Shown here one piece after another: positions 1 through 64,000 of a stretch of 64,000 nt of DNA (the stretch's first letter is position 1; each line of letters opens with the position of its first letter). A model generated the notes under the pieces. The model made no database searches and had not been told where the DNA came from. It saw only the letters and a program-made list of their open reading frames with translations. Source of the stretch: Candidatus Multivorans sp. (lineage in GTDB: Bacteria; Acidobacteriota; Thermoanaerobaculia; Multivoradales; Multivoraceae); contig OZ245033.1 of assembly GCA_965224025.1 (NCBI GenBank), positions 1,408,001-1,472,000 of the forward strand. The letters are read 5' to 3'. Made by a program: the position numbers and the translations under genes.

Positions 1-318
1 GCCGGTCTTCGGAACCGGGTCGCGGACCTGCCAGAACCTACGCACGAAGGCGTCGCGCTGGTAGTCCCTTGTGAGCCGCAGGAAGAGCTCCCGCTCATCC
101 GAGGTCATGATTGCCTGGACCTCGGCGAGCCACTGGGTGTGGCGTCTGTCGAGGTCGTCGCTCGCCGAGGCCTGGACCGGCGGAGGCGGGCTGCTCTCCT
201 TCCCCTGGGGGTCTTGCGCGGAAGCTGCCGCGACCAGGACGGCCCCGGCGCCAAGGCCGGTCAGGACGCCCACCACGATGAAGCCGTTCAGTGGGCTTCC
301 AAGCCGGTGGAGTGTCAT
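1..318 (-). CDS. GWxTD domain-containing secreted protein, N-terminal part (runs off window)
   Basis: Manual translation from ATG 318, not in the ORF track: hydrophobic signal ending ASAQ, then WLAEVQAIMTSDERELFLRLTRDYQRDAFVRRFWQVRDPVPKTG, the typical GWxTD N-terminal pattern. Confidence 0.8.
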   Translation of the reverse strand, partial: MTLHRLGSPLNGFIVVGVLTGLGAGAVLVAAASAQDPQGKESSPPPPVQASASDDLDRRHTQWLAEVQAIMTSDERELFLRLTRDYQRDAFVRRFWQVRDPVPKTG

Positions 319-517
319 GCTGCCGCGGATCGGGTCACGGCGGGACAGCGTACCAGCCTCAGACCCGGACCGGCGCTCTTCGGGAGGGCAGGGTCCGCCG
401 CGAACGCCCGCGCAATGCCGAAACGGATTGCTATACTGCCGCGTCCTGTTTGACGTAGCGAGCGCCGGTGGCCGGCGCCTCACTCTCGACTCTCAGCTTC
501 GCGGGAGGACTCAATCC

Positions 518-1087
518 ATGCCGATCAAGCTCGTCTCTGGCCGTCCAGTACTTCGTCTCACGGTGCTCGTCGTGGCGCTCCTCTGGATGGCGCCTACCTT
601 TGCCCAGTTGCCGCCCGACGCGGTCGACCTCGCCAAGGTGAAGATTCCGGAGGCGGTCAAGTCGACCGGCTTCTGCCCGGTCAAGCTCGTGCCTTCCGCC
701 GCCGACGGTGAGACCTGGACTCACGCCGGCGTCGAGTACCGAGGCAGCGAGGCTGGTGTCAGGACGGCCTTCGCAGGTGATCCCGACGGCTACGCGGCCA
801 AAGCAGCGGAAGAGCGCTACGTCAACAACTTCATGCTGGCGATGAGCACGATCTGGTGTCCGATCACCGACGAGGTGACTCCCGGCGGCCGCAAGCAGGT
901 GGATGGCCTCGGCTTCACCTGGGAGAGTTGCTGCTCCTTCTGCGACGAGGAGATGACGCCGGATAACTTCGACGAGGCTCTCGAGCGTCTGCGCGAGCGC
1001 GCTGTCGAGTCCTTCGAACTGACGGGCGGCATCTACACCGAGGGCGCCAGCAGCCCGGTCGAAGGCGCGATCCGGGACGACGTCTAG
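518..1087 (+). CDS. Secreted protein with two YHS/TRASH-like segments, putative metal binding
   Basis: GGAGG RBS before ATG 518; signal peptide ending TFAQ; FCPV...Y...F..DP..Y and WCPIT...CCSFC motifs. Confidence 0.6.
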   Translation: MPIKLVSGRPVLRLTVLVVALLWMAPTFAQLPPDAVDLAKVKIPEAVKSTGFCPVKLVPSAADGETWTHAGVEYRGSEAGVRTAFAGDPDGYAAKAAEERYVNNFMLAMSTIWCPITDEVTPGGRKQVDGLGFTWESCCSFCDEEMTPDNFDEALERLRERAVESFELTGGIYTEGASSPVEGAIRDDV

Positions 1088-1191
1088 GAGCGTGCGCCGC
1101 AGAACATGGAGTACGCCGGTTTTGCTGCCGCGCAAGCTGCTAGGTCGGAGACACAACACTAGCCGCCACAGGGTGGCGCTGGGAAACCCCC

Positions 1192-1752
1192 TTGCCACGG
1201 ATCACTCGCGTCTATACGCGGACCGGCGATGACGGAACGACCGGTCTGGGCATTCGGGTCCGGGTTCGCAAGGACTCTGCCCGCGTCGAGGCGTATGGAG
1301 CGGTCGACGAGCTGAACTCAGCCGTTGGCGTAGCCGTCGCAGCCGGTGTCTCGCCACGGGTTGGCGGTTGCTTGGGGCGCATACAGCAGGAGCTGTTCCA
1401 CCTCGGTTCGGATCTCTGTGTGCCCGCGGGCGGCGACGCTCCACCGGTTCCACGCATCGAGGCGCGGCACATCGATGCTTTGGAGAAGACGATCGACGCA
1501 CTGCAGGAAGAGTTGGCGCCGTTGGCAAACTTCGTCCTGCCCGGCGGTTGCCCGGCTGCCGCCGCTCTGCACCTGGCGCGGACGATCTGTCGGCGTGCGG
1601 AGAGGCGCCTCGTGACCCTTGTGGCGATGGAAACGGTTGGCGCCCCCGCCCTGACCTACGTCAACAGACTCTCGGACGCCCTGTTCGTGATGGCCCGCTA
1701 CGAGAACCAGATGGGTGGCGGGGCCGATGTGCTGTGGGACTCGAGGGCATAG
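1192..1752 (+). CDS. pduO: PduO-type ATP:cob(I)alamin adenosyltransferase
   Basis: YTRTGDDGTT, YGAVDELNS, ARTICRRAER and YVNRLSDALF motifs; TTG start. Confidence 0.92.
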   Translation: MPRITRVYTRTGDDGTTGLGIRVRVRKDSARVEAYGAVDELNSAVGVAVAAGVSPRVGGCLGRIQQELFHLGSDLCVPAGGDAPPVPRIEARHIDALEKTIDALQEELAPLANFVLPGGCPAAAALHLARTICRRAERRLVTLVAMETVGAPALTYVNRLSDALFVMARYENQMGGGADVLWDSRA

Positions 1753-1778
1753 CGGCGTTTCGCCGTGAGGTGCCTGGA

Positions 1779-2009
1779 ATGCGCCTGCCGCGCCGCCTGC
1801 TCGATGTCGCCACGATTGGACTCGTGTTCCCGGTGGCATCGGTGCTCGGCTTCCTGGCGGGCAGGGCGATCGGGGGCTGGTTCGACGCGGCGAATGCCGG
1901 CGCCCTGATCGGGGGGCTCTTCGGTGTCGCGGCAGGTTTCTACAACGTATACCAGGTCATTCAGCGGCTGAACGCCGACGAGGAAAACGGTGACACGGAC
2001 TTCCGGTGA
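1779..2009 (+). CDS. AtpZ/AtpI-family small membrane protein
   Basis: Two TM helices (G..IGGWFD, GVAAGF), located upstream of atpB; ATG 1779 lies within ORF 1368..2009. Confidence 0.8.
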   Translation: MRLPRRLLDVATIGLVFPVASVLGFLAGRAIGGWFDAANAGALIGGLFGVAAGFYNVYQVIQRLNADEENGDTDFR

Positions 2010-2448
2010 ACTGGGGACCGAAACCGGGCGCTCGGGGGAAGCTGATCCGTCCGGGTTCTTCGGCGGCGGAGGCCGGGGCGACGATGAACTTGGCGCCATG
2101 TCGAGGCGCGTCCTGCGGTGCGCCCTGGCGGTGACCGCCGTCGCCGGCGCGCTCGCCCTGGTCTGGAGCTTGGGCGCCGCCCTCACCTTGACAGCCGCGG
2201 GGCTCGTCAGTAGTTTCAGCTTCCGCGGCCTGGAGATGCAGGTTCGCGCGTTGGAGCCTCGCGCTGACGGGCGCGTTGGCGCCAAGAACCTCCTGTTCAT
2301 CGTTCTCCGCTATACGTTGTTGAGCGCTTTCATCGTTGCGGCCCTTCTGGTGGGGTCAAGGGAGTTCATTGCGCTGATCCTGGGCTTCTCGGTTGTGCCG
2401 CTGGCGCTGCTGATTTCCGAGTTCGTGGGCCGGTTCACTAGCGGCTGA
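1990..2448 (+). CDS. atpI: ATP synthase protein I
   Basis: About four TM segments with an LRY motif, directly before atpB; start uncertain. Confidence 0.7.
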   Translation: MTRTSGELGTETGRSGEADPSGFFGGGGRGDDELGAMSRRVLRCALAVTAVAGALALVWSLGAALTLTAAGLVSSFSFRGLEMQVRALEPRADGRVGAKNLLFIVLRYTLLSAFIVAALLVGSREFIALILGFSVVPLALLISEFVGRFTSG

Positions 2449-2557
2449 CCTGGTTCGACAGACGCCTCTCAAGACCGATCGAAACCAGCCCCGCGCACGA
2501 TCAACCAGCCCGTTGAGCAACGGTTCCCCCTCCACTTCCTGAGTCGCTTCAATCGCC

Positions 2558-3280
2558 ATGGCCGCCGGAGAACATTCGATCCTCTACAAGCCCGTCAACG
2601 CCGTTTGGCAGGGCGCGGTGAACCTTACCGGGACCGAGGAGAGCCTCCCTCACGAGGTGCCGGACCACGTCGTCATGGCCCTGTTCGTGTTCGGCGTCGT
2701 CACGATGCTGGGTGTCACGGTGTCGCGCGGTTTGCGGAAGGACAATCCGGGCAAGTTGCAGCAGCTCATCGAAGTCTTCCTGCTGTGGCTGCGCAATCTG
2801 CTCGAGGACACCATCGGCGAGGGTGGCTCGCGGCACCTGCCCCTGATTGCCACCTTCGCGTTCTTCATCTTCGTGAGCAACCTCTCGGGCTCGATCTTCT
2901 TCCTGCAGCCCCCGACGCAGAACGTGAACGTGACTTTCGCCCTCTCGATCACGGCGTGGGTGCTCTACCACCTGTTCGGCTTGCGCAGAAACGGCCTGAG
3001 GTACTTCAAGCACTTCATGGGGCCGGTCATTTTCCTGGCGCCCCTGTTCATTCCGCTCGAGATCATCACGCACGCCGCCCGCGTGCTTTCGCTGGGCTTG
3101 CGCCTGTTCGGGAACATCTTCGGCGAGCATCTTGCGCTTGCTGCCATCTTCGGCCTGGTCCCCTTCGCGGTGCCCTTGCCGATCATGGCTCTGGGTCTCA
3201 TGGGCGCCACCATCCAGACCTTCATCTTCATCCTGTTGACCACTGTTTACATCGCCGAGGCTGAGGCCGAGGCACACTAA
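2558..3280 (+). CDS. atpB: F0F1 ATP synthase subunit a
   Basis: PGKLQ, PPTQNVN, SLGLRLFGNI (essential Arg) and IQTFIFILLTTVY motifs. Confidence 0.97.
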   Translation: MAAGEHSILYKPVNAVWQGAVNLTGTEESLPHEVPDHVVMALFVFGVVTMLGVTVSRGLRKDNPGKLQQLIEVFLLWLRNLLEDTIGEGGSRHLPLIATFAFFIFVSNLSGSIFFLQPPTQNVNVTFALSITAWVLYHLFGLRRNGLRYFKHFMGPVIFLAPLFIPLEIITHAARVLSLGLRLFGNIFGEHLALAAIFGLVPFAVPLPIMALGLMGATIQTFIFILLTTVYIAEAEAEAH

Positions 3281-3295
3281 GGGGACTTTCGCCAA

Positions 3296-3616
3296 ATGAA
3301 GAAGTCAAAGCTGGTCTTTCTCGTGGCCGTGCTACTCACGCTGTTCGCCGTTCCGGCTCTGGCGCAGGACGGCGAGGGGGAGGACGGCGGCGGCGCCAAT
3401 CTCGGCCTGCTGGGGGCCGCCGTTGGGCTCGGCATCGCCGCGGCCGGCGGCGCGATCGGTCAGGGTCGGGCGACAGGCGAGGCGTGCGCTGGATTGGCGC
3501 GCAACCCGGGTGCCGGTGGCCGCATTCAGATCATGCTGCTCATCGGTCTGGCGTTCATGGAGTCGGTCGTCCTCTACACTCTGCTCATTGCGCTTCGCGG
3601 CGCCGGTTTCTTCTAG
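3296..3616 (+). CDS. atpE: F0F1 ATP synthase subunit c with signal-peptide-like N-terminal extension
   Basis: Gly-rich helix, ARNP loop, AFMES carboxylate. Confidence 0.96.
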   Translation: MKKSKLVFLVAVLLTLFAVPALAQDGEGEDGGGANLGLLGAAVGLGIAAAGGAIGQGRATGEACAGLARNPGAGGRIQIMLLIGLAFMESVVLYTLLIALRGAGFF

Positions 3617-3769
3617 AGATCAGGAGCGCCTCTTTCGGCGCGCATCGGCCATATTGGCGTGCCCGGGCTGAGCGGGAAGCGGTGAACCTGGTAGAGCCAG
3701 TTGCTTGCTGACCGCCGCAAAGCCAACGCGGGAGTAGAGATGCAGGTCCAGCGGTTCTTTCCGCCGGAC

Positions 3770-3786
3770 TTGGCATCGAATGTGCT
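3770..3786 (+). promoter_or_regulatory. Possible sigma-54 (-24/-12) promoter
   Basis: TTGGCATCGAATGTGCT has GG-N10-GC spacing, about 50 nt upstream of the ECF sigma start. Confidence 0.35.
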
Positions 3787-3837
3787 GCCCCACGTTTGCA
3801 AGATGCCGCAGTCAACACGCGCGGCCGGGGGGTAGAG

Positions 3838-4455
3838 ATGAACGCGATGGCCGATCACAGTGGTGGTTGGAACTTCGATGCCGAGGTGCTGCCCTTCAAG
3901 GACAGCCTCTACAGTACGGCCTACCGGATGTCCCGGAACCGGCAGGACGCCGAAGACTTGATCCAGGAGACCTATCTTCGGGCGTACAAGTACTACGACA
4001 AGTTCCAGGAAGGGACGAACTTCAAGGCCTGGCTGTTCAAGATCCTCAAGAACACGTTCATCAACCGCTACCGCAAGCGCCAGCGGCAGCCGCTGAAGAA
4101 CTCGTTCGACGACATCGAGGGCGCCTTCGAGTGGAAGCTCCTGGAGTCGCCGTTGACGGCCCGCGGCAAGACGCCGGAAGAAGACCTGCTTGAGGGCGCC
4201 CTGGATCAGGACGTCAAGAGGGCACTCGAGGCTCTGCCTGAGGACTACCGGACGGCCGTCGAACTGGCCGATCTGCAGGGACTGTCCTACCGCGAGATTG
4301 CCGACCGGCTCCAGATCCCCCTTGGAACGGTGATGAGCCGGCTCTACCGGGGGCGGCGCAAGCTGGAGACGGTCCTGCTGCGCTACGGGCGTGACCACGG
4401 CTACATCCGTTCCGGCATGCCCCGGAAGATGCGGTCCAGGCAGGATGCGGCCTGA
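3838..4455 (+). CDS. ECF sigma-70 factor (SigH/SigR-like)
   Basis: DAEDLIQETYLRAY, GTNFKAWLFKILKNTFINRYRK and SYREIA...GTVMSRLYRGR motifs. Confidence 0.93.
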   Translation: MNAMADHSGGWNFDAEVLPFKDSLYSTAYRMSRNRQDAEDLIQETYLRAYKYYDKFQEGTNFKAWLFKILKNTFINRYRKRQRQPLKNSFDDIEGAFEWKLLESPLTARGKTPEEDLLEGALDQDVKRALEALPEDYRTAVELADLQGLSYREIADRLQIPLGTVMSRLYRGRRKLETVLLRYGRDHGYIRSGMPRKMRSRQDAA

Positions 4456-4497
4456 GGGCGGCTGTCGGAGGTTCCCGAGTCGACACGGTTCTTCGAT

Positions 4498-4617
4498 CCT
4501 GGGAACCCCGGTGGCGCGATCCGCGCCACTCGCGAACCACTCCGTGCGCCCGTCGTCGGGCGCGCGGATGGCACGCGGGCATCCTGCCCGCATCCGACGC
4601 GAAGCGTCGGCTTCCGG
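4498..4617 (+). repeat. Dispersed REP-like multi-hairpin element, full copy A
   Basis: 120 bp, colinear with 47375-47494 (9 mismatches by manual alignment); four hairpins including GCGGGC-ATCCT-GCCCGC. Confidence 0.9.
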
Positions 4618-4646
4618 AATAGTCCTGTCCCGACGACGCCGCACGC

Positions 4647-6056
4647 GTGCAGAATGCTCGGCGACGTGGCAGAATAGTGCCTTCGGCCGCGCCCTTCCGA
4701 CTCCGCCAAACTGTGTATTCCAAGCAACTTGCAGGTTGGATCTGCGTTTCGGTCCTGCTCGCCGGGACGGCCGTTCTGGGCTGGCTCGCCCTGAAGCCCC
4801 GGCCCGGAAAACTGGTTCTGGCCATTCCCGACGCGGGGGTTGACCGGGCGGGCGGCGCCGACGCCGACGAAGGCCAGGGCCTGGATGCCACTGCCCTCGA
4901 CCGGGCGCCCTTCCCTCTGGAGAACCGCATTCGAAGCGGGGACACGCTGGACCGCGTACTGCTGCGAGCGGGCGTTCCCGACTCCGAGCTGTACCAGGCG
5001 TCGAGGGCGGTAAGCGAAGTGCTCGATCCACGGAGGCTCCGAGCCCGTGACCCGGTCTATTCCATGGTGCGCCAAGGCGGGGAGTTGGTGGGTATCAAGC
5101 TGCCGCGCCGGGGCCAGGGCGTGGTGGTCGCGGAGCGAACGGACGGCGTGTGGAGCAGTCGCTACCGTCCCTTCCGGCGGGCCCACGTGCGACGGTCGTT
5201 TGCCGGCGAACTGCGGGGTGCCCTTGAGAGTTCGATTCGTCGGGCCGGCGGGCCTCCCAGCCTCGCGAACAGCATGGCCCGGGTGCTGCAGTGGGACCTG
5301 GATTTCAACCGCGATCTTCGGGTTGGCGATCGCTTCGAGATCCTCTACGACGAACTGCTGCTCGACGGCAAGTTCGAGAGTGTTGCAGCCATTCACGCGC
5401 TGCGCTACCGGAACCGGGAACGTTGGCTCGAGGCGTACCGCTTCAGCGATGACGGGGGCGCCGAAGGCACGGCGCCGGAGGGTGCCGTCGCGCTGGCGGC
5501 GACGGGACCGAACCGCTACTACGATGGCGAGGGGCAGCCGCTGCGACGGCAGTTCCTCCGTTCCCCGCTTCCATACTCCCGCGTCACGTCGCGGTTCTCC
5601 CTGAATCGCTTCCATCCGATCCTGAAGCGGCGCATGCCCCACTACGGCGTCGATTACGGGGCGCCGGTCGGAACCGCCGTGCGGGCGACTGCCGACGGCG
5701 CCGTGGCCTCGGCAGGCACTCGTGGCGGCGGCGGCCGAACCGTCCGCCTGCGTCATGCCAACGGCTACGTGACGTCCTATCTCCACCTGTCCGGCTATGC
5801 GGAGGGGATTCGTCGCGGCCGTCGCGTTCAGCAGGGTCAGGTGGTCGGTTACGTGGGTTCGAGCGGCCTCTCAACCGCTCCCCATCTCGACTACCGGGTG
5901 CAGCGCAATGGTCGTTGGATCAATCCCGCCACCCTGGTCAACGAGCCTGTTCCGCCGCTGGCCGATGCCGTGCTGCCTGCCTTTCTCCGGCACTGCGACG
6001 CGCTACGCCGGGAACTCCGCGGCGCGGACAGTTCCGTCGTTAGCGCGGGGCCGTAG
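4647..6056 (+). CDS. M23 family peptidoglycan DD-endopeptidase (MepM/Csd3-like)
   Basis: N-terminal TM, HYGVDY (HxxxD), YLHLS and PHLDY motifs; start uncertain. Confidence 0.9.
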   Translation: MQNARRRGRIVPSAAPFRLRQTVYSKQLAGWICVSVLLAGTAVLGWLALKPRPGKLVLAIPDAGVDRAGGADADEGQGLDATALDRAPFPLENRIRSGDTLDRVLLRAGVPDSELYQASRAVSEVLDPRRLRARDPVYSMVRQGGELVGIKLPRRGQGVVVAERTDGVWSSRYRPFRRAHVRRSFAGELRGALESSIRRAGGPPSLANSMARVLQWDLDFNRDLRVGDRFEILYDELLLDGKFESVAAIHALRYRNRERWLEAYRFSDDGGAEGTAPEGAVALAATGPNRYYDGEGQPLRRQFLRSPLPYSRVTSRFSLNRFHPILKRRMPHYGVDYGAPVGTAVRATADGAVASAGTRGGGGRTVRLRHANGYVTSYLHLSGYAEGIRRGRRVQQGQVVGYVGSSGLSTAPHLDYRVQRNGRWINPATLVNEPVPPLADAVLPAFLRHCDALRRELRGADSSVVSAGP

Positions 6057-6082
6057 GCGGTGCGTCGCGGCCGCGCCGCGGC

Positions 6083-6113
6083 GACGGGCGTCGGCAGGTC
6101 ACCCGCCCGTCTT
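6083..6113 (+). terminator. Possible terminator hairpin after the M23 gene
   Basis: GACGGGCG...CGCCCGTC stem followed by only a short TT. Confidence 0.3.
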
Positions 6114-6273
6114 GGGGCAGTAGGGGCCGGCTCCCAGGTGACGTTCGCGCTTGAGAGGAGATGGGAGGTGTTGCGCTCACTCCGCCTCACTCGCTCCGGT
6201 TTGGCGTTGGATCATGTGCTGTCGTCGGGCGTCGCTCGTTCAGAGGCACCTGGGAGCCGGCCCCTACTGCCCC
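6114..6273. repeat. 27-bp perfect inverted repeat with 106-nt spacer (REPIN/MITE-like or ncRNA)
   Basis: 6114-6140 GGGGCAGTAGGGGCCGGCTCCCAGGTG is the exact reverse complement of 6247-6273. Confidence 0.85.
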
Positions 6274-6433
6274 GACAGGGCTGGCGGTCGTTGCCGAGAG
6301 AGCTGGCACAGCTAGTAACTAGCCAGCCAGGGCGGGTTGGGGAACGCGCCTAGGGTTGCTGTACTGGGCTTTGCGTACCGCGTCTTTCGAGAAGCGCGGG
6401 TTCCCGGGCGGGTGGCCTTGGCCTCGACCCGAG

Positions 6434-7876
6434 CTACTCGAGGGAGCGGGCGCGTTCGCGGAGGATCGAGTAGGCCTCGGAGCGGGAGAGTTCGTCGTCG
6501 AGCTGGAGATTGAAGGTCTCGCTCCAGGCGCCGGTCGCCGGATCGGTCTCGACGTAAGCCAGCGAAGACCCGTTCTCCCAGGCGACCACTGCCCCGGTGC
6601 CATTGGGCGAGACGAAGATCTTCTGCTGGCCGCTTCCGGTCGTGGGGGCCGCGCGCTCCGATTTGACCTGCAACCGGGCAAGGTGCTGGACGTAGCCGTC
6701 GCCGACCGGTTGGGCGGCGGCGAGGAGCACGTGGCCGTTTCCGTTCGCGGCCCCCTCCAGTAGATCGCCTTCCTGGGATCGAGCGCCAACCAGCACGATA
6801 TGAACTCGGGCAGCACTGGAGATGCCTGTCAGACCGTCCTCAGCGCACAAGTCCGCCGCGCGATCAACGAGTACATTCTCTACGTCTTGCGCCAATGGAC
6901 TGAGCACTCGGCTCCGAATCCGGCGACCCACGAGCACGATGTGTACACGGGCCGCTTCGGCTACCGAGGTGATCGCGTCCGCTTCCTCGTTCTCGATCCG
7001 CAGGCAGAGATTGGTGGATTCCAAATGATCTGCGAGGCTGTCGGCGAGTTCTGCCAGTTCGACTGCCGGTGTGGAGAGTTCCAACTGGACGAAGGCTCCG
7101 CTGGCGCTATCCGCGAAACCGATGACAACCGCGTTGGACTCGGAGGCGGAGTCGACGGTGGGTGCCTTGAGCAGACTCGCCGGCACTTCGCCGTCGAACG
7201 GATCGTCGATCAACTCCTGCGATACGTAGTCGTTCAGCCGGTGAACGCGGCGCCACGTGGATGCAAGCTCGCCGTTGATGAGAACGACAGGCGCGTACAT
7301 GGCCCTCTCGCCATCGGCCGTGTTTTCCGACCAGACGACATGAAGGACGGTTCGGGCGCTCGACAGGCCGCTACTTCCTTCCGCGAGTTCGAATCGATCG
7401 TGCGTGACGGCGAGGCGCGGGGCCGACTTGTTGCTATAGATGTTGCCGGAGACTTCAATGGTGTCGGACCATTCGCTGCCGTCGAAGGAGGCCAGGTTGA
7501 TCCGCGTCAGGGTCGAGTCGTTGTTGCTCGACCAAACGACGTAGAGCCGGCCGGTGGAGGCGTCGAAGAACAGCGACGGCGTCTTGTCGCTGTCGTCCGC
7601 CTCGCTGCCGGGCACCAGGTGGTGCTCGACCGTGCCGGAACCGCGCCGGGCCTCTAGCAGTAGGACTTCGGCTTCGGCCGAGGCTTCGCTGCCATCCGGG
7701 AACAAGTCGACGTAAGTTCCGATGACGATTTGGTAGACATCGCCGCTCTTTCCCAGCACCGGTGCGCTGTTCGCGGCATGCAACGCACCGTTGCCGAACA
7801 GCAATGCCAGGACTGCTGCACCGACCGTGCCAGCCAGTCGTCCCCCGTTCGAGATTTTCTTGAGCATGCGCTTCAT
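6434..7876 (-). CDS. Secreted protein of unknown function with two AARVHIVLVG motifs
   Basis: Start overlaps the TPR gene stop (GTGATG); Sec-type signal ending ALHA; beta-rich VVW segments; motif copies at 6926-6955 and 6785-6814. Confidence 0.8.
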   Translation of the reverse strand: MKRMLKKISNGGRLAGTVGAAVLALLFGNGALHAANSAPVLGKSGDVYQIVIGTYVDLFPDGSEASAEAEVLLLEARRGSGTVEHHLVPGSEADDSDKTPSLFFDASTGRLYVVWSSNNDSTLTRINLASFDGSEWSDTIEVSGNIYSNKSAPRLAVTHDRFELAEGSSGLSSARTVLHVVWSENTADGERAMYAPVVLINGELASTWRRVHRLNDYVSQELIDDPFDGEVPASLLKAPTVDSASESNAVVIGFADSASGAFVQLELSTPAVELAELADSLADHLESTNLCLRIENEEADAITSVAEAARVHIVLVGRRIRSRVLSPLAQDVENVLVDRAADLCAEDGLTGISSAARVHIVLVGARSQEGDLLEGAANGNGHVLLAAAQPVGDGYVQHLARLQVKSERAAPTTGSGQQKIFVSPNGTGAVVAWENGSSLAYVETDPATGAWSETFNLQLDDELSRSEAYSILRERARSLE

Positions 7877-8886
7877 CACGCTCTCAGGTTCACCACTTGC
7901 CGGACATCGAGCGACATGAGCACATTCGCAAGTCCAGTCTGCTCGGGATAGAAGCGCTGCTGAAGCTCGTGGAAGAACTGACGCGCCCCTTCGGTGTCCC
8001 GGTCCAGTATGGCCGCCTGTCCCAGCAGGTACAGGCTGTTCTTGACCGCATCCCAGTTTTCGTGCTGGCGGGCCAAGTTCAGGGCGCGTTGGCCATGCCG
8101 CTTTGCGTCGCTCGGCCGGTTCAACTCTAGGTGAGCGAAACACAGGTCCAGGTGCGGCAGTATGCTGAGTTGGACCGCTCCTTCGCGCCGAAAGGTGCGG
8201 ATGCTCCGGTAGACCAACCGAAGCCCCTCCCGCATTCTGGCACGACGAAAGCCCTTGGCCCCGAGCGCACTGACGAGTAGGCAGTGGCCCAGATTCGTCT
8301 CGGCGCTGGCTGTCCAGGCAGGCGGTGCGCCGTTCGCGTCGCGCAGCGCCGTTCGGTAACAGACAGCTGCCTCAGTTTCCCTGCCTTCGGCCACTAGGAG
8401 GTTACCCATGAGAGTCTGCGCCAAGCCTGTGAGGCCGTCGCGCTCGACATACACCGCACGATCGCGGAACAACCGGGCATAGAAGAGCGCCTTCTTGATC
8501 TGCCCCTCCAACTCGTGCGCGCGGGCCAAGGTATAGGAGGCCAGACAAGAGTTGTGGTCGACGGTGGTTCCGAGCAGGATCGGCCGCAGTCTGGGCATGA
8601 CCTCGGCCCCGTTCCCGAGTTCGGTCTCCGCCGCTCCCCAGCCGCAGAGGGCCTCGTCGGCCAGGTCGGCTTCGCCCGCGGCGGCGGCGACTTGGGCGGC
8701 CTGTCGATAGACGGCGGCGGCTTCCCGGTACGAGCCCGTGGCGACCAGTTCCCGCCCGCGGTCGCGGAGCGTCTCGAAGTCCTCGGTCACGTCGGTCGCG
8801 CACGCCTCCACCTCGGGCGCTGGAACGCGCTCCGGGATAAACGTCGGCTCAGGCGACGAGTGGGTGGGAAGAACTGTGGCGGTCAC
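7876..8886 (-). CDS. Cytoplasmic tetratricopeptide-repeat protein
   Basis: Repeated helical A..Y..AL and (N)LG patterns; no signal peptide or obvious HTH; TAGAAT 9 nt upstream of the GTG start. Confidence 0.8.
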   Translation of the reverse strand: MTATVLPTHSSPEPTFIPERVPAPEVEACATDVTEDFETLRDRGRELVATGSYREAAAVYRQAAQVAAAAGEADLADEALCGWGAAETELGNGAEVMPRLRPILLGTTVDHNSCLASYTLARAHELEGQIKKALFYARLFRDRAVYVERDGLTGLAQTLMGNLLVAEGRETEAAVCYRTALRDANGAPPAWTASAETNLGHCLLVSALGAKGFRRARMREGLRLVYRSIRTFRREGAVQLSILPHLDLCFAHLELNRPSDAKRHGQRALNLARQHENWDAVKNSLYLLGQAAILDRDTEGARQFFHELQQRFYPEQTGLANVLMSLDVRQVVNLRA

Positions 8887-9082
8887 TGGTAACCGATTCT
8901 ACGCCATAACGAGTGGAAGGTGGTAGGCGGCTGGAACTGCCGTTGTCGACGACCTGCCGCGGGGCCTCGACGGCCGAGTATACCCGCATAGGCACCGCCT
9001 GCAGCACGGCGATAGCCGTGCCTTCCGATCTCTCTTGTGCGGCAGGCCTTCGTAGCCGCGGCGGCCGTTCCCCAGGCTCGCC

Positions 9083-9124
9083 CAAGAGCAAGAGCGCCGT
9101 CCCTGACTTGAACAGGAACGGCGC
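9083..9124 (-). terminator. Intrinsic terminator between the peptide frame and the TPR gene
   Basis: Minus strand GCGCCGTTCCTG-ttcaagt-CAGGGACGGCGC followed by TCTTGCTCTT. Confidence 0.6.
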
Positions 9125-9217
9125 CCAAGGGGATTCGTCGCGGGAGCGTACTGGCGGCTGGTCGCTCACTAGTCGTTCAGACCGCTGCCAGCCTCGCGCC
9201 GGCGATCCCAAGTTGTC

Positions 9218-9398
9218 TCAGAACGCCAGGCGAAAGGCGGCCGCCACGGCGGACCGCACCACCTTGCCCGAGATTCGCGGAGCCATACGGCTGACCGCCT
9301 GCTGCACGATCCCGCCATCCGCTTGCCGCTCGGCGGTTCCGGAATTCCGGCTGCCTTCACGTCCAACGAGGACGATGTGGGCCCTTGCGCAAGTGCAC
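9218..9398 (-). CDS. Putative small peptide ARAHIVLVG...VVRSAVAAAFRLAF (start unresolved, possible frameshift)
   Basis: Frame 9388-9218 gives 56 aa plus TGA; no in-frame ATG/GTG/TTG precedes the motif; an SD-preceded GTG at 9398 is one base out of frame. Confidence 0.55.
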
Positions 9399-9459
9399 GG
9401 CGGTGCGTCTCCCGCAGCGCCAACGAAGCCGGAATCGACTGGACTACAATGCTCGCTCC

Positions 9460-9752
9460 ATGATCCGGTCGTTCGTCGATCGAGCCACCGAGGACATCTT
9501 CGACGGCGCGGCGACGCGAGCGGCTCGGAGAGGGTGTCCTCCTGCCGTTTGGCGTGTTGCCCGAAGGAAGCTCACGCAGCTCAACCAAGTGGACGAACTC
9601 CGCTATTTGGCTGTGCCGCCGGCAACCGCCTGGAGCGGCCGCGAGGAGATCGAGCCGGTCAGTACAGCATCCGAATCAACGACCACTATCGAGCCTGTCT
9701 TGTCTGGGAGGGAGGCTATGCCGACGACGTCGAAATCGCCGACTACCACTGA
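9460..9752 (+). pseudogene. higB: HigB/RelE-family toxin, frameshifted
   Basis: MIRSFVDRATEDIFDG...ARRKL...LAVPP in one frame and GNRLE...GQYSIRINDHYR...VEIADYH in another; one base missing near 9620. Confidence 0.85.
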
Positions 9753-9798
9753 GGCGGCTGCGGGCAGCCGCGGTGGAGGAACTCTGTCCGCACGCCGG

Positions 9799-10107
9799 TT
9801 GCCACGGTGTCAACCCCCGGCGCACCCGGGAGAGATGCTGCTCGAGGAGTTCCTGAAGCCGTTGGGCATCTCGCAGTCGGCATTTGCCCGGAGGCTGGGT
9901 GTCTCCTATCCGCGCCTTCGTGGGATCGTCCATGCCAAGGGCACCGTGACTGCAGATACGGCGTTGCGGTTGGCCCGAGTTACCGGGATGACCGCCGAAT
10001 TCTGGCTCGGCCTGCAGCAGGACTGGGATCTCTGGCACGCTGCACGGTCCAGGAACGCGGCAGCCATCGAGGCACTGGAGCCGCTGCGTACCTCGGCTAC
10101 TTCGTAG
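9799..10107 (+). CDS. higA: HigA-family antitoxin (Xre HTH)
   Basis: PAHPGEMLLEEFLKPLGISQ, TADTALRLAR and EFWLGLQQDWDL motifs; start uncertain. Confidence 0.9.
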   Translation: MPRCQPPAHPGEMLLEEFLKPLGISQSAFARRLGVSYPRLRGIVHAKGTVTADTALRLARVTGMTAEFWLGLQQDWDLWHAARSRNAAAIEALEPLRTSATS

Positions 10108-10199
10108 CCGCCGCGTTCCCGCCGGCGTCCGGCGAGGGTGCGCCGGGAGGGGCGAGGTACGCGGGCTAGACTGGCAGGCATCGCCGAACGGGCGAGTGC

Positions 10200-11812
10200 A
10201 TGCCGATGGCCGAGCGCTTCTTCAACACCTCCGGGCCGGTGGTTCCGGCCAAGCACTACAGCATCCCGCCGCTTGAACGGTTCGACCTCGCCGAGGTCCT
10301 GCGCCTGATCGGGGACGAGCGGTACTTCGTGCTGCACGCGCCGCGCCAGACGGGGAAGACGTCAGCGCTGCTGGCGCTTCGCGACCTGCTGAACGAGGGG
10401 AACGAGTACCGCTGCGTCTACGCCAACATCGAGACCGCACAGACGGCGCGCGGCGATGTCGGCGCGGGGATTCGGACCGTGTTGGCGGAGATCTCGGAGC
10501 AGGCGCTTGTCGCTCCGGGCGACGACTTTCTGGATGGGATGTGGGAACGGGCGCTTGCTCGGGCGGGTCCGCACGGCGCCCTGCGGCTCGCGTTGGGCCG
10601 TTGGTCGCAGAACGATGTCAGGCCGCTGGTCCTGTTCCTGGACGAGATCGACGCGCTGGTGGGCGACACGCTGATCTCGGTGCTGCGCCAGTTGCGGGCG
10701 GGGTACGCCAACCGTCCGGCGGCCTTTCCCCAGACCGTGATCCTGTGCGGGATCCGCGACGTGCGTGACTACCGCATCCACTCGGAGTCGGGGGACGAGA
10801 TCATCGCCGGCGGCAGTGCGTTCAACATCAAGGCGGAGTCGCTGCGGCTGGGCGACTTCGACGAGGGCGACGTGTGCGCGTTGCTTGGCCAGCACACCGG
10901 GGAGACGGGGCAGCCGTTTACCGAAGCGGCGCTCGCCACGGTATGGAACCAGACGGAAGGTCAGCCGTGGCTGGTAAACGCGCTGGGCTACCAGGCCTGC
11001 TTCAAGGCCAAGCCTGCTCGGGACCGCTCGCGGCCGATCGACGAGAAGCGGTCATGGAGGCCAGGGAGGAGTTGATCCTGGGCCGCCAGACGCATCTTCA
11101 CCAGTTGGCGGACAAGCTGCGCGAGGAGCGGGTGCGGCGGGTGGTGGAACCCGTCCTGAGCGGCGGCGCGGCCGGCCGAGCCAGGCCCGACGACGTGGAG
11201 TACGTGCGCGACCTTGGACTCCTGGCGCCGGGTGGCACGGCGCGGATAGCCAACCCGATCTACCGGGAGGTGATCCCGCGGGAACTCAACTACGCCCGGG
11301 AGGCCATGATCGTCCAGGAGACCGAATGGTACGTGAAGCCGGACGGCGACCTCGACGTGGAGGGTCTGCTGGCGGCCTTCCAGCGGTTCTTCCGGGAGCA
11401 TTCGGAGCACTGGCTCGAGCGGTTCCAGTACAAGGAAGCGGGTCCGCAGTTGCTGCTGCAGGCGTTCCTTCAGCGGATCGTGAACGGCGGCCGCCGGATC
11501 GAGCGCGAGTACGCGCTGGGCAGCCGCCGCACGGATCTGCTGATCGTGTGGCCGCCCGGCCGCTTCGGCGGCGCGAGCGAGCCGGCCGAGCCCGCGCGCC
11601 GCTACGTCGTGGAGTGCAAGATCCTGCGGGGGAGCCTGGAGGCCACGATCCGCGAGGGGCTGAAACAGACCCTGGCCTACATGGACAAGTGCCGGGGCGA
11701 GTCGGGGCATCTGGTGATCTTCGACCGGGACGGGTCGAAGCCGTGGGAGGAGAAGATCTTCCGGCGCGAGGAGTCGCTGGACGGCCGGGCCGTGACCGTG
11801 TGGGGTGCCTGA
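10200..11812 (+). pseudogene. AAA-like ATPase fused to C-terminal PD-(D/E)xK nuclease, frameshifted near 11046
   Basis: Walker A APRQTGKT and Walker B LFLDEID in 10200..11075; EREY...RTDL...VVECK in 10874..11812; one added base joins the two frames. Confidence 0.8.
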
Positions 11813-11904
11813 AGGCGACGGCCGCGGCCAGCCCTGAGGCATGACGCCCTGGCGGGCCAGTGGGGCGGGCCTTCGTCCGGGTCGTCGCGACCTGCCTCCC
11901 GCAC

Positions 11905-13773
11905 CTACACGTCCAGGCCGACCTGGCGCATCAGGTCGAGTGCATTGCTGCGCGTTACGGTGCCCTCGCGTAGGCGGTAGTCGAAGCGGATCTCGCCGTC
12001 TTCCAGTTGATCCCTGAAGTGGACGTTTTGCAGGGACGCTTCCCCCGAATCGTCGGCGATCTGGGCCAGGGCCAGATCGTGGGTGGTGACAAGTCCGATC
12101 GCACCGCGGTCGAGGAGGCCCCGGATCAGGCCTTCGGCGCCGACTCGGCGGTCGTGGGAGTTCGTGCCGTGGAGAATCTCATCGAGCAGGAACAGCGCCG
12201 GCGTCGCCTGGTCGGTCAGGTCGAGCACGGACTTGAGCTTCGTGATCTCGGCGTAGAACCTGGATTGGCCTTCGGCAAGAGAGTCCCGGAGCTGGATGGA
12301 ACAGCCGATGGCCAGCGGCGTCAGCCGGAGCGACCGAGCGCGCACCGGCGCGCCGGCTTGGGCGAGGACGACGTTCGTTCCGACCGTCCTCAGCAGAGTG
12401 CTCTTGCCGGACATGTTCGAGCCGCTCACGATCAGGCATAGGGCCGGCGATGGCGGTTCGATGGGGGCCGTCGTTTCCCTGGCGGCTGCGGTTGTGACGT
12501 CCGCCTGGACTCCCAGAACGACGTCGTTCGCTACGCAGTCCTCCGCGGGCAGCAGGGGGTGCCCGAGCGCTCTGCCTTCGAGCAGTGGGCGTTTCTTCCC
12601 GGACGGCTCCAGCAGTGTGGGGAAGGTGTGGTCCGGATGCTCGAACGCGTGGGAGGCGAGACTGGCAAGGGCTTCGACCTCGGCCAGCGCGCTGAGCCAG
12701 GCGGCAACCCGGTCGCCGTGGCGACGGCGCCAGGAGTCGATCGCGTAGGTGAGTTGAGGAGTCCAGAGCAGCAGCAGGCCGAATGGGACGAAGAGAGCGT
12801 TGCGCATCGAGTCGAGGAGGTCGACCAGGCGTTGCAACTGCCTTGCGTGTTGGGAGGCCGGGGTTCCATCGACGCTTCGCAGCCGCTGCGCCAGCTCGAT
12901 CAGACCGTTGCTCTCGAACGGCTCGCGCTCGATGACCTCCAGCAGAGATGCAACCAGGTTGAGGTCTCGGCTTGCCCGCGTCACGCCGGCCGTGGCCGCC
13001 TTGAAGTGGCGGCGCCTGCCGAGGCTCAGGAGGATCTGCAGCATCGCCAGGGCAAGGAGGGGTGACGGCCCCCAGCTCCAGATCATCCAGCCGGTCACGG
13101 CGAGAACGTTGGCGCCCGCGGTCAAACCCAGCAGGGAGCGCGCCAGGAACTCCCGGCCGCCGGCGCCGGGGAGTGCGGGCCGCCCGTCACCCTCCGCCCA
13201 AGCGCGCAGCGCCTCCGGATCGAGGTCGGTGCGCGCGATTCGACCAGAGGCGGCGAGACGCTCGCGCAGGTCGAGGCGGGGCGCCAATTCGCATACGGCC
13301 TCCTGCCGCCTACGCACGACCTCGGGTGACGCGGGCCGAAGCAACCACGACGCCAGGAGTTCGTCGCCGCCGCGGGTGCGCGCCCGGCTCAACATCTGGA
13401 ACAGGGAGTCGGGGCCGAACAGGTCGAGGTCCGCGGCGTATACGTGGTCGGCGTGTTCGTCGGCAAAGCGCGATCCGGGGCGGCCGCCGGCGCGCCAGTC
13501 GCCGTCGAGGCGGTCGAGAATCTGTCGGTAGAAGGCTTGCGCCAGCGCCAGCCGGTGAGCCCGCTGCAGGACGCGTTCGTGGAGGACGATGAGGACGAGA
13601 AAGAGGGACGCCGGCGCTGCCGCCCAGGCCAAGGAGAAGAGCTGTGCCTGGACCGCCAGCCAGACGAGCACGGCCGACAGAAGAACCGTGGCAAGCCGCG
13701 ACCAGGAGACGGTCTTCTCGATGCGCCGCGTTCGCTCCAGGGTCGCCGCGCGCCGCTCGGAGCGGCGTTCCAT
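11905..13773 (-). CDS. Membrane-anchored MutS-related ATPase (domain V only)
   Basis: GSNMSGKST, SRFYAE, LLDEILHGTN and TTHD motifs; several N-terminal TM helices; no mismatch-binding domain; start 13773 or 13842. Confidence 0.85.
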   Translation of the reverse strand: MERRSERRAATLERTRRIEKTVSWSRLATVLLSAVLVWLAVQAQLFSLAWAAAPASLFLVLIVLHERVLQRAHRLALAQAFYRQILDRLDGDWRAGGRPGSRFADEHADHVYAADLDLFGPDSLFQMLSRARTRGGDELLASWLLRPASPEVVRRRQEAVCELAPRLDLRERLAASGRIARTDLDPEALRAWAEGDGRPALPGAGGREFLARSLLGLTAGANVLAVTGWMIWSWGPSPLLALAMLQILLSLGRRRHFKAATAGVTRASRDLNLVASLLEVIEREPFESNGLIELAQRLRSVDGTPASQHARQLQRLVDLLDSMRNALFVPFGLLLLWTPQLTYAIDSWRRRHGDRVAAWLSALAEVEALASLASHAFEHPDHTFPTLLEPSGKKRPLLEGRALGHPLLPAEDCVANDVVLGVQADVTTAAARETTAPIEPPSPALCLIVSGSNMSGKSTLLRTVGTNVVLAQAGAPVRARSLRLTPLAIGCSIQLRDSLAEGQSRFYAEITKLKSVLDLTDQATPALFLLDEILHGTNSHDRRVGAEGLIRGLLDRGAIGLVTTHDLALAQIADDSGEASLQNVHFRDQLEDGEIRFDYRLREGTVTRSNALDLMRQVGLDV

Positions 13774-13840
13774 CCGTGCGCCCGCGGACGAGCGCACGGA
13801 CTGGTTCGCGCCATCCGCGTTCCCAGGCCCGGAGTGGTTC
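13770..13840 (-). repeat. Partial copies of the REP-like element (copy B)
   Basis: CCATCCGTGCGCCCG...GCGCACGGACTGGTTCGCG matches the reverse complement of about 47408-47448; a second fragment GCCCGGAGTGGTTC follows. Confidence 0.75.
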
Positions 13841-14082
13841 ATCGTCGGGCGGGTGGACGGTTCAGGTCAGTGCCGGGTAGACGATCGATCTGAGTTGGCC
13901 GCGGAAGTTGAAGGTGCCCGACATCCAATACGGGACGGGCCGGCATGATGGGGATCCTCGCGTTCTGGTGGTTGGTGGAGGGTGGACGGCGCGGCGATCT
14001 TTGCAGATCGCGTCGCAGGGAAAGCTCCTCGGGCGATCGGGTTTCCCCCTTCCTGTGGCGGCCCGCATACAATCGCGCAGCC

Positions 14083-14898
14083 GTGGCCGAACCCTTAGTG
14101 TCCTCGCCGGCTGCCTCGACCTGTCTTGAGATCAGCGGGCTCACTCTCTCCTTCGGCGGTGTGCACGCCCTCAACGATGTCGCGCTGGACGTCCGCCACG
14201 GCGAGGTGTTCGCGATCATCGGTCCGAACGGCGCCGGCAAGACGTCGCTGCTCAACTCGGTCAGCGGTCTCTACCGTCCGCAGCAGGGATCGATCGCCTA
14301 CTCCGCGGCGCCGGGTGAGGCGCCCGTGTCCCTGCTCGGCCGGGCGCCCCACAGGGTAGCGCAGCTCGGGGTCGCCCGCTCCTTCCAGAACATCGAGCTC
14401 TTCCGCGCCATGACGGTGCTTGAGAACCTGATGCTGGGGCGGCACATCCACATGCGCGGCAACGTCCTGACCTGCGGCATCTACTTTGGCCTACAGCGCC
14501 GGGAGGAGATCGAGCACCGCGCCGTGGTTGAGGAAGTGATCGACTTCCTGGAGATCGAGAACCTTCGTCATCAGGCGGTGGGCACGCTCGCCTACGGCCT
14601 GCAGAAAAGGGTCGAACTCGCCCGGGCGCTGGCGCTCGACCCCAAACTCCTGCTGCTGGATGAACCAATGGCGGGGATGAACATCGAAGAGAAGGAGGAC
14701 ATGGCGCGCTTCATCCTCGACGTGAACGAGGAACGGGGCGTGACGACCGTGCTTATCGAGCACGACATGGGAGTGGTCATGGACCTCTCCGACCGGGTCG
14801 CCGTGCTCGACTTCGGCCGCTCGATCGCTTGCGGCACGCCGGACCACGTGCGTGCCGATCCGGAAGTCATCCGCGCGTATCTGGGGGGTTCCGAGTGA
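14083..14898 (+). CDS. Liv-type ABC transporter ATP-binding subunit (LivG-like)
   Basis: GPNGAGKT, LLLLDEP, IEHDM and AYLG motifs. Confidence 0.93.
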   Translation: MAEPLVSSPAASTCLEISGLTLSFGGVHALNDVALDVRHGEVFAIIGPNGAGKTSLLNSVSGLYRPQQGSIAYSAAPGEAPVSLLGRAPHRVAQLGVARSFQNIELFRAMTVLENLMLGRHIHMRGNVLTCGIYFGLQRREEIEHRAVVEEVIDFLEIENLRHQAVGTLAYGLQKRVELARALALDPKLLLLDEPMAGMNIEEKEDMARFILDVNEERGVTTVLIEHDMGVVMDLSDRVAVLDFGRSIACGTPDHVRADPEVIRAYLGGSE

Positions 14899-16883
14899 GC
14901 TTCTCGGATGCATTGCCGCGAGACGCGGACACGCTGCCGAAGCTGCTGCTCAAGAACGCCCGGGAGCGGGCCGGCGAGGTCGCCCTGCGCGAGAAGGAGT
15001 TCGGCATCTGGCAGAGCTGCACCTGGGCCGAGTACGCGGAACGGGTGCAGAACTTCGCGCGCGGTCTCGTGGAGCTTGGCCTGGAGAAGGGCGAGATCAT
15101 CGCCGTCGTGGGCGACAACAGGCCCGAGTGGTTGATCGCGCAACTTGCTGCGCAGTCGATCGGCGCCAGGTCGCTGGGTGTCTACCAGGATTCCGTGGCG
15201 GTCGAAGTCCAGTACCTCATGGAGTTCTCCGGCGCACGCTTCGTCGTCGCCGAGGACCAGGAGCAGGTGGACAAGCTACTGGAAGTCTGGGACCAGTTGA
15301 GCGGCAGCGACGGGAGTGGCGACCACGCGGTAGTCAACGTCATCTACTACGACCCGCGCGGACTCGGTTCCTACCCGCAAGACTTCCTGCTCGGCTTCCC
15401 CGAGGTGGAGGAGCTCGGACGGTCGGGCGCGAGCAGTACCGAAGCCGACTTCGAGAGGTGGGTCGCGGCGACTGAAGCCGACGACGTGGCTCTGCTCTCG
15501 ACGACTTCCGGCACCACGGGCAAGCCGAAGCTGGCGATGCTGTCCCATCGGAATCTCCTGACCATGGCCCACAGCTTCAACGGCATCGACCCGATGCAGA
15601 GCGACGACGAGTTCGTGTCCTTCCTGCCCCTGGCCTGGATCGGCGAACAGATGATCGGCGCCGCCTGCGGGCTGCTGGTCGGTTTTGCCCTGAACTTCCC
15701 GGAGGAGCCGGAAACGGTGCAGCAGGACATTCGCGAGATCGGCCCGCACACGATGTTCTCGCCGCCGCGCATCTGGGAGAACATGGTCTCCGACGTCCAG
15801 GTCCGGATCGAAGATTCGTCGTGGCTCAAGCGGAAGGTCTACGGCTGGGCGCTCAGCGTCGGCTACCGGTCCGCCGACTGTCTGCTCGAACATGGAAGCC
15901 AGCCGGCGTTCCTGGCCCTTGGGCGGCGGATTGCGAACACCGTTTGCTTCTTCTGGCTGAGGGACAAGCTGGGAGTACGGCGGATCCGTCGCGCCTACAC
16001 GGGCGGCGCGGCACTGGGACCCGACATCTTTCGTTTCTTCCATGCCATCGGCGTGAACCTGAAGCAGATCTACGGTCAGACGGAGGTCTCAGGCATCTCG
16101 GTCGCGCACCGGGACGACGACATCAAGTTTCATACGGTGGGCACGCCGGTCCCCGGTATGGAGGTTCGTCTCGGCGAGGGCGGCGAGATTCTGACCAGAA
16201 GCCCGTCCGTGTTCCTCGGCTACTACAACAACGAAGAGGCCACCGAGGAGGCGCTCCGCGACGGCTGGCTCTACTCCGGTGACGCCGGCTACATGGACGA
16301 CGACGGGCATCTGATCGTCATCGACCGCAAGAAGGACGTGATGGAACTGCACGACGGGACGCAGTTCTCGCCCCAGTTCATCGAGAACAAGCTGAAGTTC
16401 AGCCCCTACATCAAGGAGGCGGTGGTGTTCGGCGGCGGCGACTACGCGTTCGTGACCTCCATGATCGTGATCGACTTCGCCAACGCGGGCAAGTGGGCCG
16501 AGCGCCGTCAGATCCCGTACACGACCTTCACCGACCTGGCGCAGAAGTCCGAGATCTACGCACTCGCGCTGGAGCACACGGCGAGCATCAACGCCGATCT
16601 GCCCGAGTCGGCCCGCATTCAGAGAATCCTGCTGTTGCACAAGGAGCTCGACGCGGACGACGAGGAGCTGACCCGCACCCGCAAGGTGCGGCGGCGCTTC
16701 ATCGCCGACCGCTACCGCCTGCTCGTCGACGCGCTCTACGGCGAGGGCGAGGCGGTCGAGATCGAGAACCAGATCACCTATCAGGACGGCGCCACGGCCG
16801 TTCTGCAGACCCGGCTGCGGATCGCGGTTCCTCCCGAACCGCTCCGGCATGTACATCGGCGACACCGCGGACCTCTAGTCTGA
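14895..16883 (+). CDS. Long-chain acyl-CoA synthetase
   Basis: TSGTTGKPK, YGQTE, SGDAG...IDRKKD and ELTRTRKVRR motifs; GTGA overlap with the upstream gene. Confidence 0.92.
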   Translation: MSFSDALPRDADTLPKLLLKNARERAGEVALREKEFGIWQSCTWAEYAERVQNFARGLVELGLEKGEIIAVVGDNRPEWLIAQLAAQSIGARSLGVYQDSVAVEVQYLMEFSGARFVVAEDQEQVDKLLEVWDQLSGSDGSGDHAVVNVIYYDPRGLGSYPQDFLLGFPEVEELGRSGASSTEADFERWVAATEADDVALLSTTSGTTGKPKLAMLSHRNLLTMAHSFNGIDPMQSDDEFVSFLPLAWIGEQMIGAACGLLVGFALNFPEEPETVQQDIREIGPHTMFSPPRIWENMVSDVQVRIEDSSWLKRKVYGWALSVGYRSADCLLEHGSQPAFLALGRRIANTVCFFWLRDKLGVRRIRRAYTGGAALGPDIFRFFHAIGVNLKQIYGQTEVSGISVAHRDDDIKFHTVGTPVPGMEVRLGEGGEILTRSPSVFLGYYNNEEATEEALRDGWLYSGDAGYMDDDGHLIVIDRKKDVMELHDGTQFSPQFIENKLKFSPYIKEAVVFGGGDYAFVTSMIVIDFANAGKWAERRQIPYTTFTDLAQKSEIYALALEHTASINADLPESARIQRILLLHKELDADDEELTRTRKVRRRFIADRYRLLVDALYGEGEAVEIENQITYQDGATAVLQTRLRIAVPPEPLRHVHRRHRGPLV

Positions 16884-16901
16884 GTCGCGAGGATCCCGGC
16901 G

Positions 16902-17780
16902 ATGCAAGGCGACGTCTTCCTTCAGCTCACGGTCTCCGGCCTCTCGAACGGCATGGTCTACGCCCTGGTCGCGGTCGGCTTCGTCGTCATCTTCAAGGCG
17001 AGCGCAGTGATCAACTTCGCGCAGGGCGAGTTCCTCCTCTTCGGCGCCTACCTCGCGTTCGCCTTCATCGGCCAGTTCGGGCTGCCCTGGAGCGTGGGTG
17101 TTCTGGCGACCCTGCTCTCGGCAGCCCTGATCGGCCTGATCGTGGAGCGGCTCGTCCTGCGGCCGCTGATCGGCGAGCCGGTGATCTCGATGATCATGGT
17201 CACGATCGGTCTGTCCAGCCTGCTGCGCGCCGTGGTCAACGGCATCTGGGGAGCGCGGCCCAAGGCCTTTCCGAACTTCATCCCCGAGGGCGAGGTCGAG
17301 TTCATGGGCGCGGTGGTCGGTATCGACCGGTTGCTCGTCATCGCGATAGCCGGAATCCTGCTGACGGTTCTGACCCTCTTCTTCCGTCACACCCGGGACG
17401 GCATCGCGATGCGAGCGATCGCCGACGACCAGCAGGCGGCGCTTTCGATGGGCATCAGCATCAAGCGGGTGCTGGCGGTGGCCTGGGCGATGGCGGCGAT
17501 CACCGCGGCGGTCGCCGGCATCGTGCTGGCGAACACGGTCGGCGTCAGCCACGACATCATCTTTATCGGCCTGCGCGTGTTCCCGGTGGTCATCCTCGGC
17601 GGCCTGGACTCGGTGCCCGGCGCGATCGTCGGCGGCGGCGTGATCGGGTTGCTCGAGTCGTACACCGCCGGGTACACGACCTCCGGGTTGGAACTCATCG
17701 TGCCGTACATCGTGCTGATCCTGGTCCTGATGATCCGCCCCTACGGCCTGTTCGGCAAGGAGATCATCGAGAGGGTCTAG
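16902..17780 (+). CDS. Liv-type ABC permease (LivH-like)
   Basis: INFAQGE, GIAMRAIADD and RPYGLFG motifs. Confidence 0.93.
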   Translation: MQGDVFLQLTVSGLSNGMVYALVAVGFVVIFKASAVINFAQGEFLLFGAYLAFAFIGQFGLPWSVGVLATLLSAALIGLIVERLVLRPLIGEPVISMIMVTIGLSSLLRAVVNGIWGARPKAFPNFIPEGEVEFMGAVVGIDRLLVIAIAGILLTVLTLFFRHTRDGIAMRAIADDQQAALSMGISIKRVLAVAWAMAAITAAVAGIVLANTVGVSHDIIFIGLRVFPVVILGGLDSVPGAIVGGGVIGLLESYTAGYTTSGLELIVPYIVLILVLMIRPYGLFGKEIIERV

Positions 17781-17832
17781 CGCGGCGCCGAACAGCTACG
17801 CGTCCCGCACCGGGCGACCTCCTTCAGCCATC

Positions 17833-18876
17833 ATGGAATCAGGAATCTTCTTCAGCGACTACCGCTCGGACATGTCTCTGCGGCGCATGCCATTGCAGAA
17901 GGTGCGCACGGGTCTGCTCCTGGCCGGACTCCTCGTGTTTCCGTTCCTGGCTTCGCCGTACTGGCAGAATCTGGCCAATCAGATCGCGATCGCCACGATC
18001 GGCGCGATCGGTCTGAACATCCTGGTTGGTTACACGGGCCAGATCTCCCTCGGCCAGGGCGCCTTCATGGCGATCGGCGCCTACGGCGCGGGCCTTCTCA
18101 CCGTCCGGTTCGGTGTTCCCTTCTACATCAGCATTCCCGTTGCCGCCCTGATCACCGCGGTTGCCGGCCTTGTGGTCGGCCTGCCCTCGCTGCGGCTCAA
18201 GGGGCTCTACCTGGCGGTGGCTACGCTTGCCGCCCAGCAGATCGTCGAGTTCGTGGTCACGCATTGGACCGGACTGACCGGGGGCACGGAGGCTCTGGTC
18301 GTGCCGGCGCCCGAACTGTTCGGCGCTCGCCTGAACACCGACGGGCGCTTCTACTGGATTCTGGTCGTCATTGCTCTGGGGGTCGCGCTCTTCGCCGCGA
18401 ATCTGTTCCGCTCGCGCGTGGGCCGCGCCTGGGTGGCGATCCGGGACCAGGACATGGCGGCTTCGGCGATCGGCGTCAACGTCTTCGGCTACAAGCTGCT
18501 CGCCTTCGCTACTTCGTCCTTCCTGGTCGGGCTCTCCGGCGCCCTGCTCGCCCACTACCGCTCGATCGTCACCTGGGAGCGGTTCACGATCGAGATCTCC
18601 ATTTCCTACCTCGCGATGATCATCATCGGCGGGCTGGGGACGATCTCCGGTTCTTTCTTCGGCGCCACGCTGATCGTCCTGCTCCCGGCGATGATCAACA
18701 CCGTGGGCCGTTCGCTGCAAGACACGGCACCCTGGGCGGCCACGGTCCTGCCGTATGTCCAGCAGGGCGTCTTCGGCCTCGTGATCATCCTCTTCCTGGT
18801 GCTCGAACCGGAGGGCCTCGCCAAGCTCTGGCGCAACGTGAAGGACTACTTCCGTGTCTGGCCCTTCTCCTACTAG
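17833..18876 (+). CDS. Liv-type ABC permease (LivM-like)
   Basis: GYTGQISLG, RLKGLYLAVATL and EPEGL motifs. Confidence 0.93.
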   Translation: MESGIFFSDYRSDMSLRRMPLQKVRTGLLLAGLLVFPFLASPYWQNLANQIAIATIGAIGLNILVGYTGQISLGQGAFMAIGAYGAGLLTVRFGVPFYISIPVAALITAVAGLVVGLPSLRLKGLYLAVATLAAQQIVEFVVTHWTGLTGGTEALVVPAPELFGARLNTDGRFYWILVVIALGVALFAANLFRSRVGRAWVAIRDQDMAASAIGVNVFGYKLLAFATSSFLVGLSGALLAHYRSIVTWERFTIEISISYLAMIIIGGLGTISGSFFGATLIVLLPAMINTVGRSLQDTAPWAATVLPYVQQGVFGLVIILFLVLEPEGLAKLWRNVKDYFRVWPFSY

Positions 18877-18965
18877 CCACCGCGCCACATCGTGGGCGAT
18901 ATGATCCGCCGGTTACTCGGACGCCAGACTTGGGGTGCGCGGCACCCCTTGAGGAGACTTTCGCC

Positions 18966-20165
18966 ATGACCCGTCTCGCCTTCATAGCCGTTCTTTCTGT
19001 ATTGCTCCTAGTCGCCTGCGGAGGCGGCGAACCGGTCGACGAGGCGACCGCCCCGATCAGGATCGGCGCGATCTTCGATCTGACGGGTCCGACTTCGGAT
19101 GTGGGCACGATGTATGCCGAGGCAATTCGCGACTACTACGACTGGCTCAACGAGCGCGGCGGCATCGCCGGCCGCCCGATCGAGTTGCTGTGGAACGACT
19201 ACGGCTACGACGTCGCGAAGGCCGAACAGCTCTATTCCGAGTTCGTCCAGGCCGGGTCGGTGATGTTCATGGGCTGGGGCACCGGCGACACCGAGGCCCT
19301 GCGGGGCCGGATCGCGGCCGACCGGATTCCCTTCATCTCCGCGTCCTTCTCGCACGTGCTGGGCGACCCGGCCGAGGCACCGTACAACTTCCTCGTCGGC
19401 ACCACCTACACTGACCAGTTGATCATCCTGCTCGACTACCTGGTGGACGAGGCGGAAGCCTCGGGAGGCGAGAAGCCGAACGTGGCGCTGATGCATAACG
19501 CGAGTCCGTTCGGTCTCTCACCGTGGAACCAGGGCGGCGAGGAGTACGCGAAGCAGTCGGGGATCGAGATGGCGCCGCACGAGATGGCGCGGGGCAACAC
19601 CGACTTCAGCGCCACGTTGACGCGGATTGCCGAGTCCGGGGCCAACTGGGTCGTGTTCCAGAACACGTCGAACCCGGCGTCTTTGACGCTCAAGAACGCG
19701 CGGGATCTCGGCCTGGACCTGCGCTTCGCCTGTCTGAACTACTGCAGCAACGAGGTGCTGGTGGAACTCGCGGGGGAGGCCGCGGAAGGCGTACTGGGTT
19801 CGGTCATCTACTCGCCGCCTGGTGAGGGCATCGACGGCCTGAACGAGGCGGCCGAATACCTCGCGTCAAAGGGCGGTTCGATCGAGGAGGAGGGCCTGCT
19901 CTACGGCCAGGGTTGGACGGTGGCCGGCTTCGTGACCGAGGCCATCGAGCGCGCCGCCGCGACGGGCGAGATTAGCGGCGAGGCCATCCACGCCGCGTTC
20001 GAGACCTTCGACGGGCTCGAGTCCGGTGGCGTGACGGTCCCGGTCACCTTCACCGGCACCGACCATCGCGGCGTCAAGGGCATGCGGATCTTCGAGGTCC
20101 GGGACGGCAAGTGGCAGCCGGTCACGGAGATGCTGATGGCCGGCGGTCCGGAGGCGGCGGGATAG
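18966..20165 (+). CDS. Liv-type ABC substrate-binding lipoprotein
   Basis: GAGGAG RBS; lipobox LVAC; IRIGAIFDLTGP and GGIAGRPIEL motifs. Confidence 0.9.
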   Translation: MTRLAFIAVLSVLLLVACGGGEPVDEATAPIRIGAIFDLTGPTSDVGTMYAEAIRDYYDWLNERGGIAGRPIELLWNDYGYDVAKAEQLYSEFVQAGSVMFMGWGTGDTEALRGRIAADRIPFISASFSHVLGDPAEAPYNFLVGTTYTDQLIILLDYLVDEAEASGGEKPNVALMHNASPFGLSPWNQGGEEYAKQSGIEMAPHEMARGNTDFSATLTRIAESGANWVVFQNTSNPASLTLKNARDLGLDLRFACLNYCSNEVLVELAGEAAEGVLGSVIYSPPGEGIDGLNEAAEYLASKGGSIEEEGLLYGQGWTVAGFVTEAIERAAATGEISGEAIHAAFETFDGLESGGVTVPVTFTGTDHRGVKGMRIFEVRDGKWQPVTEMLMAGGPEAAG

Positions 20166-20234
20166 AGCACGGGCCGCCCTTGGCGGATGGCGAGCGCCGC
20201 CCGCCCCCGGGGTTGACCGCCTCCAAGTCAAGCC

Positions 20235-21041
<807 letters not shown>

Positions 21042-21060
21042 CAGTCGAGTCGCGGCGTCC

Positions 21061-21107
21061 GGATGCGGGCATCCTGCCCGCATCCGGCGCGAAGCGCCGG
21101 CCTCCGG
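21061..21107 (+). repeat. Partial REP-like element (copy C, hairpins 3-4) between convergent genes
   Basis: GCGGGCATCCTGCCCGCATCCGGCGCGAAGCGCCGGCCTCCGG is identical to 47452-47494. Confidence 0.88.
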
Positions 21108-21136
21108 GAGTTCTGCCGCGCTCCGCCGCGGGACCC

Positions 21137-21910
21137 TCAATCGGCGCCCGGCGGCTCCCGTTCGATCGACTCTTCGATCTCCCTCAGCCTTTCGCTGAGC
21201 TCGCGGCGCGCGTCGGCCGCGAACGGGTTTTCCCGGGCGATGGTGAGGAAGAGATCGTCGGAGTCGTGCCTGAGGTTCTCCTCGATCTTCATCATGTGCC
21301 GGTAGGCGACGGTGCCGAGGGCGGGGTCCGGGACGTGGATCTCCCTTAGCGCCTTCGCCATCCAGTGTGTCAGCCCCTGAATGTAGGCCATCTCGGCGTC
21401 GTGTTCCTCGGCCGTCATTTGGAGCACTTCCAAGCCGAGGTCTGCCTTTAGAAAGCCCCGCAGGGCCGTCACCCGTCGTGGGTCGACCGGGCGGTCCGGA
21501 AGGCAGAGCACGACCTTCAGGCCCCCGATGCCCTCACTGCCGCTCTGGGGGCCGAACATGGGATGGGTGCCGATGAACTCGACCTGCGCCGGAAGCCGGT
21601 GTTCGAGAATCCGGTGCGGTTTGACCTTGACCGAGGCGACATCGACCACCAGGGTGCGTTCGCCGAGGTGCGGAACCACCTGGACGAGCAGGGAATCCAG
21701 TTCCTGAACCGGCACGGCCGGAATGAGGACGTCGCAGCGGGCGCAGGCTTCAAGACTGGCCCACGGTACTCCGCGGTCCGCTGCTTCCGGTTCCAGCTTT
21801 CGGCGGTCCCAGACCCGCACGTCGAAGCGTTCGCCGACGTGGTGGGCAATGAACCGGCCGAAGCTGCCGAAGCCGATGATCCCGATCGTCTTGACCCAGC
21901 AGTCCTGCAC
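21137..21910 (-). CDS. tyrA: Prephenate/arogenate dehydrogenase
   Basis: IGIIGFGSFG, DVASVK, THPMFGP and EEHD...IQGLTH motifs. Confidence 0.88.
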   Translation of the reverse strand: MQDCWVKTIGIIGFGSFGRFIAHHVGERFDVRVWDRRKLEPEAADRGVPWASLEACARCDVLIPAVPVQELDSLLVQVVPHLGERTLVVDVASVKVKPHRILEHRLPAQVEFIGTHPMFGPQSGSEGIGGLKVVLCLPDRPVDPRRVTALRGFLKADLGLEVLQMTAEEHDAEMAYIQGLTHWMAKALREIHVPDPALGTVAYRHMMKIEENLRHDSDDLFLTIARENPFAADARRELSERLREIEESIEREPPGAD

Positions 21911-22005
21911 CGCGCGCGCAGCGTAGCAACCCAGCGCGGCCGGCTTCGGCCGTTCGGCGGTGCTTTCCCCTACAATCGCGGCTTCGTGGGGGGAGGGGAG
22001 CCAGG

Positions 22006-23349
22006 ATGACGTGGAGAGTTGGCGCCTTGCTGTGCGCTGGGATCGGTGCCGCGGTGAGCTATGGTTCAGCGCCCGTGGCCTACGCCGAAGACGAGCGCGC
22101 CAGCCGGGAGCATGTGCTGGGCCTGCTCCGGGAAGTGCCGTTGATCGACGGACACAACGATGTGCCCTGGCAGTACCGCACGCGGGTCGCGAACCACCTC
22201 GACCGGATCGACTTTCGCGATACCTCGGCGCTCGAGCCGCCGATGCATACTGATATCGCGCGCCTTCGCCAGGGGGGAGTCGGCGCTCAGTTCTGGTCGG
22301 TCTACATCCCGACTTCCTTCGGCCGGCCGGGCGCGGCACGCGTCGTGTTCGAGCAGGTCGACCTGACCAAGCGCCTGATCGAGCGGTATCCCGACGACCT
22401 GGAACTCGCGCTGACCGCCGCCGACATCGAGCGGATCCATGCCGCCGGCAAGGTGGCGTCGCTGCTCGGCGCCGAAGGCGGGCACTCGATCGAGTCGTCG
22501 CTGGGCGTGCTGCGCCAGCTCTACGCAACCGGAGTTCGCTACCTGACCCTGACCCACGGCAGCAACACGGCGTGGGCCGACTCGGCGACCGACCGTCCCG
22601 CGCACGGGGGGCTCACGGCCTTCGGACGGCAGGTGGTGCGGGAGATGAATCGCCTGGGGATGCTGGTCGACCTCTCCCACGTGTCGCCGCAGACGATGCA
22701 CCAGGCGCTGGACGAGTCGAAGGCGCCGGTGATCTTCTCCCATTCCTCCGCGTTCGCGGTCACGGCAAGCCCACGCAACGTTCCCGACGACGTGCTGCGG
22801 CGCCTCGCGGAGAACGGTGGCGTCGTGATGGTGACTTTCGTGCCGTCCTTCGTCAACGGCGCCGTGCGGGCGTACTTCCGGCGCATGGACGCGGAGCGCC
22901 TCCGCCTCTCGGGGACGGGCGTGGCGCCGGCCGAACTCCGCCCGCATCTCGAAGCCTGGCGGCGCGAAAACCCCGGGCCGCAGGCTTCGATAGGCGACGT
23001 GGCGGACCACATCGACCACGTCCGGGCTTTGATCGGAACCGCCCATTTGGGCATCGGTTCGGACTTCGACGGCATCCCCACCGTGCCGGTAGGGCTCGAG
23101 GATGCCTCGACGTTCCCCGATCTCCTGGTCGAACTGGTTCGCCGGGGATACAGCGACGAGGAGTTGAAGGACATCGCGGGCCGCAGCTTCCTGCGCGCGA
23201 TGCGCGGCGCGGAGGAGGCCGCACGGCGGCTGCAGGCCTCGGAGTCCGCGGCCGACGACCTGATCGAAGAACTCGATCAAGCAGGTCGATCGCAAGAGGG
23301 GCCAGGCGATACTCCACCGGCTGCGAAAGGAGCTGGCGCCGATGTCTGA
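22006..23349 (+). CDS. Membrane dipeptidase (peptidase M19)
   Basis: IDGHND, EGGH, VDLSH, FSHS and GSDFDG motifs; signal peptide. Confidence 0.95.
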   Translation: MTWRVGALLCAGIGAAVSYGSAPVAYAEDERASREHVLGLLREVPLIDGHNDVPWQYRTRVANHLDRIDFRDTSALEPPMHTDIARLRQGGVGAQFWSVYIPTSFGRPGAARVVFEQVDLTKRLIERYPDDLELALTAADIERIHAAGKVASLLGAEGGHSIESSLGVLRQLYATGVRYLTLTHGSNTAWADSATDRPAHGGLTAFGRQVVREMNRLGMLVDLSHVSPQTMHQALDESKAPVIFSHSSAFAVTASPRNVPDDVLRRLAENGGVVMVTFVPSFVNGAVRAYFRRMDAERLRLSGTGVAPAELRPHLEAWRRENPGPQASIGDVADHIDHVRALIGTAHLGIGSDFDGIPTVPVGLEDASTFPDLLVELVRRGYSDEELKDIAGRSFLRAMRGAEEAARRLQASESAADDLIEELDQAGRSQEGPGDTPPAAKGAGADV

Positions 23350-24208
23350 GCAGTCGAAGTCTCCGGTCACGGCCCGTCACGCTTCGACTGTCCTGTTGCT
23401 GCGGGACAGCGAACGCGGCGTCGAGGTGTTCATGGAGCGCCGGCATATCAAGTCGGACTTCGTCGGCGGCGCCTACGTATTCCCGGGCGGCCGGGTCGAT
23501 CCAGAGGATCAGGTCGACGAGACGCTGTGCCACGGCCTCACCGACCGCGAGGCCAGTGCCCGGCTGTCGCTGGAGGAGGGCGGGCTGACGTTCTACGTCG
23601 CCGCGATCCGCGAGTGCTTCGAGGAGGCCGGCGTGTTGCTCGCCTACGACCCTGACGGACGGTTGCTCGACTTCTCGAAGCCGTCGGTGGAGCAGCAGTA
23701 CGAGGCCCTGCGCGGCGAGCTGAACGCCGGCAAGCTCTCCCTGCTCGATATCGCGGCTCAGGAAGGGCTGACGCTTGCCACCGACCGCATCAGCTACTGG
23801 GCACACTGGATTACGCCGGAGGGGCAGCCCCGGCGCTACGACACCCGCTTCTTCGTCGCCCGGGCGCCGCGGAATCAGACAGCCGGCCACGACGACCACG
23901 AGCTGACGAGTTCGGCCTGGGTGACCGCGCGGGAAGCGCTCGAAAACGGACGGCGCGGGGAGTGGATGATCATCTTCCCCACCATCCGCAATCTGATGAA
24001 GCTGGTCCAGTTCGACACCGCGGACGCGGCGGTCGCCGCGGTCGACGCGCAGAGGGAATTCCCCATCATCCAGCCGCGCGTCCTGCTGGGCAGGACGCCG
24101 GGTGAACCGCCGCGCGCGGTGATTCCGGGTGAGGAAGGCTACGAGGACGCCGCCCCCAGTCCCTCCGTGGCCAATGCCCGCGACTGGAAGCGGGCGTTCA
24201 GCGTTTGA
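23342..24208 (+). CDS. NUDIX hydrolase (NUDT19-like)
   Basis: VFPGG...AAIRECFEEAG and HWITP...RRYDTRFF motifs. Confidence 0.9.
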   Translation: MSEQSKSPVTARHASTVLLLRDSERGVEVFMERRHIKSDFVGGAYVFPGGRVDPEDQVDETLCHGLTDREASARLSLEEGGLTFYVAAIRECFEEAGVLLAYDPDGRLLDFSKPSVEQQYEALRGELNAGKLSLLDIAAQEGLTLATDRISYWAHWITPEGQPRRYDTRFFVARAPRNQTAGHDDHELTSSAWVTAREALENGRRGEWMIIFPTIRNLMKLVQFDTADAAVAAVDAQREFPIIQPRVLLGRTPGEPPRAVIPGEEGYEDAAPSPSVANARDWKRAFSV

Positions 24209-25062
24209 GCCGCCGCCGCCGGATGGACGGTCTCGTGAAGGGCAGGCCGGTGCGGCTGTCCAACCGCGTGTTGCGGGTGACCCAGGACAACCCGGGGATG
24301 TTCACCGGCCCGGGCACGAACACGTACGTTATCGGCGGGGAGAGCGGACCCGTGTTCGTCCTCGACCCGGGCGAGGAGGACGACCGGCACTTCGATGCCG
24401 TTGCCGCGGCAGTTGGCGGACGGCAGGTCGAGGCGGTCCTGATCAGTCACCTGCACCGCGACCACTGGCCCCTGGCGCCCCGTCTCGCCAATCACTACGG
24501 CGCGGCGATCCTCACCTTCAGCGAGCAGCCGCCGTTCGGCGCCGCCGCCCGCCTCGAGGACGGCGAGCGCCTGTCCTCCGGTGGCACGACATTGGTGGCC
24601 CTCCACACGCCCGGCCATGCCAGCGACCACCTCTGCTTCCTGCTTGAAGAGGAGCGAGCGGTGTTCACCGCCGACTTGGTCATGGGCTGGTCGACCTCGA
24701 TCATCGCGCCGCCCGACGGCAACCTGAACCAGTACATGGCCTCCCTCCAACGGCTGATCGAACTCGACCGCGGGTCCGGCATCGAAGTTCTCCACCCCGG
24801 TCACGGCGAATCGATCGAACCGCCCCTCGACCGGATCCGCGAGATCCGCCGCCACCGCCAGCAGCGCACGGAGCAGGCCCTCGATGCGATCGCCGCTGGA
24901 ATAGCCACCATCCCCGAGATGGTCGAACGTATCTACGCCGATGTCGACCGCAAGCTCCACGACGCCGCGGCGTTCTCTCTCCGGGCGCACCTGGATGCCC
25001 TGGTCGAGGAGGGCAAGGTGGTTGAAACGGGGCGGGCCCGGTACCAGCCGGTTGTCGACTAA
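24205..25062 (+). CDS. MBL-fold metallo-hydrolase (LACTB2-like)
   Basis: NPGMFTGPGTNTY, SHLHRDH, TPGHASDH and PGHG motifs. Confidence 0.92.
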   Translation: MSRRRRMDGLVKGRPVRLSNRVLRVTQDNPGMFTGPGTNTYVIGGESGPVFVLDPGEEDDRHFDAVAAAVGGRQVEAVLISHLHRDHWPLAPRLANHYGAAILTFSEQPPFGAAARLEDGERLSSGGTTLVALHTPGHASDHLCFLLEEERAVFTADLVMGWSTSIIAPPDGNLNQYMASLQRLIELDRGSGIEVLHPGHGESIEPPLDRIREIRRHRQQRTEQALDAIAAGIATIPEMVERIYADVDRKLHDAAAFSLRAHLDALVEEGKVVETGRARYQPVVD

Positions 25063-25257
25063 CGCCGCCAAACCTGTCGCAGGCTCCATGTTTGGCCCCA
25101 GCCCCCAACATCACCAGGAGTATGCGTATGCAGGACTCACTCGTAGCGTTCTACGGCGCAAGCGCCCTGGATGCGGGAACATGCTCGCTGTATTGGTGAG
25201 TTGGTGCTATTGTGTTCTGGTGTTGACGTCGGTTACAAACAGTGGAGTGCCCACCCA

Positions 25258-25497
25258 ATGACCCGTCTGACCATTACGCTGGCAGATCAGACGCACCGGG
25301 CCTTGAAGGAAGCAGCCGCCCGGCAAGGCTGCTCTATGGCTGCGATCATCGAAGAGAGTCTGGAGCTGAGGGGCATTCAGCCCTACGAAACCGCACGGGA
25401 ACTCGTACTCAAGGCGCGCGAGAACTCAGGGCTCGACTCTGATCGGGCAATGGCTCTCGCGGTTGAGGAGACAAGCCGTCAACGAGAAGGGAAGTAG
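25258..25497 (+). CDS. Ribbon-helix-helix (CopG-like) putative antitoxin
   Basis: MTRLTITLADQTHRALKEAAARQGCSMAAIIEESL, directly upstream of a PIN gene. Confidence 0.85.
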   Translation: MTRLTITLADQTHRALKEAAARQGCSMAAIIEESLELRGIQPYETARELVLKARENSGLDSDRAMALAVEETSRQREGK

Positions 25498-25500
25498 ACC

Positions 25501-25968
25501 TTGGCGCGCGGACCACGGCCGCGAGAGAGCGGTCGCGGTCCCCTCCAGCGGCGATTGTGCATCGTCGACACGAATGTGGTCGTTTCGGGTCTGATCGACG
25601 GGAACTCGAACGCGCCGCCGGCCAGGATTCTGGACTTCATGATCAGCGGCAGGATCCTGCACCTGATGTCGTCGGCGTTGTTGAGCGAGTACTCAGCCGT
25701 GTTGCGGCGTCCGGCACTTGTCGAACGGCACGGCCTGACGTCCGAAGAGCTCGACCGGTTCCTGACCGAACTGGTGGCAATGGCCGTGTGGAGGAAGCCG
25801 CAAGCGGCCGGAGAGGCCCCCGACGCAGGCGACAACCACCTTTGGGCACTGCTTGCCCACGAACCGAGAGCCCATCTGGTTACCAGCGACCGACTCCTGC
25901 TGCGGACTCCTCCGAGTGGCGCTTCGGTCGTGTCTCCAAGCCACTTCGCTGCCGTCTTCCTGTCCTGA
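25501..25968 (+). CDS. PIN-domain putative toxin
   Basis: IVDTNVVVSG, EY..VL.R, D.GDNH and LVTSD motifs. Confidence 0.88.
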   Translation: MARGPRPRESGRGPLQRRLCIVDTNVVVSGLIDGNSNAPPARILDFMISGRILHLMSSALLSEYSAVLRRPALVERHGLTSEELDRFLTELVAMAVWRKPQAAGEAPDAGDNHLWALLAHEPRAHLVTSDRLLLRTPPSGASVVSPSHFAAVFLS

Positions 25969-26021
25969 GGGAGCCAAGAGGAAGAGTTGGCGTCCTAGCT
26001 CAGCTAGTTGCCGAGGAGAGC

Positions 26022-27293
26022 ATGAGCAGAGAATCTCGATACGGAGAACTGATCCGCGTTGACCGCGCCGGCGGAAGGCCGGAAGTCTTTCAACCGGTGG
26101 CGCTGGCGTCGCGCGTCACAGAAGGAGGTGTCGATGAGGCGAGCCTTCAGAAGCTCTTCTTCGCCCATCCCGAGTGTCTCCCGATAGCGACGATCGATGC
26201 CGCCTACGGCGACCCGGTCCCGGTCTGTCGGGAACTCTCGGCGCCGCCGTCAGGCAGCGTCGATGCGCTCTACATCAACTCTCTGGGTCGACTTACGCTC
26301 TGCGAGTTCAAGCTCTGGCGCAACCCCCAGGCACGGCGCGAAGTGATCGGCCAGATCCTCGACTACGCGACGGTACTTGCTTCATGGGGTTACGAGGACC
26401 TGCAGCGTCAGGTCTCTCTGGCGCTCGGCAGGGAGGGTTCGAACGTCCTATACGAACTGGTGTCTGAGCGCGACCCCCATGTCGTCGAGGCGGAGTTCGT
26501 CGACAACGTCACGCGCTACCTGAGACGAGGCGAGTTCCTGCTCCTGATCGTTGGCGACGGCATCCAGGAGCGTGCCGAGAAGATTGTCGATTTCGTCCAG
26601 AGCCGCAGCGGTCTGCATTTCAATCTGGCCTTGGTGGAGACGGCGCTTTACCGGGATAGCGACGACGGTCTCATCGTTCAGCCGCGTGTTCTGGCCCGGA
26701 CCGAGATCGTTCAGCGGTTTGTCGTGGAGGGCGCAGTTCCAGTCGAGTCCGTGGCGGAGGCAGGCTATGTTCGCGAGAGCGGGGACTCGGACTGGGATAG
26801 GCGAACTGGCGAGTTCTGGCGAGCCGTATTCGGCGGGGACTTCGCCTTCGCTGATCCGGAGTCGGAGCTTGAGAAGGAGGGCTTCCCGAAGAGGGTCAAG
26901 GTCCGCGGTGCCGCCTGGAACGGCGAAGCCTTGCGGTTCGTCTTCTCTCTTTCCGGATTCGGATCAGCCATCAGTTGCTACCTGGTTGCCCGGGCGGGCT
27001 GCACGCGAGAGGAACGGATCTTCGATGAGACGCGGACCGCCGTCGAGGATTTGAGGCGGGAGATGCGGCCGCCGGCGGCCGAGCGGGATCGTTCTTGGGA
27101 CGATTTGGAGGATTGGCGCACTCCTCGTGGCGGTGCTTGCCTCGGCTTTCGAAGAGAGTGCACCCCGTCTCTGTTCGAGAGCAGCGAAGAGAGCGAGGAG
27201 TACCGGGAGGCCGTCGCCTGGATGCGCGACCGCGGGAACCGCCTTGTCAGCGTTCTTCATCCCCGCCTCCGGCGAATGCTCTCCGAGGACTGA
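26022..27293 (+). CDS. PD-(D/E)xK (NucS-like) nuclease domain protein
   Basis: GAGGAG RBS; E..LQ, VDAL...LCEFKLWRNPQARREVIGQILDYA motifs. Confidence 0.75.
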   Translation: MSRESRYGELIRVDRAGGRPEVFQPVALASRVTEGGVDEASLQKLFFAHPECLPIATIDAAYGDPVPVCRELSAPPSGSVDALYINSLGRLTLCEFKLWRNPQARREVIGQILDYATVLASWGYEDLQRQVSLALGREGSNVLYELVSERDPHVVEAEFVDNVTRYLRRGEFLLLIVGDGIQERAEKIVDFVQSRSGLHFNLALVETALYRDSDDGLIVQPRVLARTEIVQRFVVEGAVPVESVAEAGYVRESGDSDWDRRTGEFWRAVFGGDFAFADPESELEKEGFPKRVKVRGAAWNGEALRFVFSLSGFGSAISCYLVARAGCTREERIFDETRTAVEDLRREMRPPAAERDRSWDDLEDWRTPRGGACLGFRRECTPSLFESSEESEEYREAVAWMRDRGNRLVSVLHPRLRRMLSED

Positions 27294-27376
27294 CGCGAGC
27301 CGCCCCGCGCGGCGCAACGCCCTCCAGCCTCGGCGGCAACAACCACCGCCACGTCGCCGCCGACCCAACCCAGCCC

Positions 27377-29398
27377 TCAGCGGCGCCAGGGGGCGCGGAT
27401 CTTGCGGCCTTCGCGGTAGGCGGCGAGCCGTTCGCGGGCTTCTTCGAGGGCCTCGGGGGGGCTGGTTCGTTCCAGGTTCTCGATGAGTCGTTCCTGCCAG
27501 GACGCGGCCTCTTCGAAGTTGCCGGTTCCGGCGTAGGCCATGGCGAGGACGGCGCCGTGGGCCGGTGTATGGGCGCGCTGGAACAACTGCTGGGCGAGAT
27601 TCAGGGCTCTTTCGCCGTCTCGCACCTCGTCGTCCTCGGAGGCGGCGAGGACCTGGACCAGGAGCACGGCGAAGTAGCCGCTGCCGCCCTGGTCGGGAAG
27701 TTCGAGGGTCTGCTCGAGCATGAGCCGCACCTGGGCATCCTCGCCCGCGAGCAGCAGGGCCGTGACCTCCGCTGCCCGGACCTGGCTGTCGGTGGGGTCG
27801 AGTTCCAGGGCGCGGCGCGAAGCCAGGGCGGATTCCTTGAAACGGCCGAGACGACCGAGGGCGGTGCTCAGGTTGACGTAGGCCGCCTTGAGGGTCGGGT
27901 TGGCGATGATCGCCCGCTGGTAGTGGGGGATCGCCTCCTCGTAGCGCTCCTGCTCGGTGCGGATGTTGCCGAGTTCGAAGTGGGCCGCGCTCAGGTGGCC
28001 CGGCTCGCCCCCCGCTTTGATGAGCTGTTCGAAGCGACTAACCGCCGAGGCTGGTCGGCCGAGTTCCTGCTCGATCCGCCCGAGCTGCATCACGATCTCG
28101 CGATTGAGTCCGAAGTCGGCCAGCAACGACTCGAACTCCCGCAACGCGAGTTCGCGGCGGCCTCCGCGCCGGTAGTTGCTCGCCCGATGGAAGCGGAGGT
28201 TGCGGTCGCCCGGCGCCAGTTCGAGGGCCTGGGTCAAGGCTTCGGCGGCCCCGAGATGGTCGCCTGTTTCGCCCCGGCTCCTTGCCAGTTCGACCCAGGC
28301 CGGCCCGAAGGACGGTTCGATCTCGACCGCCCGGCCCAGGCGCTTGGTCGCCGCACGGAACGCTCCTTGCTCGTTGTAGAGCCGGCCGGTGTGGAAGAGC
28401 AGCCCGGCGTCGTCGGGGCTCAGGTTCAGTGCCTCCTGGTACCACATGACGGCCTCGGCGCGCCGGCCCATCTTCTCCAGGGCCGCCGCGAGGGACCGTT
28501 TGGCGGCGGCACTCCGGGGATTGTCCTGGACCGCTTCGCGGAAACGCTGCTCGGCGAGTTCGAATGCGTTCGCCGCCAGGGCGACGCGGCCCAGCAGCAA
28601 TTGAGCGCCGATTCCCGTGGCTGATTCCTTGATCTCCGCCGCGATGGGATCGGCGAAGGCGACAGGCGCCTCGCCGCGGAGTTCCATCGCCGCGCGCGAC
28701 TCGCTGTCGTTGCCGAGTGCGCGCTGGGCGATGCCGATGTGGTAGTGAAGCGAGTTTGCCCGAGGCTGTTCGCGCAACGCTGCCTGGAAGTGCTCGAGCG
28801 CCGCCGCCGGGTCGTCGGTCTCGGTAGCCAGGCGGCCGAGGCCGAAGTGCGCCGCCGCCCTCGCTCCGGGCAGTTCCAGGCCACGCTCATAGTGGGTGCG
28901 CGCTTCTTCGCCTTGTCCCAACTCGAGGTAGACCCGGCCGAGACGGATGACCGTCGCCGGATCGCCCGGTTGGAGCGCGCGGGCCTGCTCGTAGGCGGCG
29001 ACCGCCTCCTCGAGTTGCCCCAGGTGCTCCGCGGCGCTGCCGAGGAGGTAACGCCAACGGAAGTTGCGCGGTTGCAGCTCCGCGGCGTTGGCTAGACAGG
29101 CTCTCGCCGGCGGCAAGAGGTCGTACACGAGGTAGAGCTGACCGGCCTCGCCGAACAGCAATCCCAGTTGATCGGCCTCTTCCGCGGTTGACGCTCCCGC
29201 GGCGAGGGCGTCGTCGAGCAACTTGCGTTGTTCGGCGATCTGAGTGCGCACCGCTTCGTCGACGCCGCGAAGATCGACTTCGGGCACAGGCACGAGCCGG
29301 TCGGTGACCTCGGTTTGCGCGCCAAGACCGGTAGCCGAGAGCGAGAGCGGGAGCACAAGGCCGGCAGTCAGGCGCAGCCAACGAAACGGTTTCATCAT
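27377..29398 (-). CDS. Secreted TPR protein
   Basis: Signal peptide and many canonical TPRs; ATGA-coupled to the upstream gene. Confidence 0.9.
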   Translation of the reverse strand: MMKPFRWLRLTAGLVLPLSLSATGLGAQTEVTDRLVPVPEVDLRGVDEAVRTQIAEQRKLLDDALAAGASTAEEADQLGLLFGEAGQLYLVYDLLPPARACLANAAELQPRNFRWRYLLGSAAEHLGQLEEAVAAYEQARALQPGDPATVIRLGRVYLELGQGEEARTHYERGLELPGARAAAHFGLGRLATETDDPAAALEHFQAALREQPRANSLHYHIGIAQRALGNDSESRAAMELRGEAPVAFADPIAAEIKESATGIGAQLLLGRVALAANAFELAEQRFREAVQDNPRSAAAKRSLAAALEKMGRRAEAVMWYQEALNLSPDDAGLLFHTGRLYNEQGAFRAATKRLGRAVEIEPSFGPAWVELARSRGETGDHLGAAEALTQALELAPGDRNLRFHRASNYRRGGRRELALREFESLLADFGLNREIVMQLGRIEQELGRPASAVSRFEQLIKAGGEPGHLSAAHFELGNIRTEQERYEEAIPHYQRAIIANPTLKAAYVNLSTALGRLGRFKESALASRRALELDPTDSQVRAAEVTALLLAGEDAQVRLMLEQTLELPDQGGSGYFAVLLVQVLAASEDDEVRDGERALNLAQQLFQRAHTPAHGAVLAMAYAGTGNFEEAASWQERLIENLERTSPPEALEEARERLAAYREGRKIRAPWRR

Positions 29399-31173
29399 GG
29401 CTTATCTTGTTCCCCTGGTCTTGCCCATCGACCCGTGTCGCGCGCGAGGTCAGTGTAAGCCGCCGGAGGCGGCGCTGGCCAGTGCTCGACTCTTCCGTCG
29501 GGCCATTGGACCTCGATTCGCGTGACCTCGACGCCGTTCGGGCTCACCGTGACGCGGGGGTCGTTCGAAGACGCGTAGCTGCCGCTGCTGCCCGCCAGCC
29601 GCACGAGGGGCGGCGCTCCGGCCCGGCGGATTCGCACGGTCGCCCCGGACGCCGGGCGGTGAGCGTGCGCGGTGCCCACGCGGGGCGCCAGACCGATCCA
29701 GTCGCCGAGCGCCGTTGCCTGATTGAGCAACAGCCGGGCCGGGCCGTTGTTGTTCGTGATGACCATGTCCGTGTCGCCATCGTTGTCGATGTCGCCGGTC
29801 GCGAGACCCCTGCTCACGAGCGGTGTGGGACCGTCCAGGATGCCGGCCGGCGCCGGTTCGAACCGGCGGTTGCCGCTACCGCCCGCCACGTTGAGGAACA
29901 CCTGGTTCGGTTGATCCAGGGGGAACGGATCGTCTTCGGTGCGCGGCCTCCCGGCGGCGAACGTCACGGCGCCGTTGACCACGGCAAGGTCGAGCCAGCC
30001 GTCAAGGTCGAGATCGACGAAGGCGGTGCCGAAGGATGTCGCGTCCCAGCTCGGCCGCGCCAGGGCGGCCGCGTTCGTCCGATCGCGGAAGGAGGGTGCT
30101 CCGGGTTCCGAGTCGTTCCGGTAGAGGGTGTTGGTTTCCCGGTTGAAGTGGGTCAGGAAGAGATCGATGTCGCCGTCGCCGTCGTAGTCGCCGCCGGCGA
30201 CACCCATGCTGGCCTCGGCCTCGCCGTCGGCGTTGAGCGCCGCACCGCCGATCAGACCCTCCTCCACCAGTACACCGTTTCCGCCGTTGATCCAGAGGTG
30301 GTTCGGCATCAGATCGTTGGCGACGTAGAAGTCGAGCCGGCGGTCGCCGTCGAGATCGGCCGCAAGCACGCCGAGGCCGTTGCCGGGACGGGTCGAAGCG
30401 AGACCCGCCTCGGCGGTCGCGTCCGTGAATGTCCCGTCGCCGTCGTTGCGCAGCAGGCGGTCGAGGACGGGTTGATAGGCGCTGGGCAGGCAGTAGTCGA
30501 CTTCACCGCGCTCGGTGAGACAGGTCTTGTGGGTTGCCAGGGAGAAGTTCAGGTAGTTGACAACGAACAGGTCGAGGTCGAGGTCGCCGTCGTAGTCGGC
30601 GGCGGCCGCCGCGATACTCCAGCGCGAGTCGCCCGTGCCGGTGGCCTCGGTGCGGTCGGTGAACGTCCCGTCGCCCTGGTTGCGCCAGAGCTGGTTGTCG
30701 CCGAGGTTGAGCACGTAGAGATCGGTCCAGCCGTCATTGTCCAGATCGCCGGCAATGGCTCCCATGCCGTAGCCGGTCGCGACGATGCCGCTCTCCTCGG
30801 TGACGTCGACGAAGCGGATGCTCTTGCCGTCCTCTCGAAGTTCGAGGTCGTTGCGGTAGAGACGATCGCTGGGCGGCCAGTCTCCGGTCCACGGTACGTT
30901 TGCGATGGTGCGCTCCCCGTTCGCGCCGAGCAGGTTGCCCTGAACCAGGTAGAGGTCCAGGTCGCCGTCGTTGTCGTAGTCGAAGAGCGCGGCCCCTGCT
31001 CCCACTACCTCGGCGTAGTAGAGCCGGCCGCTCATGCCGTTCCAATGCCGGAAGTCGAGACCGGCGTTCTTCGTTGCGTCGACGAAGAGAACCTCCGTCT
31101 CGCCAGCTCGGGCGAGTCCGGGCGAGAGCGCCGACGCAGCCCACACGGCGACGCAGCCAGGAGCGACTCTCAT
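29395..31173 (-). CDS. CRTAC1-family FG-GAP repeat / ASPIC-UnbV protein
   Basis: Repeated DYDNDGDLDL and LYRNxG motifs; C-terminal GSYAS...VQWPDG. Confidence 0.92.
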   Translation of the reverse strand: MRVAPGCVAVWAASALSPGLARAGETEVLFVDATKNAGLDFRHWNGMSGRLYYAEVVGAGAALFDYDNDGDLDLYLVQGNLLGANGERTIANVPWTGDWPPSDRLYRNDLELREDGKSIRFVDVTEESGIVATGYGMGAIAGDLDNDGWTDLYVLNLGDNQLWRNQGDGTFTDRTEATGTGDSRWSIAAAAADYDGDLDLDLFVVNYLNFSLATHKTCLTERGEVDYCLPSAYQPVLDRLLRNDGDGTFTDATAEAGLASTRPGNGLGVLAADLDGDRRLDFYVANDLMPNHLWINGGNGVLVEEGLIGGAALNADGEAEASMGVAGGDYDGDGDIDLFLTHFNRETNTLYRNDSEPGAPSFRDRTNAAALARPSWDATSFGTAFVDLDLDGWLDLAVVNGAVTFAAGRPRTEDDPFPLDQPNQVFLNVAGGSGNRRFEPAPAGILDGPTPLVSRGLATGDIDNDGDTDMVITNNNGPARLLLNQATALGDWIGLAPRVGTAHAHRPASGATVRIRRAGAPPLVRLAGSSGSYASSNDPRVTVSPNGVEVTRIEVQWPDGRVEHWPAPPPAAYTDLARDTGRWARPGEQDKP

Positions 31174-33425
31174 CCGTCGTCGCCCAGGCGGAACGCGGGC
31201 GCGTCGATGCGCTCGAGAGCTTCCGCACGCTCGCTGATCCGGTAGACGGCCCGTGGTTCTACGTCTTTGAAGACCTGGTGTGTGTCGCTGCCGGCCCAGC
31301 GCACCCGGATCTCGGAGATTCGGATCGCGTCGCCGAGCCCCACTTCGAGTTGCATGCTGTTGCCGCCGAAGGAGCCGCCCGATCCGACCAGACGATGGAT
31401 CGTGCGTTTGCCGTTCGGACCCTGGATGGATAGGGTGACCCGTGAGCCGACCCCGAAGCGGTTGGCGCCCGAGCCGGCCGGGCCGGCGCCGGCAAAGCGC
31501 AGCGTGACCCAGGCGTTGCCGCTGCCCGGGTTCTCGAACAGGGCGTTGCCGAAGGTGTCGGTTGGGTAGAAGCCGCCGAGCTGGTGGAGAAGGTCCATGT
31601 CTCCGTCGCGGTCGAGGTCGCCGAACGCCACGCCATGTCCCTTCTGGAGGTGGCCGAAACCGCCGGCGAAGGTGACCTCCTCGAAGCGCCGGCCATCGAA
31701 GCGGTACATGACATTCGGCATCAGACTGGCGAGGTCCGGTTCCCCGGTGCCGAGGTAGAAGTCGAGCCAGCCGTCGTTGTCCAGATCGCCGTAGTTGGCG
31801 CCCATCGGCATGGCCGGCCGGCGGATCCCCAGCTCGCGGGATACTTCGGTCATCCGCAGCTTGCCGCCGCAGCCGGGCTCAGCTCCGCAGTCGTTGCGGT
31901 AGAGCAGGGGCTGGCCCACCCCGGGGTCCGAGCCCATGAAGGACGCCACGACTTCGGTGGCTTGGCCGCGATAGTCGCCGACGTAGAGATCGAGGTCGCC
32001 GTCGTTGTCATAGTCGAAGAACCAAGTGGCGAAGCTCTCCCGCTCCGGTTCGGTGACGCCCGTCTGGACGGCGGCATCCAGGAAAACGCCGCCGTCGTTC
32101 AGGTAGAGCCGGTTGGCGCCGAAGTTGGAGACGTAGAGATCGAGGTCGCCGTCGTTGTCCGCGTCGCCCCAGGCGGCGCCCTTGGCGTAGCGCAGGTTGC
32201 TGACCCCCGCCATTGTCGCCACGTCCTCGAACGTGCCGTCGCTGAGGTTGCGGAACAGTTGCGACGGGTACTCGTGGGCCTCACTCGCCTCGTTGCCGAC
32301 GTAAAGGTCGAGGTCGCCGTCGTTGTCGTAGTCGCCCCAGGCGGCGGCCTGGGTCGGATAAGCGGGTTCAGCCAGGCCGGCGGCCTCTGTGACGTCGATG
32401 AAACGGCCGGCGTCACCATTCAGTTCGTTGCGCAACAGCGAGTTGCGGATGCGGCCCTCCTCCAGCAGCCAGGCGCCGCGTAGCACCATCAGGTCGAGGC
32501 TTCCGTCGTCGTTGTAGTCGGCGTGGAGCAGGTTCAGACCGCCAAGCTGACCGCTAAGACCCCAAGCTTCGGCGACGTCCTCGAAGCCGCCTCGACCGTC
32601 GCCTCGGAATGCTCTGAGCGGACCGCACGGATCCCACGTTGAGGTGATGAGGTCGAGAGTGCCATCGCTGTCGAAATCGTCGACTATGGCGCCGCCAGCG
32701 AGATCGAGAGCGTCAACCCCGAGTTCCGGGCCGAGATTGCGCCAGCGCCCCCCCGGAACCGGGGCGGAGGCGAACACGTCCTCGCCGATCCGGAAGTGGA
32801 CGGGCACGCCCTCGGGGAAGTCGCCGGTCAATCGGCGCGCGACGTTGAGTAGCCACCTTGCCCGTTGCCGCCAGGGACCGGTCGGGCGTCCTTCCTGCAG
32901 CATTGCCAGGAAGAGGTCGCCTGCTGCGCGAGCATGTTCGGGACGGGCGTGGACTGCGGAGGAGGTGAGCGGGAGGATGCAGCTATCGGCCGAACGCCTG
33001 ACTCGATGGATTTTCCCCTGCTCGGTGGCTCCGTCGTCGGGAGCGGCTCCGGTGTCGAGGTGATGGACGCAGTTCAGATCCTCGGCCCGCTGGAGATGGG
33101 CCAGCGCCTGGTCCCACTCGGCAACAGTCGGCCGGTCGGCGGCAGATGAAGCAGCCAGCGCCGTGGTTGCCGCCGCGAGGTGTTTGATCGCCGCCGCAGT
33201 GTCGCCGAGCCGGAGCAACTCGCTTCCGAGTTGGGCCCTTATCGTGGGGCTTGCCGGGGTCGAGGACAGCTCGGCTCGAAGCTCGTCCGCGAACCTTGTG
33301 CCGAAGTAAGGGTTTGAGCTGTCTTGCAGCCGCTGACAGGATTCTTTGAAGTCTTCGGCGAGCGCGGCGGCGGCAGCGAGAAAAGCTGCGAGCAGGACCA
33401 GACTGGCGAGCCTGCGGGCCGGCAT
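31170..33425 (-). CDS. CRTAC1-family FG-GAP repeat / ASPIC-UnbV protein
   Basis: Signal peptide; WGDYDNDGDLDL repeats; GGSFGG...EVGLG...VRW. Confidence 0.92.
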   Translation of the reverse strand: MPARRLASLVLLAAFLAAAAALAEDFKESCQRLQDSSNPYFGTRFADELRAELSSTPASPTIRAQLGSELLRLGDTAAAIKHLAAATTALAASSAADRPTVAEWDQALAHLQRAEDLNCVHHLDTGAAPDDGATEQGKIHRVRRSADSCILPLTSSAVHARPEHARAAGDLFLAMLQEGRPTGPWRQRARWLLNVARRLTGDFPEGVPVHFRIGEDVFASAPVPGGRWRNLGPELGVDALDLAGGAIVDDFDSDGTLDLITSTWDPCGPLRAFRGDGRGGFEDVAEAWGLSGQLGGLNLLHADYNDDGSLDLMVLRGAWLLEEGRIRNSLLRNELNGDAGRFIDVTEAAGLAEPAYPTQAAAWGDYDNDGDLDLYVGNEASEAHEYPSQLFRNLSDGTFEDVATMAGVSNLRYAKGAAWGDADNDGDLDLYVSNFGANRLYLNDGGVFLDAAVQTGVTEPERESFATWFFDYDNDGDLDLYVGDYRGQATEVVASFMGSDPGVGQPLLYRNDCGAEPGCGGKLRMTEVSRELGIRRPAMPMGANYGDLDNDGWLDFYLGTGEPDLASLMPNVMYRFDGRRFEEVTFAGGFGHLQKGHGVAFGDLDRDGDMDLLHQLGGFYPTDTFGNALFENPGSGNAWVTLRFAGAGPAGSGANRFGVGSRVTLSIQGPNGKRTIHRLVGSGGSFGGNSMQLEVGLGDAIRISEIRVRWAGSDTHQVFKDVEPRAVYRISERAEALERIDAPAFRLGDDG

Positions 33426-33466
33426 GGACGAAGACTACTACGATCCGGGCGCGCGCCCGTTCGCGG

Positions 33467-35314
33467 CTAATCCGCCGGAGGCTTCGCGGTTTCAGGCTCC
33501 GAGTCGCCGTCGTCGGCAGGGGTCGAGGACGCCGCCTCGCCCGGGTCGCCGACGGTGAGTGCTTCTCCATCCGTCGCCGGTGGCGCGGGCGGAACCGGCG
33601 CGGCGGGGGCCGTGCCGTAGTCGGAAGTGCCGAACCGGGTCATGAAGACCGCGCCGAGGCCGATGGTCCAGGCGACGTAGCAGATCAGGACTCCTGGTAT
33701 GCGGAACATGGCGCGGAAGAACCAGGGCAGACCCAGAAAGCCGAGCAGGTCGGCCACGAGTGCGAGCGCCTGGATCGCGAGGACGCCGAGCGCCAGAGCG
33801 CCGAAGCTGCCGGCCGCTACCCGGCCGGCGCCCTGGAAGCGCCGGCGGCACCAGTCGCCGGCCGCCGCCGCCGATCCCGCGTAGCCGAACACGAAGGCGG
33901 CCGCCAGACCGATGAACGCCGCCGGCCAGACGAGGACGGCGAAGGGAATGCCGATGATCGTCACCGCGAGCAGCAGGCTGACGATGACCAGGACGGGGAT
34001 GAAGAAGACCTCCACGCCCAGGCCGACCGCGAACATGATCCCGAGGTCGGACGCCGCCGCCGACCGCACCCGGCCGACCCCCTTCGGCGCCACCAGGAGG
34101 ACCAGGCCGCTAAGCGCAATCAGCAGAAAAGTGAAGATGATCGACTGGACGAACTCGAAGACCTTGCCCAGTCGGAAGAAGGGGGGCCGGTCGCCGACAC
34201 CTGGAAACCAGTCGCCGTCCCAACCGTCGAACCAGTCGCCGCCGAAGTTCCAGTCGAAGTCATCCCAGGCCACCTCGGATACCTCGCCGAGCACGGACGA
34301 TCCGTCTTCCCGCCGTACCCTGCCGCCGACCGTGACGATGTCGCCAAACACCTCCGCTTCGGGGCCGAGCTCCACGTCGCCGCCGATAGCGACCACTTCG
34401 CCGGTCACGCGGCCATTGATCTTCGCTTCGCCGCCGACCGAAACCGCGTCGCCGCGAACCTGACCGTCGACCTTGACGTCGCCGCCGATCGAGACGATGT
34501 CGTTGACCACTTCGTCCCGGCCGACGCGCACGGTGCTGCCGAAGGCGACCCTGTTGTCGAGGTCGACGACGAGTTCTCCCTCGATCCCGTTCAAGTCGCG
34601 CTCGAGATCCTCCAGCCGCTCGATGGCCCCCTCGATCGCATCCTGGGCCTGTTCGCCAGCTTCCTCGAGTGCTTCGTCAAGGGTCTCTCGCGCTTCCTCC
34701 AGAGCCGCGCTCGCTTCCTCCTGGGCCTCCTGGGCCTCTTGTGCTTCCTGAGGCTGGCCGAACGCCAAGCCGGTGCAGCACAGTCCGCCGACCAGCAACA
34801 GGGCGCCGGCTCGTGCTCCACGGATCCGCCGCCGGCCGCCCGGTCCCGAAGAAAGCCGGTGGAGAAGATAGACCGCGGTCAGGCTGAGCAGCGTCGAGAC
34901 GGCCACCACCGCGGTGACCTGTGGCGTGCGCAGAATCAAGTCGAGAGCCTCTCCGACCTGGACCGCGCCGCTCAGGAACGCGAGGCTCTCGGCGAGGACG
35001 CCGGCGGTCCAGGTCAGGATCCAGACCGCGCTGAAGAGCGCTGCTTCCAGGGCTCTCAGCATGGTCAGCCAGGTGGACGGGACGAGCAGCATCCCGCCTC
35101 CGAGCAGGAGCATCGCCGTTGCCGCCGTTGCGCCGGCTGACACGCGTGCCCACCGGGACATCGGGAACGGCAAGAGCTGCGGAGCTGGCGCCGGCGCTTC
35201 GATCGGCCGCTTCGCGGCCGCCACCTGCCGCATGACGCGACCGACGAACCCGTCCGATGGGGCGGGATCCTCTAGCGATTGGAAGAGAGTCCGGAGGTCG
35301 ATTCGGTTCCGCAT
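33467..35314 (-). CDS. Membrane protein: anti-sigma-like N-terminus, beta-helix (bactofilin-like) repeats and multi-TM C-terminus
   Basis: P.PSDGFVGRVM; VSIGGDV/VAIGGDV/VTVGG repeats; TIIGIP; lies downstream of an ECF sigma gene. Confidence 0.7.
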   Translation of the reverse strand: MRNRIDLRTLFQSLEDPAPSDGFVGRVMRQVAAAKRPIEAPAPAPQLLPFPMSRWARVSAGATAATAMLLLGGGMLLVPSTWLTMLRALEAALFSAVWILTWTAGVLAESLAFLSGAVQVGEALDLILRTPQVTAVVAVSTLLSLTAVYLLHRLSSGPGGRRRIRGARAGALLLVGGLCCTGLAFGQPQEAQEAQEAQEEASAALEEARETLDEALEEAGEQAQDAIEGAIERLEDLERDLNGIEGELVVDLDNRVAFGSTVRVGRDEVVNDIVSIGGDVKVDGQVRGDAVSVGGEAKINGRVTGEVVAIGGDVELGPEAEVFGDIVTVGGRVRREDGSSVLGEVSEVAWDDFDWNFGGDWFDGWDGDWFPGVGDRPPFFRLGKVFEFVQSIIFTFLLIALSGLVLLVAPKGVGRVRSAAASDLGIMFAVGLGVEVFFIPVLVIVSLLLAVTIIGIPFAVLVWPAAFIGLAAAFVFGYAGSAAAAGDWCRRRFQGAGRVAAGSFGALALGVLAIQALALVADLLGFLGLPWFFRAMFRIPGVLICYVAWTIGLGAVFMTRFGTSDYGTAPAAPVPPAPPATDGEALTVGDPGEAASSTPADDGDSEPETAKPPAD

Positions 35315-35408
35315 GTTCAGCCCTCGCGGCGCGTGCGATTGTATGACGGCGGTCTTGTTGCGGCGTTCACCATGCCCTTCGCCCTACGATGCGAAGATCG
35401 CTGCGGTT

Positions 35409-35990
35409 TCAAACCACGCCCTCCGCGCGCAGGCGCTGTTCGATCTCGCGGCGGGCCCGCCGCAGATTCGTCTTCACTGTTCCGAGCGGCATGCCGGTGA
35501 TCTCTGCGATGTCACGGTAGGGCAGCTCCTCCTTGAACCGCAGCAGCACGACCAGGCGGTACTCAGGCCGGAGGGCGGCCACCGTGGCTTCCAGCGCGGC
35601 TGCCAGCTCGTGCCTCTTGACCAGAGTATCGGCGGCCTCGGCCCGCTCATCGGGGGTGCGGTCGAGGATCGAGGACGCGTCGGTGTCGCTGCTCTCGATC
35701 GGCGTCGTGGGCAGCTTCTTTCGCCGCAGATGGTCGATCGCCGCGTTGCTCGCGATCTTGAAGAGCCAGCTCGCGAAGCGCCGCCGCGGGTCGTAGCGGG
35801 CCAGGGCCAGCCAGGCCTTGACGAAGACCTCCTGGGTGACGTCCTCGGCTATGCCGTGGTCCCGGACCATGCGCACGACCAAGCTGAAGACCGGGCGCTG
35901 ATAGCGCTCGACCAGGGTCTGGAAGGCCCGCTCCGACCCTTCGACAGCCGCCGCTATGAGCGCGACTTCATCTTTCTGTCGATGCGTCAA
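35409..35990 (-). CDS. ECF sigma-70 factor (SigW-like)
   Basis: AF..LVERYQ, AEDVTQEVF, FASWLFKIASN and GTVKTNLRRAR motifs. Confidence 0.93.
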   Translation of the reverse strand: MTHRQKDEVALIAAAVEGSERAFQTLVERYQRPVFSLVVRMVRDHGIAEDVTQEVFVKAWLALARYDPRRRFASWLFKIASNAAIDHLRRKKLPTTPIESSDTDASSILDRTPDERAEAADTLVKRHELAAALEATVAALRPEYRLVVLLRFKEELPYRDIAEITGMPLGTVKTNLRRARREIEQRLRAEGVV

Positions 35991-35992
35991 GA

Positions 35993-36128
35993 TGTCATCC
36001 GTGCACTCGAGGACTCGCGCCCGGAGTGGTTCGCGGGTGGCGCCGAGCGCGCCACCCGGGTGTCATCCGTGCGCTCGAGGACTCGCGCCCGGAGTGGTTC
36101 GCGGGTGGCGCCGAGCGCGCCACCCGGG
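35993..36128 (-). repeat. Tandem 2 x 68-bp diverged REP-like element (copy D)
   Basis: 35993-36060 and 36061-36128 differ at one base; the reverse complement aligns to hairpins 1-2 of copies A and E. Confidence 0.92.
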
Positions 36129-36170
36129 TTGCAGTGTGGCACGCACGGTAACTGCCCGTATCATTGCCGC

Positions 36171-37199
36171 GTGAAGAGCGGGGAGGATCACACGGGTACC
36201 GGGGACTACGGAGAACTCGCGGCTGCGGTTCGGTCGGTGCGGATTGCAGGCCGGGTGACGCGGCGTCTACAGCAGTCGCTTCAGGGGTCCTTCCTGACCA
36301 AGGAGGACCGTTCGCCGGTGACGGTCGCTGACTACGCGGCGCAGGCTCTGGTCAGCCTCACGCTGCCTCGCGGGGAGGCCATCGTGGGCGAGGAGACCGC
36401 GACCGCTCTGGGAGGCGCCGGGGGGAGAGAAACCCTGGACAAGGTCGTGGCCGCGGTCCGGTCCGAGGTTCCCGATGTCACCGCCCGCGAGGTGCGAGCC
36501 GCGATCGACCGCTGCTCGGATCCCGGCGGTGCGAGCGGGAGGTTCTGGGTCCTCGATCCGATCGACGGCACGAAGGGATTCCTGCGCGGCGACCAGTATG
36601 CGATCGCCCTGGGTCTGATGGACGACGGCGAAGTCGTTGGCGGTGTGCTCGGTTGCCCGAACCTGCCTTCGCCCGCGGGGCGGGGTTGCCTGTTCGTCGC
36701 CGCCCGGGGTCGGGGCGCCTGCGAGCTGCCGTTCAACGAGGACAAGGGAACGCCGCAGCGTATCGGGGTTTCTGCGGTTGCCGCGTCGGGCGACGCCGCC
36801 TTCTGCGAGTCGGCCGAAGCGATGCACTCGGACCGCGATCGGCATGCCCGGATTGCTGTGCGGCTCGGGGTGACGGCCCCTGCCGTGCGCATGGACAGCC
36901 AATGCAAGTATGGGGCGATCGCACGCGGCGATGCCTCGATCTACCTCCGTTTGCCGTCGTCCAGGACCTATCGGGAGAAGATCTGGGACCACGCGGCTGG
37001 CTTCATCGTGGTGTCCGAAGCCGGCGGCGCCGTGACCGACGCCTACGGCCGGAGCCTCGACTTCAGCCTGGGGCGGACCCTGGATGAGAATCGAGGCGTC
37101 GTGGCGACCAACGGCCTCCTTCACGCTGTGGTTCTGGATGCGGCGGCCGCGGTGCTGCCACAGGACCCGGCAGTGTTGTCGCCGAACCCGGAAGGCTGA
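36171..37199 (+). CDS. 3'(2'),5'-bisphosphate nucleotidase (HAL2/SAL1-like)
   Basis: [26 protein letters not shown] and EKIWDHAAG motifs. Confidence 0.92.
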
Positions 37200-37215
37200 G
37201 ACGGGATCGTTCTTC

Positions 37216-38331
37216 GTGGCTTCCAACGAGACTCTGCTCGTTACCGGCGGCGCCGGTTTCATCGGCTGCAACTTCACGGCCAGGGCGCTGGCCGACGGTT
37301 CGTGCCGGGACAGCCGCGTCGTCGTGTTCGACAAGCTGACCTATGCCGGCAATCTTCTCAACCTGGAGGCGGTTGCGGCCGATCCGCGCTACCGGTTCGT
37401 GCAGGCTGACATCGCCGACCGCGACGCGGTCCGGCGAGTCTTCGCCGAGTACCGTCCGACGGCGGTCCTCAACTTCGCCGCCGAGAGCCATGTGGACCGC
37501 TCGATCGACAGTCCGGGCGACTTCGTCCGGACCAACATCGGCGGCACGTTCGAACTGCTCGAAGCTGCCCGGGGCGCCCTCAAGGAACGGTCGGAGGGGG
37601 AGAGAGCCGCCTTTCGGTTCATCCATGTCTCGACCGACGAGGTATTCGGCAGCCTCGGTGACGAGGGACGGTTCGACGAACACACACCGTACGACCCGAG
37701 TTCGCCCTACTCGGCGTCGAAGGCAGCCGCGGATCACCTCGTGCGTGCCTACGGCCGCACCTACGGCCTGCCGGCGATCGTGACCAACTGCTCGAACAAC
37801 TACGGTCCGTACCAGTATCCCGAGAAACTGATTCCGGTGATGATCCTGAACGCCGTCTCCGGGCTTCCCCTGCCGGTCTACGGCGAGGGCGCGAACGTCC
37901 GGGACTGGCTTCACGTGGACGATCACTGCGCCGGCTTGCTCACGGTGCTGAGGCGCGGCGAACCGGGCCAGAACTACAACCTGGGCGGCGACGAGGAACG
38001 AACGAACCTCGAAGTCGTGGAGGCGGTCTGTGGTGCGGTCGAGGCGGAGTTCCCGGCCGCGCGGAACGCCGCGCTTGCCGCCAGGGGGATGGGGAGCTAC
38101 CGGCAACTCGTGACCTTCGTTGAAGATCGGCCCGGTCATGACCACCGCTATGCGATCGATCCCGCGAAGGTGCGGCGCGAACTGGGATGGACGCCGCGCC
38201 ACGATTTCGAGAGTGGTCTGCGCGAAACGGTGCGCTGGTACCTTGGTCACCACGAATGGTGCGAGGCGGTCGCCCCTGGCGCTTCCAGGAACCGGAAGGG
38301 CGTAGGGCAGCGCCTGACGGCGGTGACATGA
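37216..38331 (+). CDS. rfbB: dTDP-glucose 4,6-dehydratase
   Basis: [23 protein letters not shown] and YSASK motifs. Confidence 0.97.
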
Positions 38332-39215
38332 GTCCGCTACGAGGAATCCTGCTGGCGGGCGGCGCCGGTACGCGGCTCCATCCGGTGACCCGCGCGGTCA
38401 GCAAGCAGTTGCTGCCGGTGTACGACCAGCCGATGATCCACTACCCACTGTCCAGCCTGATGGTCGCGGGCGTGCGGGAGATCCTGGTCATCACGACGCC
38501 GCACGACCAGTCCGCGTTTCAGCGCCTGCTGGGTGATGGCAGCGACCTCGGCCTCGAGCTTTCCTATGCCGTGCAGGAGGCGCCGGAGGGCATCGCGCAG
38601 GCGTTCCTGATCGGCGCCGAGCACCTGCGCGGGGCCAGAGCGGCGCTTGCGCTGGGCGACAACATCTTCCACGGCCATGGGTTGGCCCAGGTGCTCCAGC
38701 GGGCTGCGCAGCGGAACATGTCCTCGCCGGGTGCCGTGATCTTCGGCTACCGGGTGCGGGATCCCGAACGGTACGGCGTGGTCGAGTTCGATGACGAGCG
38801 GCGCGTGATCGGGCTGGAGGAGAAGCCGGCGGCGCCGAAGTCGCCCTACGCCGTGCCGGGTCTGTACTTCTACGACGAGCGGGTGATCGAACTGGCGCGG
38901 ATACTCGAGCCGTCGGCGCGCGGCGAGCTGGAGATCACCGATCTGAACCGGCTCTATCTGACCGAGGGCACGCTGCGGGTCGAACTCCTCGGGCGTGGCG
39001 TCGCCTGGCTCGACACGGGCACCCACGAGGCGCTCCTTCAGGCCAGCAACTTCATCCAGGCGATCGAGGAAAGACAGGGGTTGAAGGTCGCCTGCCTGGA
39101 GGAGGTGGCGTACAGCATGGGTTACATCGACGCGGACGAGTTGGGCCGTCTGGCGGAAGTGACGAACGACGCCTACGGCCGCTATCTGAGCCTCGTCCTG
39201 GAGGAGGAACGTTGA
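38328..39215 (+). CDS. rfbA: Glucose-1-phosphate thymidylyltransferase
   Basis: [22 protein letters not shown] and WLDTGT motifs. Confidence 0.97.
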
Positions 39216-39778
39216 GCGCGCCGCCCAGGGTTCGTCCGACCGGGTTGCCCAATGTGCTGATCGTCGAACCTGCGGTTCACCGGGACGGCCGCGGGTTTTT
39301 TCTGGAGAGCCATAACTCGTCGACGTTCGCTGAGTCCGGCGTTGAAAGGCCGTGGGTTCAGGACAACCACTCGCGATCCGGCCGCACCACCCTGCGCGGG
39401 CTCCATCTTCAACGCCGCCGGCAGCAGACGAAGCTCGTTCGCGTCACCCGGGGCGAGGTCTTCGACGTCGCCGTGGATGTCCGGCGCGGTTCTCCGTCCT
39501 TCCTGGGCTGGACCGGTTGTGTGTTGTCGGAGGACAACTTCCGCCAGCTCTACATTCCGCGCGGTTTCGCTCACGGCTTCTGCGTGATCAGCGAGACCGC
39601 CGACGTGCAGTACAAGTGCGACGACTACTACGACCGGGACGACGAACTCTCGATTGCCTGGGACGATCCCCAGATCGGGATCGACTGGCCGGCTGACGAG
39701 CCGCGGCTTTCGGACCGCGACCGGGCGGCGCCTACCGTAGCGGGTTGTTTTGAGCAGTTGCCGACGTTCTCGTACTGA
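39212..39778 (+). CDS. rfbC: dTDP-4-dehydrorhamnose 3,5-epimerase
   Basis: QDNHSRS, LRGLH, GFAHGF and YKCD motifs. Confidence 0.97.
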
Positions 39779-39785
39779 GTCGGAT

Positions 39786-41153
39786 GTGTTTCGAGCGGCC
39801 CCCCTGACGGATCGGGACGGTCTGAGGGCCGCCGATCGCGATCAGCTCGAGGCCCATGGCATTGGCGTTGAGGAGGGCCGTCGGCAACTCGCGCTCCTGC
39901 GCGATCCGCCGCCGAAGACGAAGCTCGCGCGCCCGGCCCGGATCGGCGATGGCATCCTGCCTCTGGCTGAAGGCGCCCAGGCCGTCCGCCTGGCCGAAGA
40001 GGGGCGATCCGCCGCGCGGGCAGGCCGCCTGATTCGCTTCGTGCCGGCGTCCGGCGCGGCGTCGCGATTGTTTGCGGAACTTCGAACGGCCGAGGCCGCC
40101 GGCTACCCGGCGAACGATGCGGTCCTGGCCCGATTCGAGAACACCCGGCCCTGTCTTCCCTTCGACTGCGGTCCGACCGAGCTCCTGGACCGATACGGCG
40201 ACGAGCCCAAGGCCATGATCCCCTTTCACAGGTACGCCGATGGAGAGCGGCGGACAGCCCTGGAGGAGCACCTGGTCGAGGCGGCTGCTGTCATGGGCGG
40301 CCGCGGTTCGGCGGCGATCCACTTCTCCGTCGCCGTCCGCCACCGGCCGGCATTCGAGGAGCTGCTCGGTGACCGGCTGCCCGTGCTCGAAGGGCGGCTG
40401 GGATGCCGCTTCGACGTCACGCTCTCCCACCAGTCGCCGGCTACCGACAGCATCGCGGTCGACGCGGATGGAAAGCCGTTCCGGATTGCTGACGACCCGG
40501 TGGCGCCACTCCTGGTGCGGCCGGGCGGCCACGGCGCACTGCTTGGCAATCTCCAGGCGTTGGCCGATCGGGGCTTCGAGCTGATCGGGGTGAAGAACAT
40601 CGACAACGTTCAGCCCGAGAAGGCCCAGGGCGCGTCGGTACTTGCGATGCAGATCCTCGCTGGAATGGCGCGGGAACTAGCGCGGGATTCGGGTCGGCCG
40701 GCCAGGGTGTGCGGAGTCGTTCCAGCCACAGGATCCGCCGGCGGCGGTCCCTTCTGGGTTCACGAAGCCTCGGGTGCCTCGGGAACCTTGGGCGGACCGC
40801 GGCTTCAGATCGTCGAGACCTCCCAGATCGACCTCGAGGACAGGGAACAGACGGCGATTCTCGACCAGTCCACGCACTTCAACCCGGTGTTCCTGGTCTG
40901 CGCGGCGCTGGCCCCCGGCGGTGGGGCGTACCGGCTGGAAGACTACGTCGACCGGGGCGCCAGCTTCATCGTGCGCAGGAGTCATGGCGGCCGGGAACTG
41001 ACCGCACTGGAACGTCCCGGTTTGTGGAACGGATCGATGGCCGGTTGGGAGACGCGGTTCGTGGAGCTCCCGAGCGAGGTCTACACGCCGGTCAAGACCG
41101 TGTGCGATCTCGCCGGTGCGGAACACCAGTGCGGAGGAGGAAACTTCAAATGA
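39786..41153 (+). CDS. DUF4301-family protein
   Basis: FVPASGAASRLF, RPGGHGALL, KNIDNV, THFNPV, LWNGSM and TPVKTV motifs. Confidence 0.85.
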   Translation: MFRAAPLTDRDGLRAADRDQLEAHGIGVEEGRRQLALLRDPPPKTKLARPARIGDGILPLAEGAQAVRLAEEGRSAARAGRLIRFVPASGAASRLFAELRTAEAAGYPANDAVLARFENTRPCLPFDCGPTELLDRYGDEPKAMIPFHRYADGERRTALEEHLVEAAAVMGGRGSAAIHFSVAVRHRPAFEELLGDRLPVLEGRLGCRFDVTLSHQSPATDSIAVDADGKPFRIADDPVAPLLVRPGGHGALLGNLQALADRGFELIGVKNIDNVQPEKAQGASVLAMQILAGMARELARDSGRPARVCGVVPATGSAGGGPFWVHEASGASGTLGGPRLQIVETSQIDLEDREQTAILDQSTHFNPVFLVCAALAPGGGAYRLEDYVDRGASFIVRRSHGGRELTALERPGLWNGSMAGWETRFVELPSEVYTPVKTVCDLAGAEHQCGGGNFK

Positions 41154-41911
41154 ACGAGACTGCGAGTCAGGTTGCCCCGCCGGAAGGGGGCGGTCCGGTA
41201 GACGGGAAGCTGGCGAGGGCCTCGAAGTCGCGGTTTGCGGTGCGAGCGGCGGTCCTGGTCCTGCTGGTCGCCGCTCTCGTGCTGTTCGGCCGCCGCGTCG
41301 CCGGCTACCTGCCCGAGTTCACCGCGTGGGTTGACGGACTGGGGTTCTGGGGGCCGGTCGTGTTCGTGGCTGGCTACGCCGTTGCCACCGTTGCCTTCAT
41401 TCCCGGCTCCCTGCTGACCCTGGCCGGCGGCGCGATCTTCGGTCTCTGGAAGGGAACTCTGCTGGTGTTCGTCGGCGCCTCCCTGGGCGCCATCGGCGCG
41501 TTCCTGGTCTCGCGCTACGCCGCCCGCGGCGCGGTCGAGCGGCGCATCGCCGGAAAGCGGCGTTTCGCCGCCATCGACCGCGCAGTCCAGCGCGAAGGGC
41601 TGAAGATCACCTTCCTGTTGCGGCTGACGCCGGTTGTCCCGTTCGCGCTCCTGAACTACGCCCTGGGCCTGACCCGCGTGCGGCTGGTCGACTACGCTCT
41701 CGCGTGCATCGGCATGCTGCCGGCGACGCTGCTCTACGTGTACTACGGCAAGGTGGCTGGCGATCTGGCCCAGCTCGCCGCCGGGGTCGGCCAGGAGCGC
41801 GGCTGGGATGACTATGCAAAGTGGGGCGTCGGCCTGGTGGCGACCATCGGCGCTACGGCGATCATCGTGCGGATCGCGCGGCGAGCGCTCAGGGAGGAGG
41901 TAGGCGAATGA
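41150..41911 (+). CDS. TVP38/TMEM64 (DedA-like) membrane protein
   Basis: PGSLLTLAGGAIFG and LLRLTPVVPFALLNY motifs. Confidence 0.92.
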   Translation: MNETASQVAPPEGGGPVDGKLARASKSRFAVRAAVLVLLVAALVLFGRRVAGYLPEFTAWVDGLGFWGPVVFVAGYAVATVAFIPGSLLTLAGGAIFGLWKGTLLVFVGASLGAIGAFLVSRYAARGAVERRIAGKRRFAAIDRAVQREGLKITFLLRLTPVVPFALLNYALGLTRVRLVDYALACIGMLPATLLYVYYGKVAGDLAQLAAGVGQERGWDDYAKWGVGLVATIGATAIIVRIARRALREEVGE

Positions 41912-43434
41912 CGAGACCGGAACTGCTCCAGGAGAGTCACCACGACCGCGAACTCGCGGCGCGGGTGGCCCCCGACGACTGGACGAACCCGGCGCCCGCA
42001 GGTCGGTACCACTTGGTCGTGATCGGGGCCGGCACTGCCGGTCTGGTGACCGCGATCGTGGCCGCGGGCTTCGGTGCCCGGGTAGCCATGATCGAGCGCC
42101 GGCTCATGGGCGGCGACTGCCTGAACTTCGGCTGCGTGCCGTCGAAGGGCGTGATCGCCGCGGCACGGCGGTGGAACGCCGGTTTCGCCGATCCCGAGTT
42201 CGGGGCGCCGGGAACTGGTCGGGACGGCGATTTCGGCGCGGCAATGGAGCGCATGCGCCGGATCCGGGCGGCGATCAGCCAGGACGACGCGGCCGAGCGC
42301 TTTCGCGATGCCGGGGTCGATGTCTATCTGGGCGAGGGCAGATTCCTTTCCGACCGTGCGGTCGAGGTAACCGGCCCCGCGGGTGACCGCGAGCTGCGCT
42401 TTCGGCGCGCCGTCATCGCCGCCGGCGCGCGCCCCCAGGCGCCGCCGATTCCTGGTCTCGACCGCTGCGACTACCTGACCAACGAGACCGTATTCTCGCT
42501 CACCGAGCGGCCCGAGCGGCTGGCGGTCATCGGCGCCGGCCCGATCGGCTGTGAGTTGTCCCAGGCCTTCGCGCGCCTCGGCAGCCGGGTGACGACGTTC
42601 GACATTCTGCCGGGCATTCTCCCGCGAGAGGATCAGGACGCGGCGGTTCTGGTTGAGCAAGCCCTCAGACGGGACGGGGTCGAGTTCGCCCTCGGTGTCC
42701 GGATCGAGGAAGTCGCGCCCCATGACGGGGGCCTCCGCCTGGTCTATGCCGACAGCGACGGCGGCCGCCGTGAGACGAGTTGCGACGAACTCCTCGTTGC
42801 GGTGGGCCGAACGCCGAACATCGAGGGCCTGGGGCTTGAGAAGATCGGCGTCCAGTGCGATGCGATCGGCGTCCAGGTCGACGCGAAGCTGCGCACGACG
42901 AATCCCCGCATCTACGCCGCCGGCGACATCACACCGGCGCCCAAGTTCACCCACCTGGCGGACGCCCATGCCGGTGTCGTGATTCAGAACGCGCTGTTCT
43001 TTCCCAGTGCGCGAGCCGACCGGCTGGTCGTGCCGCGGTGCACGTACACCTCGCCCGAGGTGGCGCACGTCGGCCTCGACCGGAAGGAGGCGGAGCAGCG
43101 CCGCATCGCCGTCGACGTGGTCGACGCAGCCCTGGAGGAGAACCACCGCGCCCTGCTCGACGGCGAGGAGGACGGGTTTCTGCGGGTTCTGCTCCAGCGG
43201 GGCAGCGATCGCGTGCTCGGCGCGACCGTCGTTGCGGCGCATGCCGGCGACTTGATCGCGCCGCTCACGCTGGCCGTGACCCACCGGCTGGGCCTCGCCA
43301 AGTTCGCGGGCACCATCCTGCCGTATCCGACCCAGGCGGAGGTGCTGAAGAAGGCCGCGAACCAGTGGCGCGGGACGAGGCTGAGCCCCACCGTCCAGGG
43401 CCTGTTCGCGCGTTGGTTCCGCTGGACCGGTTGA
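41908..43434 (+). CDS. Flavoprotein disulfide oxidoreductase (MerA/LpdA-like)
   Basis: GAGTAG, GGDCLNFGCVPSK, GAGPIG, YAAGD and PYPT motifs; no C-terminal Cys pair. Confidence 0.88.
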   Translation: MTRPELLQESHHDRELAARVAPDDWTNPAPAGRYHLVVIGAGTAGLVTAIVAAGFGARVAMIERRLMGGDCLNFGCVPSKGVIAAARRWNAGFADPEFGAPGTGRDGDFGAAMERMRRIRAAISQDDAAERFRDAGVDVYLGEGRFLSDRAVEVTGPAGDRELRFRRAVIAAGARPQAPPIPGLDRCDYLTNETVFSLTERPERLAVIGAGPIGCELSQAFARLGSRVTTFDILPGILPREDQDAAVLVEQALRRDGVEFALGVRIEEVAPHDGGLRLVYADSDGGRRETSCDELLVAVGRTPNIEGLGLEKIGVQCDAIGVQVDAKLRTTNPRIYAAGDITPAPKFTHLADAHAGVVIQNALFFPSARADRLVVPRCTYTSPEVAHVGLDRKEAEQRRIAVDVVDAALEENHRALLDGEEDGFLRVLLQRGSDRVLGATVVAAHAGDLIAPLTLAVTHRLGLAKFAGTILPYPTQAEVLKKAANQWRGTRLSPTVQGLFARWFRWTG

Positions 43435-43446
43435 CGCGTTCCGGCG

Positions 43447-44736
43447 CTACAAGTGACGCCGGCGTGGCCTGCGCCGCCGCCTTCGTCTTCGCTTCGTGCG
43501 TCGCTTCGCGGCGTCGGTTGAACTTCGGGGCGGCGCCGACTCGGCGGCCGGTCGCCAGCGTTCGAGCGCCTCGCCACCGCTGCCGGTGGCCGCCGAGAGC
43601 AGGGCGAAGAGTTCCAGCGCGGGCCCGAAGGCCTCCCGGCGAACCAGGTTGTGGATCGTCTTCGCGCCGCGGCTCGGCTCGCACAGCCGTTGAAACGTCT
43701 CGAGCGCCTCTCTCATTCTGTGGCGGCGTGCGGCGGAGAGGGCGAAGCGGGTGCTGAAATCGGCCACGACATCGTCCACGAGTCGTTGCAGGCGCCGGCG
43801 CTGGACTCCTGCGCCGCCAGCCTCCAGGCGCTCCCGGCCGACCACGATCCGCGGCAGGAGCAGGGTCGACAGCAGCACCGCAAGCGGCACTTCCGGCCCG
43901 GTGTCGACGCGTTCGTCAAGTCGCCCGGCGAGTTGGGAGAAGCCGCCCGTCTCGGTCCCTGCCCCTCGCACTTCGTCCACCTCGGGCAGCACGACCGGAA
44001 GTAGCCCCGATCGTCCCATCCAGTCGAAGGTCGCGGCGCTCCGGCCGCTCGACAGGAGCTGGATCAGCTCCTCGATCAGGCGGTGCGGCGAGGCCTTGGC
44101 GATCTCCCGGCGGTGCTCGAAGGCGCAGGCAAGGGTCTCGTCCTCGATTTCGAAGTCCAGGCGCGCGGCGAATTCACAGGCCCGCAGCATGCGCACCGGA
44201 TCCTCGCGGTAGCGCAAGTTGGGATCGCCGATCACGCGGATGCAACCGCGGTCGAGATCCTCAAGGCCTCCCACATAGTCGACGACGGCGCGGTCGGAGG
44301 CTCGATAGAGCAGGGCATTGACGGTGAAGTCGCGGCGGAAGGCGTCCTGCCTGGGGGTGCCGTAGGTGTTGTCGCTGGTTACCAGGAGTTCGCCTGGCGA
44401 ACGACGTTGATGGTCGGGATCCGGCGCGCCGCGGAACGTGGATACTTCGACCACCTCGTCGCCGAACCAAACGTGAGCGAGGCGAAAGCGCCGGCCGATG
44501 ATCCGGGAGTTCCGGAACAGCCGCCGCACGTCCTCTGGGCGCGCGTCGGTCACGACGTCGTAGTCCTTCGGTGCGCGTTGTAGCATCAGATCGCGCACGC
44601 TGCCGCCGACCAGACCGGCGTTCCGACCGGCCTGACTCAGCCTCCGCAGCACCCTTTGTGCGCCGGTCGAGATCTGCCGCCACGAGATCGGATGCTTGGA
44701 GCGCTGCAGTACCGTGGCCGGGGCCGGCGCTTCCAT
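43447..44736 (-). CDS. pcnB: Poly(A) polymerase I
   Basis: VGGSVRD, KDYD, PAP signature IIGRRFRLAHV, RRDFTVN; Arg-rich tail. Confidence 0.92.
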   Translation of the reverse strand: MEAPAPATVLQRSKHPISWRQISTGAQRVLRRLSQAGRNAGLVGGSVRDLMLQRAPKDYDVVTDARPEDVRRLFRNSRIIGRRFRLAHVWFGDEVVEVSTFRGAPDPDHQRRSPGELLVTSDNTYGTPRQDAFRRDFTVNALLYRASDRAVVDYVGGLEDLDRGCIRVIGDPNLRYREDPVRMLRACEFAARLDFEIEDETLACAFEHRREIAKASPHRLIEELIQLLSSGRSAATFDWMGRSGLLPVVLPEVDEVRGAGTETGGFSQLAGRLDERVDTGPEVPLAVLLSTLLLPRIVVGRERLEAGGAGVQRRRLQRLVDDVVADFSTRFALSAARRHRMREALETFQRLCEPSRGAKTIHNLVRREAFGPALELFALLSAATGSGGEALERWRPAAESAPPRSSTDAAKRRTKRRRRRRRRPRRRHL

Positions 44737-44873
44737 CAGGTCAGGGTATCAACGGACGCCGGCCCCCAGATCTGAGGGTGGCTCGCAACGTAATGTGGGT
44801 GCAACATGGACGAAGTGTGGGAAGTGGAGTAGAGCAGACTGGTTCCTGCGTTGCCCGTCCGAGGTTTCGTCGA

Positions 44874-45600
44874 ATGCCGGCAGGCGCAGTCCGAATCCGA
44901 GTCGTCCCGGTTGCTGTGGCCGCGTTCCTGGGCGTGGGGCTCCAACTCTTGCTCGCCGCGTCCGCCTCGGCCGACGACTTGTTCCGGCCTGTCGCACCGC
45001 CCGTTGGGCGGACGGCCGCCGCGGCTTCGGTAGCGGCTGCCGTCGAGCGCCAGGGCGCGACGCTTCGCCACCGGCACGCTCGGGTTGATCTGGGCCTACT
45101 CAGCGAGGCGCGCGCGAGTGCCGCACTTGGTGGGACCGCTTCGGGGTTGATCGACCTCAACCTGTTCGACGATGCCACCTGCCAGGTCACGGGTCTCAGA
45201 ACCGCGCCGACTTCGTCGGAATACTCCCTGTCCGGGCAGCTCGACGGCGTGCCCCTCGGCGCGGCGCCCCTGGTGGTCAACGGGGACGTCATCGTCGGCT
45301 CGGTGAGGGCCTCCGGGGTGACCCACACGATCCGTTCGATCGCCGGCGGCGACCTTGAGATTCGGCAAACCGACGAACGGACCTTGCCTGAATGCGCCGG
45401 CGCGCGGACGGCGCCAGGCGAGGCGGACTCGCCAGGGACCGACGTGGCGGTGAAGGGGAGGTGAAGGGGAGGCGCGGGGTGACGATCTCGCGCGACGAAC
45501 TGACAGTCGACGAGGGCCGCCGCATCCGTGTCCGTCTCCGCCTCCACGAACACGGTCTTCGGGAGGCTCCAGTCTCCGGTCGTGAAAGTCAACGCCCGCC
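44874..45600 (+). pseudogene. Remnant of a large secreted protease/adhesin gene
   Basis: Signal peptide ending ASA-DDLF and a prodomain-like LNLFDD segment; stop created by an 11-bp duplication; repeat-domain fragments on both strands. Confidence 0.6.
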
Positions 45601-45716
45601 GCCAAGCGCCTCGCAGGCTCGGCCCCTGGCCCCAGCCCCCACCTCCCCAGCACTCCGCGCCTTCAGCCCCGCACTTCGTGCGGCGCCTACGGCGCGGACT
45701 GCTAGGCTGCGCCGCC

Positions 45717-46838
45717 GTGGGCGCCTTGGACGGACTTCGGGTTCTCGATCTATCGCGGCTTGCGCCCGGGCCGTACTGCTCGATGCTGCTCGCCGACATG
45801 GGCGCGGACGTGCTGCGGGTCGACAACGCGGTGGGCGGACCGGTCCGATCCGGCGACATGCTGTCGCGGAACAAGCGCAGCATCGCGCTCAACCTGAAAA
45901 CGGCGGGCGGCGAGCGCATCCTCCACGAACTGGCCGCGGAGGCGGATGTCTTCCTGGAGGGTAACCGGCCGGGTGTTTGCGCCCGGCTGGGCTGCGACTA
46001 TGCGAGTCTCTCGGCGATCAATCCCGGTCTCGTCTACTGCTCGCTCACCGGCTATGGCCAGACCGGGCCGATGGCGCAGGCCGCCGGGCACGACGTGAAC
46101 TACATCGCGCTCGCCGGCGTTCTGTCGCAGATCGGCAACGGCCAGGACCCGCCCCTGCCGCCCCTCAATCTGGTCGCCGACTTTGGCGGCGGCGGCCTGA
46201 TGGCGGCCTTCGGCATCCTCTGCGCCCTGTTCGAGCGGGAACGGTCCGGCCGCGGCCAGTACATCGACGCCGCAATGATCGACGGAGCGGCCTCCCTGAT
46301 GGCCGTGCACTTCGCCCAGAAGGGCGCCCGCTCGACGCCCGGCGTCGGACTGCTCGGGGGCGGGGCCGCCTTCTACCGCTGCTACGAGTGCGAGTGCGGC
46401 GGCTACGTGTCGGTCGGCGCGATCGAACCGCAGTTCTTCGCGGCGCTGTGCGAGGGAACGGGCGTCGATGTCGCGGATGAGCAGATGGACACCGACTGCT
46501 GGCCGGCACACATCGATGCGTTCCAGCGGGCCTTCCTGACCCGGACCCGCGACGAGTGGGCCGAGGTGTTCAGCGAGCTCGACGCCTGTGTGTCGCCGGT
46601 GCTCGACCTCGACGAGGCGCCACGCCATGAGCACAACATGCAGCGGGGGACCTTCCCGATCGGCCCGGACGGAGAGATTCACATTGCACCCGCGCCGCGG
46701 CTGGAGCGGACGCCCGGCGACCTCCGCCGGCGCGAACCGCGCATGGGAGAACACACCGTAGATGTCCTCCAGGGTCTCGGCTACAGCGCCGGGGACATCG
46801 ACGGACTCGAACAGAACGGAGCGATCCTGAGAGCATGA
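45717..46838 (+). CDS. CaiB/BaiF CoA-transferase (alpha-methylacyl-CoA racemase-like)
   Basis: RVLDLSRLAPGP, RNKRSI, GHDVNY and ADFGGG motifs. Confidence 0.93.
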   Translation: MGALDGLRVLDLSRLAPGPYCSMLLADMGADVLRVDNAVGGPVRSGDMLSRNKRSIALNLKTAGGERILHELAAEADVFLEGNRPGVCARLGCDYASLSAINPGLVYCSLTGYGQTGPMAQAAGHDVNYIALAGVLSQIGNGQDPPLPPLNLVADFGGGGLMAAFGILCALFERERSGRGQYIDAAMIDGAASLMAVHFAQKGARSTPGVGLLGGGAAFYRCYECECGGYVSVGAIEPQFFAALCEGTGVDVADEQMDTDCWPAHIDAFQRAFLTRTRDEWAEVFSELDACVSPVLDLDEAPRHEHNMQRGTFPIGPDGEIHIAPAPRLERTPGDLRRREPRMGEHTVDVLQGLGYSAGDIDGLEQNGAILRA

Positions 46839-47356
46839 ACGACGCAAGCACGAACGATGGTCCGCCTAGAGCCGGCGCGGGCAGAGTCTTCGAGGACTTC
46901 GAAGTCGGCCAGATCTTCCGTCACGCCCTGGGGCGGACGGTTACCGAGGGCGACAACGTCTGGTTGACGATGATCACCCTGAACCCGAACCCGATCCACT
47001 TTGACCGCGAGTACGCCGGTCAGACGGAGTGGGGACGGCCCCTGGTCAACTCCTGCTTCACACTGTCCCTGGTCACCGCGCTGACCGTCGCCGACTTGTC
47101 CCAGAACGCGGTGAACCTGGGGTGGGACAGGGTCCGTCTGCCGCGCCCGGTGTTCGAAGGCGACACGCTGTACGCCCAGAGCGAGGTGCTCTCCGTTCGC
47201 GGGTCGAAGTCGCGCCCGCACCAGGGCATCGTGGCCTTCCGCACGGTCGGCTACAACCAGGACGGCCGGGCCGTCATCACCTTCGACCGGACGATCCTGG
47301 TCTACCGCCGCGGCCATGTGCCGGCGAAGCCGGTCCGTCCCGAGCTGCGCGCCTAG
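46835..47356 (+). CDS. MaoC-family dehydratase
   Basis: FEDFEVG, RTVTEGDN, NPIHFD and PVFEGDTL motifs. Confidence 0.92.
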   Translation: MNDASTNDGPPRAGAGRVFEDFEVGQIFRHALGRTVTEGDNVWLTMITLNPNPIHFDREYAGQTEWGRPLVNSCFTLSLVTALTVADLSQNAVNLGWDRVRLPRPVFEGDTLYAQSEVLSVRGSKSRPHQGIVAFRTVGYNQDGRAVITFDRTILVYRRGHVPAKPVRPELRA

Positions 47357-47374
47357 CGCGGAAGAACGATCTGA

Positions 47375-47494
47375 CCTGGGAACCCGTGTGGCGCGACCCG
47401 CGCCACACGCGAACCACTCCGTGCGCCCGTCATCGGGCGCACGGATGGCACGCGGGCATCCTGCCCGCATCCGGCGCGAAGCGCCGGCCTCCGG
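47375..47494 (+). repeat. REP-like element, full copy E, between convergent genes
   Basis: Colinear with 4498-4617. Confidence 0.9.
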
Positions 47495-47513
47495 TCGTTC
47501 TGCCGCGCCTAGC

Positions 47514-48779
47514 CTAGCGGTCGCCGAGCGCCTGGTAGTCGCGGACGGTGGCCCCGGTATAAACCTGCCGCGGCCGGTTGATCCGGTTGTCCGGATCGCC
47601 GCGCATCTCCTTCCAGTGCGCCAGCCAGCCCGGCAACCGGCCCAGGGCGAACATGACGGTGAACATGTCCGTCGGCAGGCCCATCGCCCGGTAGATGATG
47701 CCGCTGTAGAAGTCGACGTTCGGGTAGAGCTTCCTCTCGACGAAGTACTCGTCCTGGAGCGCGACCTCTTCCAGGTTCCTGGCCAGCTCCAGCAGCGGGT
47801 CGTCGACGCCGAGCTGCTCCAGGACCTCGTCCGCGGCCCCCTTCAGGATGCTGGCGCGCGGGTCGAAGTTCTTGTAGACGCGGTGGCCGAAGCCCATCAG
47901 CCGGAACTCGTCGTTTCGGTCCTTGGCCCGGTCGACGAACCGGCCGTAGTCGTCGCCGCTGTCGCGGATCGCCTTCAGCATCTCGATCACCTGTTGGTTG
48001 GCGCCGCCGTGGAGCGGTCCCGACAGGGCGTCGATGCCGGCGGAGATGGCGGCGAACAGGCTGGCGCCGGAGCTGCCGACCATACGGACCGTCGACGTCG
48101 AGCAGTTCTGCTCATGGTCGGCGTGCAGAATGAGCAGCATGTTCAGCGCTCGAGACAAGACATCCGGCGGCTCGTAGGACTCGCAGGGCACCGAGAACAT
48201 CATGTTCAGGAAATTCTCCGCGTAGCCCAGGTCGTTCTGCGGGTACACGAACGGCTGGCCGATCGACTTCTTGTAGGAGAAGGCGGTGATCGTCGGCAGC
48301 TTCGCGATCAGGCGGACGACGTGCAGGTCGACGTCTTCGTCCTCCGAGTAGAAGGTCGCGAGCGACGAGATCATCGAGGACAGGATCGCCATCGGGTGAG
48401 CCGTCGGCGGGTAAGCCTCGAAGAACTTCTTCATGTCCTCGTGGATCAGCGTGTGCCGTCGCAGCTTCGAGCGGAAGTCGTCCAGTTCCTGCTCTGTCGG
48501 CAATTCGCCGTAGATCAGCAGGTAGCAGACCTCGACGAAGGACGCGCGCTCTGCGAGCTGCTCGATCGGGTAGCCGCGGTAGCGGAGGATTCCCCGCTCG
48601 CCGTCGATGAACGTGATCGCGCTACGGCACGATCCGGTGTTGCCGTAGCCGGGATCCAGGGTGATCGCACCGGTCTGGCTCCGGAGCGCCTGGCTGTGGA
48701 TTGCCAGTTCGCCCTCGGAGCCGAGGATAACGGGGAATTCGTACTCCTGATCGTCCAGATTCAGCTTGGCTACACCCAT
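47514..48779 (-). CDS. gltA: Citrate synthase
   Basis: DHEQNCST, GPLHGGAN, GFGHRVYK and YPNVDFYSG motifs. Confidence 0.98.
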   Translation of the reverse strand: MGVAKLNLDDQEYEFPVILGSEGELAIHSQALRSQTGAITLDPGYGNTGSCRSAITFIDGERGILRYRGYPIEQLAERASFVEVCYLLIYGELPTEQELDDFRSKLRRHTLIHEDMKKFFEAYPPTAHPMAILSSMISSLATFYSEDEDVDLHVVRLIAKLPTITAFSYKKSIGQPFVYPQNDLGYAENFLNMMFSVPCESYEPPDVLSRALNMLLILHADHEQNCSTSTVRMVGSSGASLFAAISAGIDALSGPLHGGANQQVIEMLKAIRDSGDDYGRFVDRAKDRNDEFRLMGFGHRVYKNFDPRASILKGAADEVLEQLGVDDPLLELARNLEEVALQDEYFVERKLYPNVDFYSGIIYRAMGLPTDMFTVMFALGRLPGWLAHWKEMRGDPDNRINRPRQVYTGATVRDYQALGDR

Positions 48780-48808
48780 ATCTGCTGTCCCACTTCGTGT
48801 TTTTCCCG

Positions 48809-48860
48809 GTAGCGGCCCGTTCCGGTTCAGAGTAGTAGCGGCCCGTTCCGGTTCAGAGTA
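48809..48860. repeat. Perfect 2 x 26-bp tandem repeat in the gltA upstream region
   Basis: GTAGCGGCCCGTTCCGGTTCAGAGTA at 48809-48834 and 48835-48860. Confidence 0.92.
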
Positions 48861-48934
48861 TTCGGCTCGGTTGGCGTATTCGGCGCGGAGTGTAGCAGCC
48901 CTGCAAGCGGCAATGGGAGATTGCCTGGTCCGAT

Positions 48935-49619
48935 TCAGACGCCCCGTGTGTCGGCGCCCCACAGCGTCTTGTGAAGTTGCATGGAGACCCGTGCCGCCAG
49001 CCGATCTTCGAGTACCCAGGAGGCGAGTTCGGCAGGTTCGAGAGCGTCCCACACCGGCGACAGGTGGACGGTGCAACGGCGGTCGATCCGGTGTTTGCGG
49101 ATCGCTTCACGCGCCCACTCGTAGTCGCCACGGTCGGCGAGGACGAGCTTCACTTCGTCCGTCGAACGCAGCTCGTCGATGTTCGGCCAGTGGTTGTTCG
49201 AGGCTTCGCCGCTGGCGGGGCATTTCAGGTCGACGATCCGCCTTACCCGCGAATCCACTCCCGAGATGTCCAGCCCGCCGCCGGTCTCGAGCAGGACCAC
49301 AAGTCCCCGGTCGCAGAGCCCGCTCATCAGAGGATGAACGCCCGGTTGGAGCAGGGGTTCGCCGCCGGTGACTTCCGCCAGAGGGCAGCCGAACGCCAGC
49401 ACTTCGGTGATGACGTCCTCGACGCGCATCCACGTGCCTTCGTGGAAGCTGTACTCCGTGTCGCACCAACTGCATCGCATCTGGCAGCCGGTCAGGCGCA
49501 CGAGGACGCAGGGGCGGCCCGCGAAGGTCGATTCGCCCTGAATCGAGTAGAAGATCTCGTTGACCTTGAGCCGCTCCCTCTCGGGCAGCGCGGCGATCGG
49601 GTCGACCTGGTGGAGTCGA

Positions 49620-49636
<17 letters not shown>
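48935..49636 (-). CDS. queE: 7-carboxy-7-deazaguanine synthase (radical SAM)
   Basis: EIFYSIQGE, CxxxCxxC (CQMRCSWCDT), TGGEP and QLHK motifs; TTG start inferred. Confidence 0.88.
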
Positions 49637-52355
<2,719 letters not shown>

Positions 52356-52497
52356 GTCCCTGTTTCCGTGTCTCCGGCTGTAGGCGCCGGGGAGTTTTCG
52401 AGTGCGCTTGAGACTACCCAAAGCGACGCCGGCGCCGGCGCCTGCCGTCTCGCGCGGGGTCCGCCCCAGGCCCCGTGCCGGCGTGTAGAGTCGCGCC

Positions 52498-53088
52498 ATG
52501 CCCGGGCTGGATGACCTCGAGACGCCGAGTCTGCTGATCGCCATGCCCCAGGTCCTCGATCCGTTCTTCTCTCGGGCCGTCGTGCTGCTGGCGGCGCACG
52601 AGGAGGGCGGCGAGGGAGGAAGTCTCGGCTTCGTCGTCAATCGTCCGAGCCAACTCAAGGTCGACGAGGTGTTGCGGGAGCTCGATATCGAGTGGCTGGG
52701 CGGCTCGGAAGCGCCGGCCTTCGTCGGTGGTCCGGTGCAGCCGGAAGTGGGTACTGTGCTCTTGTCCCTCGACGGCTTGACCGGGCTAGATGCGGACGGG
52801 ATCACACAAATCGCGCCGGGCGTGGGCGCGACGCAGAACATCCTGGCGCTGCGGACACTGGCTCGCCGCGCCCCGGATCACATGCGGCTCCTGCTCGGTC
52901 ACGCCGGTTGGGCGCCGGGCCAGTTGATGCAGGAACTCACTCGCAGCGACTGGTTGACGGCGCCAGTGGAGGAGTCGATCGTGTTCTCGCCCGATCCGGT
53001 TGACGCCTGGTCCTCCGCACTCGCCTCCCTGGGGATCGATCCCGGGGCGCTGCCGAGCTGGACCTCGGGCGACGGCGCCTCGAACTAG
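52498..53088 (+). CDS. YqgE/AlgH family protein
   Basis: LLIAMP..DPFF, GFVVNRP, GGPV and AGWAPGQL motifs. Confidence 0.92.
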   Translation: MPGLDDLETPSLLIAMPQVLDPFFSRAVVLLAAHEEGGEGGSLGFVVNRPSQLKVDEVLRELDIEWLGGSEAPAFVGGPVQPEVGTVLLSLDGLTGLDADGITQIAPGVGATQNILALRTLARRAPDHMRLLLGHAGWAPGQLMQELTRSDWLTAPVEESIVFSPDPVDAWSSALASLGIDPGALPSWTSGDGASN

Positions 53089-53145
53089 CGGCCCGGGTCC
53101 GTTGGTCGCCGCCCGGCCACCAGCTAACCAAGGCTGGTCGGGCAG

Positions 53146-53388
53146 TTAGGCGTCATCCTCGAAGTAGCGGGCGACCGCGCCTCGCCCCGCCAGTTCGTTC
53201 GCGGCATAGCGAGTCGCGGTCGCGGCGTCGGTCCATCTTCCGGCCTGCACGAGCTCGGCGGTGGAGGCGCCGGCGGCGACCAGGGACTGAGCGCTGTCGA
53301 CGCGCAGAGAGTGCCCGCTCACGCGGCCGGTGGCGCCGGCGGCTCTGGCCCGCCGCTGGATGATCGATCGCACGGCGGACCCACTCAA
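53146..53388 (-). pseudogene. Tyrosine recombinase C-terminal fragment
   Basis: SGHSLR, AGRW and RYA (catalytic H-x-x-R, W, Y); the N-terminal portion is absent. Confidence 0.8.
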
Positions 53389-53523
53389 GGGGGCATCGCC
53401 TCCGACCCCGCTTCGGAGGTGAGTCCTCGAAGGCCGGGCAGAGGACTGGAGGGCGAACGTCTGGCGGTTACCTCGGCACCGACTCCGGACATGTGGTTGT
53501 CGGTTTCGACTTGCGTACGTGAG

Positions 53524-54039
53524 CTAGCGACCGGTGGAGCCGAAGCCGCCGTCGTTGCGCTGCCCGGCGGCGGGACCTGCACCGAGCGTGTCGTCGTCGC
53601 GGAACGCGGTCTCAGGCACGGCGGCGACCACCATCTGGGCCAACCGTTCGCCGCGCTCGATCACGATCGGGCGCTTGCCCAGATTGATGAGCAGCAGCTT
53701 GACTTCGCCCCGGTAGTCGCTGTCGATCGTGCCGGGAGCGTTGAGCACGGTCAGGCCCCGCCGGTAGGCGAGTCCGCTGCGTGGCCGGACCTGGGCCTCG
53801 TAGCCCTGCGGCAGGCCGAGGATGAGGCCGGTTGGAATCAGGGCGCGGGCACCGGGTTCGATCCGGACCGACGCGCCTGTGGCGGCGCGCAGGTCGTACC
53901 CGGCGCTGCCGGCCGAGGCGCGCTCGGGCAGGCCGGCGGAGTGCGGTAGCCGGCGGATGCCGATGGTGACGGGTGGTTCTGGTTGGCGTTCTTGAGTCGC
54001 CCGGCCGGCTGTTTCCGGCGCCGCGGGTCGCCCGCTCAA
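53524..54039 (-). CDS. dut: dUTP diphosphatase
   Basis: [22 protein letters not shown] and GGFGSTG motifs; TTG start inferred. Confidence 0.95.
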
Positions 54040-54860
54040 CCGTTGCGTCTCCGGTCGCGTTCTCCCGGCGCGGACCCGTCCTGGACCTTGCCGTCCTCGA
54101 GTACGCCGGGCGGGAAGGGCTTGCCGATCCACTCGCTGGTCAGCCGCGGCGGCGGGCGCCCGTCGGTGACGTTGCCGGGCCTGAGCTGGATCAGTTCGCC
54201 GGTGAAGTGCCAGTTCTCGTAGTCTTCCTGGCCGTTCCAGACGCGCATCGAGGGGCCGGGCGTGGCGCTGTAGACGCCCAGAATCGGTCCGGCTGTCGGT
54301 CCTTCGCCCTCCTCTTCGTTCGGAGGCGGTACGGCGGTCAGTGCGCCTCCGGCGGCGCCGCCGGCCGCACCGGTATTGGTCGCTCCAGCCCTCCCGGTTC
54401 GGCGGTTTCTCTGCTGGCCGGCGTTGTTTGGAGCTCCCTGCATCAGCAGACCCCAGCGGCCCTCCTCGTCCATCGGGTTGGGCCACAACTGCCGGATGAC
54501 CCGCGGTTCGACCTCGATGAGTTCCTCGAGCGCCGTCGGCAGGCGCCCGTGTCGGACCCGGAACAGGCGGATCGCCTCGGCGTACTGGAGCCCACGGAAG
54601 ATCAGCTCCGCTTCCTTCTGCCTCTTCGCCCAACTGCTCCAGTACGGCAGCGCCGCCGCCACGGCGACGTTCATCACCGTGATCAGGACGGCGAGCACAA
54701 CGAGGTTGTAGCCGGCCTCGGAGGATCGGTCCGCGGGGCCAGGAGCTTGGGCCGCAGAGCACCCCGCCCCTGGGAACGCGGGCGTCTCGCCCGCATCCGG
54801 CCTCAAGCGCCGGTCTGTAGACGAGTGTTGGAGACGGGACACCAGGTCACCAGTCGGCAT
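54036..54860 (-). CDS. Minor pseudopilin-like protein (lacks Glu5)
   Basis: G|YNLVVL hydrophobic helix; [12 protein letters not shown]. Confidence 0.75.
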
Positions 54861-55281
54861 AGGCCCCGCCCTCCAGCGCGTTCTCCTCCGAACCGGAGTG
54901 GACGTCCTCGATGCCGGGATCGCCGAAGGGTGAGAGGTCGGTCTCAGCCCAGGGGTCCTCGTCGGAGAGGGCGGGGAACTCGGCGAAGACTTCCACCCAG
55001 GTGTCGTTGCTGCGGGTGATCGGGTCCAGCGGGATCGCGCGCAGATACTCCTCTTCGACGAGGGCCTGGAGGCTCGATGGGTAGTGCCCCCTGTCCGCGT
55101 AGTGCTGATCGATGGCGTCGCGCATGACCCGGAGGTTCTGCTTCAGCGTCGCCTCCTGCGCCCGTCTCGGCGCGTTCTTCAGCAGGGGCACCGCGACGGC
55201 GGCAAGGATGCCGATGATCGCCATGACGATGATCAGCTCCAGCAGGGACATGCCGCGCTGGCCCATGATTCTTCGGTTCAT
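54847..55281 (-). CDS. GspG-like pseudopilin
   Basis: G|MSLLELIIV; YPSSLQALV...IPLDP. Confidence 0.9.
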   Translation of the reverse strand: MNRRIMGQRGMSLLELIIVMAIIGILAAVAVPLLKNAPRRAQEATLKQNLRVMRDAIDQHYADRGHYPSSLQALVEEEYLRAIPLDPITRSNDTWVEVFAEFPALSDEDPWAETDLSPFGDPGIEDVHSGSEENALEGGAYADW

Positions 55282-55282
55282 G

Positions 55283-55762
55283 TCACCACTCCTGGTACGG
55301 AACGCGGTTCAGACCGACGCCCTCGGAGAGGGAGTAGACGTCGTATAGGTTCTCTCTGCCCCAGTTCGTTTCGTCCGGGTCGTCCTGGTAGCTTCGCAGC
55401 CCCCACTCCGCCTCGCCGGTCATCGGGTCGACCGGAATACGGCGCAGGAAGCGGATCTCTCCGTCGGCCTGGCCGATCAACTGGATCGGCTCGATCAGAA
55501 CCTCGAGTTCACTCGGATAGCCGTCGGTTCCGATCTCGATCGGAATCAGGCCGACATCGCTGTAGCGCTTGTGTTCGTCGATGGCGTTGCGCAGCGTGCG
55601 CAGGTGCGACCGGAGTTCGGCCTCCTTGATCCGTTTGTTCGTGTACGTGGCGGTGGGCAGGGCGACGGCCGCCAGTGTCAGCATCACGGCGCACACCGTG
55701 ATCAGTTCCACGAGGGTGTACCCGGCTCGGCGCCGCACGCCGCCTGGGGTCGTCAGGTTCAA
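55283..55762 (-). CDS. GspG-like pseudopilin
   Basis: G|YTLVEL; LRRIPVDPMTG. Confidence 0.9.
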   Translation of the reverse strand: MNLTTPGGVRRRAGYTLVELITVCAVMLTLAAVALPTATYTNKRIKEAELRSHLRTLRNAIDEHKRYSDVGLIPIEIGTDGYPSELEVLIEPIQLIGQADGEIRFLRRIPVDPMTGEAEWGLRSYQDDPDETNWGRENLYDVYSLSEGVGLNRVPYQEW

Positions 55763-58158
55763 GCGACCGTCTCCCGTCCGGGTCGGTCCGGCGGCTCGAC
55801 GTCGCGGATCTCGATCTCCAGCGGACGCACGGTCGGCGCCGGCAGCGCTTCGAGGTCGGGACCCCTTGGCTTGGCCTGCTCGACAGCGATCGTTGCCCTG
55901 CCGGGACCTACCGCCCGCACCTCGAGAGCCAGCACGTGGCCTCGTCCGGCCACTCCCGCCCGATCGCCCAGCCGGCTGAGGCCGACGATCACCGTGCCCG
56001 GTGTCGAGTTGTCGGTCATCAGGGAGATCTCGCTCTGGTCGCCCAGGAAGGACTCGGCCCTGACCGCGGTCACCTCGATCCGCTCCGGGTCGTACCGGAG
56101 CTGCAGCGGCAGGTGGGAGAGCGGAGCGCGGGCCCTGATGTCCAGGCGCGCTTCGAAGCTGTCGCCGACCGTCGCGCGCAGCGCCTGGGGTGCGAAGGAT
56201 AGCTCGATCTCGGGGTCGGTCCGCGCCGGCGACGGCTGGAAGAGGGCTGGAACGATCGCGGGCGGTCTTTCAAGCAGACCGGCGTTCTGGAGCGGGCTGC
56301 CCGGCGGCGGGACGAGTTCGACGCCCAGAGGGGGTTGGTCGTCTCCTTCCTCGCCTGTGTCGCCTTCGGGCGCCGCGTCGCGCAGCCCCGGCGGCAGCCG
56401 CTCCTCCAATTGCTGCCGCGTCTCGTCGCTCTCATCCGGCGGCTCGTCGAACGGACCGTCGATCCCGGAGTCGATCCGCGGACTCGAGCCGCGGAAAACG
56501 ACGTTCTGCTCCGTGCCGACCCAGATCGGCGCCAGGTCCTGTTCGGTGATGTCCGCCCGACGGATGATGTGCGGCGTCAGAGTCAGCACGATGTCGGTGC
56601 GCCTGTTGTCGCTCCCCTTCTTGGAGAACAGGCGGCCCAGCACCGGGATCTCCGACAGTCCGGGGATCCCGTTCTGGGTGTTCGACTCGTTGGTGCGGAT
56701 CAGCCCCGCGAGGAAGTTGGTCTCGCCGTCGCGCAGCCGGATGCTGGTCTGGATGTTGCGGCTTCCGATGATCGGCTGGTCGCCGATCTGGCCGCTCAGG
56801 TCGCTGACCTCGATCTCCAGGTCCAGGGAGACCTCCTCGTTGTGGTGGACGCGGGGTGTGATGTCCACCTGGATGCCCACGTTCTGGTACTGGTAGGACG
56901 TGATGGGCACCACGTTGCTGCCCGCGGTGTTCGCGGTATTGAAGCTGGTCACCGGGATCGGCACCCGGTCGCCGATCGAGAAGGAACTCTCTTCTCCTTC
57001 CGTGATGCGCACCTGCGGCTTGGCCAGCGTCTGCGCGTCGGTCGATCTCTTCACGAAGTCGAACAGGAAACCGGGCACGCTGAGCACCCAGTTGTTCTGA
57101 TTCAGCGATTCGACGTCCGACATTCTGAGCGGCACATCCTCGCCGCCGATGTCGAGGCTGATGCCGAGGGTGGTCGCGTCCAGCGAAAGGCCCAGATTCT
57201 GGAGTTTCGTGGTGTTGATCTCCAGCAGCTCGACGTCGATGACGACTTCGGCCTTCGCCTTGTCGCTCTGCTCGATGATCCGTTCCGCGACCTTGACCTT
57301 CTCGACGCTGTCGAGCATGACGATCGCGTTCAGCCGTTCGTTCGCGGCGATGAACCGGGTCGCAAGCAGGCTGCGCAGAATGGTCATCACGTCCTTCACG
57401 TCCGAGTTCGAGAGGAAGAAGGTCTGAATGATCCGGTCCTCGTACGCTTGGCGATTCGCGGGCGTGTTCTGCAGGATCATGATCGTCTGTTCGTCGAGCA
57501 CCTTGTAGAAGTGCCCCAGGCTCTGCATCAGAATCTCGAGGCCCTCGAGCGCGGTCACCTCCCGCAGCTCGATGGGGCTGGCGAGCGGTGCGTCCCGCAG
57601 GCGGGGATCGAACACGACGTTGAACCCGAAGGCCTGCCCGATCGCGCGGTAGATCTCCATGAAGGTCGCGTTGGGGAAATCGAAGGTGATCGGTTCGTCG
57701 GAACGCGGACTCAGGACCGGCGGCATCGGCTCGGCGCCGCGGGTCTCCTCCTTGAGCTGGGAGATGGTCTTCGACCCGCGACCGCTGCTCTCGATCCGGG
57801 TCCGGATCTTCTCCAGTTCGGTGAGGGCGTACTGGTTCGTCGGGTCGAGCTGCACGGCGCGCTGCATCTCGAGCAGCGCGTCCCGGTCGCGGCCGGCCTC
57901 CTGCAGCTTCCGCCCCTGCTCGAAGTGGGCATGGGCGGCCTGGGTCTTGGCGCGCAGCAGACCGGCCCGGTAGCGGAGGTCCGAGGGATCGGCCGTGACC
58001 AGTTCCATGTAGCGGAGGACGGCGGCGTCCCAGTCGCCCGCGACTTCCGCGTGTTGCGCTTCGCGGAAGCTCCGGTAGCCGCTACAGGAGGCGAAGACCA
58101 CCAGAAGCAGGAGAGCCAGCGCCAGAGTGCGCGGCCGCTGTTCGTTTCGTTCGTCCAT
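55759..58158 (-). CDS. Secretin (GspD/PilQ family) lipoprotein with N-terminal TPR and C-terminal cohesin-like domain
   Basis: Lipobox FASC; secretin motifs GDRVPI, DGET, IPGLSEIPVLGRLF and TPHII. Confidence 0.92.
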   Translation of the reverse strand: MDERNEQRPRTLALALLLLVVFASCSGYRSFREAQHAEVAGDWDAAVLRYMELVTADPSDLRYRAGLLRAKTQAAHAHFEQGRKLQEAGRDRDALLEMQRAVQLDPTNQYALTELEKIRTRIESSGRGSKTISQLKEETRGAEPMPPVLSPRSDEPITFDFPNATFMEIYRAIGQAFGFNVVFDPRLRDAPLASPIELREVTALEGLEILMQSLGHFYKVLDEQTIMILQNTPANRQAYEDRIIQTFFLSNSDVKDVMTILRSLLATRFIAANERLNAIVMLDSVEKVKVAERIIEQSDKAKAEVVIDVELLEINTTKLQNLGLSLDATTLGISLDIGGEDVPLRMSDVESLNQNNWVLSVPGFLFDFVKRSTDAQTLAKPQVRITEGEESSFSIGDRVPIPVTSFNTANTAGSNVVPITSYQYQNVGIQVDITPRVHHNEEVSLDLEIEVSDLSGQIGDQPIIGSRNIQTSIRLRDGETNFLAGLIRTNESNTQNGIPGLSEIPVLGRLFSKKGSDNRRTDIVLTLTPHIIRRADITEQDLAPIWVGTEQNVVFRGSSPRIDSGIDGPFDEPPDESDETRQQLEERLPPGLRDAAPEGDTGEEGDDQPPLGVELVPPPGSPLQNAGLLERPPAIVPALFQPSPARTDPEIELSFAPQALRATVGDSFEARLDIRARAPLSHLPLQLRYDPERIEVTAVRAESFLGDQSEISLMTDNSTPGTVIVGLSRLGDRAGVAGRGHVLALEVRAVGPGRATIAVEQAKPRGPDLEALPAPTVRPLEIEIRDVEPPDRPGRETVA

Positions 58159-58172
58159 GTACTTGAAGTCCT

Positions 58173-58763
58173 CTAGCTGCCGTTCGGTCGACCGCCGATG
58201 GCCAGTCGCACCGCCGGTTCGTCGGGGAAGCCCACGAACACCAGGTCGACCGACTCGTAGCCGATCCGCCGTACTTCGAACTGCTCCTTGACCAGGTCGC
58301 CCTCGAGCGCGTTGTAGATCTCCGTCCCGTCCGAGAACACGGCGACCGGATCGGCGTCCCGTCCCAGGGTGCCGAGATAGACGATGTCGACCGCGGGAGG
58401 CCGCGGGCCGATCGGCTTCGGCGCCGGGGGCTTCGGTCTGTTCGGGACGACGGGCTGAACGGGTTGCGGCTCGGGCGCCGGAATCGTCGTTTCGGGAGTC
58501 GCCCGCTCGGGCGCCGGCCGGCTTCCGAACGACCAGGGGTCGCGTGTCTGCGTGCCCTCCGGCGGCGGCTGGTCCAGTGTGTGCGCGGCCAACTCCGCGA
58601 CCTCGATCGTCGCCGAGCGCAAGTCGGCGGAGGTGGTGCGGGTGAAGCCGGGGCCACCGCCGAACGAGGGGAGATAGCGCCAGCCGGCGATCACTGCGAC
58701 AACCGCGAGCAGGCCCAGCAGCAGGGGCCGCGGCCGGTTCGATCCGGCTTCAGCGGCGCTCAT
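58173..58763 (-). CDS. Single-TM Pro-rich assembly protein (PilP/GspC-like)
   Basis: One TM, RDPW, Pro-rich linker, small beta domain; position before the secretin. Confidence 0.65.
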   Translation of the reverse strand: MSAAEAGSNRPRPLLLGLLAVVAVIAGWRYLPSFGGGPGFTRTTSADLRSATIEVAELAAHTLDQPPPEGTQTRDPWSFGSRPAPERATPETTIPAPEPQPVQPVVPNRPKPPAPKPIGPRPPAVDIVYLGTLGRDADPVAVFSDGTEIYNALEGDLVKEQFEVRRIGYESVDLVFVGFPDEPAVRLAIGGRPNGS

Positions 58764-59341
58764 GCTCCCGCCTCCCGACTTGTCGCCCTGGACTCGCCGT
58801 CGGAGAACAGGGTCGACAGACGCAGGTCGATGCGCAGGTTCGGAGTCGCTTCGCTCAGGCTGATCGATTCGAGGGCGACGAACGTGTCCGTCAGCTCGAG
58901 TTGGTCGATCAGCCGCCGCAACTGGGTGTAGTTCCCTTCGACCGTGAACACGAGCGACTTCTCGACCAGCCCGTACTGCTCCAACTGCTCCTCGGGATAC
59001 GAGATCGAGCCCGGGTGGAGAAGCCCGGAGCGGTCGGCGAGATCCTTGACCTCCCGGATGAGGTTGGTCAGCCGTTCCCGCTCGGTGGCGAACCCCTCGC
59101 GGTAGAGGCTCGCCACGCGGCTGCGCGTCGCCTCGACCGTCGCCACCTGGCCTTCGCGGCGGGCCACCTCCTGGGTTGTGCGGGTGCGCAGGTTGCCCAC
59201 TTCGGCGATCTCCTCTTCCAGCGCCTGGAAGCGGCCCGCGTAGACGCCGCGGTACGTCGACAGCAGGCCCGCGTTGATCACGCACAGGCCCACGCCGATC
59301 CAGAACCAGATGCGCAGGCGCCATACCCGGCGGCGGCTCAC
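58760..59341 (-). CDS. PilO/GspM-like protein
   Basis: TM plus coiled coil, then VEGNYTQLRRLIDQLE; GTGA overlap. Confidence 0.75.
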   Translation of the reverse strand: MSRRRVWRLRIWFWIGVGLCVINAGLLSTYRGVYAGRFQALEEEIAEVGNLRTRTTQEVARREGQVATVEATRSRVASLYREGFATERERLTNLIREVKDLADRSGLLHPGSISYPEEQLEQYGLVEKSLVFTVEGNYTQLRRLIDQLELTDTFVALESISLSEATPNLRIDLRLSTLFSDGESRATSREAGA

Positions 59342-60012
59342 GGCTGACCCTCCATCGGCGCTGCCTCCTCTCCGATGGCTGCGGTGTCCGCGGCGGCTTC
59401 GGGCTCGCCTGCGGCGCTCTCCGGCGTGTAGGCGACGGCGATCGTGAAGTCCAGCGGGCCGGAGTCCTGCTGGCTTTCGTGCCGCAGCTTCGGGCCGTGG
59501 AACGAGGGGTGTTCGAACAGGGAGTCGATCAGCTCGAGCAGGCCATCTCCGTCCTGGGCTTCGCCGCTGATGTCGAGCATGACGCGCGCGGCAACGTCCG
59601 TGCCCGGCTCGGGCTGGCGTCTGCGGCGCCGCTCGCTCGGCTGGGGCGCCAGGCTGCGCAGCCGCGTGCTCCATGGCAGCACCTGTTCGATGTCGGTGAA
59701 CAGCCGGCCCCAAGGGAAGCGCCGATCCGCGATGCGCTCGTTCAGGAACGCGACCTCGCGGTTCTGGGACTGCACATCGAGGCGCGCGAGGTCCGAAGCC
59801 AACCGGTCCAGTTCGGCGCCGTCGGCGGCGAGTTGCCGGCGCAGCTCGGCGAGCTCGGTGCGAGCGTCGGCGGAGCCGGTGAGATAGCCCCAGTACAGCA
59901 CCGCGTTGAGTGCCAGGAGGGCCATCCCGAGCGCCCACAAGAGCGCGGTCAAGCGCCGCCAGGGACGGCGGTTGACGAACGGGCGGGCGGCCAGGTTGAA
60001 CGCGTTCTTCAT
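59338..60012 (-). CDS. PilN-like protein
   Basis: NLAARPF, TM, coiled coil, W..LF..IE..LP and ISGEA motifs. Confidence 0.8.
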   Translation of the reverse strand: MKNAFNLAARPFVNRRPWRRLTALLWALGMALLALNAVLYWGYLTGSADARTELAELRRQLAADGAELDRLASDLARLDVQSQNREVAFLNERIADRRFPWGRLFTDIEQVLPWSTRLRSLAPQPSERRRRRQPEPGTDVAARVMLDISGEAQDGDGLLELIDSLFEHPSFHGPKLRHESQQDSGPLDFTIAVAYTPESAAGEPEAAADTAAIGEEAAPMEGQP

Positions 60013-60984
60013 GTCCTCACCGTCAGCGACGCGCCGAGCATCGGCAGCGCCTGCTGCACGCCGATGTCCTGGGTCGCAGGTCCGGCGCCGAGGGTCCCGT
60101 TGCCGTCGAGAATCCGGGCAGGCAGCTCCAAACCCTCTTCGAGCCGGTCGCGCCAAACGCCCCGAACCTCTTCGGCGGCCAGCATCAGGGCGTACCTGGG
60201 CAGGGTCCGCCCGTCGCCGAACAGCTCGCGTTCCTCGATGAAGCTCCTGGTCAGCCGCAGGTCGCGTACTGCCAGGTCGGAGGCGACGGAAGACGCCAGT
60301 CCCGGGTCGATGCTCTTGTATCGGAAGAGAGTTGGACCCTCGTCTGCGTGGGCGAGCAGGGAGTAGCCGTCGCGATGGGCGACGAGGAGCAGGAAGGGGC
60401 CCGAGTCGCCATGAAGCCGAGCGATGCTGTCAGCAGCGCTCAGGCTCTCGTTCGTCACCGCGCCGATGTGGATGCCGGCGCCCCTGAACGAGTCTTCGAT
60501 CTGGGCCAGGACGTGTTCGACGCCGAAGCCGATCAGGAAGCGGGTCGCGCCCTTGCCGGCGGCGCCGGCCTGCCTGCCGCGCACGCGGAGTTCCTCGACC
60601 CGGAAAGGTACCTGCTTTCGGAGCTTGAAGCGCAGGGTCTCCTGCAGCAGGTGCGGCTTCCCCGGAACCTCTTCGAGTTCGGCGAAGGTCAGCCGGAGCC
60701 AGCGGTCGGGGAGGACCAGGGCGGCGCGGGCGACCGGCTCTCCAATGGCGGTATCGGCGGCCTGCTGAAGCTCGGCGACCACTTCGTGGAACTGGGCGGG
60801 CGCCCGTAGCGGTCCGCCCAGCGCGCCGTCCTGGAAGGTGTCGGCCGGCAGCTCCCGTCGTCGAACGGCCTGCAGCTCCGGGACCGATCCGTCCTGGCGC
60901 AGGAAGTGCGCCAGGACGAGTTCGCGCTCGTCGAGCAGGAACACCGACGCCGGTCCCCGAGGGTCGTCGAGGCCGACCAGGCGT

Positions 60985-62669
<1,685 letters not shown>

Positions 62670-62670
<1 letters not shown>

Positions 62671-63911
62671 CAGCCCTGCACCTGTCCGAGCACGCTGAAC
62701 AGCGGCAGATACATGGAAAGGACGAGCAGCGCGATGGTGAAGCCCATGACCACCAGCATCACCGGCTCGATCAGGGAGAGCAGCCGCTCGGTGCGGGTCT
62801 CGATGTCCTCGTCGAGAAAGTCGGAGACGCTGTTCACCATTTCGTCCAGCGCCCCGGTCGCCTCGCCGACCTTGACCATGTCGATGGCGAGATCGGTGAA
62901 CACTTCCGACTCCTCGAGCGCGGTATGGAAGGCCGCACCCTCTTTGATCCGCGGCCCGAGCGTCACTGCACGTCGGTGGAGAAACCTGTTCGTGACCGCG
63001 GAAGCCGAGGTGTCGAGCGCCGAGGCCAGCGGCAGGCCGCCGTGCAGCAAGGTGGCCAGGGAGCGGCAGAACTCGGACAGCGCGAAGCGGTGGAGGATCG
63101 GTCCAATGATCGGCAGCCGCAGCTTCAGGCGGTCGACCATGGCGCCGAGACGACCGCTGCGTCCCACCCTCCAGGCGGCCCAGCCGCCTGCGGCCGCCGC
63201 GGCAAGGAAGACCAGCGTGGTCGGGTTGCGCAGCAGTTGGGACAGGCTCAGCAACGTCTGCGTGATCCAGGGCAGGTCGAGGTCGAGGGCCTGGTAGAAC
63301 TCCTCGAAGCGCGGCATGACGAAGAACATCATCACCGTCACGATGCCGGCCGACAGGCAGACCAGCAACGCCGGGTAGAAGAGCGCGCTGACCACGCGCT
63401 TGCGGGAACCGGTGACCAGCTTGAGCTGCCGGACGTAGCGGCGGATCACCCGCTCCAGCCCGCCGCTCTGCTCGCCGGCCTTGAGCATCGACGCGTAGAT
63501 CGGCGGGAAGGCCTTGCCAGCGGCGGCGAACGCCTCGGAGAGTTCCTCGCCGCTCTCGACCCGGTCCTTGATCTCGCCCAGCGCTTCCTTGAACGCGGCG
63601 TTGCGCTGCCGTTCGTGCATCAGCTCCAGGCACTGGAGCAGGGGCAGTCCGGCGCCGAGCAGGCCGGCCAACTGTTGATTGAAGACCAGAAAGTCCGGGC
63701 CGGGGATCGTCTTGCGTGAGCTGCCCGGTCGGGTCGTCGAGGCCGGTCCCAGCAGCGATCCCAGCGTGTGCTGCAGGCCGCGGCGCCGGATCTCGAAGAC
63801 GTGGAGTCCGCGGCGCTCGATCTCGCGCCGCGCGCTGCGGAGATCCGCCGCTTCGTGAGTCTGCTCGAGGATGCGACCGTCGGCAGTGCCCAGCCGGCAG
63901 ACGAACTGCAT
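62670..63911 (-). CDS. GspF/PilC platform protein
   Basis: GLPLLQCL, AGEQSG, VGEATG and LIEP motifs. Confidence 0.95.
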
Positions 63912-64000
63912 GATCAGAGCGGCCCTACTCGCCGGCGCCCAGGCTGTCTTCCTGGGATGGCCGGACGGTTACAGCGACCACGAGGCCGCTGGAGCTGGAG

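What the first reader, a model, noticed from the sequence alone, without database searches (positions are those of the whole stretch)
6785..6955. Decapeptide duplicated exactly while its codons are synonymously diverged
Copy 1 reads GCG GCC CGT GTA CAC ATC GTG CTC GTG GGT and copy 2 reads GCT GCC CGA GTT CAT ATC GTG CTG GTT GGC. Seven of ten codons differ, all synonymously, and the flanking residues are not conserved. This implies strong purifying selection on the exact peptide. VHIVLV is a strongly beta-prone hydrophobic core set in an otherwise helical-looking insert; copies start 47 aa apart and each is preceded by a single Cys 13-16 residues upstream. Inference: a released signal peptide, a strand-exchange element or an amyloid-like nucleation motif.
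Basis: partly seen in the sequence, partly recalled or inferred. Interest (0 to 1): 0.75.

Follow-up and report, generated by a model that had tools for sequence, protein, structure and literature searches.

The report
Twin peptide ligands matched to TPR partner
The two identical ten-residue peptides sit in an exported protein and appear to be kept identical, with free codons, because both must fit the binding groove of the TPR protein encoded just upstream, forming a fast-diversifying peptide-receptor pair in an acidobacterium.

Summary
AARVHIVLVG occurs twice, 47 residues apart, in a Sec-type exported 480-aa protein ("REP", window 6434-7876, minus strand), and 7 of 10 codons differ synonymously.

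It is a family-wide rule, not chance. 115 of 117 close and 126 of 145 distant relatives carry an exact repeat of 8 aa or more in the same insert. The peptide differs between proteins.

DNA gene conversion is excluded in this clade. Codon identity between copies is 187/391, against 0.46 expected from codon usage.

The decisive finding concerns the TPR gene directly upstream (7876-8886, overlap TGATG).
- It co-varies one-to-one, with size complementarity, with the three variable motif positions in 45 cassettes.
- The top 30 of 48,840 TPR x REP column pairs all involve motif columns.
- Independent sister pairs agree.

So both copies are most likely ligands of one cognate TPR groove.

Small upstream genes carry the same motif, usually in variants seen in other strains' REP: micro-ORFs ending exactly at the motif, and a Sec-signal mini-protein.

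My reading is a Rap-Phr/RRNPP-like peptide-receptor cassette. Peptide release, import and the output are not shown. A dedicated export chaperone is the main rival. AlphaFold2 puts both copies in helices, not strands, so the amyloid and strand-exchange readings are unsupported.

The parts
6434..7876 (-). REP: exported 480-aa protein. It has a beta-propeller-like body with a ~100-aa helical insert that carries the two motif copies.
   Evidence: ORF and translation. No Pfam, NCBIfam or PDB sequence hit. 570 representative clusters in the family. AF2 model with mean pLDDT 90.8. Foldseek gives sialidase or lectin propellers at E about 3e-5 and TM 0.25-0.35.
7775..7876 (-). Sec-type signal peptide, residues 1-34 (MKRMLKK..ALHA|AN).
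   Evidence: Read from the sequence: basic n-region, hydrophobic core, A-x-A-like end. The N-terminus is variable in relatives. No signal-peptide predictor was run.
6773..7063 (-). Helical insert, residues 272-368 (helices 272-288, 290-297, 299-316, 322-368). It is absent from class-level relatives.
   Evidence: DSSP of the AF2 model. Relatives without the insert are listed.
6926..6955 (-). Motif copy 1, AARVHIVLVG, residues 308-317.
   Evidence: It lies at the C-terminal end of helix 299-316.
6785..6814 (-). Motif copy 2, AARVHIVLVG, residues 355-364.
   Evidence: It lies inside helix 322-368.
7876..8886 (-). Cognate TPR protein, 336 aa counted from GTG 8886. No signal peptide is seen. Residues 1-33 are disordered, followed by seven helix pairs. 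Its stop overlaps the REP start by 1 nt (TGATG).
   Evidence: Pfam TPR_2, TPR_14 and TPR_12. AF2 pLDDT 87.9. Foldseek gives LGN/Pins TPR at TM 0.58-0.69 and RapI/Rap-phi3T at TM 0.57-0.59.
9218..9426 (-). 5'-truncated remnant of a small secreted two-motif gene. It holds a third motif copy, ARAHIVLVG, at 9362-9388.
   Evidence: The DNA alignment to intact genes of L004, L005 and L011 shows homology starting inside the first motif.
4647..6056 (+). M23 peptidase, convergent neighbour, conserved in many loci. A role in this system is not shown.
   Evidence: Pfam Peptidase_M23 and Csd3_N2. Synteny.
3796..4455 (+). ECF sigma factor, conserved neighbour. A role in this system is not shown.
   Evidence: Pfam Sigma70_r2 and r4_2. 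Synteny.

Best explanation
The two decapeptides are two copies of a short ligand motif (core R-x-H-[IL]-V-x-x-G). The motif is displayed in a helical insert of a Sec-exported beta-propeller-like protein (REP). The translationally coupled upstream gene encodes a cytoplasmic all-TPR protein whose groove recognises this motif. Both copies are held identical at the protein level because each must fit the same receptor pocket, and their codons drift freely. Receptor and ligand change together and quickly between strains, like pherotypes, and duplicated cassettes in one genome carry different matched pairs. The most likely mechanism works like Rap-Phr/RRNPP peptide signalling: REP and the small motif-bearing precursors are exported, motif peptides are released by proteolysis and re-imported, and they bind the TPR receptor. 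What is supported by data: identity of the copies, absence of DNA conversion in this clade, and TPR-motif co-variation with size complementarity. What is inferred: physical binding (my odds 0.85). What is inferred more weakly: release, import and signalling (my odds about 0.4).
For: (1) Copies identical at variable positions 4, 8 and 9 in 117/117 close relatives; position 6 differs in 2/117. (2) No DNA homogenisation: 187/391 same codons against 0.46 expected, and copy-specific synonymous signatures at codons 2 and 3. (3) 45 TPR-REP cassettes were found, and each REP paralogue has its own TPR. (4) The code, in real TPR numbering (= numbers printed minus 4): motif position 9 V/F/G pairs with residue 48 V (24/25) / G (17/17) / L (3/3). 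Position 4 V/I/A/H pairs with residue 197 T (18/18) / G (14/14) / V (6/6) / G (7/7), and His also with D240 and S244 (7/7). Position 8 L versus V/I pairs with C114/W114, F140/S140, A144/S144 and A156/S156. (5) Same-sample control: TPR columns with normalised MI of 0.8 or more are 6, 3 and 1 of 222; REP non-motif columns are 0, 0 and 0 of 214. (6) Unbiased scan: the top 30 of 48,840 TPR x REP pairs all involve motif columns (8 of 220 REP columns), as do 43 of the top 50. (7) 22 disjoint sister pairs. Position 4 against residue 197: 6 both differ, 0 motif only, 0 TPR only, 16 neither. Position 8 against residue 143 or 156: 4/0/0/18. Position 9 against residue 48: 4/0/1/17. (8) 3 of 3 further pairs obey the code; they were paired only by equal contig length. 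(9) The strongest covarying residues (48/49, 75, 114, 155-157, 197, 239-244) lie on odd-numbered (A) helices of the TPR model. The fold is nearest to peptide-binding TPR superhelices: LGN/Pins, then Rap. (10) The motif is an autonomous unit. 14 micro-ORFs of 20-25 aa, each with a Shine-Dalgarno sequence, end exactly after the motif's Gly, in 10/39 loci. A Sec-signal mini-protein carries two motifs between Gly/Asp/Pro-rich linkers. A 49-aa two-motif ORF stands upstream of the TPR gene in a distant genome. (11) Receptor gene next to the propeptide gene, Sec export and 1-4 repeated pheromones per propeptide are described for RRNPPA systems (PMC11343458, introduction read).
Against: REP is 480 aa with a confidently folded body, not a 50-120-aa propeptide. 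AF2 places both motifs in a folded helical bundle. Class-level relatives have the TPR partner but no insert, only one motif-like segment, so the TPR-REP partnership predates the repeats. That fits a chaperone as well as a signalling system. The TPR protein has no recognisable output domain. Similarity to Rap is no better than to generic TPRs. The small upstream peptides are almost never the strain's own type: 1 of 30. No protease, importer or target is tied to the locus. Oligopeptide-binding proteins exist in the genome, but they are common in bacteria. The co-variation is statistical, and no binding was measured.
Confidence: 0.6

Rival explanations
1. The TPR protein is a dedicated cytoplasmic chaperone or export pilot. 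It holds the motif segments of the REP precursor before Sec export, like the TPR class II chaperones encoded upstream of their type III secretion cargo. The copies are identical because both are docking sites for that chaperone.
For: Translational coupling through TGATG. The TPR-REP pair is conserved across the class, even where REP has no insert and only one motif-like segment. A fast-folding helical insert could need a holdase. The same co-variation data apply.
Against: A chaperone gives no reason for rapid diversification. Motif positions 4, 8 and 9 show Fitch counts of 14, 16 and 12, which lie high in the distribution of REP columns (mean 4.9, median 3, 95th percentile 16; only position 8 reaches the 95th percentile). 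It also gives no reason for micro-ORFs and a Sec-signal mini-protein that carry motif variants of other strains.
Confidence: 0.25
2. A polymorphic antagonist pair: REP is a secreted effector and the TPR protein is its cytoplasmic immunity or neutralising partner. The two co-diversify as colicin-immunity pairs do.
For: Tight cognate co-variation and orthogonal duplicated cassettes. REP is exported.
Against: The recognised element is a short linear motif in an insert, not a catalytic domain. REP has no toxin-family hit. Its body resembles sialidase or lectin propellers only weakly. There is one conserved chromosomal copy per genome in most genomes.
Confidence: 0.07
3. A purely structural constraint inside REP: the two segments pack in equivalent or in-register positions (strand exchange, amyloid-like stacking or a symmetric bundle) and so must be the same.
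For: Both copies lie in a confidently modelled helical insert. The motif is rich in hydrophobic, beta-branched residues.
Against: Both are modelled as helix, in non-equivalent places: the end of helix 299-316 and the middle of helix 322-368. No other REP column co-varies with them; the next-best normalised MI is 0.33-0.58 in 117 proteins, and no column reaches 0.8 in the 45-cassette control. All strong partners are in the TPR protein. The motif also occurs alone at the C-terminus of 20-25-aa peptides and between disordered-looking linkers.
Confidence: 0.05
4. Gene conversion or recent duplication keeps the copies alike at the DNA level.
For: In 19 distant loci, codon identity between copies is slightly above expectation: 179/245 = 0.73 against 0.65. 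One pair is identical over 33 nt (L087).
Against: In the window's clade, identity is 187/391 = 0.48 against 0.46 expected. Copy-specific codons persist across peptide changes, for example CGG against CGC at Arg and TTC against TTT at Phe. The window itself differs at 7 of 10 codons.
Confidence: 0.03

Closest known systems
RRNPP(A) peptide quorum sensing, especially Rap-Phr with tandemly duplicated pheromones (Bacillota and their phages)
   Same: A cytoplasmic TPR-type receptor gene sits directly next to the gene of a Sec-exported precursor. Short unmodified peptides of 5-10 aa are repeated 1-4 times, identical or modified, in one precursor. Specificity for the own peptide is high, and Rap receptors lack a DNA-binding domain (PMC11343458, abstract and introduction read). 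Rap structures are among the sequence and fold hits.
   Different: The phylum is Acidobacteriota, a diderm. No paper in the library holds both 'RRNPP' and 'Acidobacteri'. The RRNPP_Detector paper, in the passage seen, assigns peptide signals to Bacillota. The carrier is a 480-aa folded protein, not a 50-120-aa propeptide. No N-terminal effector domain is seen. Peptide release and import are untested. Homology to Rap cannot be separated from generic TPR similarity.
SHP/Rgg short hydrophobic peptide pheromones of streptococci
   Same: The micro-ORFs here are 20-25 aa and hydrophobic, with the motif at the extreme C-terminus ending in ...V-x-x-G. Mature SHPs are C-terminal peptides such as EGIIVIVVG and DIIIIVGG (PMC3679016, passages read).
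   Different: The receptor here has no HTH domain. The micro-ORF peptides start with acidic or neutral residues rather than basic ones. Their motif type is not the type matched to the adjacent TPR.
LGN/Pins TPR domain binding extended peptides (Inscuteable, NuMA, Frmpd)
   Same: This is the best structural match of the TPR model (TM 0.58-0.69). It is a superhelix of helix pairs that binds a linear peptide in its inner groove. The inferred polarity here puts the peptide C-end at TPR repeat 1 and the N-end at repeats 5-6. That is antiparallel, as I recall for LGN complexes; I did not check this.
   Different: LGN/Pins is a eukaryotic polarity protein, and there is no evidence of common descent beyond the TPR fold.
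TPR class II chaperones of type III secretion translocators (IpgC, SycD, PcrH); recalled, not searched here
   Same: A small TPR protein is encoded directly upstream of its cargo and binds a short linear motif of the cargo in its concave face.
   Different: The cargo here has a Sec signal peptide and there is no type III system in the locus. The pair diversifies quickly, and free-standing motif peptides exist.

Membership tests
RRNPP(A) receptor-propeptide systems | Cytoplasmic receptor with a TPR-type peptide-binding domain | tested here: met
   Pfam TPR_2, TPR_14 and TPR_12. The AF2 model has seven helix pairs. No signal peptide was seen, by inspection only.
RRNPP(A) receptor-propeptide systems | Adjacent gene for a small (50-120 aa) secreted propeptide | tested here: inconclusive
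   The adjacent downstream gene is Sec-type but 480 aa and folded. Small motif genes exist upstream in 19/40 loci, but they carry other motif types. In the window only a truncated remnant is left.
RRNPP(A) receptor-propeptide systems | Mature peptide binds its cognate receptor specifically | tested here: inconclusive
   Co-variation with size complementarity is strong. No physical test was possible.
RRNPP(A) receptor-propeptide systems | N-terminal effector module (HTH, or the Rap three-helix bundle) that acts on DNA or a protein target | tested here: not met
   No HTH or other domain was found by Pfam or NCBIfam. Residues 1-33 are modelled as disordered.
RRNPP(A) receptor-propeptide systems | Proteolytic maturation outside the cell and re-import by an oligopeptide permease | not testable with these tools
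   The genome has five SBP_bac_5 matches, which shows capacity only.
RRNPP(A) receptor-propeptide systems | Sequence or structural homology to known RRNPP receptors beyond generic TPR similarity | tested here: inconclusive
   Rap3T scores E 7e-7 and RapF 1e-4, but both rank below consensus TPR, LGN, AfsR and OGT. Foldseek places RapI and Rap-phi3T at ranks 40-50.
Amyloid signalling motifs (HET-s-like, bacterial BASS; recalled) | Motif at the C-terminus of an effector and the N-terminus of an adjacent NLR-type protein, forming a beta-solenoid | tested here: not met
   The TPR protein has no motif and no NB-ARC or NACHT domain. The motif is modelled as helix.
Sialidase/BNR-type beta-propeller (body of REP) | Propeller fold with family-level sequence signature | tested here: inconclusive
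   No Pfam hit. Foldseek gives E about 3e-5 but TM only 0.25-0.35. Atlas feature hits to BNR_4 clusters score 0.88-0.89, below the 0.9 lead threshold.

The most novel reading that the evidence does not exclude
A genetically encoded peptide-pheromone system with strain-specific pherotypes in a diderm phylum (Acidobacteriota, class Thermoanaerobaculia; many record titles read Candidatus Multivorans). A TPR receptor reads a 9-10-aa peptide that is stored in several identical copies inside an exported beta-propeller protein. Many strains also carry small genes for other strains' peptide types, which would be signal interference or eavesdropping between co-resident strains.
Probability: 0.35. Interest if true: 0.9.

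Novelty: new variant of a known kind. Interest (0 to 1): 0.8.

Why it matters
Ribosomal peptide signals read by cytoplasmic TPR receptors are treated as a Bacillota trait (passage seen in PMC10075063; PMC11343458, introduction). This finding points to an analogous cassette in Acidobacteriota.

Three features make it useful.
- A readable three-position specificity code was derived from natural variation alone, and it makes direct, cheap predictions for binding assays and receptor re-engineering.
- It gives a clean natural example of concerted evolution of repeats at the protein level without DNA homogenisation.
- It assigns a first functional handle to a large unannotated family (570 representative clusters, no Pfam model) and to its invariably linked TPR partner.

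If the chaperone reading is right instead, it would still be an unusual, rapidly co-diversifying chaperone-cargo code.

Tried and rejected
- **Complex prediction.** TPR (A4) with REP residues 343-378 gave no verdict (score 0.02, controls not run). This counts neither for nor against binding. Queue refusals occurred.
- **Expression.** No RNA holder was listed among 12 runs, so no reads were laid.
- **REP sequence searches.** Pfam, NCBIfam and PDB by sequence gave 0 hits. 20 distant members scanned against Pfam gave only scattered single hits.
- **ESM Atlas.** Only sub-threshold leads to BNR_4-like clusters appeared, and no stored structure.
- **Extending the code to distant relatives (28-36% identity).** The residues at the key TPR columns were tabulated, but no simple rule emerged at that divergence.
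- **Third partner inside REP.** I looked for a 'same slot' docking site and found none.
- **Class-level relatives without the insert.** I searched for extra motif copies or micro-ORFs and found only L072's second copy, at its C-terminus. The flanks there were only 1.5 kb.
- **TPR paralogues in the own genome.** None at E 1e-3.
- **Window gene content.** Only housekeeping neighbours, with no linked peptide importer or protease beyond M23.
- **Other stops.** Supplementary files of papers were not consulted.
Full report
**Observation.** The finding lies on the minus strand in ORF 6434-7876. Homologues show that this ORF starts at MKRMLKK and encodes 480 aa. I call the protein REP.
- AARVHIVLVG occurs at residues 308-317 (nt 6955-6926) and 355-364 (nt 6814-6785).
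- Seven of 10 codons differ, all synonymously.
- The N-terminus reads as a Sec signal peptide: basic, then hydrophobic, then ALHA|A. This is by inspection; no predictor was run.
- REP has no Pfam, NCBIfam or PDB sequence match.
- It belongs to a large family: 121 close proteins and 570 representative clusters at E of 1e-3 or better.
- Record titles name Acidobacteriota, Thermoanaerobaculia and 'Candidatus Multivorans' metagenome-assembled genomes.

**The repeat is a family rule.**
- In 38 of 39 close genome loci, and in the window, the two copies are identical over 9-11 residues and always 47 aa apart. L009 differs by one conservative residue.
- Among proteins, 115 of 117 close and 126 of 145 distant (28-36% identity) representatives carry an exact repeat of 8 aa or more inside residues 230-400.
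- The peptide is different in nearly every distant protein (ARAHIVHVGA, FRTQLIDIG, LADKIRGEIIEIG and others). It sits in up to four or five slots about 23 aa apart.
- In 117 close proteins the variable motif positions 4 (V/I/H/A/G), 8 (V/I/L) and 9 (V/F/G) never differ between the copies (0/117). Position 6 differs in 2/117. Position 1 is free and differs in 28/117.

**It is not DNA homogenisation.**
- In 40 taxa the two copies share the same codon at 187 of 391 same-residue positions (0.48). Gene-wide codon usage predicts 0.46.
- Codons 2 and 3 are less alike within a genome (0.17, 0.15) than the same copy is between genomes. Copy-specific choices persist while the peptide changes: CGG against CGC at Arg, TTC against TTT at Phe.
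- On a tree built with the motif masked, positions 4, 8 and 9 change at least 12, 14 and 10 times, identically in both copies.
- On the 45-cassette tree the counts are 14, 16 and 12. These lie high in the distribution of REP columns (mean 4.9, median 3, 95th percentile 16); only position 8 reaches the 95th percentile.
- In 19 distant loci, codon identity is slightly above expectation (179/245 = 0.73 against 0.65). Occasional conversion cannot be excluded there.

**The partner.**
- The gene directly upstream (7876-8886, minus strand) overlaps the REP start by one base (TGATG). It encodes a 336-aa TPR protein with no evident signal peptide.
- A TPR hit is present in 134 of 137 locus rows, and many loci were fetched twice. 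In nearly all it lies directly upstream of REP. This includes relatives at 28% REP identity and class-level relatives that match only the REP N-terminal part.
- I extracted 45 TPR-REP cassettes from the window and L001-L039. Five genomes have two cassettes, each with its own TPR and its own internally identical motif.
- Mutual information between motif positions and TPR columns is maximal for a few columns, and the contingency tables are nearly perfect.

The code follows, in true numbering. Numbers printed are 4 too high, because the stop-to-stop frame was used.

| Motif position | Motif residue | TPR residues |
|---|---|---|
| 9 | V | V48 (24/25) |
| 9 | F | G48 (17/17), usually with N49 |
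| 9 | G | L48 (3/3) |
| 4 | V | T197 (18/18) |
| 4 | I | G197 (14/14) |
| 4 | A | V197 (6/6), with L218, L240, L241, Y252, M255 |
| 4 | H | G197 with D240 and S244 (7/7) |
| 8 | L | C114, F140, R143, A144, A156 (12-13 of 13) |
| 8 | V or I | W114, S140, S144, S156 |
| 8 | I | also D148 (12/12) and G155 (11/12) |

Large residues face small ones and the reverse, and His faces Asp. This is what direct contact predicts.

**Controls for the co-variation.**
- In the same 45 cassettes no non-motif REP column reaches normalised MI 0.8 (0, 0 and 0 of 214). The TPR protein has 6, 3 and 1 of 222 such columns.
- I scanned all 48,840 TPR x REP column pairs without prior choice, with average-product correction. 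All of the top 30 pairs, and 43 of the top 50, involve motif columns. Motif columns are only 8 of the 220 variable REP columns.
- This also argues against simple linkage blocks. REP columns that lie physically between the TPR gene and the motif do not co-vary.
- In 22 disjoint nearest-neighbour pairs, changes coincide. Counts are: both differ / motif only / TPR only / neither.
  - Position 4 against residue 197: 6/0/0/16.
  - Position 8 against residue 143 or 156: 4/0/0/18.
  - Position 9 against residue 48: 4/0/1/17.
- Three further protein pairs, matched only by equal contig length, obey the code in 3 of 3 cases.

**Structures.**
- AlphaFold2 with a 149-row alignment models REP with mean pLDDT 90.8. 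It shows a beta-rich body and an all-helical insert (helices 272-288, 290-297, 299-316 and 322-368, pLDDT 93-97). Copy 1 ends the third helix and copy 2 lies in the long fourth helix.
- Foldseek relates the body weakly to sialidase and lectin propellers (E about 3e-5, TM 0.25-0.35).
- On a helix, positions 4, 5, 8 and 9 fall within one 140-degree arc, and the invariant positions 3, 6, 7 and 10 on the other side. This is my own arithmetic, not a tool result.
- The TPR model (pLDDT 87.9) has a disordered N-terminus (residues 1-33) and seven helix pairs.
- The strongest covarying residues lie on the odd-numbered helices 37-49, 73-89, 110-126, 152-166, 189-209 and 238-254. In TPR proteins these usually line the concave groove; that is recalled textbook knowledge.
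- The nearest solved folds are the LGN/Pins TPR domain in complex with peptides (TM 0.58-0.69). Rap receptors come lower in the list (RapI TM 0.59; Rap-phi3T with pheromone TM 0.57). A sequence profile also hits generic TPRs first and Rap proteins at 7e-7 to 1e-4.
- The order of contacts implies an antiparallel arrangement: peptide position 9 with repeat 1, position 8 with repeats 3-4, and position 4 with repeats 5-6.

**The motif also exists outside REP.** In 19 of 40 close loci there are 30 further copies on the same strand upstream of the TPR gene.
- *Micro-ORFs.* There are 14 in 10 of 39 loci. They encode 20-25 aa (for example MPTLIELIEAGLVLAARIHLVLVG) and have a GGAAAGGAGA-type Shine-Dalgarno sequence. 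The stop codon follows the motif's Gly directly. The nearest micro-ORF lies about 105-120 nt before the TPR start.
- *A mini-protein.* It is about 115 aa, with a Sec-type signal and two different motif copies between Gly/Asp/Pro-rich linkers.
- *The window's remnant.* In the window this mini-protein gene is cut inside its first motif, next to a higBA module. The remnant at 9218-9426 holds a third motif, ARAHIVLVG, at 9362-9388.
- *A distant genome.* A 49-aa ORF with two motif copies, the second at its C-terminus, also precedes the TPR gene.
- *Motif types.* Only 1 of the 30 extra copies has the strain's own REP type, while 25 of 30 equal a REP type seen in some other genome, from a pool of 23 types. 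Because the combinatorial space is small, I do not treat this as statistically proven.

**History.**
- Full-length relatives are confined to the window's order. Other families of the class have the TPR gene followed by a shorter REP. That REP lacks the insert and has one motif-like segment (for example SDARVHIPLGRG). One such protein repeats LTIPIG at its very C-terminus.
- So the TPR-REP partnership is older than the repeats.

**Interpretation.**
- The identity of the two copies is best explained by a shared external reader, the TPR protein. My odds that it binds the motif are 0.85.
- What the binding is for remains inferred. I favour peptide signalling of the Rap-Phr/RRNPP kind, at about 0.4. 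Five features point that way:
  - receptor and precursor genes are adjacent;
  - the precursor has a Sec signal;
  - it holds several identical copies of a 9-10-aa peptide;
  - free-standing small precursors end at the motif;
  - types turn over quickly and duplicated cassettes are orthogonal.
- These features are described for RRNPPA systems (PMC11343458, abstract and introduction read). Mature SHP pheromones such as EGIIVIVVG look alike (PMC3679016, passages read).
- Three facts weigh against it. REP is a large folded protein. The partnership predates the repeats. No output domain is seen on the TPR protein.
- Those three facts fit the main rival, a dedicated cytoplasmic chaperone for a Sec substrate (0.25). 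That rival does not explain the diversification or the foreign-type small genes.
- A toxin-immunity-like pair (0.07), a purely structural constraint (0.05) and gene conversion (0.03) are less likely.

**Literature.**
- No paper in the searched library holds both 'RRNPP' and 'Acidobacteri'.
- The RRNPP_Detector paper, in the passage found, assigns peptide signals to Bacillota (PMC10075063).
- I found nothing in the listing on the 'Multivorans', 'Acidobacteriota' and 'Thermoanaerobaculia' search that bears on this locus.
- Supplementary files were not seen.

**Use of unpublished data.** One row of alignment A4 (L065, genome G024) comes from an unpublished genome, and G024 is one of the 38 positive genomes. 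No claim depends on it.

Noticed in passing
window 9385-10107 (+) and 8913-9752 (+): A higB-higA-like toxin-antitoxin module sits between the remnant mini-gene and the next genes. The HigB-like N-terminal half (MIRSFVDRATEDIF...) and C-terminal half (...GDRAGQYSIRINDHYRACLVWEGGYADDVEIADYH) are in different frames, so higB looks frameshifted. The HTH_3 antitoxin part is intact. Related loci carry TA modules at the same spot, between a MutS2-like gene and the TPR gene.
   Followed up: partly
L015 3600-4850; also L032, L033, L037: A repeated DNA element precedes the micro-ORFs. In one frame it translates as ...AVASTGRSPPQGGRLH.... The micro-ORFs are duplicated on either side of inserted toxin-antitoxin-like genes, which suggests an insertion hot spot with target or cassette duplication.
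   Followed up: no
L017, L023, L025, L026, L032: Five genomes hold two TPR-REP cassettes. Their TPR proteins are 58-75% identical and their motif types differ, for example ARAHIVLVG and ARAHIVVFG in L023. These are recent duplicates that have become orthogonal.
   Followed up: partly
window 7876-8886 (-): The source's own gene call for the TPR protein is 304 aa and starts 32 residues downstream of the GTG at 8886. Residues 1-33 are modelled as disordered, yet their sequence is conserved among close relatives (compare). The true start is open, and the residue numbers in this report count from GTG 8886.
   Followed up: partly
REP residues 291 and 344 (window about 7004-7006 and 6845-6847): Two nearly invariant cysteines sit in the insert, one in each 47-aa half. 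They could form a disulfide after export. This was not examined in the model.
   Followed up: no
window 27377-35314 (-): A gene for a 673-aa multi-TPR protein is followed by two FG-GAP/ASPIC-UnbV repeat proteins and a 615-aa protein without Pfam hits. This block appears unrelated to the finding.
   Followed up: no
L072 (class-level relative): A REP relative without the insert repeats the hexapeptide LTIPIG, once internally and once as the last residues of the protein. This hints that exact duplication of the motif arose more than once.
   Followed up: no

Follow-up and report, generated by a model that had tools for sequence, protein, structure and literature searches.

The locus lies within a window of 64,000 nucleotides (the whole stretch of DNA that was analysed) from Candidatus Multivorans sp. 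It holds two overlapping genes, the remnant of a third and three copies of a nine-residue motif, all on the minus strand. Its features are as follows.

6434..7876, minus strand: secreted-protein gene, an open reading frame of 480 aa plus stop
7772..7876, minus strand: predicted signal peptide, about residues 1-35, by eye from the translation and alignment
6926..6952, minus strand: motif copy 1 in the secreted protein, A-R-V-H-I-V-L-V-G, residues 309-317
6785..6811, minus strand: motif copy 2 in the secreted protein, residues 356-364, the same nine residues as copy 1
7010..7042, minus strand: degenerate third repeat slot, about residues 279-289, from in-register coupling and the quantised copy spacing
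7876..8886, minus strand: TPR gene, 336 aa from the GTG at 8886, proposed motif receptor, from the open reading frame and TPR matches
9215..9428, minus strand: 3' remnant of a type A gene, with the second motif and C-terminal tail left and without a start codon
9362..9388, minus strand: motif copy in the remnant, A-R-A-H-I-V-L-V-G, on the same strand as the other two copies

An earlier note on this DNA had described a 336-aa TPR protein, an overlapping gene for a secreted protein of about 480 aa with the motif twice, and three occurrences of the nine-residue motif in different codons. All of this was confirmed. The TPR assignment is supported by the open reading frame and by matches to TPR_2 (3.8e-10), TPR_14 and TPR_12 from residue 38 to 314, and the TPR stop codon overlaps the secreted-protein start as TGATG. 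When the complete genome (5,142,510 bases, 5.14 Mb) was scanned in six frames, HIVLVG gave 3 matches, all at this locus; a looser pattern gave 10 genome sites, among which the three at this locus are the only ones of the AR.HIV type. Between the two copies in the secreted protein 7 of 10 codons differ, so the motif copies are not a DNA repeat. The motif in the remnant differs from the local secreted-protein motif at one specificity position. An Rfam scan of window positions 6000-10500 at E<=1 gave no match.

By reading, the TPR protein has no signal peptide and was taken to be cytoplasmic. In another gene call for this genome it has 304 aa (P0269). In the Pfam register V48/A49 occupy positions 12-13, and N158/N162 positions 5/9, of TPR helix A, and N158, N162 and N198 are conserved at 97, 95 and 100%. 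In TPR channels of the LGN/Pins and OGT type, an Asn ladder holds an extended peptide. The TPR protein shares such a conserved A-helix ladder (N158, N162, N198), and LGN/Pins and OGT are its best profile matches among natural solved proteins. They are, however, eukaryotic scaffolds or enzymes, and the likeness is that of generic TPRs. In the PDB-chain profile comparison the nearest RRNPP chain, Rap3T (E 8.5e-5), ranked below designed TPRs, LGN/Pins, AfsR and OGT. Judged by sequence, the protein is a generic TPR with no specific kinship to RRNPP receptors. No fused HTH-TPR form was found among the 120 TPR homologues listed, which were mostly close relatives and left out longer proteins.

The secreted protein consists of a predicted signal peptide, an N-terminal domain, repeat slots of ~23 residues that carry the motif, and a C-terminal domain. 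Read by eye, it begins with a basic stretch followed by a hydrophobic core and an A-x-A, which are conserved in alignments. The protein matched no Pfam or NCBIfam family, and a PDB sequence-profile search with its family returned one chance-level match (E 0.047). The family itself comprises 570 cluster representatives at E<=0.001. Spacing between motif copies is quantised, with the copies sitting in the ~23-residue slots, and in other family members a live motif copy occupies the place of the degenerate third slot, without a shift in register. Residues 279-288 of the secreted protein show in-register coupling to motif positions -3 to 6; of these, residue 282, which faces the invariant Arg, is absent from the list of coupled residues. 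Some family members carry one motif copy only.

Conservation of the gene pair and diversity of the motif

The gene pair is present in 153 of the 201 genomes of this Acidobacteriota order. The two genes had been expected to be syntenic, and the TPR gene was indeed located directly upstream of the secreted-protein gene, on the same strand, in 137/137 copies examined (121 loci). An XRE-HTH gene lies ahead of the TPR gene in 82/137 copies. The window's genus has no XRE gene at the locus, and the sole XRE-like match in this genome lies elsewhere (58% identity over 64 residues). Conserved neighbours of the module include ABC-2/Wzt transporter, FG-GAP, PKD, GHMP kinase and M23 peptidase genes.

The motif has the consensus [A/I/V/L]-R-x-[H/Q/N]-[I/L/M]-[I/V]-x-x-G and is present once to three times per protein, most often as two identical copies. 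All nine residues agreed between the two copies in 122 of 137 proteins; among representatives of clusters at 50% identity this held for 113 of 144, and shuffled controls gave 6/9 at best. This identity was limited to positions -1 to +7 (121-126 of 126 proteins) and dropped to 77/126 at position -2 and 62/126 at position -3. Between proteins, 85 distinct 8-mers were counted among 126. Gene conversion as the source of twin identity was rejected, since the identical blocks show 223 codon differences in 454, versus 233 expected under independent codon draws. Comparison of the copies shows that they are held identical by selection on the protein. Where two modules occupy one locus, they carry different motifs in 14/14 cases. 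Between tandem paralogues, 95/339 and 117/340 positions differ in the TPR protein, and 45 and 36 of 485 in the secreted protein.

Paired diversification and co-resident modules with different variants, together with orphan-like extra variants adjoining the module, are also what a polymorphic toxin-immunity-like or kin-recognition pair would produce, with the secreted protein hitting neighbours and the TPR protein neutralising or recognising the self variant. We regard such a pair as very improbable here. Neither a toxin domain nor any known family was found in the secreted protein, and a PADLOC search with the secreted, TPR and type A proteins came back empty. In addition, the variable part amounts to three to five residues of the 9-mer while the rest of the protein is conserved, and the chromosomal neighbourhood of the module is conserved across families.

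Covariation of motif and TPR residues

Covariation was analysed in 35 motif-TPR pairs of the window's genus and in 91 pairs outside it. Within the genus, motif position 6 (V/F/G) paired with TPR residues 48-49 (VA/G[NS]/LA) in 35/35 pairs with 8 changes on the tree. Position 5 (L versus V/I) paired with C114 versus W114 and with residues 140-157 (35/35, 7 changes), and position 1 (V, I/H or A) with TPR residue 197 (T, G or V; 35/35, 9 changes). Among independent pairs on supported branches, 6/6 were concordant for two associations (p 0.03) and 5/5 for the position 5 pairings (p 0.06). Since the TPR alleles are deep and mosaic, some of the covarying TPR residues in the genus may be linked passengers. 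The specificity positions are moderately variable within the genus, at ranks 44-112 of 439 columns.

The same TPR positions recurred outside the genus. Asp at motif position 5 was associated with TPR Arg114 (2x2 table 37/5/1/48), and 12.4 of 15 independent supported-branch pairs were concordant and 0 opposite (sign test p about 0.0005). Gln at position 2 was associated with Gln159 (p about 0.03), His at position 2 occurred with Glu89 in 36/38, and several further tests went in the right direction and were non-significant. When the protein's own repeat slots were excluded, the motif coupled more strongly to TPR residues 159, 114, 89 and 155 than to any residue of its own protein. Recombination alone as the basis of the association between TPR and motif was rejected, as the neighbouring codons for positions 5 and 6 go with distinct TPR segments that lie apart, and the stretch between those segments does not co-segregate.

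The comparison of pairs shows that the variable positions of the motif follow specific TPR residues located in one repeat after another. The first TPR repeat tracks the C-terminal end of the motif and later repeats its N-terminal end, the order that a peptide would show if it lay stretched out and antiparallel in the concave TPR groove. Collectively, the residue-level covariation inside and outside the genus strongly supports the earlier proposal that the TPR protein recognises the motif.

Some features of the motif could also be structural. The two or three copies in ~23-residue slots with quantised spacing, the hydrophobic strand-like core and the sharing of the motif by adjacent genes in the genus would suit an amyloid-like or solenoid element, in which the copies are stacked strands or a HET-s/NWD2-like templating motif and the TPR protein is a bystander. 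To this explanation we give the slimmest chance, since the motif couples to TPR residues more than to the rest of its own protein and single-copy members exist. As in the HET-s/NWD2 and BASS systems, a short motif is common to adjacent genes, is present twice in one partner and shows greater similarity within a locus than from one locus to another. In the amyloid systems, a motif at the N-terminus of an NLR (NB-ARC/NACHT plus repeats) and one at the C-terminus of a small Bell/HeLo-type effector are defining (10.1101/2020.01.06.895854). In contrast, the TPR protein matches TPR families only, with no NB-ARC, NACHT or other NLR NTPase domain, and no HIVLVG-type motif is present in its gene. The motif is moreover internal (residues 309-364 of 480) to a protein with a predicted signal peptide and no family match, there is no Bell-type effector, and the nine residues are apparently read by TPR groove residues. 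With these defining features absent, the comparison with amyloid signalling made in the earlier note was set aside.

A serious contender, though on balance unlikely, is that the TPR protein binds the motifs on the unexported precursor, either serving it as a dedicated chaperone or holdase or working as a partner switch, released on export to act on the XRE regulator. Class II type III chaperones double as co-activators together with a transcription factor. The present TPR protein was read as cytoplasmic and is translationally coupled to the secreted protein, the covariation backs binding of a short linear motif by its groove, an HTH gene is adjacent in the 82 of 137 copies given above, and neither cleavage nor import would be required. 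The logic is that of type III secretion class II TPR chaperones, which are short TPR proteins of about three and a half repeats (PMC10701871). Proteins of the IpgC, SycD and PcrH type share with the present one a position beside a secreted protein, a groove-bound short motif and a link to a transcription factor. They differ in that their clients are type III translocators encoded in type III loci; the client here has a Sec-type signal by reading, and the conserved neighbours examined include no type III secretion genes. The TPR protein is also twice as long (336 aa, with matches from residue 38 to 314), and neither motif nor groove is conserved, both being highly variable. A chaperone would have no evident reason for 85 variants among 126 proteins or for divergence within recently duplicated pairs, and small exported carriers of non-self motifs (type A with a signal peptide, type B ending at the motif; see below) would make little sense. 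Under the chaperone explanation, too, the finding would be unusual, namely a TPR partner specific to a Sec substrate and with a private specificity.

Small motif-bearing genes upstream

The frame at 9388-9218 had been proposed to be a short peptide gene, and the sequence contradicts this. No ATG, GTG or TTG precedes the motif in this frame, no open reading frame of >=30 aa is listed at these positions, and by reading the first in-frame start is a GTG after the motif. The frame matches residues 43-110 of a 110-aa protein that is intact in relatives (79% identity, E 6e-30). In the DNA alignment the homology of the remnant begins near 9428, inside the would-be first motif, and the rest is replaced by the higB side. 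These alignments identify the frame as what is left, at the 3' end, of a gene for a small, predicted secreted protein with two motifs (type A), of which the 5' half has been lost.

Motif-bearing small genes do occur upstream in 18/31 loci of the window's genus, so this part of the earlier claim stands, with the window's own copy being a truncated remnant. In 13/31 genus loci an upstream motif frame is missing, and a search of 10 loci of other families, which left out loci L071-L150 with their short flanks, found none. The three-part layout is therefore not conserved. The predicted covariation of the upstream peptide with the secreted protein was likewise not observed, as the local secreted-protein motif differs from the upstream motif in 28/29 cases. 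The real covariation is between the secreted protein's two motif copies, and between those copies and the TPR protein.

These counts bear directly on the model of the earlier note, in which the TPR protein has the short peptide encoded upstream as its ligand and the secreted protein serves as decoy, source or nucleator of the same motif. The presence of small genes in 18/31 genus loci and the likeness of type B peptides to short pheromone precursors agree with that model. We nevertheless consider it improbable, given that the window's frame is a remnant without a start codon, that the upstream motifs differ locally in 28 of 29 cases while the TPR residues track the secreted protein's motif, and that carriers are missing from the 13 genus loci and the 10 loci of other families.

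Type A proteins have about 110 aa, a signal peptide and two different motifs, and the 8 full examples are conserved save at motif positions 1, 5 and 6. Type B frames encode about 24 aa; all 11 stop directly after the motif Gly and 10/11 have a start codon. A Shine-Dalgarno-like GGAAAGGAG or GAAAGGAGG was present in the 3 type B frames whose upstream stretch was viewed in register. Both types look like propeptides. In our reading, the window's genus has added small exported carriers of non-self motif variants. A 330-base stretch from the remnant to the TPR start was considered as a conserved element and dropped, as it is found only in seven closely related type A loci; it has no other copy in the genome.

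Likeness to Rap-Phr/RRNPP signalling

We propose, with moderate confidence, that the TPR protein acts as a receptor that recognises, by sequence, the motif of the putatively Sec-exported protein encoded directly downstream, in a Rap-Phr/RRNPP-like arrangement. Rap proteins have no HTH of their own and act on a separate DNA-binding protein. The TPR protein likewise lacks an HTH and would act in the same way. The RRNPP signature (PMC10075063) comprises a receptor of 250-500 aa with TPRs, adjacency to the peptide gene, Sec (or PptAB) export and a propeptide of 10-100 aa. The TPR protein, with 336 aa and TPRs, lies within this size range, and adjacency is seen as the TGATG overlap and in 137/137 copies. 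The next, overlapping gene encodes a predicted Sec-exported carrier of the cognate peptide. For Rap-Phr, repeated autoinducers, identical or diverged, and duplicated phr genes are known (PMC5199041). The present system resembles Rap-Phr in receptor/peptide co-diversification, a repeated peptide in the carrier and extra diverged carriers. Matching specificity of receptor and peptide is indicated by the covariation (35/35 in the genus; Asp5-Arg114, p about 0.0005).

There are also differences. The carrier that matches the receptor is a protein of 480 aa with an internal peptide, not one of 10-100 aa, whereas the genus's small carriers, of about 24 and 110 aa, mismatch the local receptor. The HTH of the module is a separate gene or absent, the host is a diderm member of the Acidobacteriota (Holophagales/Acidobacteria by source labels) rather than of the Firmicutes, and the TPR protein has no specific kinship to RRNPP receptors (Rap3T ranking below generic TPR proteins, as described above).

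Peptide signalling via cytoplasmic TPR receptors is regarded as a Gram-positive trait, and the lock-and-key pair described here looks by analogy like such signalling, so far known only from Gram-positive bacteria. The RRNPP detector paper looks only at Gram-positive bacteria and the mobile elements they carry (PMC10075063). Searches of full-text literature other than subscription journals found nothing on acidobacterial operons of TPR, XRE and secreted-protein genes or on TPR peptide quorum sensing. More tentatively, the Acidobacteriota order may possess Rap-Phr/RRNPP-like dialects with one to three identical pheromone copies embedded in each large secreted carrier and a split receptor of TPR and XRE proteins that reads them by a decodable code between residues, with one genus exporting non-self variants. 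If true, this would be the first peptide 'dialect' system of the Rap-Phr/RRNPP kind in a Gram-negative phylum, and the non-self variants would address the receptors of other strains, as cross-talk or interference. A whole order carries the module with the same genetic logic and an unusually clean, sequence-readable specificity code. Should the receptor reading hold, the known range of such peptide signalling would widen, dozens of orthogonal receptor-peptide pairs with known determinants would be at hand for work on specificity evolution and for synthetic circuits, and the large unannotated family of 570 cluster representatives would gain its first functional handle.

In the mechanism that we envisage for this receptor, the secreted protein would be exported and the motif peptide cut out of it. 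The peptide would return to the cytoplasm and occupy the TPR groove, and the filled groove would alter the action of the TPR protein on a DNA-binding partner, in most families presumably the upstream-encoded XRE-HTH protein. Joint diversification of receptor and ligand would then give many private 'dialects'. Because the motif is internal to the 480-aa carrier, two cuts would be needed; this matching carrier is a conserved protein with folded-looking domains, not a small propeptide. Because the host is diderm, the peptide would also have to traverse the outer membrane. The upstream carriers that mismatch the local receptor (28/29) are not explained by a simple self-signalling model. Five matches to OppA-type binding proteins were found in the genome.

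A secreted protein with twin motifs, encoded next to a TPR gene

The module studied here consists of a TPR gene and a secreted-protein gene, and the earlier note had claimed that a short motif recurs in it. This recurrence proved genuine and goes well past what chance would produce. A six-frame search of the complete 5.14 Mb genome finds the core HIVLVG at three sites, all at the module locus, and 7 of 10 codons differ between the two copies inside the secreted-protein gene. The relevant features of the window are as follows.

6434-7876, minus strand: secreted-protein gene, ORF of 480 aa
7876-8886, minus strand: TPR protein gene, ORF of 336 aa with TPR_2, TPR_14 and TPR_12 matches
Residues 309-317 and 356-364 of the 480-aa protein: A-R-V-H-I-V-L-V-G
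9362-9388: A-R-A-H-I-V-L-V-G, third motif copy

The stop of the TPR gene overlaps the start of the secreted-protein gene (TGATG). A Sec signal peptide was read by eye at the N-terminus of the 480-aa protein, which has no relative by sequence in Pfam, NCBIfam or PDB; a degenerate third motif slot lies at residues 279-289.

We compared 120 fetched loci and the window, which together hold 137 copies of the module. The general motif is [A/I/V/L]-R-x-[H/Q/N]-[I/L/M]-[I/V]-x-x-G, numbered -1 to +7. The two best-matching 9-mers were identical in 122 of the 137 secreted proteins and matched at 8/9 residues in 5 more; among 144 representatives of 50%-identity clusters there were 113 identical twins and 14 with 8/9, while shuffled sequences never exceeded 6 matches. 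Identity between twins spans exactly the nine residues from -1 to +7; at positions -2 and -3 only about half of the twins still agree. The motifs themselves are diverse, with 85 distinct 8-mers among 126 proteins. When the identical blocks were compared codon by codon in 45 genes, the copies differed at 223 of 454 codons, where independent draws predict 233. This near-random divergence excludes homogenisation at the DNA level, and selection evidently keeps the twin motifs identical. Spacings between copies of 20-25, ~45 or 65-70 residues suggest repeat slots of ~23 residues. In a few proteins the copy number is three (for example at locus L063) or one.

Covariation between TPR residues and motif positions

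Among 35 TPR/secreted-protein pairs of the genus, every variable motif position is matched by a distinct set of TPR residues in all 35 cases. The pairs show size complementarity, large residues being matched with small and small with large. Outside the genus, 91 pairs drawn from other families put the same TPR positions at the top for the same motif positions.

Table. Motif positions and associated TPR residues
Genus, position 6 Val / Phe / Gly: residues 48-49 Val-Ala / Gly-Asn or Gly-Ser / Leu-Ala
Genus, position 5 Leu versus Val/Ile: Cys114 versus Trp114; also residues 140, 143, 144, 156 and 157
Genus, position 1 Val / Ile or His / Ala: residue 197 Thr / Gly / Val
Genus, position 1 His: also Asp240
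Other families, position 5: Asp with Arg114 in 37/42; Glu with aromatic residues or Gln at 114
Other families, position 2 with residues 159 and 89: Gln-Gln 26, His-Leu 22, His-Glu 36/38
Other families, position 1: residues 243, 194 and 197
Other families, positions 6 and 4: residues 60, 48 and 45

On the secreted-protein tree of the genus, positions 6, 5 and 1 changed 8, 7 and 9 times. At positions 6 and 1, 6/6 independent pairs on supported branches agreed in each case (p 0.03); at position 5, 5/5 did (p 0.06). For the other families the tree was built without the repeat region; on it, Asp5 and Arg114 changed 19 and 17 times, and of 15 independent supported-branch pairs a mean of 12.4 were concordant and 0 opposite (p about 0.0005). 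The Gln2-Gln159 association gave p about 0.03 on the same tree, and the remaining pairings pointed in the right direction at levels below significance. As an internal control, each motif position was set against 351 columns of the secreted protein itself and 240 of the TPR protein. After removal of columns that are other motif slots, the strongest partners were TPR residues 159, 114, 89 and 155.

In the Pfam register, TPR residues 48-49 fall at positions 12-13 of the first helix of their repeat, and residues 158 and 162 at positions 5 and 9 of that helix in theirs. In TPR-peptide complexes such first-helix positions line the concave groove; the putative groove assignment made here combines this with the register. 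Asn158, Asn162 and Asn198 are conserved at 97%, 95% and 100%, and the order of the specificity residues along the TPR protein runs opposite to that along the motif. Covariation, register, Asn conservation and antiparallel order together give a picture of what would be an extended peptide in the TPR groove. What the sequence comparison shows is a specific TPR-motif recognition that co-diversifies. The specificity positions alternate among few states and, ranking 44-112 of 439 in variability, are not the most variable of the protein.

Two pairs of tandem duplicates show 45 and 36 differences in 485 aligned columns between their secreted proteins, but 95/339 and 117/340 between their TPR proteins; in one pair the TPR differences are concentrated where the differing motif positions are read. 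The TPR alleles appear to be old and mosaic, so some covarying residues may be linked passengers. Recombination alone was rejected as the cause of the association, since neighbouring motif codons follow different, separated TPR segments.

In the window's own TPR protein, residue 158 (8413-8415) is Thr in place of the Asn found in 97% of 125 relatives, and residue 201 (8284-8286) is His in place of the Tyr found in 99%. Both are near-invariant positions within the stretch that covaries with the motif, and the two changes occur together only in this protein among the 137. Given these changes, this copy may be weakened or retuned.

Extra motif carriers and the proposed signal

The frame around the third motif copy had been proposed as a short peptide gene. 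This reading failed, as the frame has no start codon before the motif and is a remnant of a gene termed type A, which encodes a secreted protein of ~110 aa. A type A gene lies at the same place in 10/42 genomes of the genus, one copy per genome; its products combine a signal peptide, two motif copies separated by 12-15 residues and a conserved tail. Only residues 43-110 of the 110-aa protein find a match in the window's genome and in one other. DNA alignment places the window's breakpoint at ~9428, within the first type A motif, beyond which the sequence is replaced by the 5' side of a higB gene.

9460-10107, plus strand: higB/higA toxin-antitoxin pair, divergent from the module

The higB frame is broken, its N-terminal part and its C-terminal 42 residues (end 9752) lying in different frames; these 42 residues match a HigB-like toxin (E 2.6e-4), and the higA part has an HTH_3 match. 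At locus L052 of this second genome (oriented coordinates 1252-1741), type A is cut at the window's breakpoint, residues 43-110 alone matching, and the small two-gene cassette upstream differs from higB/higA and by reading looks like a BrnT/BrnA-type toxin-antitoxin pair. Two distinct cassettes therefore meet type A at one breakpoint inside the first motif. On the plus strand at 10200-11812, two long ORFs in different frames overlap by ~200 bases, the first with weak AAA ATPase matches and the second with none. Together with the broken higB, they could be assembly frameshifts or decaying genes.

In 18/31 genus loci, co-oriented motif-bearing frames precede the TPR gene: 8 full type A genes, 2 truncated ones and, in 8 loci, 11 frames termed type B. 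The latter are hydrophobic, ~24 codons long, and stop directly after the motif Gly in 11/11; 10/11 have a start codon, and GGAAAGGAG or GAAAGGAGG stands 6-8 bases before it in the three frames whose upstream stretch is in register. At four loci (L044, L048, L053 and L058) the stretch before the type B frames translates to a repeated unit of ~17 residues, which indicates a putative tandem DNA repeat of ~51 bases.

The upstream motifs differ from the local secreted-protein motif in 28/29 cases, by one to three residues that are all at or beside specificity positions; 16 upstream motifs are found as module motifs in other genomes. Across the eight full type A proteins, the sequence is conserved everywhere but at positions 1, 5 and 6 of the two motifs. 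Where a locus holds two modules, their motifs always differ (14/14). Locus L055 is of this kind, and a 12-codon frame that lacks a start codon and lies before one of its modules (oriented coordinate 2376) terminates in the motif of the other module; this is the sole upstream motif of the 29 that equals a local one.

We infer the direction of information flow, and favour a signal like that of Rap-Phr, the Firmicutes systems with cytoplasmic TPR receptors. Here the TPR protein would be the receptor and the secreted protein an exported carrier. Gene order, overlap, receptor size and the predicted export of the carrier agree with the published RRNPP signature in four of five points (PMC10075063). 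Rap-Phr systems are known to have peptides repeated in identical or diverged form, and also duplicated carrier genes (PMC5199041). The main rival, in which the TPR protein binds the motif before export as a chaperone or secretion-coupled partner switch, needs neither cleavage nor import, but does not account for the motif diversity or for the small exported carriers of non-self variants; one would expect many private variants of ligands shared between cells and not of a chaperone and its client, which further favours the Rap-Phr-like signal. The module is nevertheless not an RRNPP member, because its motif-matching carrier has 480 aa, its host is no Firmicute and the sequence of its TPR protein resembles solved TPR proteins only in a generic way. 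Domain matches and motif locations did not bear out the likeness to amyloid signalling drawn in the earlier note, and the module fits no PADLOC defence model.

Distribution and gene neighbourhood

The secreted-protein family is present in 153/201 genomes sampled from the order, and a search of 50%-identity clusters gives 570 representatives of it at E<=0.001. Among 301 sampled genomes of the phylum, full-length matches are confined to this order (10/12 of its sampled genomes, window's genome counted). In other orders of the class, 13 genomes (one unpublished, G233) match the N-terminal domain only, over about the first 230 profile positions and without the motif region, and ~274 genomes of other classes gave no match to the family. 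The repeat region with its motifs may therefore have been added in this order alone.

The TPR gene is directly upstream on the same strand in 137/137 copies, and an XRE-type HTH gene (HTH_3) directly precedes it in 82/137. This gene is absent from the locus in the window's genus; the sole XRE-like sequence in the window's genome (58% identity over 64 residues) lies away from the locus. The neighbourhood is also conserved in seven loci of other families (L151-L157):

Upstream, divergent: genes for an ABC-2 permease, an FG-GAP repeat protein, a 428-aa secreted protein and a PKD protein (1700 aa, five PKD domains)
Upstream side, farther out: Wzt-like ATPase gene
Downstream, convergent: GHMP-kinase and M23-peptidase genes

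These conserved neighbours of the XRE-TPR-secreted module could be the genes that it regulates. The M23 peptidase gene is retained in the window.
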